DNA of 38,403 nucleotides from an uncultured Elusimicrobiaceae bacterium (GTDB taxonomy: Bacteria; Elusimicrobiota; Endomicrobiia; Endomicrobiales; Endomicrobiaceae). The notes beneath the pieces were generated by a model. The model had not been told where the DNA came from. It worked only from the letters and a program-made list of their open reading frames with translations, and searched no databases. Numbering within the stretch: the stretch's first letter is position 1; the number at the start of each line of letters is the position of its first letter. Location of the stretch: positions 33,751 through 72,153 of the forward strand of contig CAYTCB010000001.1 of assembly GCA_964436195.1 (NCBI GenBank), in the 5' to 3' direction. A program made the translations under genes and the position numbers. Below are positions 1-38,403 of this stretch, piece by piece.

Positions 1-108
1 GATAAAGAACAGGCGCTTGCGCTGCTTGAAAAAGCAGGCATTAACCATATGGAAAGACCTGATAAACTTGATTTGGACAAATATATAAAACTTGCAGATT
101 TAATATAA
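1..108 (+). CDS. 3' end of a CDS truncated by the window edge; the C-terminus resembles 16S rRNA dimethyladenosine transferase RsmA/KsgA
   Basis: Frame 1 is open from base 1 to TAA at 106-108: DKEQALALLEKAGINHMERPDKLDLDKYIKLADLI. The pattern L..aGI...R.e.L....y..LA matches typical RsmA C-termini. Only 35 aa are visible. Confidence 0.4.
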   Translation, partial: DKEQALALLEKAGINHMERPDKLDLDKYIKLADLI

Positions 109-272
109 GATATTAATTGTTTTATCCGTTTTGCGAGCCTTATGTTTTTTGATGTGTCTTTTCCGTCGCCCAGCTTCTAAACAGACCGGCTCCCGGGCTT
201 CTGTTTTCGTTTGATTTACTTTTTAAAAACTGGTAATATTAAACAAATTATATTTACGGAGAATTTGTATAA

Positions 273-974
273 ATGAAAAAGATAATAATTGGGCTTTTTT
301 TGTTTTTTGCCGCACAGACAGGTTACTGCGCTTATGCCCCGGTTGAACTTATAGATACCCCCACCCGTTCGATACTTGATTACGGCGGATATGAAATGCA
401 GTATAGAATGTTCTCGGGCGGCGGAGTTCTTACAAAATTGAATTTCGGTATATTTAAATCGCTCAACCTCGGAGTAGGCTGGGAAATAAGCAATATTATA
501 GGAACGGGAGACGTTGTTGTTGCTCCTCCGACTCTTCAGATTAAGTTCAGCGTATATGACGGAGACGTAAAATGGCCCGGTTTTGCTATAGGATATGACG
601 GGCAGGGTTATTTTTATGATGAATCTCAGGCTGAATTCCGCCAGAAAGGAAAAGGCGTTTACGTAGTAGTCGGCAAAGAATTGTTTCTGCCTACTTTAAA
701 TTTTAACGCAGGTCTTAACATAAATGACTTTAAAGAAGCAAGAGTAATAGGTTTTGCAAACTCTTCAATAGTAGTTATAGAAGACGCGCTGTTGTTTATG
801 CTTGAATGCGACAATATAGGAAAAGGCGATGATGTAAGGCTTAACAGCGGTTTGAAATTGTGGGTTACAAGATCGTTTACAATAGATTTTGCGGTCAGAA
901 ATCTTACAACTTCCGATGAAGCAAAATTCGGATGCGAAAGACTTTTCAGAATAAATTACCAGAGTAAATTTTAA
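273..974 (+). CDS. Hypothetical secreted / outer-membrane beta-barrel-like protein
   Basis: 233-aa ORF with an N-terminal signal peptide (MKKIIIGLFLFFAAQTGYCAYA). It has alternating beta-strand-like sequence and ends in an aromatic residue (..INYQSKF), as many OMPs do. A TTGATT-N17-TAATAT promoter-like site lies upstream. No family recognised. Confidence 0.6.
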   Translation: MKKIIIGLFLFFAAQTGYCAYAPVELIDTPTRSILDYGGYEMQYRMFSGGGVLTKLNFGIFKSLNLGVGWEISNIIGTGDVVVAPPTLQIKFSVYDGDVKWPGFAIGYDGQGYFYDESQAEFRQKGKGVYVVVGKELFLPTLNFNAGLNINDFKEARVIGFANSSIVVIEDALLFMLECDNIGKGDDVRLNSGLKLWVTRSFTIDFAVRNLTTSDEAKFGCERLFRINYQSKF

Positions 975-987
975 TTAAGGATATACA

Positions 988-2010
988 ATGACAGAATTCG
1001 TTTTGGATTTTGAACAGCCGGTTGTAGAACTTGAGAAGAAAATTTTAAGTTTAAAAGTGTCCGGTGAACACAGCAAAATTGATTTTTCAAGCGAAATCGC
1101 CGACCTTGAAGCTAAAAAAGAAAAATTAAAAAAAGAAATATACGGATCGCTGACTTCATGGCAGAGAGTTCTTCTTGCCAGACATCCGAACAGGCCGTAT
1201 ACATACGATTATCTGAAAATAATATGCGAGAATTTTGTCGAGCTGCACGGAGACAGGGCATACGGAGACGATTTGGCTTTAGTCTGCGGTCTTGCGACTA
1301 TAGATAATGTCCCCGTTGTTGTAATAGGACACCAGAAAGGAAGAACCGTTCAGGAAAATATGGACAGAAATTTTGCCATGGCTCATCCTGAAGGCTACAG
1401 AAAGGCTATGAGAATAATGAAAATGGCCGAAAAATTTAACAGACCGATCATAACATTTATAGATACGTCCGGAGCTTATCCGGGAATTGCCGCAGAAGAA
1501 AGAGGGCAGGCCGAAGCGATAGCAAGAAATTTAAGGGATATGGCTCTTTTAAAAGTGCCAGTCATAAGCATAGTTATAGGCGAGGGCGGTTCGGGCGGAG
1601 CTCTCGGCATAGGCGTTGCCAATAAAGTTTTGATGCTTGAAAACTCGTACTACTCCGTAATTTCTCCGGAAGGCTGCGCAGCAATTTTATTCAGAGACGC
1701 GACAAAAGCAAAAGAAGCTGCCGAAGCTTTGAAAATCACGGCAAAAGATCTTCTTAAAAGCAAAGTTATAGACGAAATAATAAAAGAACCCGTAGGCGGA
1801 GCTCATATGGATGCCGTCGAAACGGCAATGAATATAAAAAGAGCGGTAAATAAATATATCGCGCATTATTCAAAAATGTCCCATGAAAATATAGCCCGCG
1901 ACAGATATGAAAAATTCAGAGCGATGGGCGTGTTTGAAGAAGAAACCTTATCAAAGATAAAGAAGACGGAAAAAATAAAAAAAAATAACGTAAAAACCGG
2001 GAGGAAGTAA
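988..2010 (+). CDS. accA: Acetyl-CoA carboxylase carboxyltransferase subunit alpha
   Basis: Motifs [35 protein letters not shown] and [10 protein letters not shown]. The N-terminus [14 protein letters not shown] and the length are typical of AccA. RBS aagga lies upstream. Confidence 0.93.
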
Positions 2011-2011
2011 A

Positions 2012-3001
2012 ATGCCATTAGTACCTATGAAGCAGATTTTGGAAGAAGCAAGAAAGAAAAGTTACGGAGTCGGAGCTTACAACGTAAACAATATGGAACA
2101 GGTTCAGGCAATTATGGCTGCGGCGAAAGAAACCCAGTCTCCTGTAATTATTCAGGCCAGCAGAGGCGCATTGAAGTATTCAAATTTTACTTATTTGAAA
2201 CACATAATGTTTGCCGCCGTAGAAGAAAATCCTGAAATTCCTATAGCCGTTCATTTGGATCACGGAAATTCATTGGCGACAGTAAAGGAAGCAATTGCAA
2301 TCGGATTTTCGTCTGTCATGATAGACGGATCTCTTAAAGAAGACGGAAAAACCCCTTCTGATTACGCATACAACGTAGCCGTAACAAAATCGGTTGTCGA
2401 ATATGCCCATCAGTTCGGAGTAACCGTTGAAGCAGAAATCGGAAGACTCGGCGGAATTGAAGACGGAGTAGGTTCCGGATCGATTCATTTGACGGATCCT
2501 AAAGAAGCAAAAAAATTCGTCGAAGAAACCGGCGTTGACGCTTTGGCTATCGCAATCGGAACTTCCCACGGAGCATATAAATTCAAAGGTTCAAAAGAAC
2601 TTGCTTTTGACGTATTGAAAGAAGTAAGATCCCTCATAGATATTCCTATAGTTCTTCACGGAGCGTCGTCTGTTCCGCAGGAACTTATAGATGCGGTCAA
2701 CAAATACGGCGGGAAAATGCCGGGAGCTACAGGCGTTCCTATGGAAAGTCTTCAGAAGGCAATAGAACTCGGCGTAACAAAAATCAACGTCGATACAGAC
2801 GGAAGACTTGCTATTACGGCGGCAATAAGAAAAGTATTTGCGGAAACTCCGGAAAAATTTGACCCGAGAGATTACTTGGCCCCTGCAAGAGAAGCTTTGA
2901 AAGGCGTTATCGCAGGCAAGATGAAAGCTTTCGGAACAGCAGGACACTGCGGAGAATATAAAGGTGTTTCTCTTGAAGAAATGAAGAAGTTTTATAAGTA
3001 G
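2012..3001 (+). CDS. fba: Class II fructose-1,6-bisphosphate aldolase
   Basis: Motifs PVIIQASRGA, HLDHGNS, GTSHGAYKF, VLHGASSVP and NVDTD. Strong RBS GGGAGGAAG. Starts 1 nt after the accA stop. Confidence 0.93.
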   Translation: MPLVPMKQILEEARKKSYGVGAYNVNNMEQVQAIMAAAKETQSPVIIQASRGALKYSNFTYLKHIMFAAVEENPEIPIAVHLDHGNSLATVKEAIAIGFSSVMIDGSLKEDGKTPSDYAYNVAVTKSVVEYAHQFGVTVEAEIGRLGGIEDGVGSGSIHLTDPKEAKKFVEETGVDALAIAIGTSHGAYKFKGSKELAFDVLKEVRSLIDIPIVLHGASSVPQELIDAVNKYGGKMPGATGVPMESLQKAIELGVTKINVDTDGRLAITAAIRKVFAETPEKFDPRDYLAPAREALKGVIAGKMKAFGTAGHCGEYKGVSLEEMKKFYK

Positions 3002-3008
3002 AATCTTG

Positions 3009-3037
3009 TTGACATAAAAGGATTAGTCTAGTATAAT
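3009..3037 (+). promoter_or_regulatory. Perfect consensus sigma70 promoter for the small membrane protein gene
   Basis: TTGACA (3009-3014), 17-nt spacer, TATAAT (3032-3037). Followed by RBS AAGGGAGGA and ATG at 3088. Confidence 0.75.
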
Positions 3038-3087
3038 TACTCGTGTGCAGCAATAATAGTGTTGGTAAAATATAAAGGGAGGATAGC

Positions 3088-3375
3088 ATGGCAAAGTATG
3101 AAATAAAAGGCGTTCTCGTAGGTTCTTTGGTGAAAAATTTCCCGGTAGTATTTGCATTGTTGGGCGCGTTGATCGGTATTTTTACGTTCTTCATATTCCC
3201 CACGGAATTGGCAGCTAATCTTGGTTTCGGAGCAAAGTTGTTGTCATGGCTCATTTTCATTGTTTTGTATACATTGATAATGTCGGTAGGTATCATTGCA
3301 GTTGCTTGGATTTACAATATCATCGTCGGCAAGATTGGAAAAGGCGCAGTTTTGGAATTGGAACAGGCCGAATAA
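3088..3375 (+). CDS. Small hydrophobic membrane protein, function unknown (monocistronic)
   Basis: 95-aa ORF with two long hydrophobic segments (FPVVFALLGALIGIFTFFIF and LLSWLIFIVLYTLIMSVGIIAVAWIY). Strong RBS, own consensus promoter and own terminator. Confidence 0.7.
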   Translation: MAKYEIKGVLVGSLVKNFPVVFALLGALIGIFTFFIFPTELAANLGFGAKLLSWLIFIVLYTLIMSVGIIAVAWIYNIIVGKIGKGAVLELEQAE

Positions 3376-3390
3376 TTTATAAACAAAAAA

Positions 3391-3430
3391 CCGGTCTGCC
3401 GTTTATCGGCAGGCCGGCTTTACTTTTCTT
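3391..3430 (+). terminator. Rho-independent terminator (A-tract / hairpin / T-tract, potentially bidirectional)
   Basis: ccggtctgccg (3391-3401) pairs with cggcaggccgg (3407-3417): 11 bp including one G-U, loop tttat. A T-rich tail (ctttacttttcttt) follows and aaaaaa precedes. Confidence 0.8.
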
Positions 3431-3445
3431 TAAAGGGTATTTTTG

Positions 3446-4879
3446 ATGAGCCTTAGATTTAAGTTTACCCTGTACATATCTCTTCTTTTGCTGCTTGTTA
3501 TTTTAGGCGTATCATATAACATCTACGTAGCGCAAAAAAACTTTCTTACGCATCAGTTTTCTGAAACAAGACAAAAAACAATCACTACTTTTGTGGCAAT
3601 GTGCAATGAAGCCCTAAGGCTTCAGGATGAAGTGCAGATTCAGAATGCAATCGAACTTTTGATTAAAACTTATAATCCGTCGGTTGTTTACGCCGGTTAC
3701 GTAAATGCAAACGACGTTACGATTTATCTCTCCAGAGACAATGATAAAAATATCGACACCGAATTTAAACCAAGAATCAAAAAAACAGGAATACCGTATT
3801 CGGAGAATTATTATTCTCTGACGGGCCAGAAAATATTTGAATCCTGCGAGCCTTTAAGAAACAACGGGCAGTACGGCGGAACTTTTGTAATAGGTTTTTC
3901 GCAGGAATATTTCGAAAAACAAATAGCTCTAGGTATTTCCCAGATGACCACAAGAATAAAAATAGTTTCGGTTGTGGCTGTATTTGTCGGAATACTTCTG
4001 GCAAATTTTCTCGGTTACACTTTTGCAAAACCTTTAAAAATTCTTACGCATGCTTCCGAGGAAATAACAAAAGGAAATCTTGATGTTGAAATAAAACTTA
4101 AAAGAAACGACGAAATAGGGGTTTTATTCAATACTTTCAACAATATGGCAAAACAGGTAAAAGAACTTGATTCGATGAAAGACAGTTTCGTTTCAAGCGT
4201 TTCCCATGAATTAAGATCGCCGCTTGCCGCTATAGACGGATACTGCGATCTTCTTATAGACGGAATAGGGCAGGGTCATCCTAAAGAACAGCAGTTAAAA
4301 GGGCTTCATATAATAAAGCAGGCTGCGACAAGGCTCACAAATTTTATCAATAACATTTTGGATCTTGCAAAAATAAAAGCAAATAAACTTGAGCTTAAAA
4401 AAACAGAAACGGATATCGTCGCAGTTATTTCTGAAATAGCCGCTTTGTACCAGCCTTTGGCAGTTCAGCAGAAAAAAACAATAGGGCTTGATATAGTTTT
4501 CAGAAATCCGATAATCATATACGCCGATTCCGAAAAGATAAAACAGGTTATTACAAATCTCGTCAGCAATGCCATGAAATTTACGAAAGAAAACGGCAAT
4601 ATAGTTCTCAAAGTCCTTGAAAATTCCGCGGGATACGGCGATAATTATATAGAAGTCTGGATAAAAGATGACGGCATAGGTATTCCGAAGCATCAGGTTG
4701 ATCTTGTTTTTGAAAAATTTTTCCAGGTTCAGGACGGGCAGTTCAAAAGACCGAAAGGCACCGGGCTCGGACTTACGATAGTTGCGGAAATGATAAAATT
4801 ACACAAAGGATACGTATGGGCCGAAAGCGATTTGGGATGCGGAACTACTTTCAAATTTGTTTTGCCTAAAAACCTATGA
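3446..4879 (+). CDS. Membrane sensor histidine kinase with HAMP domain
   Basis: N-terminal TM, second TM plus a HAMP-like segment (KPLKILTHASEEITKGNLDVEI..DEIGVLFNTFNNMAKQV). H-box VSHELRSPLAAIDGY, N-box NLVSNAMKFT, G-boxes DDGIGIP and GTGLGLTIV. The ORF track starts at TTG 3443; ATG at 3446 is preferred. Confidence 0.9.
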   Translation: MSLRFKFTLYISLLLLLVILGVSYNIYVAQKNFLTHQFSETRQKTITTFVAMCNEALRLQDEVQIQNAIELLIKTYNPSVVYAGYVNANDVTIYLSRDNDKNIDTEFKPRIKKTGIPYSENYYSLTGQKIFESCEPLRNNGQYGGTFVIGFSQEYFEKQIALGISQMTTRIKIVSVVAVFVGILLANFLGYTFAKPLKILTHASEEITKGNLDVEIKLKRNDEIGVLFNTFNNMAKQVKELDSMKDSFVSSVSHELRSPLAAIDGYCDLLIDGIGQGHPKEQQLKGLHIIKQAATRLTNFINNILDLAKIKANKLELKKTETDIVAVISEIAALYQPLAVQQKKTIGLDIVFRNPIIIYADSEKIKQVITNLVSNAMKFTKENGNIVLKVLENSAGYGDNYIEVWIKDDGIGIPKHQVDLVFEKFFQVQDGQFKRPKGTGLGLTIVAEMIKLHKGYVWAESDLGCGTTFKFVLPKNL

Positions 4880-5805
4880 CAAAAGTTCTTGTAGTAGACG
4901 ATGAACCTTTTTTAAAGGAAATGCTGTACGATATATTTTCGATGGCCGGCTATGACGTCATTACGGCTGAAAACGGCAAGGAAGGCCTTGATAAAATATA
5001 CGGAGAGAATCCCGATTTTGTAATTTTGGACTGTTCTATGCCGGTAATGGACGGCTTTGAAGTTTTGTCGATTATAAGAAAAGAAGCGCGATTTGTTAAT
5101 TTGCCTGTCATAATGCTTACGGCTCTTGCAGGCGACGCGGAGCAGATAAAAGGATTAAGTCTCGGTGTTGACGACTACATAACGAAACCTTTTAAATCTT
5201 CCGTTCTTCTGACTAAGGTAAAAAATATTTTGGAAAGGAAAAAGCAGAGTCTCGACGTTAATCCGCTGACTTCTCTGCCGGGCAATATTTCGATACAAAA
5301 ATACGTCGAATCAAAAATTAAAGACAAGGCCGATTTTTCAATATTGTATTTTGATCTTTCGAATTTTAAAAGTTTTAACGATAAATACGGTTTTTTTGCG
5401 GGAGATCTCGTAATTAAATTTACGGCAGGAGTTCTTGATAAGGCCGTTAGAGAAGTTCCGGGCAATAAATTCGTCGGACATATAGGCGGCGATGATTTTG
5501 TGGTTATATCCGAAATAGAATACGGGATAAAAATAGCCGAGACGGTAATAAGTCTTTTTGATTCCGGAATAAAAGCTTTTTACAACAAAGAAGACATAGA
5601 AAAAGGATATATCGTATCGCTTGACAGAAACGATAATATACAGAAATTTCCCATAATGGGAATTTCGATAAGCATAATAGCTACAAATATTGCCGACATT
5701 GTTGATTTTGCCGATGTGGCGCAGAGAGCTTCCGAACTGAAAAAAATAGCCAAAAAAAATAGCAAAAGTTCGTATGTTTTTGAACGCAGGAAGTACGGCA
5801 GATAA
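4876..5805 (+). CDS. Response regulator: receiver domain fused to a GGDEF-family domain with a non-canonical GGDDF motif
   Basis: REC motifs VLVVDDEP, ILDCSMPVMDG and DDYITKPF. GGDEF-family motifs NPLTSLPGN, FDLSNFKSFNDKYGFFAGD and HIGGDDFVVI. Start overlaps the kinase stop (ATGA). Confidence 0.88.
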   Translation: MTKVLVVDDEPFLKEMLYDIFSMAGYDVITAENGKEGLDKIYGENPDFVILDCSMPVMDGFEVLSIIRKEARFVNLPVIMLTALAGDAEQIKGLSLGVDDYITKPFKSSVLLTKVKNILERKKQSLDVNPLTSLPGNISIQKYVESKIKDKADFSILYFDLSNFKSFNDKYGFFAGDLVIKFTAGVLDKAVREVPGNKFVGHIGGDDFVVISEIEYGIKIAETVISLFDSGIKAFYNKEDIEKGYIVSLDRNDNIQKFPIMGISISIIATNIADIVDFADVAQRASELKKIAKKNSKSSYVFERRKYGR

Positions 5806-5829
5806 ATTCTATTACCGCGGGGTTTTGAA

Positions 5830-6528
5830 ATGATAGAAAACAACAAAATAGTAATAGTTGACGATGAAGAGGAAATCAGAGAACTGGTCGCCGACGTTCT
5901 TGAGGCCGATAATTTTAAAGTCATAAAATGCGCCGATACGGATGAAGGCTACAAAAGAATTTTAAAATCTAAACCGGATCTCGCCATCCTTGACGTCAAA
6001 ATGCCGCAGATAGGCGGAATAGAACTGTGCAGACTTTTAAGATCCGACCCTGCAACAAAAAATATGCCGGTTATTATGCTTACGGTTGAATCTACAGAAA
6101 CTGACAAAGTGATAGGGCTCGGAGTTGGAGCCGACGATTACATAACAAAACCTTTCAGCAATAAAGAACTTATAGCAAGAATAAGGGCCCTTTTGAGGCG
6201 TGTTTCCAGAAAAGAAGAGTCAAGCGATATCAAAATAGACGGGCTTGTGATGAATCTTGACGCAAGAACGGTAATTCTTAATTCAAAAGAAATCAAATTA
6301 AGACCTAAGGAATTTGATCTTCTTCATATGTTTCTTATTAAGCAGAATATAGTTCTTTCAAGAGATTTTATTCTTGAAAATGTTTTTGAATATAACGTGG
6401 CGGTTACAACGAGAACTATCGATACCCATATAAAAAACTTAAGACAGGCTCTCGGAGAATGGGGCGATAAAATAGTTACCATTTTCGGGCGCGGTTTTAA
6501 ATTTGTGCCGGGTACGAGAAAAAAATAA
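5830..6528 (+). CDS. OmpR/PhoB-family DNA-binding response regulator
   Basis: REC (IVIVDDEEEIRELV, LDVKMPQIGG, ADDYITKPF) plus a winged-helix output domain (LRPKEFDLLHMFL, TRTIDTHIKNLRQAL, GRGFKF). Confidence 0.92.
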   Translation: MIENNKIVIVDDEEEIRELVADVLEADNFKVIKCADTDEGYKRILKSKPDLAILDVKMPQIGGIELCRLLRSDPATKNMPVIMLTVESTETDKVIGLGVGADDYITKPFSNKELIARIRALLRRVSRKEESSDIKIDGLVMNLDARTVILNSKEIKLRPKEFDLLHMFLIKQNIVLSRDFILENVFEYNVAVTTRTIDTHIKNLRQALGEWGDKIVTIFGRGFKFVPGTRKK

Positions 6529-6560
6529 AAAATTTGATATAATTTTTAAAAAGGGTACTT

Positions 6561-8696
6561 ATGAAAATAAAAAAAATAGCGGCAGCAGTCATTACGGCAA
6601 GCCTTGTTTTTGCCCATTCGGATCTTAAAGCAAGCGCTCTCATATACGCTCTAAATCCAGATCCTGTTTCTGCAGCGATGGCTGATGCCGGAGTAGCTCT
6701 TGTTTCAACTGTTATGCCTTCGGCTGTAATCAATCCTGCTTCCACTGTCGGTATTTACAGGACAGTCGCCTCCGTGGGCGGTTCAAACGTTACGGGCGAT
6801 ATACAGTATACGTTCGGTTCCGTAGGATTTGCAACAAATATAGGTATTTTCGGAGCATCTCTTATGTTTGTCGACTACAACACCGGTGAATATTATGATA
6901 ATGCCGGAAATACGATAGCTTTCGGCAAAACAACGGACATGGGCGCAGTTTTGACTTATGCTCTTCCGATAAAAGAATATCTGCCTGTTTTTATAGATTA
7001 CGGAGGAGTGGGTATCAATTTTAAACTTCTCAGAAGTTCGCTTGCAGATTATGTTTCGGAAACTTCGTCGGTTGATGTTGGTGCAGTTTTTGCCGTTCCG
7101 AAAATCAGAAATATGAGTCTCGGTTTTGCGTTTAAAAATTTAGGGACATCGGAAAAATTTGTAAAAACATCTTCAGAACTTCCGCAGATGATGACGGCCG
7201 GTCTCGGATATGCCAACAAAGATTTATACAACTTAAAACTTGCGGTTGATTTTACCGACCAAAAAAATTACCAAGATTTTACTTCGTTGGGTTTTTCAAT
7301 CAGCCCGGTTTATTTTATGACTTTAAGAGCCGGCGTAAAGTTGGGCGGCGAATCCATTTTGAATAATACGAGAATGGGCGTCGGACTCCAGTTTGAAACG
7401 GTAAGCATTGACTATGCTTTTATCCCGTCTCAGGATTTGAATGCCACCCACAGTTTTAATTTGAGTTTTGCTTTCGGTTCTTTTGCAAACCAGAGAGCGG
7501 CCTATGAATATTATCTGGAAGATAATTTCAGAAAGGCGCGCGCCAGTTTTTATGCCAAGGATTTTGTAAAATCAAGACAGCAGTTTGACGATATCCTTTC
7601 CGTTTATCCCGATCACAGGCCGTCGCAGGAATATTTGAAAAAGACAATTGAAGAACTTGAAAAAATAGATGATTACAATTTTGCAAAAATCAGCAAATAT
7701 ATGAAAAAAGCCGATAAGGCCAGAGCAAAAAACAATGTCGTAAAAGCGGACAGATATTACAGAAAAGTTTTGGATTTGGATCCTGAAAACAAAGTCGCAA
7801 AATCGGCTATAGAAGATATAGCTTCTGCGACTTCCGACGTGAAAGCGCTTCAGGAAAGAGACACAAACAGCGACAGAATAACTTATTTGTGGGAAAGATA
7901 CGAAAAATTTTATAAGAAGGGAGATCTTGTAAGGGCAAAAGATTCTCTGAAATATCTTTTGGATATAGATCCTTCAAACGATCTTGCAAAAGAAAAAATG
8001 GTTGATGTTGACAACCAGCTTTCAAAAATCGCATCCGACAAAGCTAACGAAATTTACGAACAGGCGATGAAATATTACAATAAAGGCGAATATGAAGAAG
8101 CGATAAAATATTTTGAAGCCGTCGTAGTTGCCGCTCCGCACAGGCTTGACGTAAGAACTTTAATAGAAAAATCGGAAAAAAATATTCAGGATATAGCCGA
8201 ATACAAAAGGCTGACGGCCCTTGAAAAAGAACAAAATAAAGTAAGATCTCAGCTTGTCGGTTACTTTGAAAGCGGCCTTAAGAATTACGAAAAGGGGAAA
8301 TATGAATCCGCCGTTGAATATTTCAAAAAAGCCAGAGATATAGCCGAAAAATACGAATTCAGCGAATATTATAAAAATGCAAACAATTACATATCGAAGA
8401 TGAGTTACAGTTTGTCGGAGCAGTACTATAAGAAAGGGTTTAACGCTTTCAGAGAAAACGATTTTGAGCTGGCAGCCCAGTCATATAAGAAATCTTTGGA
8501 ATATAATCCGGGCAACACTTCGGCTTCGTTTGAACTTGACAGAGTCGCAGACAGCGTAGCGCAGAAATATTATGAAGAAGGAATGAACGCGTACAGCAGC
8601 AACGAAATGGATAAAGCAAGAGAATATTTAAGAAAAGCTTTATATTATAAACCGGACAAATCCGAAGCAAAAAGAGCTTTGGACAGAATCAGATAA
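6561..8696 (+). CDS. Fusion protein: N-terminal PorV/FadL-like outer-membrane beta-barrel (about aa 1-305) plus C-terminal TPR-repeat domain (about aa 310-711)
   Basis: Signal peptide MKIKKIAAAVITASLVFAHSDLKA. The N-terminal part is paralogous to the stand-alone barrel at 34281-35231: AAMADAGVAL..INPAS versus AAMGNASVS..WNPANLA, with barrel ends THSFNLSFAFG versus THRFSFSVKF. The C-terminal half has repeated TPR-like units (YNKGEYEEAIKYFEAVV, YEKGKYESAVEYFKKAR, YKKSLEYNPGN, LRKALYYKPDKSEA). A possible extended -10 site (TGATATAAT, 6535-6543) lies upstream. Confidence 0.75.
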   Translation: MKIKKIAAAVITASLVFAHSDLKASALIYALNPDPVSAAMADAGVALVSTVMPSAVINPASTVGIYRTVASVGGSNVTGDIQYTFGSVGFATNIGIFGASLMFVDYNTGEYYDNAGNTIAFGKTTDMGAVLTYALPIKEYLPVFIDYGGVGINFKLLRSSLADYVSETSSVDVGAVFAVPKIRNMSLGFAFKNLGTSEKFVKTSSELPQMMTAGLGYANKDLYNLKLAVDFTDQKNYQDFTSLGFSISPVYFMTLRAGVKLGGESILNNTRMGVGLQFETVSIDYAFIPSQDLNATHSFNLSFAFGSFANQRAAYEYYLEDNFRKARASFYAKDFVKSRQQFDDILSVYPDHRPSQEYLKKTIEELEKIDDYNFAKISKYMKKADKARAKNNVVKADRYYRKVLDLDPENKVAKSAIEDIASATSDVKALQERDTNSDRITYLWERYEKFYKKGDLVRAKDSLKYLLDIDPSNDLAKEKMVDVDNQLSKIASDKANEIYEQAMKYYNKGEYEEAIKYFEAVVVAAPHRLDVRTLIEKSEKNIQDIAEYKRLTALEKEQNKVRSQLVGYFESGLKNYEKGKYESAVEYFKKARDIAEKYEFSEYYKNANNYISKMSYSLSEQYYKKGFNAFRENDFELAAQSYKKSLEYNPGNTSASFELDRVADSVAQKYYEEGMNAYSSNEMDKAREYLRKALYYKPDKSEAKRALDRIR

Positions 8697-8701
8697 AATA
8701 T

Positions 8702-9139
8702 ATGAAAAAAATAATTGCTGCTTCAATTTTATTGTTTGCCGTTGTTTCAATATCTCATGCCGGCGTAAAAGTATTTCCTAATCCGTGGATACCGGAATCG
8801 GGGCAGTCTTTGTCGTCAAGCGGCGGAGACACGATAAAGCACGGCAGCCTTAATGCGGACGGATGGATAAAGTTTGAATTTAACGATGCGGCGGAAATCG
8901 TTTCATCGGGCGAGCTTGTCATATATGACGTTATGGGAAATCTTGTAAAAAGAAAAAAATGGATTCTTCCGGAATATGTTCCCCTGCCAAATACAAATAC
9001 AACCGAAAATGAGAACCGCACAATCCACTGGGACGGCAAAGATGAAAGATACAGTTATGTGCCCAGCGGCGTTTACATCTGGATTATATATATAGACGGC
9101 GGCAAGAAATATACAGGCAAAGTGGTTATTGTCCGTTAA
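8702..9139 (+). CDS. Small secreted protein consisting essentially of a T9SS-type C-terminal sorting / FlgD-Ig-like domain
   Basis: Signal peptide MKKIIAASILLFAVVSISHA, then VFPNPW. Later motifs LVIYDVMGNLV, IHWDGKDE, SGVYIWIIY and GKVVIVR follow the Por_Secre_tail / FlgD_ig pattern (yPNPF ... vyD..G..V ... W.G.d..G..v.sGvY ... K.v..k). Starts 5 nt after the upstream stop. Confidence 0.65.
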   Translation: MKKIIAASILLFAVVSISHAGVKVFPNPWIPESGQSLSSSGGDTIKHGSLNADGWIKFEFNDAAEIVSSGELVIYDVMGNLVKRKKWILPEYVPLPNTNTTENENRTIHWDGKDERYSYVPSGVYIWIIYIDGGKKYTGKVVIVR

Positions 9140-10269
9140 ATAACGCTTAAATACAGCTCTTCGTGGCGCTTAATCATATAATCAATACTGAAAGTTTCAT
9201 TAATGGTCTGCCTAGCCTCAAGGCTCATTTTATCTTTAATTTCCGGATTATTTGAAAGATATAAAATTTTTGCGGCAGTATCTGTTATATCGTAAGGCTG
9301 TATAAGAAATCCGTTTTTGCCGTCTTTTATGATTTCTCTCTGCCCGTCAACATCGTTTACTACAGGAACAAGTCCGCAGCTCATAGCTTCTATAGTTGAA
9401 ATAGGAAGCCCTTCCCATAAGGAAGTCATAACAAAAAAATCACTGGAATTTAAAATATTTGAAATGTCTCTTCTCCAGCCGAGAAGAAATATATTGTCCC
9501 AAAGCGCATATTCTTTTATTAAACTTTCAAGTTTCGGCCTTTCATCGCCGTCTCCCGTAATTATAAATTTAAAATTTTTGTTTTTCTTAACGATTATATT
9601 TGCTGTTTTTATGAAATCGCCCAAATTTTTCTGCGGTTTAAAAGGACCTATTGTCGTTACAAGTTTATCGTTTTCGCAAAGGCCCAGCTCTTTTTTCAAC
9701 AGAGGGGCATGGCTCAAATTTTTAAAATTTTCAATATCTATGCCCAGACGTATATAATGATACTGTTTTTGCGTGCCTATTTTATAAGAGAGGCCTTTTA
9801 CGGTATTTTCAGTGCTTACAGGTATGAGAATTTTTGAAATTTTTGCGCACAGCCTTTCAAGCGTTATATATAAATTTTTTTTAAAAAAAGACTGGGTGTC
9901 GTTAAAAGGAAATCCGTGGATAGTGTGTATTACGGCTTTTATTCCGGCTGTAAAAGCGGTAATTCTTCCGATGATTCCGGCTTTTGAAGAATGAGTATGC
10001 ACGATATCGGGTTTTTCTTTTTTTAAAATTTTATAGATTTCAATAAACGCTTTAAAATCTTTCAGCGGATTGATTTGCCTTACAAGGTCCGGCACGAAAT
10101 ACACTTTTACGCTGTTTGCAGTTTCATCATCGAGAATCCCGCCCATCCCGCATATCATAAAAGTTTCAAATTTGTTTTTGTCGGTTTTTTTGCACAGGTC
10201 AACCGCCACTTTCTGAGCTCCGCCCAGCTCAAGCTTTGTTATAATTACGCACACTTTTGTTTTTTTCAT
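9136..10269 (-). CDS. Glycosyltransferase, GT4 family (GT-B fold)
   Basis: N-terminus KVCVIITKLELGGAQKVAVDL; C-terminal EX7E region SLWEGLPISTIEAMSCGLVPVVNDVDGQREII. I chose the start at ATG 10269-10267, which overlaps the upstream stop (ATGA). The 23-aa longer track ORF lies inside the upstream gene. Confidence 0.88.
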   Translation of the reverse strand: MKKTKVCVIITKLELGGAQKVAVDLCKKTDKNKFETFMICGMGGILDDETANSVKVYFVPDLVRQINPLKDFKAFIEIYKILKKEKPDIVHTHSSKAGIIGRITAFTAGIKAVIHTIHGFPFNDTQSFFKKNLYITLERLCAKISKILIPVSTENTVKGLSYKIGTQKQYHYIRLGIDIENFKNLSHAPLLKKELGLCENDKLVTTIGPFKPQKNLGDFIKTANIIVKKNKNFKFIITGDGDERPKLESLIKEYALWDNIFLLGWRRDISNILNSSDFFVMTSLWEGLPISTIEAMSCGLVPVVNDVDGQREIIKDGKNGFLIQPYDITDTAAKILYLSNNPEIKDKMSLEARQTINETFSIDYMIKRHEELYLSVI

Positions 10270-11561
10270 ATGATGTCCAGTTTTGCGGCCAGATTTTTTG
10301 CATCCGTTATATTTTTTTCTATGAAAGAATATTCCCACGCTCCGTATCTGCCTATCGAATAAATGGAGTTTGAATTTAGAAAATCCGTTACGGCGTCAAG
10401 CGCTTTCTGTCTGTTTTTATCAAATATAACGTAGGCGTAAGGCATATCTATTATATTTGCCGTTAATATTTTATCGTCACTTCCTATAATGCCGGCCGAC
10501 TGAAGCTGTTTTATTATGTCGGAGCAGTCGGGATAAGCGTTGTTTTTGCCGGAGAATTCAACATACAGGCTGTAGCATCCGGCAGGAGCAAGTTTTTTGC
10601 TGACGTTTGAGTAAATGCCTGCTCTGTAAAAAGGATATTTCTTTTCCGGCAGATAAATCCAGTGTCTGTCTTTTATATTTTCAGGAACATCTTTTTTGCA
10701 TTTTATTCCCAGGTTGACGCATCTTACCGACGTCCATTTTAATTTTTCGGTCTGTTTTTTTATATTTTGCGGAGCATTTTTTAAATTTCTGATAAGTTCA
10801 AAAAGGGGCTGCGTTGAAATCAGCCTGTCATAAGAATAATATTTCCCGTTTACAAACACCGTTTTATTTTTGAAATCTATTTCTTTTGCTTTTGCGTTTT
10901 TTATTACGCAGTTTTTAATCTGTCCGTAAAAAGCGTCAGTTATCTGCCCGCATCCGTTTATATCGGGATAATAAAACGCGCTGTTGTATCCGTAATCCGT
11001 TTTATTTTCGGAATAAGCCGATTCTATAATGCTTTCGGCCGAAGGTTTCGGCACAAAAGGAGCCGTCCATGCGGCGGTCAGTTTATGGAGGTCGTAATTC
11101 CATAGTTTTTCATTGTAGGGCTGCATAAAATATTTTGTTATGCCGTTTCCGAACATGGCCTGCGACCATTTAATGAAAGGCATATCGCTGCTGATTTTTA
11201 TATTTTTTCTTTTTTTGATGCCGTCAACGCATTCTTTTTTTTCTTTTTCGCCCAGATAATAAAGGTTTGCCTGAAAAGGAAACGGAACAAAATAATTTTT
11301 AAGATATATTGAGGCGTTTCTTTTTACCGTTAAAAGTTTTCTGCCTGTTATTTTCTCAATAATTTTTTTTATTTCAGGATTTTTTATATGGACAAAATGG
11401 CCTGAACAGTCAAAAGTAAATCCGTCTTCTTTTACGGATCTGCACAAACCGCCGGCGAAATCCGATGCTTCAAACAGTATAAACGGTCTTTTAGTGAAAT
11501 AACCGTAAGAAAGCCCCGTAATACCTGCGCCTATTATAATATCGCTCATTGTTAATTTCAA
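10266..11561 (-). CDS. FAD/NAD(P)-binding oxidoreductase of the UDP-galactopyranose mutase / protoporphyrinogen oxidase-like superfamily
   Basis: N-terminal dinucleotide-binding motif IIIGAGITGLSYGYF..FEASDFAGGL and C-terminal GRYGAWEYSFIE (compare Glf GRLAEYKYYDM). Lies in a glycan-synthesis context. Exact activity not assignable. Confidence 0.7.
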   Translation of the reverse strand: MKLTMSDIIIGAGITGLSYGYFTKRPFILFEASDFAGGLCRSVKEDGFTFDCSGHFVHIKNPEIKKIIEKITGRKLLTVKRNASIYLKNYFVPFPFQANLYYLGEKEKKECVDGIKKRKNIKISSDMPFIKWSQAMFGNGITKYFMQPYNEKLWNYDLHKLTAAWTAPFVPKPSAESIIESAYSENKTDYGYNSAFYYPDINGCGQITDAFYGQIKNCVIKNAKAKEIDFKNKTVFVNGKYYSYDRLISTQPLFELIRNLKNAPQNIKKQTEKLKWTSVRCVNLGIKCKKDVPENIKDRHWIYLPEKKYPFYRAGIYSNVSKKLAPAGCYSLYVEFSGKNNAYPDCSDIIKQLQSAGIIGSDDKILTANIIDMPYAYVIFDKNRQKALDAVTDFLNSNSIYSIGRYGAWEYSFIEKNITDAKNLAAKLDII

Positions 11562-12589
11562 TCCATTTTAACTTTTGCAAGTTTATAAGATATAAGAATA
11601 CAGATAAAAGCAACAAAACACAAAATGAATACGGAAATAGACTGCGAAGCGTTTACAAAAAGATACGCGAAAATTCCGAAAATCAAACAGGCCGCATAAA
11701 CGGCTAAAAGTATCTGTTTTCTTGAAAGACCTATTTTTTCAAGTCTTAACGGAAAATGGTCTTTACTGCCCAGAAAAGGAGATTTGCCCTGTTCAATCCT
11801 TACAAGGCTTACAAATATTGTTTCAAAAATAGGTACGGCAAGTATTAAAAGAGGCGCGAAAACGCCTGTTATGTTAAGTTTTGTATAAGAAGTTCCCATG
11901 GCAAGAGTGGCAAGTATAAAGCCTATTGCAAGACTGCCCGTATCTCCCATAAATATTTTTTTCTTTTCGGAAAGATTATAAGGAAGAAAACCGAGACATG
12001 CTCCGGCAAGCGCTATTGCCGAAAAATTGACATAAAGCATTTCGCTGGGAAGAGCTATAAAGAAAAAGAAAAACGCGGCTATTGCGGCTATTCCGCAGGA
12101 AAGACCGTCCATAATGTCTATGAGATTGAACGCGTTTGAAAGACCTATGATCCACAATATGCTTAAAGCGACAGATATAAAATAATTGTCTATAAAAGTT
12201 ATTCTTATGTCAAAGCCCACGGTAACTATAAGACTTGCGGCTATCTGTATCAGGAATTTTATTTTAAAGCCGAGCCCTCCTTTTTTAATGTCGTCAAAAA
12301 GACCGAGCATAAGAAACATTAGAGAGCCGGTCAGCACAGCCCAGAGGTTTGTAAGGGTTCCTGTCGGAAAATGCGTAAAAAATCTTATCGTCACAAGGGA
12401 AATCATCCAAGCCGACCATATGGCAAGGCCTTCGAGATACGGAGTGGTTTTTTTATGCGTTTTTACGGCAGTAAGAGGTCTGTCGTAAATGTTAAGTTTT
12501 ACAGCCGCCGCCCTGAAAAACAGAGTGCCGGCAAGCGATACGGCAAGCGAAATAAAGAAACATAAAACGTAAAAATTTTCTGTCATCAT
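11558..12589 (-). CDS. Polyprenyl-phosphate N-acetylhexosamine-1-phosphate transferase (WecA/MraY family)
   Basis: About 10 TM segments. Signature motifs NAFNLIDIMDGLS, FMGDTGSLAIGF and LFDDIKK. Confidence 0.88.
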   Translation of the reverse strand: MMTENFYVLCFFISLAVSLAGTLFFRAAAVKLNIYDRPLTAVKTHKKTTPYLEGLAIWSAWMISLVTIRFFTHFPTGTLTNLWAVLTGSLMFLMLGLFDDIKKGGLGFKIKFLIQIAASLIVTVGFDIRITFIDNYFISVALSILWIIGLSNAFNLIDIMDGLSCGIAAIAAFFFFFIALPSEMLYVNFSAIALAGACLGFLPYNLSEKKKIFMGDTGSLAIGFILATLAMGTSYTKLNITGVFAPLLILAVPIFETIFVSLVRIEQGKSPFLGSKDHFPLRLEKIGLSRKQILLAVYAACLIFGIFAYLFVNASQSISVFILCFVAFICILISYKLAKVKMD

Positions 12590-12590
12590 G

Positions 12591-13265
12591 TTAAAATAAC
12601 CTGCTCCATTTTTCGGCAGCGTATTTCTCCGCCGCCAGTTTTGATGCTTCTTCTGTTTCGGTTTCGCTTATATGTTCGCGTGTCACCGTGCATTTTAAAA
12701 CGCCGGCAAGCCCGTCAAAAAATATATTAGCAAATTTTTCTTGAGTTTTGTCATCAAAGTGCAGGTGAAGCGAACCTTCTATGAGAATTCTTTTTCCTCT
12801 TCTTCTCTGGCAAGAACCGGCGATTTTTTTGCCGTTTAAAAATAAGTCGTCTTTGTAAAATGTATCTACGCATGAAAAATTATTTTTTGAATGTCCGAAA
12901 TTTCCGCCGCCGTCGCATATAATGCCTAAAGCCGCAAGAGAACTTCTTAAATTTTCATGAATAATTTTATAAGATTTTTCCTGTTCGTAAATATAAGGCC
13001 AGATATCGTCCGACGCTATAAGAGAAAAAGAAAGATCTTTATCGTGAAGAACGGTAAGGCCGCCGGTCATTCTCCTTATTACCGGCAGATTGTCTTCGTT
13101 TTTTATTTCGGCAAATTTTTGAAAGTAACCTATAGTATAAGCGGCCTGAGTCCATGTGTAAAATCTGAATGTCGGCTTGAAATTTTCGGCCGTAAAAACG
13201 ATCTCGTCAAGCGCTATGTTCTGGGCGCAGTCTCTGGGTCCGTCAAGTATGCATCTTAAATTCAT
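12591..13265 (-). CDS. Biotin/lipoate A/B protein ligase family protein (LplA/LipM-like catalytic domain only)
   Basis: Motifs FRFYTW..AYTIGYFQ, VIRRMTGGLTVLHDKDLSFSLIA and GKKIAGSCQRRRGKRILIEGSLHL follow the LplA pattern (RR.SGGGAV.HD.GnlnfS; gkKisGsAq). At 224 aa it lacks the LplA C-terminal domain. Confidence 0.75.
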   Translation of the reverse strand: MNLRCILDGPRDCAQNIALDEIVFTAENFKPTFRFYTWTQAAYTIGYFQKFAEIKNEDNLPVIRRMTGGLTVLHDKDLSFSLIASDDIWPYIYEQEKSYKIIHENLRSSLAALGIICDGGGNFGHSKNNFSCVDTFYKDDLFLNGKKIAGSCQRRRGKRILIEGSLHLHFDDKTQEKFANIFFDGLAGVLKCTVTREHISETETEEASKLAAEKYAAEKWSRLF

Positions 13266-13277
13266 ATCTAAATCTCT

Positions 13278-14447
13278 TTATATTTCCTGCGCCGATACGG
13301 TTTTAAGGAAGGCATCCACGACTATCGGGCTGAACTGTTTGTTTTTATTGGAAATGATTTCTTTTATAATTTCATTTTTTCTCATCGTTTTTCTGTACGG
13401 TCTGTCGCTTGACATTGCGTCAAAAGCGTCGGCTACCGAGATTATAGACGCTATCAGCGGTATTTCATCGCCGAGAAGATTGTAAGGATAGCCTCTTCCG
13501 TCATATCTTTCGTGATGGTATTTGACGCCGAGCGAAATGATCTTAAACTCGTTTATAGGTTCGAGAATTTCAGCTCCCATAGCCGGATGTTTTTTAACAA
13601 GATCCATTTCCTGTTTAGTAAGAAAAGAAGGTTTATTTAATATATCTTCGGGGATTCCTATTTTACCTATATCGTGAAGAAGAGCAGCTATCTTAAGAGA
13701 ATCTTCAAAAGACTGATAGGCTACTTTAAGATGGTTCGGAATATATTTTGCAATGCTCATCGAATATTTTGTAACGCGTTCGGCATGTCCGTGAGTATAT
13801 TCGTTCTTTACGTCTATGGCGTTTGCAAGAGCCTCGACTGTATTTAAAAGAAGTCTTTTGTTTTCTTCAAGCTGCTGTTTTGTGTCTTCAAAAAGTTTGG
13901 CATTTTGTATTGCCATAACAACGTCGGAAGACAATACCGTCAAAAAGTTAATTTCGCCTTTTGTAAATCTTTTTCCATCTTCTTTTTTGCCTATAAAAAA
14001 TACGACAAGCAGATTGTTTCTGAAAAAACCCGGCACTATAAGTTTTGCGCGGTAAAGCGAGATATCATTTTCCAGATTATAAAGAAAATCAAGCGTTTTA
14101 GGGTCATTTTTATATTTTCTTTTTAAGGCTGGAAGCTGTGTTACAAGAAAAAAATCTTTGTTTACTTCGGGAAGAAGATTTTTGTCGCTGAAAAATTTTA
14201 TGATAGGACGCGTGCTTTTTATTTTTGCAAAGCCTACCGGTATTTTTAAGCCTTTTTGGCCGCTTGAAACGTTTATTATGTATTCCTGGAAATTCTTGTC
14301 GTAGAGAAAAAGTCCGGAATATTTTACGCCGAGAGTTCTGGTAACCGTCCTTATGACCATTTTTGAAAGCAGATCGGCGTCATGTATTAAAATCATCTGC
14401 TTTGCAACGTGTGATAAGTATTCCTTAAAATCTTTTCTTCTTTTCAT
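13278..14447 (-). CDS. HD-GYP domain protein (predicted c-di-GMP phosphodiesterase) with an N-terminal GAF-like sensor region
   Basis: Motifs HGHAERVTKYS, AALLHDIGKIGIPEDILNK, HPAMGAEIL and HHERYDGRGYP. About 190 aa of N-terminal non-catalytic domain. Start overlaps the upstream stop. Confidence 0.9.
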   Translation of the reverse strand: MKRRKDFKEYLSHVAKQMILIHDADLLSKMVIRTVTRTLGVKYSGLFLYDKNFQEYIINVSSGQKGLKIPVGFAKIKSTRPIIKFFSDKNLLPEVNKDFFLVTQLPALKRKYKNDPKTLDFLYNLENDISLYRAKLIVPGFFRNNLLVVFFIGKKEDGKRFTKGEINFLTVLSSDVVMAIQNAKLFEDTKQQLEENKRLLLNTVEALANAIDVKNEYTHGHAERVTKYSMSIAKYIPNHLKVAYQSFEDSLKIAALLHDIGKIGIPEDILNKPSFLTKQEMDLVKKHPAMGAEILEPINEFKIISLGVKYHHERYDGRGYPYNLLGDEIPLIASIISVADAFDAMSSDRPYRKTMRKNEIIKEIISNKNKQFSPIVVDAFLKTVSAQEI

Positions 14448-14806
14448 TGTTTGATGTAATTTAAGATTTTTTCTTTGAAATCCGATAAATCTATAGGTTT
14501 TTGTATATAATCTACTACGCCCAGAGAGTGGACGTCTGTTTTTAAATCAGAAGAAATATTGCCGGTTATTATCATTGCTCTTACTTTAGGATCCAGTTTT
14601 TTCAGAATTTTAAGAACGTCAACGCCGTTCATTCCGCCAAGATGTATATCAAGAAGCACGAAGTCAAAAGAATTTTTTTTATAAATTTCTATCGCATCTT
14701 CGCCTGAAATTGCCGTTGCCGTATCAATTTCAAGCCTTTTGAGAAATCTTGCCATAAAGGCGAGTATTTCTTCTTCGTCGTCTACGATAAGGACTTTTTT
14801 TCTCAC
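14444..14806 (-). CDS. Single-domain CheY-like response regulator
   Basis: 120 aa with VLIVDDEEEIL, LLDIHLGGMNG and VVDYIQKPI. GTG start preceded by GGAG. Confidence 0.9.
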   Translation of the reverse strand: MRKKVLIVDDEEEILAFMARFLKRLEIDTATAISGEDAIEIYKKNSFDFVLLDIHLGGMNGVDVLKILKKLDPKVRAMIITGNISSDLKTDVHSLGVVDYIQKPIDLSDFKEKILNYIKQ

Positions 14807-14860
14807 CTGTAAACTCCAGTAAAAAGCAATTTAAAATCTTAAAATAGTATAACAAAAGTT

Positions 14861-17011
14861 TTATATATTTGGCAACTCAATGAATATGTCTGTTCCGTGC
14901 ATGTATGTGGACTCAATCCAGATCCTTCCCTTAAGGTTTTCGGTTACGATTCTTTTTACGATATACATGCCTATGCCGGTGCCCGATTTAGTAGATGATT
15001 TTGTCGTAAAAAACGGAACGAATATTTTTGATATGTTTTCTTCTTTTATTCCTATTCCGTTATCCGATATATGCAGTGTCGTAATCTTGTCTTTTTTTGA
15101 AAGGGATATTCCTATCTGCGGCGCATAAGCTTTTAAGCTGTCGCCAGTCAGAATATTATATTTTTCGCATATAGCTTCATAAGCGTTATCTATCAGATTG
15201 TAAACTATTTCCATCATATGTGCCTGTATAGCAAAAATTGTGACGTCATCTTTAAAATTGTTTATTATTTTTAAACTGCCCATGTCGGTTATTTTATGTT
15301 TTGCGCTTAAAAGTTCAAAAGACAAATCCGTTATATCTTTAAATTTAAAATGCTCAAACATAAGCTGTTTTGATTCTATTTTTGCATAATTTAAAATGCT
15401 GCTGACTACTTCGTTTGTTTTTTTGACGTTTGTCTCAAGAGATTCCGCTATTTTTGTAATGTAGGCGAATGTTTCCGATAAATTTTTATTTTCGGAAATT
15501 GTTTTATCCTGCTGTTTTGCGCAGTCCAGGATTTCATATTTCAGGTCTCCGGCAAGAACCGAAAACTGGTGCAGTCTGTTTCTTATCTGGTGAGCGACGC
15601 CTTCGGCAAGTCCTCCGATAGAGGCAAGTTTTTCGGCGGTAAATATTTTTTCCTGAGCCTGTTTGTATTCGTCGAAAAATAAACAGTTTCCCATTGCAAG
15701 AGATGTTTGTCTGGCAAGCATTTTAAATATATTTATATCGTCTCTGGTAAAGATGTCCTTATTGTTTTTTTCGCCTATTACCATAAAACCTCTTACTCCC
15801 TCGTAAAACGAAGGGATGACAAGCGCAACTTTAAAAGGCAGCACTACGGAATTGGCTATATACTGCGGAATTTCGTCAAATAAAAAAGGATTTTCTTTAT
15901 GCTGTATGAAATTTATGAAAGGATGTTCATAGTCATATGAGAAAAGCAGCTCGTTTGCCGAATTGGAGAATGATCTTAAAATTTTAATTTCGAAATTTTT
16001 CTGTTCTTTATTTTCAAGAAAAATGGCCACAAAATTAACTTTTATTGTTTTAAGGACTATAATTGCTATAAGCTTGAGCAGTCTTTCAAGATTATGCTCC
16101 TGAGCCATCCCGCTTGCCGCATGAAGAAGCAGGTTCTGGTAATGTTTGTTTTTTGCAAGAAGAAGATCTTCGGCTTTAAGTATTACCCTTTTATATAGCA
16201 GAAAACAGCCGATAGTCAAAAGAAATGTAAAAAGGTTTGACAGAAAAATATTGTCTGAAAATTTTGCGACATGGCTTGTTATGAAAAGGACAAGAAGCAG
16301 CATGAAAGAAAATATCACAAGTTTTATCGACAAAACCTTCAGATTGGCGATATTGTAATTTGATATTATAAGCGCCGATGTCGAAAGGCAGAACAATATT
16401 ATAAGATGCGTTATAGGTTCAAAATTAAAAAAATCATAGAAGAAAAGATTGTCAAAAACAAAAAGTACCAGAAACAGCATATAAGTCAGCATCAGATAAA
16501 TGGCTTTATGTTTTTTTATTGAAGATATGTCGTCGGTTTTAATATATCCGAGGATTCTTTTTAATCCGAATAAGATGACGGCGGCGCTGTATATTATGAA
16601 AAAAACATGAAGACGCCCGTTTTGCGGATAGATGCCCCATTCGGCTGTTTTTATTCCGCTTACAAAAAAACCTGAAAGTATAAGAGACAGCGCAAAAAAA
16701 GCGCCGGGCGCAAAAATAAGCCAGTAAGTTGTTTTCTTTATCGTATCTTTTATAAAAGACAATATAAAAAAAACTGAAAAAGCCGGCACAAAAATCATTC
16801 CGACGGTTCCCGCCGTAAGCCAGAAAGAAGCGTTTTCCGGTCTTGCCGTAATCATCTGGGCATAACAAAACAGCCAGATAAAAGAAGCCGCGCACAACGC
16901 GGAGAAAGAAAGGCTTATCGGATTTTTTTTGTTTTTTACGAATATAAAAACCGCAAGAGCTACGGCAGCAATCGAGGATGTATATAATAGAATTTGCTGT
17001 AGATTATACAT
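14861..17011 (-). CDS. Polytopic membrane sensor histidine kinase (multi-TM N-terminus, GAF-like middle, HisKA/HATPase C-terminus)
   Basis: About 8-9 N-terminal hydrophobic segments. H-box-like GLAEGVAHQIRNRL, N-box NLIDNAYEA, G-boxes SDNGIGI and GTGIGMYIV. Confidence 0.88.
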   Translation of the reverse strand: MYNLQQILLYTSSIAAVALAVFIFVKNKKNPISLSFSALCAASFIWLFCYAQMITARPENASFWLTAGTVGMIFVPAFSVFFILSFIKDTIKKTTYWLIFAPGAFFALSLILSGFFVSGIKTAEWGIYPQNGRLHVFFIIYSAAVILFGLKRILGYIKTDDISSIKKHKAIYLMLTYMLFLVLFVFDNLFFYDFFNFEPITHLIILFCLSTSALIISNYNIANLKVLSIKLVIFSFMLLLVLFITSHVAKFSDNIFLSNLFTFLLTIGCFLLYKRVILKAEDLLLAKNKHYQNLLLHAASGMAQEHNLERLLKLIAIIVLKTIKVNFVAIFLENKEQKNFEIKILRSFSNSANELLFSYDYEHPFINFIQHKENPFLFDEIPQYIANSVVLPFKVALVIPSFYEGVRGFMVIGEKNNKDIFTRDDINIFKMLARQTSLAMGNCLFFDEYKQAQEKIFTAEKLASIGGLAEGVAHQIRNRLHQFSVLAGDLKYEILDCAKQQDKTISENKNLSETFAYITKIAESLETNVKKTNEVVSSILNYAKIESKQLMFEHFKFKDITDLSFELLSAKHKITDMGSLKIINNFKDDVTIFAIQAHMMEIVYNLIDNAYEAICEKYNILTGDSLKAYAPQIGISLSKKDKITTLHISDNGIGIKEENISKIFVPFFTTKSSTKSGTGIGMYIVKRIVTENLKGRIWIESTYMHGTDIFIELPNI

Positions 17012-17022
17012 TTTATATCGGA

Positions 17023-17051
17023 ATTATATAAAAAAATATTCTTATTTACAA
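17023..17051 (-). promoter_or_regulatory. Sigma70-type promoter of the kinase / CheY / HD-GYP / glycan operon; very short leader
   Basis: Minus strand reads TTGTAA (17051-17046), 17 nt, TATAAT (17028-17023). Only 11 nt separate the -10 from ATG 17011, with no SD sequence. Confidence 0.55.
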
Positions 17052-17060
17052 TTTTAATAT

Positions 17061-17097
17061 AAAAAAACCGGCCTGAAAATCAAGCCGGTTTTTTTTA
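17061..17097 (-). terminator. Rho-independent terminator of the RND efflux operon (A7-hairpin-T8, bidirectional shape)
   Basis: aaaaaaaccggc ... gccggtttttttt: GC core ccggc/gccgg extended by A-T pairs, located 20 nt downstream of the RND stop. Confidence 0.7.
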
Positions 17098-17117
17098 AAT
17101 GCAGCGTTTAAAATATT

Positions 17118-20100
17118 TTACTGGTTGTTGTTATGTTCTTTATCTATCATTCTGAGCTCTGGTCTTCCGAGAAGTTTTCTGGACCACATTCTGAAAGAGT
17201 TCAAGTATTCAAATATAGCCGGTACTATAAGCAAAGTCAGTACCGTCGAGCTTACAATTCCGCCTATTACGACTATACCCATGCTCATTCTGAATTTTCC
17301 CACTTCGCTTAATCCCATTGCGGTCGGAAGCATACCTGCCGCCAAAGCGACAGATGTCATCAAAATAGGTCTTAATCTTTTTTTGCCTGATATTACGATC
17401 GCTTCTTTTATGTCATATCCCTTTCTCATCATCTGCTGTATATAGTCAACAAGCAGAATGGAGTTTTTGGCAACGATACCGAGCAACATTATAAATCCTA
17501 TCATCGTAAACGTGCTTATCGACTGGCTTGTCATGTAAAGAGCCAGAAGTCCGCCGACTATCGCCAAAGGAAGAGCGACCATTATGGTAAACGGCGTTAT
17601 AAGAGATTCATACAAGCTTGCCAGAACCATGTATATAAATAACAGTGACAGACAAGCGGCGATAATCATGTTTGTAAACAATTCTTTCATCTGTTCCGAA
17701 TCTCCTGAAAAATCGTAAGTTAAATCTTTCATAGAAACATTTTCCGGTTTAGCCTTTTCTTCTTTTATAATTTTTTCAACCTGTTTCTGTATCCCCTGCA
17801 GGTTTGCGTTTGACGCAAGATTTCCTTCAATTGATATATATGTCGATCTATCGCGTCTGTATATCTTAGTAGGGCCTTCTGCGTCTACAAGAGAAGAAAC
17901 ATTGCGCAGTCTAAGCAGTTTGTTGTTTGTGTTTCCTATGTAAATATCGTTAAATGCGCTCATAATATCTTTTTGGTCGTCCTGCAGTTTAACCCTTATA
18001 TCGTATTCAAGCCCGTTTTCTCTGTATTTTGCCGGAGTTACTCCCTCAACCATCGCTCTGAGCTCGCTGCCTGCCGTTACCGAATGGACTCCGAAAGCAA
18101 GCATTTTATCCGGATTCATTATAACCTGTCTTTCCGGCTTTCCGCTTCTTAAATTTGTTGAGATATCAAGAAGCCCGTCAATATTGCTGAATTTGGTTAT
18201 AAGAAAGTTTGCGGTTTTAGAAAGAGTAGCAGTATCATCTCCGTATAACATAAGCGAAAACGGTTTTTCAGTTCCGAATGATCCCATATCGTCAAATGAG
18301 AGGATTAAATCTTTATCAAATTTATCTTTCAAAAGATTTCTTAAGTTTTGTTTCATCTGGTTTGTTGATACTTTTCTTTCCTTATCAGGAACCATTTTTA
18401 CGAAAATCGTGGCCTTATTAAGTTCTTTCTGCGAATTACCTACCATGGTAACGGCATACTCAATCTCTTTTTCATTCATTACGGATGTTTCTATTTCTTT
18501 TACGTAATTAGAATTCAAATAGCTTAACGAAGTTCCCGGTTTAGCCTCAAGATTAATTAAAAATTCGCCGTTTTCATGGCTTGGCATGAAAACAACAGGC
18601 AGAAATTTCGCTATATAAAGCGATGAGAAAAATATTAAAACAGTAATTGAAAGAACTTTCTTTTTATTTCCAAGAATATATCTGACTGTTTTTTCATAAA
18701 ACTTTTCGGTTAAATGATAAAATTTATTAAACCAGCCTACTGTCAGCATTCTGAAAACTCTTACAAAAATATTTTGTTTTTTCTCTGCGATTTTTCTTTT
18801 TGTTATCATATACGCCGAAAGAAGAGGCGCTATGGTCAAAGCGTCAAGAAGCGATATTATCATCGCAAAAACGACTGTCAGTCCGAATTCTCTGAAAAAC
18901 TGGCCTACTATTCCGGACAAAAATCCGATAGGCAAAAACACCGATATAACGGTAAGGGTAGTTGCTATTACCGCCAAAGCAACTTCATTTGTTCCTTTTT
19001 CGGCCGCTTCAACGGGATCTTCTCCTTCCTCGTAATGTCTGAATATGTTTTCTCGCACAACGATAGCGTCATCTATAAGAAGTCCTACCGTCAGAGATAA
19101 AGCCATAAGCGAAATAACGTTTATGCTGAAATCAAACAGAGACATAAAAATAAATGCGCCTATTAAGCTGTTCGGTAAAGCAAGAGCAGTAATAAAAGTT
19201 GATCTCCAGCTTCCCAAAAAGAAATAAACTACGACGATCGCAAGAAATATTCCTTCAAATATTGTTGCCGTAACGTCTTTGATGTTTGCTCTTACGGGCC
19301 ATGCGGCGTCTTTTACTATTTTTAATTTGGGCTGACCTTTAATCGAATCGGCCTTTTTATTCAATTCGGCAACTTTCGTCGTAAGATGATCTGATATTCT
19401 TACATCGTTTGATTTTGCCTGTTTGTAAACGGCAAGAATCAGGGTATTTTCCGATTTAATTTCTCCGTTTTCTTTAATATTGATTCTTCCGATCGTATAA
19501 GTTTCTTCGGTTGAATCTTTGACTTTTGCTACATCTTTTATAGTGACGGGGACATCGTTGCCGACAAAGTTTACTATTACATCGCTTATTTGTCTTATGG
19601 AACGGAATTCGCCGATAGTTCTGAAAGATACGTCTTTAGGCCCTTTTGAAAAATGCCCTATAGGGATATTGGTGCTGTTTAAAGCCACTTTTGAAGCAAC
19701 AGCCGTCAATGTCATATCGTATTGTTTCAGTTTGTTTTTATCTACGTCAACGTGAATTTCTCTTTTTGTTCCTCCGAAGATGTCAACTTTTGAAACGCCG
19801 TCAATTCTTGAAAGTTCCTTTTTGTAATAATCGTCGGCAAGATCGTATATCTCGTTATCTTTAAGATCGGCTCTTAAGCTGATTAAAAGTATCGGCTGAG
19901 AGTTAGGATCAAGTTTTTGTATTATAGGCTCTTTTATATCGGTAGGGAAATCATTTCTGATTTCGGCTATCTTATCTTTTACTTCCTGAAGAGCTATATC
20001 CGGATCTTTGCTGAGGTTAAATTCAACCCACGCCATGCCGTAGCTGTCCTGGCTTACGGAGTAAATGTGTTTTATTCCCGATACAGAACTTACGGCGTCT

Positions 20101-20303
20101 TCAACTTTTTTATTTACTAAAAGCTCTATTTCTTCAGGGCCTGCTCCCGGATACTGTATTGTCACTACGACATAAGGGAATTCAACGTCCGGGAACATTC
20201 TTACAGAAAGCGTTTTCATCGCTATTAATCCGATGACGATAACTGCCATCAATAAAGCGAATATAAAAGTGGGCCTTCTGATTGCGATTTTTGCTAAATT
20301 CAT
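17118..20303 (-). CDS. RND-family efflux transporter permease (AcrB/HAE1-like)
   Basis: 1061 aa. N-terminus NLAKIAIRRPTFIFALLMAVIVIGLIAM, two large periplasmic loops and 12 TM segments. TM4-region motif LSLTVGLLIDDAIVVRENI and C-terminal repeat GIVAKNSILLVDY. Confidence 0.93.
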   Translation of the reverse strand: MNLAKIAIRRPTFIFALLMAVIVIGLIAMKTLSVRMFPDVEFPYVVVTIQYPGAGPEEIELLVNKKVEDAVSSVSGIKHIYSVSQDSYGMAWVEFNLSKDPDIALQEVKDKIAEIRNDFPTDIKEPIIQKLDPNSQPILLISLRADLKDNEIYDLADDYYKKELSRIDGVSKVDIFGGTKREIHVDVDKNKLKQYDMTLTAVASKVALNSTNIPIGHFSKGPKDVSFRTIGEFRSIRQISDVIVNFVGNDVPVTIKDVAKVKDSTEETYTIGRINIKENGEIKSENTLILAVYKQAKSNDVRISDHLTTKVAELNKKADSIKGQPKLKIVKDAAWPVRANIKDVTATIFEGIFLAIVVVYFFLGSWRSTFITALALPNSLIGAFIFMSLFDFSINVISLMALSLTVGLLIDDAIVVRENIFRHYEEGEDPVEAAEKGTNEVALAVIATTLTVISVFLPIGFLSGIVGQFFREFGLTVVFAMIISLLDALTIAPLLSAYMITKRKIAEKKQNIFVRVFRMLTVGWFNKFYHLTEKFYEKTVRYILGNKKKVLSITVLIFFSSLYIAKFLPVVFMPSHENGEFLINLEAKPGTSLSYLNSNYVKEIETSVMNEKEIEYAVTMVGNSQKELNKATIFVKMVPDKERKVSTNQMKQNLRNLLKDKFDKDLILSFDDMGSFGTEKPFSLMLYGDDTATLSKTANFLITKFSNIDGLLDISTNLRSGKPERQVIMNPDKMLAFGVHSVTAGSELRAMVEGVTPAKYRENGLEYDIRVKLQDDQKDIMSAFNDIYIGNTNNKLLRLRNVSSLVDAEGPTKIYRRDRSTYISIEGNLASNANLQGIQKQVEKIIKEEKAKPENVSMKDLTYDFSGDSEQMKELFTNMIIAACLSLLFIYMVLASLYESLITPFTIMVALPLAIVGGLLALYMTSQSISTFTMIGFIMLLGIVAKNSILLVDYIQQMMRKGYDIKEAIVISGKKRLRPILMTSVALAAGMLPTAMGLSEVGKFRMSMGIVVIGGIVSSTVLTLLIVPAIFEYLNSFRMWSRKLLGRPELRMIDKEHNNNQ

Positions 20304-20309
20304 GATTTT

Positions 20310-21764
20310 TTACTCCAAAGTAATAATTTGTGTATCGTACAGCATCTGGCTTTCCAGCAATATAAAAATTAAATCCATTGAAAATTGATACTGGCTCAAA
20401 ACTGCGTCGTCAAGGTCGTCTTCGCTCTTTATCATGTCCGAAGTTGTGCTTCTTCCTCTTTTTAACAGTTTCTGTTCTTCAATATTTCTTTCCTGCTGGA
20501 TTTTATTTATTTCTTTTGCTATTTCGTATTTTTCAAGCGTATTTTTCCAATTTGCGTTTAACTGGTTCCAGTCGTTCTTTTCCGAAAGCTCGGCTGCTTC
20601 AGCCTGTTTTGAAGCAGCGTTTAACTGTGCTTCAAATCCTTCGTTTACGGATTTCTGTATTGAAAAATCAAGAGGCACCGAATAGGATAATCCCAAAGCC
20701 CATGACGGATAATTAAGTTTTGCCATTTCAGACGAAGCTCCCGTGAAAGAGGAATCTGCTCCGTTAAATGCGAACTTGCCGCTTACTTTTAAATCGGCTC
20801 CTATAGATTTATTTTTTTCTTCTGCGGTATATTTTGTATTTTCAACGGTTGCAAGCGCCGCAAGAACGTCGGCTCTTTTGCCTCCGTTTCTTTTAAGTTC
20901 CGAAATTCCATTAAAATATTTCTCCAGATTGTTTATCGATTCAATTTCATAGTCCGAAGCGTTTGAGGAAATATTCATCATTTCATTGAAATTTCTTGAA
21001 GCCGTCATTACGTCAAACTGCGACTGCTTCAATGCAAGCTCTCTTCCTTTATAAAGGGCCTTAGACTGTAAAACATCGTTTCTTTCCGCCAGATCCCTGT
21101 TGTATCTTGATTCGTTCCATTCAAGAATTTTTCTGCTTCTTTCAAAAGACTGTTTTCTAAAATCGGAAACGGTTCTTGCATACGAAAGAGCCCAGTAAAC
21201 TTTTTTTGCGTTTAAAAGAATCTGCTGTTTTTTATATGTCTGCAGATAAAGTAAAGAGCGCGAAGCGGCTTTTGCTTTTGATATTGAAATTTTTGTAAGA
21301 TCGCCGTTAAAATTCTTCAGAAGAGACTGTTCAAGTGCCACATAGGGAGCCATGTCTGTAGTTTCGTACAGAGGCAATATGTATTTAACAGACGAATAAT
21401 TTGTGCCGTATCCGGCTGAAAAAAGCGTTCCCGTTTCAAACTGTTTATTTACGGAAACATCAAAATTCAGAGCTTGTATTTTCTGGTCGGCAAATTGTCC
21501 TGAAGCCGAATTGTAAGCTCTTGTTTTATCGTTTGCGTAAGTAAGATTTGAGCCGAGAGTGGCAGAATAGGCCCTGAAGCTTTCTTTAAATTGTTTTGAT
21601 ATCGCTTCAATCTGAAAATTTATTTCTTTCAGCGAGCTGTTGTTTTCTTCAACCTTTTGCACGTACTGGTCTACCGTCAAAAATTCCGCACTTGCGGCGT
21701 TTGTCAAAAAAAAGCATCCGCACGCAAATACAAAAAAAAGTATTTTTTTTGTTTGTTTTTTCAT
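20310..21764 (-). CDS. TolC-family outer-membrane efflux protein
   Basis: 484 aa with a signal peptide (KKILFFVFACGCFFLTNAASA). Two-fold repeated coiled-coil / beta architecture typical of OEP proteins. Lies 6 nt upstream of the RND gene. Confidence 0.85.
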   Translation of the reverse strand: MKKQTKKILFFVFACGCFFLTNAASAEFLTVDQYVQKVEENNSSLKEINFQIEAISKQFKESFRAYSATLGSNLTYANDKTRAYNSASGQFADQKIQALNFDVSVNKQFETGTLFSAGYGTNYSSVKYILPLYETTDMAPYVALEQSLLKNFNGDLTKISISKAKAASRSLLYLQTYKKQQILLNAKKVYWALSYARTVSDFRKQSFERSRKILEWNESRYNRDLAERNDVLQSKALYKGRELALKQSQFDVMTASRNFNEMMNISSNASDYEIESINNLEKYFNGISELKRNGGKRADVLAALATVENTKYTAEEKNKSIGADLKVSGKFAFNGADSSFTGASSEMAKLNYPSWALGLSYSVPLDFSIQKSVNEGFEAQLNAASKQAEAAELSEKNDWNQLNANWKNTLEKYEIAKEINKIQQERNIEEQKLLKRGRSTTSDMIKSEDDLDDAVLSQYQFSMDLIFILLESQMLYDTQIITLE

Positions 21765-22372
21765 TTTAATCCCCTGAGTATTAAATCTGCCAATTTATCA
21801 ATGTATGCTTTTAAATCGGCATTCTTTTCCATAGTTATGTTTCCGTCTGAATCAATATCTGCAACTCTAAACAAATCGGTTGCAACGGCAAAATTTGGCG
21901 CAGGCAGAATAAGAGGCAGTATGTGCTGTATTTTCAAATTCTGCGCTATGTCTTTGTCTTTTTTACACTGTTCTATTATAGGTATAAGAAAACGCATTTC
22001 TTCTTTTTTATGTTTTGCAAGCAGTTTGTCAAAAGATCTGTTTAGTATTTCTTTAAAGAATACCGTTATGAGCTGTTTATTCGTAAGCGTCATTACGGCT
22101 CTTTCATAAATAACGGCTTTCAGCTTATCCTTTGCCCTTAAATGTTTTTCAGCGGCTTTTTTCTGGCATTCAAGATGTTTATTAAAAAGACTTTCAAACA
22201 AAAGTTCTATAAAATTTTCTTTTGTTTTGAAATAATAATGGAACATTCCCAAATTCACGCCGGCCTTTTTACACAGATGCCTTACGCTGAATTTTTCAAA
22301 ACCGACTTCAATAAGAAGTTTTTCTCCGGTATTGAACAACAATAAATCTATATTATGAGATGGTCTGGTCAT
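21761..22372 (-). CDS. TetR/AcrR-family transcriptional regulator (probably on a leaderless mRNA)
   Basis: N-terminal HTH FEKFSVRHLCKKAGVNLGMFHYYFKTKENF. Start chosen at ATG 22372-22370 (MTRPSHN). The track's TTG start at 22390 lies inside the promoter -10 region. Confidence 0.88.
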   Translation of the reverse strand: MTRPSHNIDLLLFNTGEKLLIEVGFEKFSVRHLCKKAGVNLGMFHYYFKTKENFIELLFESLFNKHLECQKKAAEKHLRAKDKLKAVIYERAVMTLTNKQLITVFFKEILNRSFDKLLAKHKKEEMRFLIPIIEQCKKDKDIAQNLKIQHILPLILPAPNFAVATDLFRVADIDSDGNITMEKNADLKAYIDKLADLILRGLK

Positions 22373-22377
22373 ACGTA

Positions 22378-22408
22378 TAATTATACACAAGTATAATTAA
22401 CATGTCAA
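22378..22408 (-). promoter_or_regulatory. Consensus promoter plus overlapping palindromic operator of the tetR-tolC-RND operon
   Basis: Minus strand reads TTGACA (22408-22403), 17 nt, TATAAT (22385-22380), with ATG 7 nt downstream. Perfect inverted repeat aattatac-acaa-gtataatt (22379-22398) overlaps the -10. Confidence 0.7.
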
Positions 22409-22443
22409 TAGCTTTATTGGTTTAAATTATTCCGTCGAGATTT

Positions 22444-23172
22444 TTATTTTTTATATCTGTTCTGCCAGCAGGAGAGTGCAAAATATACTATAAAAAAAAC
22501 TGCGGCGTATAAAATTACGCTTTGTCTGAAAACCCCGTTGAAAAAAAGAGGATAAACCGGATTAAAAACAATACCCGTAAACATAAAGAACCAAAAAAAC
22601 AAATTCGATTTAAATTCTTTCCTCAGATAATATACAAAATAAAATGATGTAACTGCAACAATTGTTCCAAGAAGAACGTAGAAAACATCGTTATGTTTTG
22701 TGCTGTGCGCGTATATCAGCATTACGGCCGACAGAATCAGAGGAAAAAATTTATAATAATTATCTTTAAAGTTTACTTTGTTTACAAGTTCAAGGGTAAG
22801 CAAAAGAATAAAAAGAACAAACCATATAAAAAGAGTTCTTGCAAATTTACGTTCCGCTTCGCGTATAAACGTGTTCTCACGGCCTAATAAAGAATGTTCC
22901 TGAAGCCATGAAACTTCATCCTGATAAGACTGGTTTTGTTCAATTTCCGCCGCCGTATTTTGTTTTATTTCTTCGGCGGGATTTTGCCCCATTCCCGATA
23001 CGAAAGAATAAAGAATTCTTTCTTCCTGAGCTATAGACTGGGATATGTTATTGTTTATTTCAGTGTTCAGGGGCACTATAAAAATATTCCAGAAAGAAAC
23101 GACGAAAAGCAAAAAAACCAAAAAAAGGAGAATTATCATGTAAAAATACTTATCTATAAACTTCATAACCAT
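22444..23172 (-). CDS. Hypothetical polytopic membrane protein
   Basis: 242 aa. One N-terminal TM, a polar Q/E-rich segment, then 4-5 TM segments. Lies 23 nt downstream of the porin gene on the same strand. No family recognised. Confidence 0.6.
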   Translation of the reverse strand: MVMKFIDKYFYMIILLFLVFLLFVVSFWNIFIVPLNTEINNNISQSIAQEERILYSFVSGMGQNPAEEIKQNTAAEIEQNQSYQDEVSWLQEHSLLGRENTFIREAERKFARTLFIWFVLFILLLTLELVNKVNFKDNYYKFFPLILSAVMLIYAHSTKHNDVFYVLLGTIVAVTSFYFVYYLRKEFKSNLFFWFFMFTGIVFNPVYPLFFNGVFRQSVILYAAVFFIVYFALSCWQNRYKK

Positions 23173-23195
23173 AATTTTCCCCCCGGCCGCTTAAA

Positions 23196-24449
23196 TCAAA
23201 AACAAAAAGTCAGTTCCGTTTTGAAAAAAGATCCGCTTTTTAATTTTTCGTTATTATAGAAATCTCCGGCAGTAAAATATTCCCCGTACAACAGAAATTT
23301 TACATTTTTATTAAACTGATGGCAAAATTCGGCCAAAGCGAGGCTTCCTCTGTTGTTGCCGTTTCCGAATATACTTCCGGTTACGGTCTGGTTTGCGTAA
23401 AGCAAAGCATAAGTACCCGCAACGTATGTTTTTTTTGAAATGTTAAGTTTGTACTGCGCCTGATACATTTTTAAATTAGACCAGTATCCGACGTCTCCTG
23501 TTTCAGGCAGATATATAAAACACATCAGATCGGACCATATAAACATTCCTCTTCCGTAGAGATTATTCCATCCTTCGTCGGCGCTTGTCTTTTCGTCGTC
23601 TCCGGATAAATAATATCCGCCGATGCTTACGATATCGTTGAAAAATACTTTTTCACGCTCGATAAATCCGTATCCGCCGTAAGCTGTTCCGGTTTCATGC
23701 AGATTGTCTCTAAGCTGTCCGGCAAATTGTCCTTTGAAGGTCCACGGCCCGTTTTTATATCTGACATAACTGCCCAGAGTATGTATATTTTCATAATAAG
23801 CTATGTTTTCATTCTTATATATATAAAACGGTTCTATGTAAAGTTTATTTGAAAGATTGCTTTTTACAAAAATCATCGCCGAACTTTCATTGCTGTTGTT
23901 AAGTTTTGAAGGGGGATTGTTTTGATTTAGAACCGGCAGATATTGTTCGTATTTTGTTCCGCAGTGCCCGACGATTTCTATAGTCGCAGGTTTGGTTTTT
24001 ACCGTAAATTTTGCGGCATTAAAATATATTGATCTTGATCCGTCGCCGGGTGTTCCTTCCCATACCAAAAATCCGTCTCCGTAATAAAGATTCTGTCTTC
24101 CTATACGGATATCAAGAATATTTCCGAAAAGATTTTTGGCGTCAAAATATAAATTTTCAAAAATAAATTCGTTTATGCTGTAATCAGATGATTTGCCCGG
24201 CATATTGTATATGTAAGGCCTGTTTTCATTCATAAGTTTTACATAAGCGGAATAATTCGGGCTGAAATCGGTTTTTAATCCGACAGCTGTTTTTATTCTG
24301 AAAGTATTATAATTGAGATCTTTGTAATTGTTTTCAAAATCCTGAACCACATAACGAAGTCTCATGTAAAAATCGGGAGTTATTTCAACGGCTTTAACGG
24401 AAGCCGCATACGACAAAATACAAACCAAAGCCAATATAAAACGTTTCAT
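23196..24449 (-). CDS. Outer-membrane beta-barrel porin, alginate-export (AlgE-like) family
   Basis: Signal peptide MKRFILALVCILSYAASVKA. Motif LDIRIGRQNLYYGDGFLVWEG...SIYFNAAKF matches the Alginate_exp signature (GRQ.l.yG.g.l). C-terminal ..ELTFCF. RBS GGAGGA. Confidence 0.7.
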   Translation of the reverse strand: MKRFILALVCILSYAASVKAVEITPDFYMRLRYVVQDFENNYKDLNYNTFRIKTAVGLKTDFSPNYSAYVKLMNENRPYIYNMPGKSSDYSINEFIFENLYFDAKNLFGNILDIRIGRQNLYYGDGFLVWEGTPGDGSRSIYFNAAKFTVKTKPATIEIVGHCGTKYEQYLPVLNQNNPPSKLNNSNESSAMIFVKSNLSNKLYIEPFYIYKNENIAYYENIHTLGSYVRYKNGPWTFKGQFAGQLRDNLHETGTAYGGYGFIEREKVFFNDIVSIGGYYLSGDDEKTSADEGWNNLYGRGMFIWSDLMCFIYLPETGDVGYWSNLKMYQAQYKLNISKKTYVAGTYALLYANQTVTGSIFGNGNNRGSLALAEFCHQFNKNVKFLLYGEYFTAGDFYNNEKLKSGSFFKTELTFCF

Positions 24450-24529
24450 TTTCCTCCGTAAGGCAAAAAATAATAACTAGTACAAAGCCGGCGGTTGAAA
24501 GCCATATCATACTAGTTTTTACAGGCACA

Positions 24530-24558
24530 AATATAACAATTCTGCGAGACTGTGTCAA
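24530..24558 (-). promoter_or_regulatory. Sigma70-type promoter for the porin gene
   Basis: Minus strand reads TTGACA (24558-24553), 17 nt, TATATT (24535-24530). A second TTGACA at 24589-24584 may form a tandem promoter. About 75-nt leader with an 8-bp inverted repeat aactagta/tactagtt. Confidence 0.5.
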
Positions 24559-24580
24559 TAAAATATAAAATTTACGGCAC

Positions 24581-24615
24581 AATTGTCAACCGTAAATAAA
24601 AATAAGTTGACAATT
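24581..24615 (-). terminator. Hairpin at the clpB stop codon (candidate clpB terminator)
   Basis: Perfect 10-bp inverted repeat aattgtcaac (24581-24590) / gttgacaatt (24606-24615) with a 15-nt AT-rich loop. The right arm overlaps the clpB TAA. The stem is AT-rich and has no clean U-tract. Confidence 0.35.
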
Positions 24616-27205
24616 ATGCTTTTTTGAAAACAAGTCCCTCGGATGTTTTTGAAACGTCTATTTTAACGGCAGTTCCTTCCGTAAATTCTCCGGATATGAT
24701 TTTTGCCGAAAGAGGATTAAGTATATAAGTCTGCAAAGCTCTTTTAAGAGGTCTTGCTCCGAATGAAGGCTCATATCCCTGCTCTGCTATGAAATCTTTG
24801 GCCTTGTCGGTTAAAGAAACAGTTATCTGTTTTTCCGAGAGCCTTTTTGCAATTGCGTTTAACTGAATATCTATAATTTTTCTTAAATCCTCTTTTTCAA
24901 GCCGTCTGAATATTATTATTTCGTCTATTCTGTTTAAAAACTCAGGTTTGAAATGAAGATGCAGCGCCTCATCGGTTTTCTTTTTAATTTCAGCGTAATC
25001 AGAACTTTCCTGTATCCACTGGGAACCTATATTTGAAGTCATTATTACAACGGTATTTTTAAAATCGACGGTTCTTCCCTGGCTGTCGGTCAGACGTCCG
25101 TCGTCAAGCATCTGAAGCATTATATTGAAAACTTCGGGATGCGCTTTTTCTATTTCATCAAAAAGAACTACGGAATAGGGTCTTCTTCTTACGGCTTCGG
25201 TAAGCTGGCCTCCCTCTTCAAAACCTACATATCCCGGAGGAGCTCCTATAAGTTTTGAGACGGCGTGTTTTTCCATGTATTCGGACATATCTATTCTTAC
25301 GATGTTTTTTTCATCGTCAAATAAAAGTTCCGCCAGAGCTTTTGCAAGTTCCGTTTTACCGACGCCTGTCGGGCCCAGAAATATAAAAGATCCCATAGGT
25401 TTATTGGGGTCTGAAATACCGGAGCGCGATCTTCTTACGGCGTTTGATATAGCAGTTACGGCGTCATCCTGTCCTATGACTCTTTTATGAAGTCTTTCCT
25501 CCATCTCAAGCAGTTTTTTCATTTCGCCTTCAAGCATTCTGGAAACAGGTATTCCCGTCCATTTGCTTACAACGGCGGCTATATCGTCGTCATCAACTTC
25601 TTCTTTGAGCATTTTCTTTTCTTTCTGAAGAGAATGCAGTTTTTTGTTTTCTTTATCGAGTTCTACCTGAACGGAAGGTATTTTCCCGTAGCGTATTTCG
25701 GCAACGGCGTTTAATTCTCCGTTTCTTTCGGCTTTTTGTTCGTCTATTTTGAGTTTTTCAACTTCTTCTTTGAGTTTTCTTATTTTTGATATTGCGTCTT
25801 TTTCTTTCTGCCAGTGCACTTTCATGGCGCTTGAAGAGTTTTTCAATTTTTCAATTTCAGACTCAATGTTTGCAAGACGTTCCTTTGCCGAAGAATCACC
25901 GTCTTTTTTTACGGCCTGTTTTTCAATTTCAAGCTGTGTTATTTTGCGTTCAACAGTATCGAGTTCGGCCGGCATTGAATCGATTTCAATTCTCAATTTG
26001 CTTGCCGCTTCATCTACCAGATCTATTGCTTTGTCAGGCAGAAATCTGTCGGTGATATATCTTGAGCTTAAAGCTGCCGCCGCCACAAGAGCCGAATCTT
26101 TGATTTTTACTCCGTGATGGACTTCATATTTTTCCTTTAAGCCTCTTAATATTGCAATAGTGTCTTCTGCAGAAGGCTCTCCTGTGTAAACCGTCTGGAA
26201 TCTTCTTTCAAGAGCTTTATCTTTTTCTATATACTTTCTGTATTCGTCAAGAGTAGTCGCTCCTATAAGTTTCAGCTCTCCTCTTGCAAGAAGAGGCTTC
26301 AGCATATTTCCGGCATCCATCGCTCCTTCGGTCGCTCCGGCTCCTACTATTGTATGGAGTTCGTCTATAAAAAGTATTATTTTACCCTGGGCAGACAGAA
26401 TTTCTTTTAAAACGGCTTTAAGTCTGTCTTCAAATTCTCCTCTGTATTTTGCTCCGGCTATCAAAGCTCCCAGATCCAAAGCGATTACTTTTTTATCTTT
26501 GAGAGACTCGGGCACGTCTTTTGAAACTATCCTCTGCGCCAACCCTTCGACTATGGCGGTTTTTCCCACACCCGGTTCGCCGATTAAAACTGGATTATTT
26601 TTAGTTCTTCTTGAAAGGACCTGAATGCTTCTTCGTATTTCTTCGTCTCTTCCTATTACGGGATCAAGCTTGCCTTTTTTGGCAAGGTCCGTTAAGTCTT
26701 TGCCGTATTTTTCAAGAGCCTGATATTTGTCTTCGGGATTTTGGTCTGTAACTCTGTTGTTGCCGCGTATTTCAACAAGAGCCTTTAAAACATTGTCCTG
26801 TGTTATCGAGTATTTTTTTAATATTTTGCAGGCTTCAGTATTTGGAAAACTTACGACCGCAAGCAAAAGATGTTCCGTTGATACATATTCGTCTTTCAAA
26901 TTTTTTGCAGTTTTTTCGGCTACAGAAAATATTTTTTCCAAATCCTGCGATATATAGCTTCTTGCTCCGGAAACCTTCGGTTTTGATTCTATAGAGTTTA
27001 ACAAATCTTTTTCTATAAGCTGCTGGATATTTTGTTCAGATGCGGACAATTTTGATATTATCGAACTGACTACGCCCTGTTCCTGTTTTAAAAGACTGTA
27101 AAGAAGATGCTCAGGCGTAATTTCCTGATTGCCGTGCAAAGAAGCCAGTTCCTGCATATCTGCAAGAATTTCCTGCGATTTTATAGTGAATTTATTGATA
27201 TTCAT
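24614..27205 (-). CDS. clpB: ATP-dependent chaperone / disaggregase ClpB
   Basis: Clp N-domain, two AAA+ modules (Walker [16 protein letters not shown] and [15 protein letters not shown]), a long coiled-coil middle domain and [10 protein letters not shown]. The second ATG (27205) is preferred because AGGAGG lies 5 nt upstream of it. Confidence 0.95.
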
Positions 27206-27220
27206 CATATCCTCCTATAA

Positions 27221-27247
27221 TTGGCACTCAAATTATTTGAGTGCCAG
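27221..27247 (-). promoter_or_regulatory. CIRCE element (HrcA operator) in the clpB leader
   Basis: TTGGCACTC-N9-GAGTGCCAG versus consensus TTAGCACTC-N9-GAGTGCTAA. The GCACTC-N9-GAGTGC core is perfect. Located between the -10 and the RBS. Confidence 0.85.
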
Positions 27248-27274
27248 TATAGCATAAGAAATCAAATTTGTCAA
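27246..27274 (-). promoter_or_regulatory. Sigma70 promoter of clpB
   Basis: Minus strand reads TTGACA (27274-27269), 17 nt, TATACT (27251-27246). Confidence 0.75.
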
Positions 27275-27292
27275 TTGTCTTTTATAAAAGTC

Positions 27293-27321
27293 TTGATTTT
27301 TGCGGTTTTGTAATATATAAT
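27293..27321 (+). promoter_or_regulatory. Sigma70 promoter of the 32-aa ORF (divergent from clpB)
   Basis: TTGATT (27293-27298), 17 nt, TATAAT (27316-27321). Confidence 0.65.
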
Positions 27322-27365
27322 AATGGCAGTAATGTAATGTTTAAGCGTTTCGGAGAGGGCATAAA

Positions 27366-27464
27366 ATGAAAAAAGATAAGAAAAAAGTTTGGACTAAACC
27401 TAAACTTACCAAGATTAAAGTTGAAATAGATTCTGTTATTTCAGCCAGCGACATGTATTATTAA
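27366..27464 (+). CDS. Unannotated small ORF (32 aa): MKKDKKKVWTKPKLTKIKVEIDSVISASDMYY
   Basis: Absent from the ORF track (too short). RBS GGAGAGGG at 27352-27359, 6 nt before the ATG. Own promoter upstream and a strong hairpin terminator downstream. The W-T-K-P motif resembles PqqA-type / rSAM RiPP leader peptides. Confidence 0.5.
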   Translation: MKKDKKKVWTKPKLTKIKVEIDSVISASDMYY

Positions 27465-27494
27465 TTATGAAATTCTGTTGAAAAATATTAAAAT

Positions 27495-27529
27495 GTATCC
27501 ACCGGTTAACGGTGGATACGTTTATTTTA
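27495..27529 (+). terminator. Rho-independent terminator or attenuator between the small ORF and acpS
   Basis: gtatccaccg (27495-27504), loop gttaa, cggtggatac (27510-27519), then gtttatttt. The hairpin (27519) ends 20 nt and its T-rich tail (27528) about 11 nt before the acpS ATG. Confidence 0.75.
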
Positions 27530-27539
27530 CGGGTAAAAC

Positions 27540-27878
27540 ATGAAAATAGGCATAGATATCGAAGAAGTATCAAGGTTTTCTAAACTTGTAAAAAATAAAT
27601 CTTTTTTGAAAAGAGTTTTTTCACGGGAAGAAATAGAATATTGCCTTTCTAAAAAACATTCCGCAGCCCAGCATTTTGCAGTTCGTTTTGCCGCAAAAGA
27701 AGCCGTCTGGAAAGCCGTAAATCATTTGAAAAACATAGTCATTACCGATATATTTATTAAAAATGAAAATACAGGAAAACCTCAGGTTTTTATAAAAAAT
27801 AAAAAGGCCGGTTTTATAGATGTTTCATTGTCCCACACGGCAAAAATTGTTGTTGCCGTCGCAGTTTCTTCAAAATAA
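27540..27878 (+). CDS. acpS: Holo-[acyl-carrier-protein] synthase (4'-phosphopantetheinyl transferase)
   Basis: 112 aa with GIDIEEVSRF, FSREEIEYC and FAVRFAAKEAVWKA. Confidence 0.9.
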   Translation: MKIGIDIEEVSRFSKLVKNKSFLKRVFSREEIEYCLSKKHSAAQHFAVRFAAKEAVWKAVNHLKNIVITDIFIKNENTGKPQVFIKNKKAGFIDVSLSHTAKIVVAVAVSSK

Positions 27879-27879
27879 A

Positions 27880-28752
27880 ATGAAATTTAAAAATATTTTT
27901 AAAAGAAAAAAAAACAGTCATAAAAACGATTACGGACATGTTTTTATAGCTGCCGGTTCTTACAATATGCCGGGGGCGGCCGTATTATGCGCAAATGCCG
28001 CAATTACAGCCGGAGCCGGTCTTGTAACTTTGGCTTTTCCGCGCTCATGTTATAACGGCATCTCAAAAAAAGTTAAACCTGAAATAATGCTGCTTCCGTT
28101 AGACGATTCAGGCGGCAAACTTTCTCAAAAAGCAAAAAAAACAATCATTAATTTTATAAAATCGCGCCGCGTAACTTCGGCGGTATTCGGATGCGGGTCC
28201 GGCAGAAGCGGGGCGTTAAAAAATATTATCTCAGAAGTTATCAAGAGTTTTGAAATTCCGGTAATTATAGACGCCGACGGATTAAATGTTTTTGAAAAAG
28301 AACAAAAAAACGGGATTATAAAGCAGTTCAAAAATGCAAAAGCTAAAATAATATTGACTCCACATCCGAAAGAATTTGAAAGAATTTCAGGTCTGAAATA
28401 TAAAGATTCCCGGTCGGCCCGAAAAAAGCAGGCCAAGCTTTTTGCCGCAAATAATGGTACAATCTGCGTATTGAAAGGCAGCGATACGGTTGTGTCGGAC
28501 GGTTTGTCAGTTTATGTCAATAAAACCGGGAATCCCGGAATGGCGACGGCAGGAAGCGGGGATGTCTTATCAGGGATAACGGCTGCTTTTGCAGGTTATA
28601 ATAATAAGGATTTAATGTTAAAAGTTGAGGCGGCAGTTTATACGCACGGGCTTGCCGGCGATATTGCGGCTGCGGAGAAAACGCAGATTTGTCTTACGGC
28701 AGGAGACATTATAAATAATATGCCTGAAGCGATCGGGAGAATAATAAAATGA
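27880..28752 (+). CDS. nnrD: ADP-dependent NAD(P)H-hydrate dehydratase (YjeF C-terminal domain only)
   Basis: Motifs KNDYGHVFIAAGSYNMPGAAVLCANAA, IIDADGLN, LTPHPKEFERI, VLKGSDTVV and GSGDVLSGI. ATG at 27880 lies 1 nt after the acpS stop. The longer track ORF overlaps acpS. Confidence 0.88.
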   Translation: MKFKNIFKRKKNSHKNDYGHVFIAAGSYNMPGAAVLCANAAITAGAGLVTLAFPRSCYNGISKKVKPEIMLLPLDDSGGKLSQKAKKTIINFIKSRRVTSAVFGCGSGRSGALKNIISEVIKSFEIPVIIDADGLNVFEKEQKNGIIKQFKNAKAKIILTPHPKEFERISGLKYKDSRSARKKQAKLFAANNGTICVLKGSDTVVSDGLSVYVNKTGNPGMATAGSGDVLSGITAAFAGYNNKDLMLKVEAAVYTHGLAGDIAAAEKTQICLTAGDIINNMPEAIGRIIK

Positions 28753-29903
28753 ATTTATCTGAAAAACTTAAAAATATAAGAAGAACCATACACGCAAATC
28801 CGGAGCTCGGCAATGAAGAATTTAAAACGGCGGCTCTTGTAGAGAAAATATTAAAAGAACATAAAATAAAAACATACAGGCTTTGCAAAACAGGAGTCGT
28901 CGGAATTTTGGAAGGCAAAAAAAAAGGCGCCAAAAAAACGGTTGCCTTAAGAGCGGATTTGGACGCGCTTCCGATATCTGAAAAAAATAAAGTTTCATAT
29001 AAATCAAAAAATAAATGCGTGATGCATGCCTGCGGTCACGACGGAAATACAGCCATAATGCTGGGAGCGGCAATGGTTTTATCTTCCCGGACCGATGAAT
29101 TTTCAGGCAGAGTCCAGTTTATATTCCAGCCCAATGAAGAATCTTCCGGCGGTGCGAAAAGAATGATGGAAGAAGGCGTTCTGTCAAAAAATAAAGTTGA
29201 CACTATCCTGGGAGTTCATGTAAGTCCGTGGCTGAAAACGGGACAGGTAGGTTTAAAATACGGAGCCATGATGGCCGGCGTTGACAGATTTATAATAGAA
29301 ATAAACGGAGAGACAGGGCACGGAGCATATCCGCATCTTGCAAAAGACGCATTGGTATGCGCCTGCGAATTTGTAATGTCTCTTCAAACGATAGTTTCAA
29401 GAACTATCAGTCCTCTTGATCCGGCGGTAGTGACAGTAGGCGAAATTTCAGGCGGTGAAAAATATAACATCATATGCGGAAAGGCCAAGCTTGTAGGCAC
29501 AGTAAGAACTTTAAACAACGATACGAGAAATAAAATTAAAAACGAAATAATAAACAGGCTTGAAGGAATGTCTAAAATATACGGGATGTCTTATACGGTT
29601 GATTATAAAGCTTTGGGCAATCCTCTGATAAACGATAACGATATAGTTGACATATGCAAACAAGCCGCCGAAGAATATTACGGTAAAAACAACGTAAGTC
29701 TTTTGTCCGAACCTTCAATGGGCGGCGAAGATTTTGCCGAATATCTGCAAAAAGTAAAAGGATGTTTTGTATATGCCGGCACTTCATGCGGCAAAAGCAC
29801 TTCATATCCGTGGCACCACGAGAATTTTGATATAGACGAAAAAGCGCTTCCCAAAGCAGCGTCGTTTATAGCGCATGCCGCAAAAAAAATATTAAACGGT
29901 TAA
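28749..29903 (+). CDS. M20-family amidohydrolase (N-acyl-L-amino acid amidohydrolase / hippurate hydrolase-like)
   Basis: Motifs IHANPELGNEEFKT, LRADLDALPI, HACGHDGNTA, FQPNEE and GGEDFAEY. Start overlaps the upstream stop. Confidence 0.88.
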   Translation: MNLSEKLKNIRRTIHANPELGNEEFKTAALVEKILKEHKIKTYRLCKTGVVGILEGKKKGAKKTVALRADLDALPISEKNKVSYKSKNKCVMHACGHDGNTAIMLGAAMVLSSRTDEFSGRVQFIFQPNEESSGGAKRMMEEGVLSKNKVDTILGVHVSPWLKTGQVGLKYGAMMAGVDRFIIEINGETGHGAYPHLAKDALVCACEFVMSLQTIVSRTISPLDPAVVTVGEISGGEKYNIICGKAKLVGTVRTLNNDTRNKIKNEIINRLEGMSKIYGMSYTVDYKALGNPLINDNDIVDICKQAAEEYYGKNNVSLLSEPSMGGEDFAEYLQKVKGCFVYAGTSCGKSTSYPWHHENFDIDEKALPKAASFIAHAAKKILNG

Positions 29904-29904
29904 A

Positions 29905-31092
29905 TTATTTAAAATCGAGATCTGCCATCGGCAATGGGCTCAGAGAATTTATAATGCTTAGAAATCTGAATCCTTCGATGTCTTTTCTTATCGGGTCAAA
30001 GCATTTTGCAGAAAATCTGTCAAAGTACTCTTGTTCTTCAAGCAGAATTTTTCTTGCCAGTTTTTTTGCATAATCATGGTTGCCTTTTCTGAGCATTTCA
30101 AAAGCCTTGATAAAAGTATTTTCCGGTTTTGAGGAAGATATAACCTCAAACGAATTTTCAATCGTCTCAATAACGGAAGAAAAATCAGAATCCTGCCTTA
30201 AACGGTATATAAACTGCAGGTCGTCGTCCAAAAGTTTCTGCAGTATATCAAGAGCTTCTTTGTTTTTGGCCATAAGAATATTTGCTTTTGCCTGCATATA
30301 TTTTGATTCAAGAGTCTGGTAAATGCCGTTTGAAAGAACGGCAAATTCAAGCATCTGGCCGTATTTTCCTGTTACATTTTCCGTTAAAACCTCATTTTCT
30401 TTAAAGTATAATTCGTTGCCCGTCACCAAATACAATACAGACAGATGAAGAGCGATTTCCGCAACCATTTTTTTAATATCGTGAGTTTCTTTTATTTTGC
30501 CTATAAGTCTTGGGGAGGTCAGCTCGGCCTGGCCGTAACGCAGAGCTTTTTTTAAATAAGATTCGGCTTTGTCCAGATCAATAAGATTCTGTTCGCTGTT
30601 ATTGCAGTAAAGATATATTTTTGCTACCTGAAGATTTACAAAAAAATCTGAATCGTCCAGTTCTATAGCCTTTAAAAAAAATTCAAGCGCTTTATCAAAA
30701 AGAGATACCGAAAGCTTGTTTATGCCGCTTGACCGGTATTCGCAGGCTTCGGCCATTTTAGGATTTTTTTGCGGTTCTCTGAGTGCGTCAAGATAAGCAA
30801 GTACCATTCTGAGATTTCCGTTGGCGACCGTTATTGTGTCTATGGGAAGCGACAGCTTAAAATCAAATACGTTGCCCAGATTTTCTATCGTCGCTATCAT
30901 GCTTGGCAGACGCTGTACGGCGTTTTCATTCATGTGGTATGAATCGTTTGCTATTTCTGAAAATCCTTCAGGCAGTCCGTTGACGTAATTCTGAATATAA
31001 TTTCTTATTAATGCATTAGGAGTCGTTTGAAGAATTGAAGGCAGAAACGTGTATTTGCCCCAGTCTGTATTTTTATTTCTCTGGTATGTCAT
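29905..31092 (-). CDS. Hypothetical soluble protein with TPR-like helical repeats
   Basis: 395 aa with no signal peptide or TM. Repeats include ALEFFLKAIELDDSDFFVNLQVAKIY, AESYLKKALRY and AKANILMAKNKEALDILQKLL. N-terminal about 110 aa unrecognised. RBS GGGGA. Confidence 0.6.
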   Translation of the reverse strand: MTYQRNKNTDWGKYTFLPSILQTTPNALIRNYIQNYVNGLPEGFSEIANDSYHMNENAVQRLPSMIATIENLGNVFDFKLSLPIDTITVANGNLRMVLAYLDALREPQKNPKMAEACEYRSSGINKLSVSLFDKALEFFLKAIELDDSDFFVNLQVAKIYLYCNNSEQNLIDLDKAESYLKKALRYGQAELTSPRLIGKIKETHDIKKMVAEIALHLSVLYLVTGNELYFKENEVLTENVTGKYGQMLEFAVLSNGIYQTLESKYMQAKANILMAKNKEALDILQKLLDDDLQFIYRLRQDSDFSSVIETIENSFEVISSSKPENTFIKAFEMLRKGNHDYAKKLARKILLEEQEYFDRFSAKCFDPIRKDIEGFRFLSIINSLSPLPMADLDFK

Positions 31093-31108
31093 TTTATCCC
31101 CGTCGCAA

Positions 31109-31942
31109 TTAAAGCGATTTGACCGCTTTTTCTATAAAATCAACTTTTCTTTTAATTTTTATCGCCGCTTTTATATCTTTATCTTCAAGAATGTCTCTCA
31201 TATCCGAGGCCGTTCCTGCAACATCATTAATTCTTGCTTTTGCAAGCGCCCTGTTAAAAAATGCAAACGGATTCGGAGACAATTCGATTGCTTTGTCAAA
31301 AGCTTCAATTGATTCCTGATATTTTTCAAGGTGGAAAAGGCATAAGCCTTTGTTGTAAAAAAATTTATAATTATAATTACTGTCTGCCAAATTAAAATAG
31401 TTTATGGATTCTTTGTAGTTATTCTGAAGCAAATAGAATATTGCCAGTTCGTAATACTTGTTTTGTGCCTTTAAAGAATCCACCACCGAATTTTTCTTGC
31501 TGTAAATACATGCTATTTCATAGTCTCTCTGCGTTATAAGAGGGTTGGTTTTATTGTTATAAATATTGATGATATAGTCGTAATGTCTGCCTCTGGTAAG
31601 GCTCAGGTATTCATCCTGGTTTTTTTTCTGGTTGTCTACCAGAGCTTCTTTTTTTTGGGAAGTTTTCAAATAAAGCGATATCAGTATTCTGAAGATCATA
31701 AAGCCGGCTATCAGAAAAGACGGAACCATTGTAAGAGGTAAAAGCAGCCCGCGTGAATTATGACTGAATATGAGAGCCGTCCATACTACCGAAGCAACCG
31801 CACCTATAAATAAAAAGAGAAAACCTATGCTTCCGCTGTAAGACTGTGTTCTGGTTCTGTAGGAATAGAAAGAATAAAATATGTAATGCAGTATAAAAAA
31901 GAAAAGGAACATCCCTATGAAAAGTAGAATTTTTGCAGCCAT
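31109..31942 (-). CDS. Hypothetical membrane-anchored TPR-repeat protein
   Basis: 277 aa with 3-4 N-terminal TM segments, then TPR units (YYELAIFYLLQNNYKESINYFNLA, YNKGLCLFHLEKYQESIEAFDKAIELSPN, FFNRALAKARINDVAGTASDMRDIL). Lies 16 nt upstream of the 395-aa gene. Confidence 0.65.
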   Translation of the reverse strand: MAAKILLFIGMFLFFFILHYIFYSFYSYRTRTQSYSGSIGFLFLFIGAVASVVWTALIFSHNSRGLLLPLTMVPSFLIAGFMIFRILISLYLKTSQKKEALVDNQKKNQDEYLSLTRGRHYDYIINIYNNKTNPLITQRDYEIACIYSKKNSVVDSLKAQNKYYELAIFYLLQNNYKESINYFNLADSNYNYKFFYNKGLCLFHLEKYQESIEAFDKAIELSPNPFAFFNRALAKARINDVAGTASDMRDILEDKDIKAAIKIKRKVDFIEKAVKSL

Positions 31943-32029
31943 TTGAAATTAATCCTTTTTATCCGTCAGTTTCTTACACAAGAATTATCTCAAATTTATT
32001 TTTTTATTTCAATAGCGTTAAAACATTGT

Positions 32030-32058
32030 TTGACAAAGAAAGAATAAAAATATAAAAT
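32030..32058 (+). promoter_or_regulatory. Sigma70 promoter of the tRNA gene
   Basis: TTGACA (32030-32035), 17 nt, TAAAAT (32053-32058). The tRNA 5' end lies about 20 nt downstream. Confidence 0.65.
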
Positions 32059-32078
32059 CTCTCTTACGTTTTATAAAT

Positions 32079-32155
<77 letters not shown>

Positions 32156-32159
32156 TATT

Positions 32160-32196
32160 AAAAGACCGGAATTTAAATTCCGGTCTTTTCTTTTTT
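32160..32196 (+). terminator. Bidirectional rho-independent terminator shared by the tRNA and the convergent small membrane protein gene
   Basis: Perfect palindrome gaccggaattt/aaattccggtc (32164-32185), flanked by aaaa upstream and ttttctttttt downstream. Overlaps the last codons of the minus-strand ORF ending at 32173. Confidence 0.8.
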
Positions 32197-32448
32197 GGAC
32201 AATAAATAGTTTCTGTAATAAATGACGGTATCGGTCAAAACAAGAAAAAAATTGAACAGATAAAGATAAAAAACGCCGTCGAAACTGTATATGTATTTAT
32301 GCAGCATTCCGGCTATGTATCCGACAAGGACGATGTATAAAAAAATTATGCTTTTCCCGGTATTTTTACGCGATTTGTAAGATTTATATATCGAGAAAGG
32401 CCATGCGCTTGCAAAACATAAAAGCATTATGATTTCAAAAATACTCAC
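32173..32448 (-). CDS. Small 3-TM membrane protein, PQ-loop / SemiSWEET-like
   Basis: 91 aa with three hydrophobic helices. The segment after TM1, AWPFSIYKSYKSRKNTGKSI, resembles the PQ-loop motif (PQ..ksyk.k...g.s) with PF in place of PQ. Confidence 0.45.
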   Translation of the reverse strand: MSIFEIIMLLCFASAWPFSIYKSYKSRKNTGKSIIFLYIVLVGYIAGMLHKYIYSFDGVFYLYLFNFFLVLTDTVIYYRNYLLSKKEKTGI

Positions 32449-32481
32449 GGTTGTCTCCCTAAATATGAAGCTTCCCAGCTT

Positions 32482-33723
32482 CTAAACTTCCGTATTGCTG
32501 CCGGCAAGATATCCTGTTGAAAAAGCTATCTGCAGGTTAAATCCGCCCGTCGGCCCGTCCAGATCAAGAACCTCTCCGCAAAAAAATACATTATCGGAAA
32601 GTTTTGATTTCATTGTCGCCTGTTCTATTTCCGAAACCGATATTCCGCCTTTTGTTATAATGGCTTCGTTGAATTGTCTTGTTCCGGTTATTTCAAACCG
32701 TAAATCCTGGAATCCTTTGAGAAGCCGGGCTCTTTCCGTTTTTGAGACTTCCGAACATTTTTTTGTAGCGTTTATGCCGTTTATTTTCATAAACGGCTCA
32801 ATCATCGCGATAGGAATCATTTCTTTTAGCATTTGTTTCACAGGCATTGAACCGAAAGAATTCAGTTCTCTTACAAGTCGCATATCAAGCGTTTTATCGT
32901 CAAGGCCCGGTTTTAAATTTACGGACAGTTCGATTTTTTTATTTTCTTTTGCAAGTTTAAAAATATCTCCGCTCATCGTTAAAATAACAGGCCCCGTCAT
33001 GCCGAAAGACGTGAATTCAAAATCTCCGAAAAGTTTCTGCTCCATTTTGCCGCCGGCAAAAAGAGTTATCTCGGAATTTTTTATTTTCAGCCCGTTAAGA
33101 GTTTTCAGATAGGGATTTTGCGAAGTTACCGGGACAAGCGCCGGAGAAGGTTCCGTGATTGTATGTCCGAATATTCTTGCAAATTTATATCCGTCGCCCG
33201 TAGAGCCTGTCTGCGGATAAGAAAGACCGCCTGTCGCTATAATATATTTTTTTGCCTTCAAAGTTTCGCCGTTTGCCAGAACGATCTCTGTTGCGGTTCG
33301 GTTTTCTTTTTTTACCGAAACGACTTCCGCGGATGTTTTGATTTTTACATTGTTTTCTTTCGCGTATTTTATAAGAGCATTTACGACGCTGTGGGCATCG
33401 TCGCTTAACGGGAAGTATCTTCCGCCTCTTTCAAGTTTTGTTTCAACTCCGTGTTTTTCGAAAAATGAAATAAGATCGCCGTTAAAAAATTTATTGAATG
33501 CGCTGAACAGAAATTTACCGTTCGTGCCGAGTTCGGCTATAAACTCGTGCATTTGGGCGCTGTTGGTTATATTGCATCTTCCTTTGCCCGTAATAGAAAG
33601 TTTTATGCCCGGTCTTGATTTTTTTTCAACAAGGCATACGTTCAGCCCGAGTTCTCCGGCTCTTCCTGCAGCCATAAGGCCGGCGGCGCCTGCTCCGATA
33701 ACTATAACGTCAAAATTATCCAT
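32482..33723 (-). CDS. HI0933/YhiN-family NAD(P)/FAD-dependent flavoprotein (BaiN-like)
   Basis: Motifs FDVIVIGAGAAGLMAAGRA, VEKKSRPGIKLSITGKGRCNITN, ATGGLSYPQTGSTGDGY and FCGEVLDLDGPTGGFNLQ. Confidence 0.88.
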   Translation of the reverse strand: MDNFDVIVIGAGAAGLMAAGRAGELGLNVCLVEKKSRPGIKLSITGKGRCNITNSAQMHEFIAELGTNGKFLFSAFNKFFNGDLISFFEKHGVETKLERGGRYFPLSDDAHSVVNALIKYAKENNVKIKTSAEVVSVKKENRTATEIVLANGETLKAKKYIIATGGLSYPQTGSTGDGYKFARIFGHTITEPSPALVPVTSQNPYLKTLNGLKIKNSEITLFAGGKMEQKLFGDFEFTSFGMTGPVILTMSGDIFKLAKENKKIELSVNLKPGLDDKTLDMRLVRELNSFGSMPVKQMLKEMIPIAMIEPFMKINGINATKKCSEVSKTERARLLKGFQDLRFEITGTRQFNEAIITKGGISVSEIEQATMKSKLSDNVFFCGEVLDLDGPTGGFNLQIAFSTGYLAGSNTEV

Positions 33724-34279
33724 GATATTTTGATTTCAGCTCTGACATAAGGGAATCTATTTTTGAATGTAATTCGGAAATACCGGAAGCGTCGTTTATA
33801 AAAGTAATGTCTGCCATAGACGCGCATAACGCCACCTGCTGTCCTGAACCGGAACTCTGCGATTCTTTTTTCTCAAGCTCCGCAAATTTTTCAAAAGTTT
33901 CCGGATCCCCGGGCCTTTTTCTTTTTTGCATTCTTTCAAAGCGGATTATTCCCGGAGCGTCAACATTTATAAGTACAAAGTTTTCTATTGTTTTCAGTTT
34001 TTCAACTTCTTTGCTGTGTCTTATTGAAGTTATGCAGTAATTTTTTCCGTGTTCAAATTTTTTTATTACCGATTTTGCCAGAACGTCATTGCCTTCATTT
34101 TTTCTTAAATTTGTTCCGAAAACTATCAAATTTTCTCTTGTCGGCTCAATTCCGGCTTCTTTCATCAGAAAGCGTATTTCGTCGGAAAGGGAGAAATGTC
34201 CGAATCCGTAATTGGAGACAATATATTCGGCAACAGTATCTTTGCCCGAACAGTAGGTGCCGGTTAATCCGATTATCAT
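33716..34279 (-). CDS. P-loop nucleotide kinase-like protein (dephospho-CoA kinase / adenylate kinase fold); substrate unknown
   Basis: 187 aa with P-loop IIGLTGTYCSGKDTVAEY. Size and layout match small NMP/CoaE-like kinases. Start lies 1 nt after the upstream stop. Confidence 0.55.
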   Translation of the reverse strand: MIIGLTGTYCSGKDTVAEYIVSNYGFGHFSLSDEIRFLMKEAGIEPTRENLIVFGTNLRKNEGNDVLAKSVIKKFEHGKNYCITSIRHSKEVEKLKTIENFVLINVDAPGIIRFERMQKRKRPGDPETFEKFAELEKKESQSSGSGQQVALCASMADITFINDASGISELHSKIDSLMSELKSKYHG

Positions 34280-34280
34280 A

Positions 34281-35231
34281 TTATTTTTTTACAACCTCCC
34301 CGAATTTCACGGAAAAAGAAAATCTGTGAGTCATTCCCAGATCTCCGTAAGGGACAAAAGCATAATCAAATGAAAAATCCATATAATTGATTCCGAACCC
34401 CGTATTGAGCCAGTTTAAACCGGGAATATCTTTATTTCTGCCGTCATAGCCTGCTCTGAGAAAAAAATCGGTTTGTGATGACAAAGAAAACAGGTATTCT
34501 CCTCCGGCATTAAAATACAAATTATTGTCATTCGGAAAGTTTAAATCAAGCGCCAAAAGAAGATTATCGGTCACATAGCTTGATATTCCGGTTTTTAACA
34601 ATACAGGCAGTTTCTCGGATTCATTATTGAATTTGATGTTTGTTCCTATATTGGACACGGCTGCCGCCACGGATGTTTTTCCGTCCGATAAATCGAAATT
34701 TGTCCCGAAATCAACTGCAAAAGCGCTTGCCGAATTGTCTATTTTACAGTTAATGTACTTCAAATTTGCTCCGAACTGCAGACTTCCGTAAGATCTGGCA
34801 TAAGAAAGATATAAAGCCGTATCGGCCGGCGAGAAAGAACCTTCCGTAACGGCATAAGAATTTATTTTGGCCATGGTCCCGTAAGAAACATACTGCAGCG
34901 CTACGGCAAGAGTGCCGTTTTTCTCAAAAGGCACGGCAAAAGATACCCATTCATAATTGATGTTTTCAAACCATGCCGTGTGTGAAAAGGAGACTGTTTT
35001 TTGTTCGATAGGCGCGAGATTTGCGGGATTCCAGTAAACGGCATCGCTTCCGCACAAATTGCTTACGGATGCATTTCCCATTGCCGCGTTCTTTGCCCCT
35101 ATTCCAAGCTTTAAAAACTGCGCCGCAGCGGTGCCAGTATCCTGTGATGATAAAAAAGCGTGCGCATTGCAGACAGCCGATAAAAACAAAATAACAACGG
35201 ACGCCCATTTAATAAGTTTTTCCATTGGCAT
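34281..35231 (-). CDS. PorV/FadL-like outer-membrane beta-barrel protein (stand-alone)
   Basis: Signal peptide ..VVILFLSAVCNAHA. Motifs GTAAAQFLKLGIGAKNAAMGNASVS and DAVYWNPANLA. C-terminal beta-signal GMTHRFSFSVKFG. Paralogous to the N-terminal domain of 6561-8696. Confidence 0.7.
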   Translation of the reverse strand: MPMEKLIKWASVVILFLSAVCNAHAFLSSQDTGTAAAQFLKLGIGAKNAAMGNASVSNLCGSDAVYWNPANLAPIEQKTVSFSHTAWFENINYEWVSFAVPFEKNGTLAVALQYVSYGTMAKINSYAVTEGSFSPADTALYLSYARSYGSLQFGANLKYINCKIDNSASAFAVDFGTNFDLSDGKTSVAAAVSNIGTNIKFNNESEKLPVLLKTGISSYVTDNLLLALDLNFPNDNNLYFNAGGEYLFSLSSQTDFFLRAGYDGRNKDIPGLNWLNTGFGINYMDFSFDYAFVPYGDLGMTHRFSFSVKFGEVVKK

Positions 35232-35262
35232 ATTGTATCAAATTTTCCTGAGAAATATTTAG

Positions 35263-35291
35263 TTGATACAAGATTTTTCTTTTTATATAAT
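35263..35291 (+). promoter_or_regulatory. Sigma70 promoter of the thioredoxin operon
   Basis: TTGATA (35263-35268), 17 nt, TATAAT (35286-35291). RBS AGGGAGGA lies before ATG 35317. Confidence 0.7.
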
Positions 35292-35316
35292 TTTCAAAAA
35301 TAATCAGGGAGGAACA

Positions 35317-35634
35317 ATGGCTCTAAACATCAATGAAGAAAATTTTGAAAAGGAAATCGTAAAATCAGATATTCCGGTGCTGCTTGATTTCTGGGCTCCG
35401 TGGTGCGGTCCGTGTAAAATGTTGTCCCCTGTTGTTGACGAATTGTCAAAAGAATACGAAGGAAAAGTCAAAATATGTAAGGTAAATACTGACGAGAATA
35501 TGAATTTGTCATCACGTTTCCAGATTACTTCCATACCGTGCATCATAATATTTAAAGGCGGCAAGCCGATAAGAAAAATAGTCGGATTTAAACCGAAAAT
35601 AGAGATAAAAAAGGATTTAGATGAAATTATTTAA
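35317..35634 (+). CDS. trxA: Thioredoxin
   Basis: 105 aa with FWAPWCGPCKM and ITSIPCIIIFKGG. ATG at 35317 has a strong RBS. The track's longer start lies inside the promoter. Confidence 0.93.
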   Translation: MALNINEENFEKEIVKSDIPVLLDFWAPWCGPCKMLSPVVDELSKEYEGKVKICKVNTDENMNLSSRFQITSIPCIIIFKGGKPIRKIVGFKPKIEIKKDLDEII

Positions 35635-36106
35635 ATTTATCGTTCCGGTCTTTTTGTGTTTTTTTATTTTTTCGTGTTCGGGCGGAGTTTCATCCCCGGC
35701 CGGATTCACTCTTCAGGATATTCAGGGCAATACGGTTTCTCTTTCGGATTTCAAAGGCAAAATTGTTTTTGTTGATTTTTGGGCGTCATGGTGTCCTCCG
35801 TGCAGACAGTCGATTCCTTCCGTTGAAAATCTCCAGGCCCTGTACAAAGACAATCCCGATGTTGTTTTTCTTGGCATAAACATAAATGAAGATAAGGATA
35901 CGATTGACCGGTTTGTAAAAGAACAGGGCATAACTTACAAGATACTGATGGCTGATGAAAAAGTGCTTAAGAACTACAAAATCAGAAGCATCCCGGTTTT
36001 TTTTATACTTGACAGACAGGGCAATGTCAGAAATAAACATATGGGCTATATGCCGGGCCTTGAAGCGCAATGGGATCAGGATATAAAATTTTTGCTTGAA
36101 AAATAA
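35621..36106 (+). CDS. TlpA/ResA-like exported thiol-disulfide oxidoreductase (probable lipoprotein)
   Basis: Signal / lipobox VFLCFFIFSCSGG. Thioredoxin-fold motifs VDFWASWCPPCRQSIP and IRSIPVFFILDRQG. Confidence 0.85.
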   Translation: MKLFKFIVPVFLCFFIFSCSGGVSSPAGFTLQDIQGNTVSLSDFKGKIVFVDFWASWCPPCRQSIPSVENLQALYKDNPDVVFLGININEDKDTIDRFVKEQGITYKILMADEKVLKNYKIRSIPVFFILDRQGNVRNKHMGYMPGLEAQWDQDIKFLLEK

Positions 36107-36119
36107 TTCGGGAGACAAA

Positions 36120-37052
36120 ATGACAAGTGATATAATTTATGACGTAATTATTATAGGTGGCGGGCCTGCCGGACTTACGGCCGGCATATACGCCTCAAGA
36201 GCCAGGCTTAAAACTCTTTTGATTGAAAAAGCCGGCTGCGGCGGGCAGATTGCAATTACGGACAAGCTTGAAAATTTCCCGGGATTTGAAGAAGGAATTA
36301 ACGGATTTGAATTTACTTCAAAAGTAGAACAGCAGGCAAGAAATTTCGGCACGGAAATAATTTACGGGGAAGTTCTTTCTCTAGAAGCCGAATCTTCCGT
36401 AAAAAAAGTCATTCTTTCCGATCATACATATGCCGCAAAAACAATCGTCATCGCAAGCGGCTCAAGTTTTAAAAAGCTCGGCATATACGGCGAGCATGAA
36501 TTTCTCGGCAAAGGAGTTTCATACTGCGCCACATGCGACGGTCCTTTTTTTAAAAATAAAACCGTAGCCGTAATCGGCGGCGGCAATTCGGCCGTGCAGG
36601 AAGCCCTTTTTCTTACGAAATTTGCAAATAAAATTTATCTCATTCACAGAAGAGATACTCTCAGGGCGGTGCAGCTTCTTCAGGAAAAAGTTTTCGCCGA
36701 AAAGAAAATAGAAGTCGTTTTTGACACAAACGTTGAGGAAATATCGGGCGGACAAATGATAGAGAATCTCAAAGTAAAGAATGTAAAAACCGGCAAACCC
36801 GGCAATATTGCCGTTGACGGAGTTTTTATATTTATAGGATGGAATCCGAATACGTCGTTTCTTTCCGAAAATAAAATCGCTCTCGATGAAAACGGATACA
36901 TAATAACCGATGAGAAAATGCAAACGTCGCTTGAAGGCGTTTTTGCCTGTGGCGATGTCAGAAAAAAAATGCTCAGGCAGGTTGTTACTGCCGTCAGCGA
37001 AGGGGCTACGGCGGCAATAAGCGCGCAGCACTGTATTGAGACCGGTCATTGA
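36120..37052 (+). CDS. trxB: Thioredoxin-disulfide reductase
   Basis: Motifs YDVIIIGGGPAGLTAGIYA, redox-active CATCDG, VIGGGNSAVQEALFL and FACGDV. ATG at 36120 is preceded by GGGAGA. Confidence 0.93.
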   Translation: MTSDIIYDVIIIGGGPAGLTAGIYASRARLKTLLIEKAGCGGQIAITDKLENFPGFEEGINGFEFTSKVEQQARNFGTEIIYGEVLSLEAESSVKKVILSDHTYAAKTIVIASGSSFKKLGIYGEHEFLGKGVSYCATCDGPFFKNKTVAVIGGGNSAVQEALFLTKFANKIYLIHRRDTLRAVQLLQEKVFAEKKIEVVFDTNVEEISGGQMIENLKVKNVKTGKPGNIAVDGVFIFIGWNPNTSFLSENKIALDENGYIITDEKMQTSLEGVFACGDVRKKMLRQVVTAVSEGATAAISAQHCIETGH

Positions 37053-37123
37053 TTTTCCGACGGTGGTCAGGCGTATGTTTTTGTCCCGAGGATAAAATAC
37101 GGTTTCGTAGAGAATAAAACATA

Positions 37124-37152
37124 TTGACAAACTAAAATAAAAAATATATTAT
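37124..37152 (+). promoter_or_regulatory. Sigma70 promoter of the small basic repeat protein gene
   Basis: TTGACA (37124-37129), 17 nt, TATTAT (37147-37152). About 115-nt leader and RBS GAGGAGG. Confidence 0.6.
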
Positions 37153-37274
37153 AACGCCAGTTGATGATTTTTGAGAGGGGAAAACTAAACAATAACTAAG
37201 AAAACAATTTGATTGTTATTGACCAACTTTCTTGGTTTGAATAAAAGCAGTAACATTTCCTGAGGAGGAAAATT

Positions 37275-37559
37275 ATGGCAGAAAAAGTTTTCAAAGTTGG
37301 CGTAAAAAGAGAAGACGGTTATCTCTATTTCATCGACAAGAACGGTGATGTTTCAAGAGCTCAGATGGCAAGAGGCGGCAAAAAAGGCGGCAAACCAAGT
37401 AAAGTTGCCAAAGCCGGCGTAAAGAAAGAAAAGGGATACCTTTATTTCTTGGACAAAGCAGGAGATATCTCAAGAGCGAAAATGAGCAGAGGCGGAACAA
37501 AGAAAGCTAAGAAAGCCGTAAAAAAAGTTGCTAAGAAAGGTAAAGGTAAGAAAAAATAA
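37275..37559 (+). CDS. Small lysine-rich protein with an internal tandem duplication and a histone-H1-like basic tail; function unknown
   Basis: 94 aa. aa 7-35 KVGVKREDGYLYFIDKNGDVSRAQMARGG versus aa 46-74 KAGVKKEKGYLYFLDKAGDISRAKMSRGG (20/29 identical). Tail KKAKKAVKKVAKKGKGKKK. Strong RBS, promoter and terminator. Confidence 0.75.
   Translation: MAEKVFKVGVKREDGYLYFIDKNGDVSRAQMARGGKKGGKPSKVAKAGVKKEKGYLYFLDKAGDISRAKMSRGGTKKAKKAVKKVAKKGKGKKK
37293..37496 (+). repeat. Intragenic tandem duplication, period 117 nt (39 aa)
   Basis: aaagttggcgtaaaaagagaagacggttatctctatttc... is repeated as aaagccggcgtaaagaaagaaaagggatacctttatttc..., 117 nt downstream and in frame. Confidence 0.8.
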
Positions 37560-37571
37560 GATTTTCAAAAT

Positions 37572-37610
37572 AAAAAGCCCGGTATTTTTTGCCGGGCTTT
37601 TTTATTTTTT
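37572..37610 (+). terminator. Rho-independent terminator
   Basis: aaaaagcccgg (37572-37582) pairs with ccgggcttttt (37592-37602), followed by a T-run. Confidence 0.85.
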
Positions 37611-37637
37611 GACAAAACGGTATAAAAGGCTTACAAT
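37609..37637 (+). promoter_or_regulatory. Sigma70 promoter of pilin-like gene 1
   Basis: TTGACA (37609-37614), 17 nt, TACAAT (37632-37637). About 75-nt leader and RBS AAGGAGA. Confidence 0.7.
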
Positions 37638-37717
37638 ATAGACGTTATTATAATATTCGAATGCACGCTTTACAAAATATAATATAAATTAATAAACAAA
37701 AAAGGAGACGAAAAAGA

Positions 37718-38095
37718 ATGAAATTCAAAGGTTTTACTCTTGTAGAACTTGTTATCGTGATTGTGATTGTCGGCATTTTGTCAGTAGTTGCAGTTCCTGT
37801 TTACAAAGGATATACAAAGAAAGCGATGGCAACGGAAGGAAAAGCATTGCTCGGAGCCATTCACACGGCCCAGAAGGTTTATTTTGCGGAATTCAGCAGG
37901 TTTGTTACCGGCGCACAGTCGACTTTGCTTGATGTCAGAGCAAATACAAATAAATATTTTACGACTTTCTCTGTTACCGGCTCGGCAACAGGTTTTACGG
38001 CAGTAACTAACGGGTCAGGCTCAGCTAACGGAATCAGGCTTACATTGAGAGCAAGTTCAACTGCAGGCCCTTTCCTCACGGAATCAGGTTTGTAA
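37718..38095 (+). CDS. Type IV pilin-like protein (prepilin-type N-terminal cleavage / methylation domain)
   Basis: MKFKG|FTLVELVIVIVIVGILSVVAVPVY: class III signal peptide with Gly-1, Phe+1 and Glu+5. 125 aa, no cysteines. Confidence 0.88.
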   Translation: MKFKGFTLVELVIVIVIVGILSVVAVPVYKGYTKKAMATEGKALLGAIHTAQKVYFAEFSRFVTGAQSTLLDVRANTNKYFTTFSVTGSATGFTAVTNGSGSANGIRLTLRASSTAGPFLTESGL

Positions 38096-38110
38096 TTCGG
38101 TTTTTATTTC

Positions 38111-38147
38111 AAGGCTCCGGTTTTGTGCTGCCGGAGCCTTTTTATTT
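38111..38147 (+). terminator. Rho-independent terminator
   Basis: aaggctccgg (38111-38120) pairs with ccggagcctt (38131-38140), followed by tttttattt. Confidence 0.85.
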
Positions 38148-38220
38148 GCACGCAAAACCGGCCGTCAGTTAGAATTTTTTTTAAAAATTACGTCTGAGTT
38201 TTAACTTTTTTAAAAAAACG

Positions 38221-38249
38221 TTGACAAATAAAACCAAAAGGTTTAGAAT
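38221..38249 (+). promoter_or_regulatory. Sigma70 promoter of pilin-like gene 2
   Basis: TTGACA (38221-38226), 17 nt, TAGAAT (38244-38249). RBS AAGGAGA. Confidence 0.7.
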
Positions 38250-38320
38250 ATATATCGTCGCTATTCTGCAGTGCGGAATACGAGACTTAATAATAAAACA
38301 TATAAAAAAAGGAGAATTCA

Positions 38321-38403
38321 ATGAAGAGTATGAAAGGTTTTACACTCGTAGAACTCGTAATCGTAATCGTTATTGTCGGTATTTTGTCCGTAGTTGCAGT
38401 TCC
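38321..38403 (+). CDS. Second type IV pilin-like gene, 5' part only (runs off the window)
   Basis: MKSMKGFTLVELVIVIVIVGILSVVAV. The mature N-terminus is identical in protein to gene 1 but has many synonymous nucleotide differences. Confidence 0.8.
   Translation, partial: MKSMKGFTLVELVIVIVIVGILSVVAV

What the first reader, a model, noticed from the sequence alone, without database searches (positions are those of the whole stretch)
3443..9139. Five-gene operon linking a two-component system and a GGDEF-type regulator to a PorV-like barrel::TPR fusion and a cargo-less CTD protein
Seen directly:
- Five same-strand genes are packed tightly (a 4-nt overlap, then 24-, 32- and 5-nt gaps).
- The order is HAMP histidine kinase, REC-GGDDF, OmpR-type regulator, a 711-aa outer-membrane barrel fused to TPR repeats, and a 145-aa secreted protein that is little more than a T9SS-type C-terminal sorting / FlgD-Ig domain.

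Established knowledge:
- In Bacteroidota, PorV is the outer-membrane shuttle that binds such CTDs.
- c-di-GMP regulators commonly control TPR-plus-barrel polysaccharide exporters (PgaA, BcsC, PelB, AlgK/AlgE).

Inference: this is a signal-controlled envelope module pairing a PorV-like barrel with its own minimal CTD ligand, in an organism showing no other T9SS genes in this window. I do not know of a described system with this composition.
Basis: partly seen in the sequence, partly recalled or inferred. Interest (0 to 1): 0.7.

Follow-up and report, generated by a model that had tools for sequence, protein, structure and literature searches.

The report
PorV-like barrel–TPR fusion with minimal partner
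A gut/rumen Endomicrobia bacterium carries a conserved operon in which a two-component sensor system sits with an outer-membrane barrel related to PorV (the type IX secretion carrier), fused to a long periplasmic arm, and with a tiny protein that is only a secretion-tag-like domain; this suggests barrel–tag pairing exists in a phylum with no described type IX secretion.

Summary
Five same-strand genes lie at the stated coordinates and spacings: a HAMP histidine kinase, a REC-GGDDF protein, an OmpR-type regulator, a 711-aa barrel::TPR protein and a 145-aa secreted protein.

- **Barrel:** it is a real PorV homologue. A barrel-domain profile hits Flavobacterium johnsoniae PorV at E 2.6e-15, PorV is the top Foldseek match, and orthologues pass NCBIfam's PorV/PorQ cut-off.
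- **Small protein:** it is a signal peptide plus one domain of the T9SS-CTD / FlgD-Ig group. The window copy scores just below the curated cut-offs; some orthologues reach about that level.
- **Conservation:** the barrel::TPR–CTD pair is adjacent in 37 of 42 Elusimicrobiota species genomes, often with overlapping stop and start codons. The kinase and OmpR regulator usually accompany it. A sigma-70 factor or the REC-GGDDF gene comes and goes.

The polysaccharide-exporter analogy fails. The window also holds a second, stand-alone PorV/PorQ-family barrel, so "no other T9SS genes" is not quite right.

Physical binding, topology and function are inferred, not shown. The closest precedents are PorQ–PorZ / PorV–PorU anchoring and PorA–PorY–PorX–SigP signalling. 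I rate it a new variant of a known kind, of moderate to good interest.

The parts
3391..3417 (+). Terminator-like hairpin that closes the upstream unit (the 95-aa membrane protein gene) and marks the 5' boundary of the operon
   Evidence: 11-pair stem with 9 G-C pairs, followed by a T-rich tail. Sequence shown.
3443..4879 (+). Sensor histidine kinase. It has two transmembrane segments (about aa 8-32 and 168-196) around a periplasmic loop of about 135 aa, then HAMP, HisKA (H-box SHELRSPL) and HATPase_c. The likely true start is the ATG at 3446.
   Evidence: HAMP 8e-12, HisKA 6e-16, HATPase_c 4e-26, dCache_1 1e-4 (below cut-off); hydropathy; start codon.
4876..5805 (+). Response regulator made of REC plus a GGDEF-family domain. 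Its signature reads GGDDF, and there is no RxxD inhibitory site.
   Evidence: REC 1.8e-27; GGDEF 51.4 bits against a cut-off of 23.8, with only profile positions 5-90 aligned; alignment to PleD. GGDDF in 30 of 30 orthologues, none with RxxD.
5830..6528 (+). OmpR/PhoB-type DNA-binding response regulator (REC plus winged helix)
   Evidence: REC 4e-29, Trans_reg_C 4e-19. PhoB 226 bits, below the equivalog cut-off.
6561..6632 (+). Signal peptide of the barrel::TPR protein (aa 1-24)
   Evidence: Sequence. The AF2 model has low pLDDT here.
6633..7472 (+). PorV/FadL-type outer-membrane domain. It comprises an N-terminal hatch segment (aa 25-68, with invariant N58-P59-A60) and a 14-stranded beta-barrel (aa 69-304).
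   Evidence: AF2 pLDDT about 85-93, 14 strands; top Foldseek hits 8gl6_F and 6h3i_F (PorV), E 8e-10, target TM-score 0.63; barrel profile against PDB gives PorV at E 2.6e-15. NCBIfam scores.
7485..8693 (+). All-helical TPR arm of about 400 aa, C-terminal to the barrel and therefore inferred to be periplasmic. It is as conserved as the barrel.
   Evidence: TPR_2 1e-21 and other TPR families; helices 309-710, pLDDT 80-94; conservation 0.72 for the TPR arm against 0.70 for the barrel strands.
8702..9139 (+). A 145-aa secreted protein made of a signal peptide (aa 1-20) and one CTD / FlgD-Ig-like domain that begins right after the cleavage site (VKVFPNPWIPE...) and ends at the C-terminus (...GKVVIVR). 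There is no cargo domain.
   Evidence: TIGR04183 21.5 bits (cut-off 23), PorZ C-terminus 1.3e-4, PorU C-terminus 3.5e-4. CHU_C 22.3 bits, FlgD_ig 18.8 bits (cut-offs 27); hits among orthologues; alignments.
34281..35231 (-). Stand-alone paralogue of the barrel: a 316-aa PorV/PorQ-family protein without TPR. It is not part of the operon but shows that this genome carries several PorV-type barrels.
   Evidence: barrel HMM E 6.5e-50. NF033709 176.7 bits (cut-off 90), PorQ 143 bits; 29% identity to the operon's barrel.

Best explanation
This is a lineage-wide envelope module of Endomicrobia (phylum Elusimicrobiota). Its core is an outer-membrane 14-stranded barrel homologous to PorV, the T9SS carrier that binds C-terminal sorting domains (CTDs). 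The barrel is fused to a TPR arm of about 400 aa that I infer to be periplasmic. It is co-expressed, often translationally coupled, with a dedicated small exported protein that is only a CTD-like Ig domain.

Most likely the barrel::TPR protein binds this domain as a permanent partner. This would resemble the way PorQ holds PorZ and PorV holds PorU, both surface proteins carrying CTDs; PorZ's CTD is documented as not cleaved. The result would be a barrel-plus-Ig-domain complex in the outer membrane, with the TPR arm as a periplasmic docking platform.

The module carries its own control. A periplasm-sensing histidine kinase would phosphorylate an OmpR-type transcription factor. In some lineages a sigma-70-family factor is inserted directly before the barrel gene. 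A second REC-GGDDF regulator may add a nucleotide second-messenger output.

Shown: gene content and order, homology, fold of the barrel, and conservation of the pair.

Inferred: physical binding, topology of the small protein, which genes the regulators control, and cyclase activity.
For: Barrel homology to PorV:
- Barrel profile against PDB sequences hits only PorV (E 2.6e-15), then a FadL homologue (E 0.015).
- PorV is the top Foldseek match for a confident AF2 model.
- NF033709 passes its cut-off in full-length orthologues: 95.3, 106.7, 137.3 and 145.5 bits against 90.

Small protein is CTD-like:
- 9 of 11 orthologues hit TIGR04183, 8 hit the PorU C-terminus and 6 hit the PorZ C-terminus.
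- At E<=6e-5, 16 of 33 hit the PorZ C-terminus (best 3.3e-10) and 10 of 33 hit TIGR04183.
- NCBI names two orthologues 'T9SS type A sorting domain-containing protein'.
- All listed orthologues are small, mostly 113-204 aa, with none carrying a cargo domain.

Pairing:
- The CTD gene follows the barrel::TPR gene in 37 of 42 species genomes. In most, the spacing runs from a 4-nt overlap to about 30 nt.
- The pair survives where the kinase and REC-GGDDF genes are lost, as in L045.
- A 23%-identical barrel::TPR relative sits next to a larger protein that ends in a CTD-like domain (L005).

Regulators:
- The kinase and OmpR regulator are visible in 32 loci, and a sigma factor is inserted in 15.

Precedents:
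- PorZ and PorU are anchored on PorQ and PorV, and PorZ's CTD is not cleaved (PMC8545088).
- CTDs bind PorV's extracellular loops (PMC10994853).
Against: - No interaction test was possible. The structure tool returns no interface data, and the AF2 model of the small protein is poor (pLDDT 51). Its fold search gave only generic Ig/FN3 matches.
- The window's own proteins score below the curated cut-offs: TIGR04183 21.5 against 23, and no NF033709 hit for the 711-aa protein.
- The small domain matches FlgD_ig as often as the T9SS tail models, so 'CTD' is a superfamily-level call.
- The predicted extracellular loops of the barrel are short (3-18 aa), unlike the long CTD-gripping loops described for PorV.
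- No SprA-type translocon is known here, so how or whether the small protein reaches the cell surface is open.
- Gene order upstream (OMP-like gene, accA, fba, 95-aa membrane protein) is conserved too, so part of the conservation could be plain synteny.
- L039 lacks the CTD gene. The deep-branching relatives L044 and L046 have other neighbours.
Confidence: 0.5

Rival explanations
1. Signalling loop of the PorA-PorY type. The small CTD protein is mainly a periplasmic protein ligand of the adjacent histidine kinase. The barrel::TPR protein captures, exports or sequesters it, so that free CTD protein reports the state of the outer membrane to the kinase, the OmpR regulator (with or without the sigma factor) and the REC-GGDDF protein.
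For: - In P. gingivalis the CTD of PorA, the smallest type A cargo, binds the periplasmic side of PorY. It activates PorX and the sigma factor SigP, and PorA also exists in a PorV-bound form (PMC12152298).
- Here the same kinds of parts are encoded in one operon: a kinase with a periplasmic loop of about 135 aa, response regulators, a sigma factor in 15 loci, a PorV homologue and a minimal CTD.
Against: - The barrel::TPR-CTD pair is kept in L045, where the kinase is gone, so the pair has a role beyond feeding this kinase.
- The regulators differ from the Por ones. The response regulator is OmpR-type rather than a PorX-type (my own knowledge). The sigma factor is FliA/RpoS-like rather than ECF.
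- There is no evidence of kinase-CTD contact.
Confidence: 0.2
2. Self-contained export device, working like Slam / type XI secretion. The TPR arm receives the Sec-exported small protein in the periplasm, and the 14-stranded barrel moves it to the cell surface without any SprA-type translocon.
For: - Architecture parallel: DUF560 (type XI secretion) proteins are 14-stranded barrels with a periplasmic TPR domain. Their cargo genes co-occur with them, and the cargo is targeted by its C-terminal domain (PMC8406197).
- Weak TPR_Slam hits (25.3 bits against a cut-off of 35.2).
- The cargo-like gene is adjacent.
Against: - No DUF560 (PF04575) hit.
- The domain order is reversed.
- The barrel is homologous to PorV/FadL, which are carriers or diffusion channels rather than proven protein translocons.
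- A FadL-type lumen with a hatch is narrow for a folded Ig domain (my own knowledge).
Confidence: 0.12
3. FadL-like uptake channel for hydrophobic compounds. The TPR arm and the small Ig-like protein are accessories, and the resemblance to T9SS parts reflects only shared ancestry.
For: - FadL structures are the next-best fold matches (target TM-score 0.52-0.54).
- The invariant NPA hatch motif aligns with a FadL homologue.
- PorV-family barrels are a large family (2542 representative clusters at E<=1e-3). A stand-alone paralogue sits among housekeeping genes in this window.
Against: - Sequence and fold are clearly closer to PorV than to FadL (E 2.6e-15 against 0.015; target TM-score 0.63 against 0.54).
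- There is no Pfam Toluene_X/FadL hit.
- This reading does not explain a dedicated CTD-like partner or a 400-aa conserved TPR arm.
Confidence: 0.1
4. c-di-GMP-controlled exopolysaccharide exporter of the PgaA / BcsC / AlgK-AlgE / PelB kind (part of the first reader's framing).
For: - A GGDEF-family regulator lies in the operon.
- TPR and barrel are in one protein.
- Glycosyltransferase genes lie just downstream on the opposite strand.
Against: - The barrel is N-terminal, has 14 strands and is homologous to PorV.
- No synthase or PilZ-type receptor lies in the operon.
- The downstream glycosyltransferases are convergent and are replaced by rpmH-rnpA-yidC in relatives.
- The REC-GGDDF gene is absent in 7 lineages that keep the pair.
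Confidence: 0.04

Closest known systems
PorV (LptO), the type A substrate carrier of the Bacteroidota T9SS
   Same: Homologous N-terminal hatch (NPA motif) and 14-stranded barrel. The barrel profile hits F. johnsoniae PorV at E 2.6e-15, and PorV is the best fold match. The gene lies next to a gene for a CTD-like domain.
   Different: Here the barrel is fused to a TPR arm of about 400 aa and is more compact, with short predicted outer loops. It is found in Elusimicrobiota. No SprA/Sov or PorK/L/M/N genes are seen in the window, and the rest of the genome could not be searched. It sits below the PorV equivalog cut-offs.
PorQ-PorZ and PorV-PorU pairs of the T9SS attachment complex
   Same: A PorV/PorQ-family barrel holding a surface protein that carries a CTD; PorZ's CTD is not cleaved (PMC8545088). 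The barrel's best specific NCBIfam model is PorQ. The small protein's best matches are the C-termini of PorZ and PorU.
   Different: PorZ and PorU carry large functional domains, whereas this partner is the tag alone. In P. gingivalis these pairs serve cargo attachment to A-LPS. No sortase or cargo set is evident here.
PorA-PorY-PorX-SigP regulatory cascade of P. gingivalis
   Same: A small CTD protein, a PorV-bound form of it, a histidine kinase, a response regulator and a sigma factor acting together. The CTD itself is the active part (PMC12152298).
   Different: PorA has an N-terminal 10-strand domain. The Por genes are scattered rather than in one operon (my own knowledge). The regulators here are OmpR-type and REC-GGDDF, and the sigma factor, where present, is FliA/RpoS-like rather than ECF.
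PorP/SprF-like barrels paired with type B CTD proteins
   Same: The logic of a dedicated outer-membrane barrel that anchors one CTD protein (PMC9143113). That the genes are typically neighbours is my own knowledge. CHU_C (type B) hits occur in 20 of 33 orthologues.
   Different: The barrel here belongs to the PorV/PorQ family rather than the PorP/SprF family; no PorP model hit appeared. There is no large adhesin cargo.
Slam / DUF560 type XI secretion proteins
   Same: A 14-stranded barrel plus a periplasmic TPR domain, with the cargo gene alongside (PMC8406197).
   Different: No DUF560 homology. The TPR is C-terminal and much longer. The cargo domain is of a different type.
PgaA / BcsC / AlgK-AlgE / PelB exopolysaccharide exporters
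   Same: TPR plus outer-membrane barrel, with a GGDEF-family regulator nearby.
   Different: Domain order, strand number, barrel family and operon content all differ.

Membership tests
PorV/PorQ family (NCBIfam NF033709) | Score above the curated cut-off (90 bits) | tested here: inconclusive
   The window's 711-aa protein gave no NF033709 hit, only PorQ at 42.2 bits. Full-length orthologues pass: P0060 95.3, P0074 106.7, P0077 137.3 and P0076 145.5 bits. NCBI names several orthologues 'PorV/PorQ family protein'.
PorV/PorQ family | Sequence homology to an experimentally characterised PorV | tested here: met
   The barrel-domain profile (A5) against all PDB sequences gives PorV 6h3i_F at E 2.6e-15 (59.4 bits). 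The only other hit is a FadL homologue at E 0.015.
PorV/PorQ family | 14-stranded FadL-type barrel with an N-terminal hatch | tested here: met
   The AF2 model shows 14 strands over aa 69-304 and a hatch at aa 25-68, with pLDDT about 85-93. Foldseek's top hits are PorV chains 8gl6_F and 6h3i_F. N58-P59-A60 are invariant.
PorV/PorQ family | Works with a T9SS translocon (SprA/Sov) and the PorK/L/M/N core | not testable with these tools
   None of these genes is in the 38-kb window. The rest of the genome could not be read. No paper reports a T9SS in Elusimicrobia.
T9SS type A CTD (TIGR04183 / PF18962) | Score above the curated cut-off (23 bits) | tested here: inconclusive
   The window protein scores 21.5 bits. 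10 of 33 orthologues match at E<=6e-5, roughly the cut-off level. Pfam Por_Secre_tail matches only 4 of 33, against FlgD_ig 22 of 33 and CHU_C 20 of 33. NCBI names P0360 and P0381 as type A sorting domain proteins.
T9SS type A CTD | Domain at the extreme C-terminus of a Sec-exported protein, about 70-100 aa | tested here: met
   A signal peptide is followed at once by the domain, which runs to the last residue. The shortest orthologues are about 92 aa when mature.
T9SS type A CTD | Seven-stranded Ig-like beta-sandwich resembling solved CTDs | tested here: inconclusive
   AF2 gave pLDDT 51 and six strands. Foldseek returned only generic Ig/FN3 folds at E>=3e-3. The profile against PDB found only the PorZ CTD, at E 0.76.
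T9SS type A CTD | Removed by the PorU sortase, or bound by PorV | not testable with these tools
   This needs biochemistry. A near-invariant Lys (K140) in the last strand is consistent with the conserved CTD lysine that contacts PorV (PMC10994853), but the equivalence is my inference.
Diguanylate cyclase (GGDEF, PF00990) | Pfam score above the cut-off and an intact GG[DE]EF active site | tested here: inconclusive
   The Pfam score is 51.4 bits against a cut-off of 23.8, but only profile positions 5-90 align. The motif is GGDDF in 30 of 30 orthologues and the RxxD site is absent. Activity and product are unknown.
Synthase-dependent exopolysaccharide exporters (PgaA/BcsC/AlgE-AlgK/PelB) | N-terminal TPR, a C-terminal 16-18-stranded barrel, and a synthase in the operon | tested here: not met
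   The barrel is N-terminal, has 14 strands and is homologous to PorV. No synthase lies in the operon. The strand numbers quoted for the exporters are from my own knowledge.
Type XI secretion / Slam (DUF560, PF04575) | DUF560 barrel homology | tested here: not met
   There is no PF04575 hit. TPR_Slam scores 25.3 bits against a cut-off of 35.2.

The most novel reading that the evidence does not exclude
PorV-type recognition of a CTD-like domain exists as a free-standing, self-regulated outer-membrane device in Elusimicrobiota, a phylum without a type IX secretion machine. The barrel::TPR protein alone would capture and display, or sense, its minimal CTD partner. That would make it a simpler relative, possibly resembling an ancestor, of the T9SS carrier and attachment modules and of the PorA-PorXY-SigP feedback loop.
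Probability: 0.3. Interest if true: 0.75.

Novelty: new variant of a known kind. Interest (0 to 1): 0.55.

Why it matters
PorV and CTDs are studied almost only as parts of the Bacteroidota T9SS. This finding has three possible uses.

- **A minimal test system.** A conserved pair of a PorV homologue and a bare CTD-like domain, in a phylum with no described T9SS, would be a two-protein system for asking how PorV-type barrels recognise CTDs. It would also show whether that recognition predates or is independent of the SprA translocon.
- **A test of PorA-style signalling.** The built-in two-component system, with or without the sigma factor, makes it a natural test of the recent idea that a CTD can be a signalling ligand.
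- **A first handle on a conserved envelope component.** The module is retained even in reduced endosymbiont genomes of rumen, gut and termite Endomicrobia, and nothing is known about its function.

Tried and rejected
- **Structure of the 145-aa protein.** The AF2 model, built on 14 close orthologues, was poor (pLDDT 51). Its fold search gave only generic Ig/FN3 hits, so there is no structural proof of a CTD fold.
- **Co-folding of barrel and small protein.** Not attempted. The tool returns no interface or PAE data and accepts only unmodified sequences.
- **Genome-wide search for a T9SS core.** Not possible.
- **Literature.** Searches for T9SS in Elusimicrobia or Elusimicrobiota found nothing relevant.
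- **Other CTD-bearing proteins.** A local HMM of the small protein found no other CTD-bearing ORF in the window or in about 0.65 Mb of related loci. Those loci are all the same region, so this is weak evidence.
- **Conservation mapping.** Barrel loops scored 0.61, strands 0.70 and the TPR arm 0.72. This did not single out a binding face.
- **Deep-branching loci L044 and L046.** A Pfam scan of their neighbours showed only a giant protein containing a C39 peptidase domain.
- **Rejected readings.** The polysaccharide exporter, a DUF560/Slam member and a flagellar FlgD. FlgD was rejected because the hits are only to the shared Ig-like domain.

Full report
**Observation**

The ORF list reproduces the finding exactly. 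The genes are a kinase (3443-4879), a REC-GGDDF regulator (4876-5805), an OmpR-type regulator (5830-6528), a 711-aa protein (6561-8696) and a 145-aa protein (8702-9139). All are on the + strand, with a 4-nt overlap followed by gaps of 24, 32 and 5 nt.

A strong terminator-like hairpin at 3391-3417 closes the upstream gene. The internal gaps hold no room for separate control signals. The last gene overlaps the stop of a convergent glycosyltransferase gene. The kinase more likely starts at the ATG at 3446.

The window is 93.5% identical in DNA over 16.7 kb to a complete Endomicrobiaceae MAG chromosome, OY762939.1. The organism therefore belongs to Endomicrobia, phylum Elusimicrobiota.

**The regulators**

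- **Kinase.** It has two membrane segments around a periplasmic loop of about 135 aa, which gives a weak dCache match. HAMP, HisKA and HATPase_c follow.
- **OmpR/PhoB-type regulator.** It is complete.
- **REC-GGDDF regulator.** It passes the Pfam GGDEF cut-off, but only the first half of the profile aligns. The metal- and guanine-binding positions align with those of PleD. The signature is GGDDF, and there is no RxxD inhibitory site. GGDDF is invariant in 30 of 30 orthologues, so it is a conserved variant rather than decay. Its product is unknown.

**The 711-aa protein**

AlphaFold2 on a 23-sequence alignment gave a confident model with mean pLDDT 83. The model has three parts:
- a signal peptide;
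- a hatch segment (aa 25-68) and a 14-stranded barrel (aa 69-304);
- an all-helical TPR arm (aa 309-710).

Foldseek against the PDB ranks PorV from the Flavobacterium johnsoniae T9SS translocon first (8gl6_F and 6h3i_F; E 8e-10; target TM-score 0.63). FadL follows at 0.52-0.54.

A profile of the barrel domain alone, searched against all PDB sequences, hits PorV at E 2.6e-15. The only other hit is a FadL homologue at E 0.015. The alignment includes the invariant N58-P59-A60 hatch motif.

The window protein itself reaches only 42 bits on the PorQ model. Its full-length orthologues pass the curated PorV/PorQ-family cut-off, scoring 95-145 bits against 90, and NCBI names several of them accordingly.

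The barrel has an even number of strands, so the C-terminal TPR arm should be periplasmic; this is an inference. The arm is as conserved as the barrel.

**The 145-aa protein**

After a signal peptide, the mature chain begins at once with VKVFPNPWIPE and ends with GKVVIVR. The shortest orthologues are about 92 aa when mature, which is the size of a T9SS CTD.

The window copy scores just under the curated thresholds:
- TIGR04183: 21.5 bits against 23;
- CHU_C: 22.3 bits against 27;
- FlgD_ig: 18.8 bits against 27.

Among 33 orthologues at E<=6e-5, 16 match the C-terminus of PorZ (best 3.3e-10) and 10 match TIGR04183. In Pfam, FlgD_ig matches 22, CHU_C 20 and Por_Secre_tail 4. NCBI calls two orthologues type A sorting domain proteins.

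The structure prediction was poor (pLDDT 51) and the fold search was uninformative.

The safe statement is this: the protein is a cargo-less, exported, single Ig-like domain of the T9SS-CTD / FlgD-Ig superfamily, and its closest sequence matches are the C-termini of PorZ and PorU.

**Conservation**

The fusion protein has 77 relatives in the protein database, and every named one is from Endomicrobia or Elusimicrobia. The barrel domain belongs to a large family, with 2542 representative clusters at E<=1e-3. About 30 of the listed representatives are fusions of 700-745 aa, and all the named ones I looked up are from Elusimicrobia. Stand-alone relatives occur elsewhere, for example in Hydrogenedentota.

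A scan of one genome per species returned 42 loci, all from Elusimicrobiota. My local annotation of these loci shows the following:
- The CTD gene directly follows the barrel::TPR gene in 37 of 42 loci. In most, the spacing runs from a 4-nt overlap to about 30 nt.
- The five exceptions are one true loss (L039), one contig end (L040), one pseudogenised operon (L047) and two deep-branching groundwater genomes with other neighbours (L044, L046).
- The kinase and the OmpR regulator precede the pair wherever the contig allows, in 32 loci.
- A FliA/RpoS-like sigma-70-family gene is inserted between the OmpR regulator and the barrel gene in 15 loci.
- The REC-GGDDF gene is missing in 7 loci.
- In L045 (Endomicrobiellum), only the OmpR regulator, the barrel::TPR gene and the CTD gene remain.

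A distant barrel::TPR relative (23% identity, L005) lies next to a larger protein that ends in a CTD-like domain.

The core is therefore the barrel::TPR-CTD pair. The two-component system is its usual regulator, and the GGDDF branch and the sigma factor are optional.

One caution applies. Four upstream genes (an OMP-like 233-aa protein, accA, fba and a 95-aa membrane protein) are conserved in order too. Part of the signal may therefore be plain synteny.

**Mechanism**

The best-supported reading is a dedicated barrel-CTD pair. PorV binds CTDs through its outer loops (PMC10994853). PorQ and PorV anchor the surface proteins PorZ and PorU, and PorZ's CTD is not cleaved (PMC8545088). By homology and tight gene coupling, I infer that the Endomicrobia barrel::TPR protein holds its minimal partner in the same way. 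The TPR arm would serve as a periplasmic platform, and expression would be set by the adjacent kinase, the OmpR regulator and, where present, the sigma factor.

A closely related alternative comes from P. gingivalis. There, the CTD of the small cargo PorA binds the kinase PorY and drives PorX and SigP (PMC12152298). The same kinds of parts are encoded together here, so the small protein could be a ligand of the kinase. Retention of the pair without the kinase in L045 argues that signalling is not its only role.

A Slam-like self-export model (PMC8406197) and a FadL-like uptake model remain possible.

The exopolysaccharide-exporter idea is not supported, for four reasons:
- the domain order is reversed;
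- the barrel has 14 strands and is homologous to PorV;
- no synthase lies in the operon;
- the downstream glycosyltransferases are not conserved in relatives.

**Context and novelty**

The window has no T9SS core genes. It does contain a second, stand-alone PorV/PorQ-family barrel at 34281-35231 (-). This scores 176.7 bits against a cut-off of 90 and is 29% identical to the operon's barrel. PorV-type barrels are thus a small family in this genome.

I could not search the rest of the genome for a T9SS, and I found no paper on T9SS in Elusimicrobia.

Public annotation already labels individual orthologues as 'PorV/PorQ family' or 'T9SS type A sorting domain'. I found no description of the fusion, the pairing or the operon. 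I rate it a new variant of a known kind. The parts are recognisable; what is new is their combination, their setting in Elusimicrobiota and the bare CTD.

Noticed in passing
window 34281-35231 (-): A stand-alone 316-aa PorV/PorQ-family outer-membrane barrel (NF033709 176.7 bits, cut-off 90; 29% identical to the operon's barrel). It lies among housekeeping genes, including thioredoxin, a ResA-like protein and TrxB, with no CTD gene beside it.
   Followed up: partly
window 13278-17011 (-): A second signalling cluster: a 7TM histidine kinase (14861-17011), a stand-alone REC (14444-14806) and an HD_5 / HD-GYP-type protein (13278-14447). The HD-GYP-type protein is a possible c-di-GMP phosphodiesterase that could counter the REC-GGDDF protein. 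The cluster is syntenic in the closest relatives (L006-L008, L023).
   Followed up: no
window 273-974 (+) and 3088-3375 (+): A 233-aa OMP-like protein (signal peptide, ends ...YQSKF, no Pfam hit) and a 95-aa multi-pass membrane protein. Together with accA and fba they are conserved in the same order upstream of the operon in most of the related loci where that region is present. It is unclear whether this is plain synteny or a functional link.
   Followed up: partly
L001 7229-8008, L004 3-689 and 13 other loci: A FliA/RpoS-like sigma-70-family gene is inserted between the OmpR-type regulator and the barrel::TPR gene in termite-gut Endomicrobium lineages and in L041. It overlaps both neighbours in L001 and is absent from the window's clade.
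   Followed up: partly
L047 7252-9534: In Endomicrobium sp. Po218_bin4 the kinase and the barrel::TPR genes are broken into short fragments, so the operon appears pseudogenised. In L045 the kinase and REC-GGDDF genes are gone but the OmpR regulator, barrel::TPR and CTD genes are kept.
   Followed up: partly
L044 10189-18097 and L046 10236-18059: In two groundwater Elusimicrobia the barrel::TPR gene is followed by a stand-alone REC, a 186-aa protein and a giant protein of more than 2100 aa. In L044 the giant protein has a C39 peptidase domain. There is no CTD gene.
   Followed up: partly
window 23196-24449 (-): A 417-aa protein with a signal peptide and a C-terminal ...TFCF, with no Pfam or NCBIfam hit. 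It looks like an uncharacterised outer-membrane barrel and lies about 0.8 kb beyond the TetR-OEP-AcrB efflux cluster, after an intervening 242-aa gene.
   Followed up: no
window 37718-38095 (+): A type IV pilin / pseudopilin-like gene with a prepilin N-terminal methylation motif.
   Followed up: no
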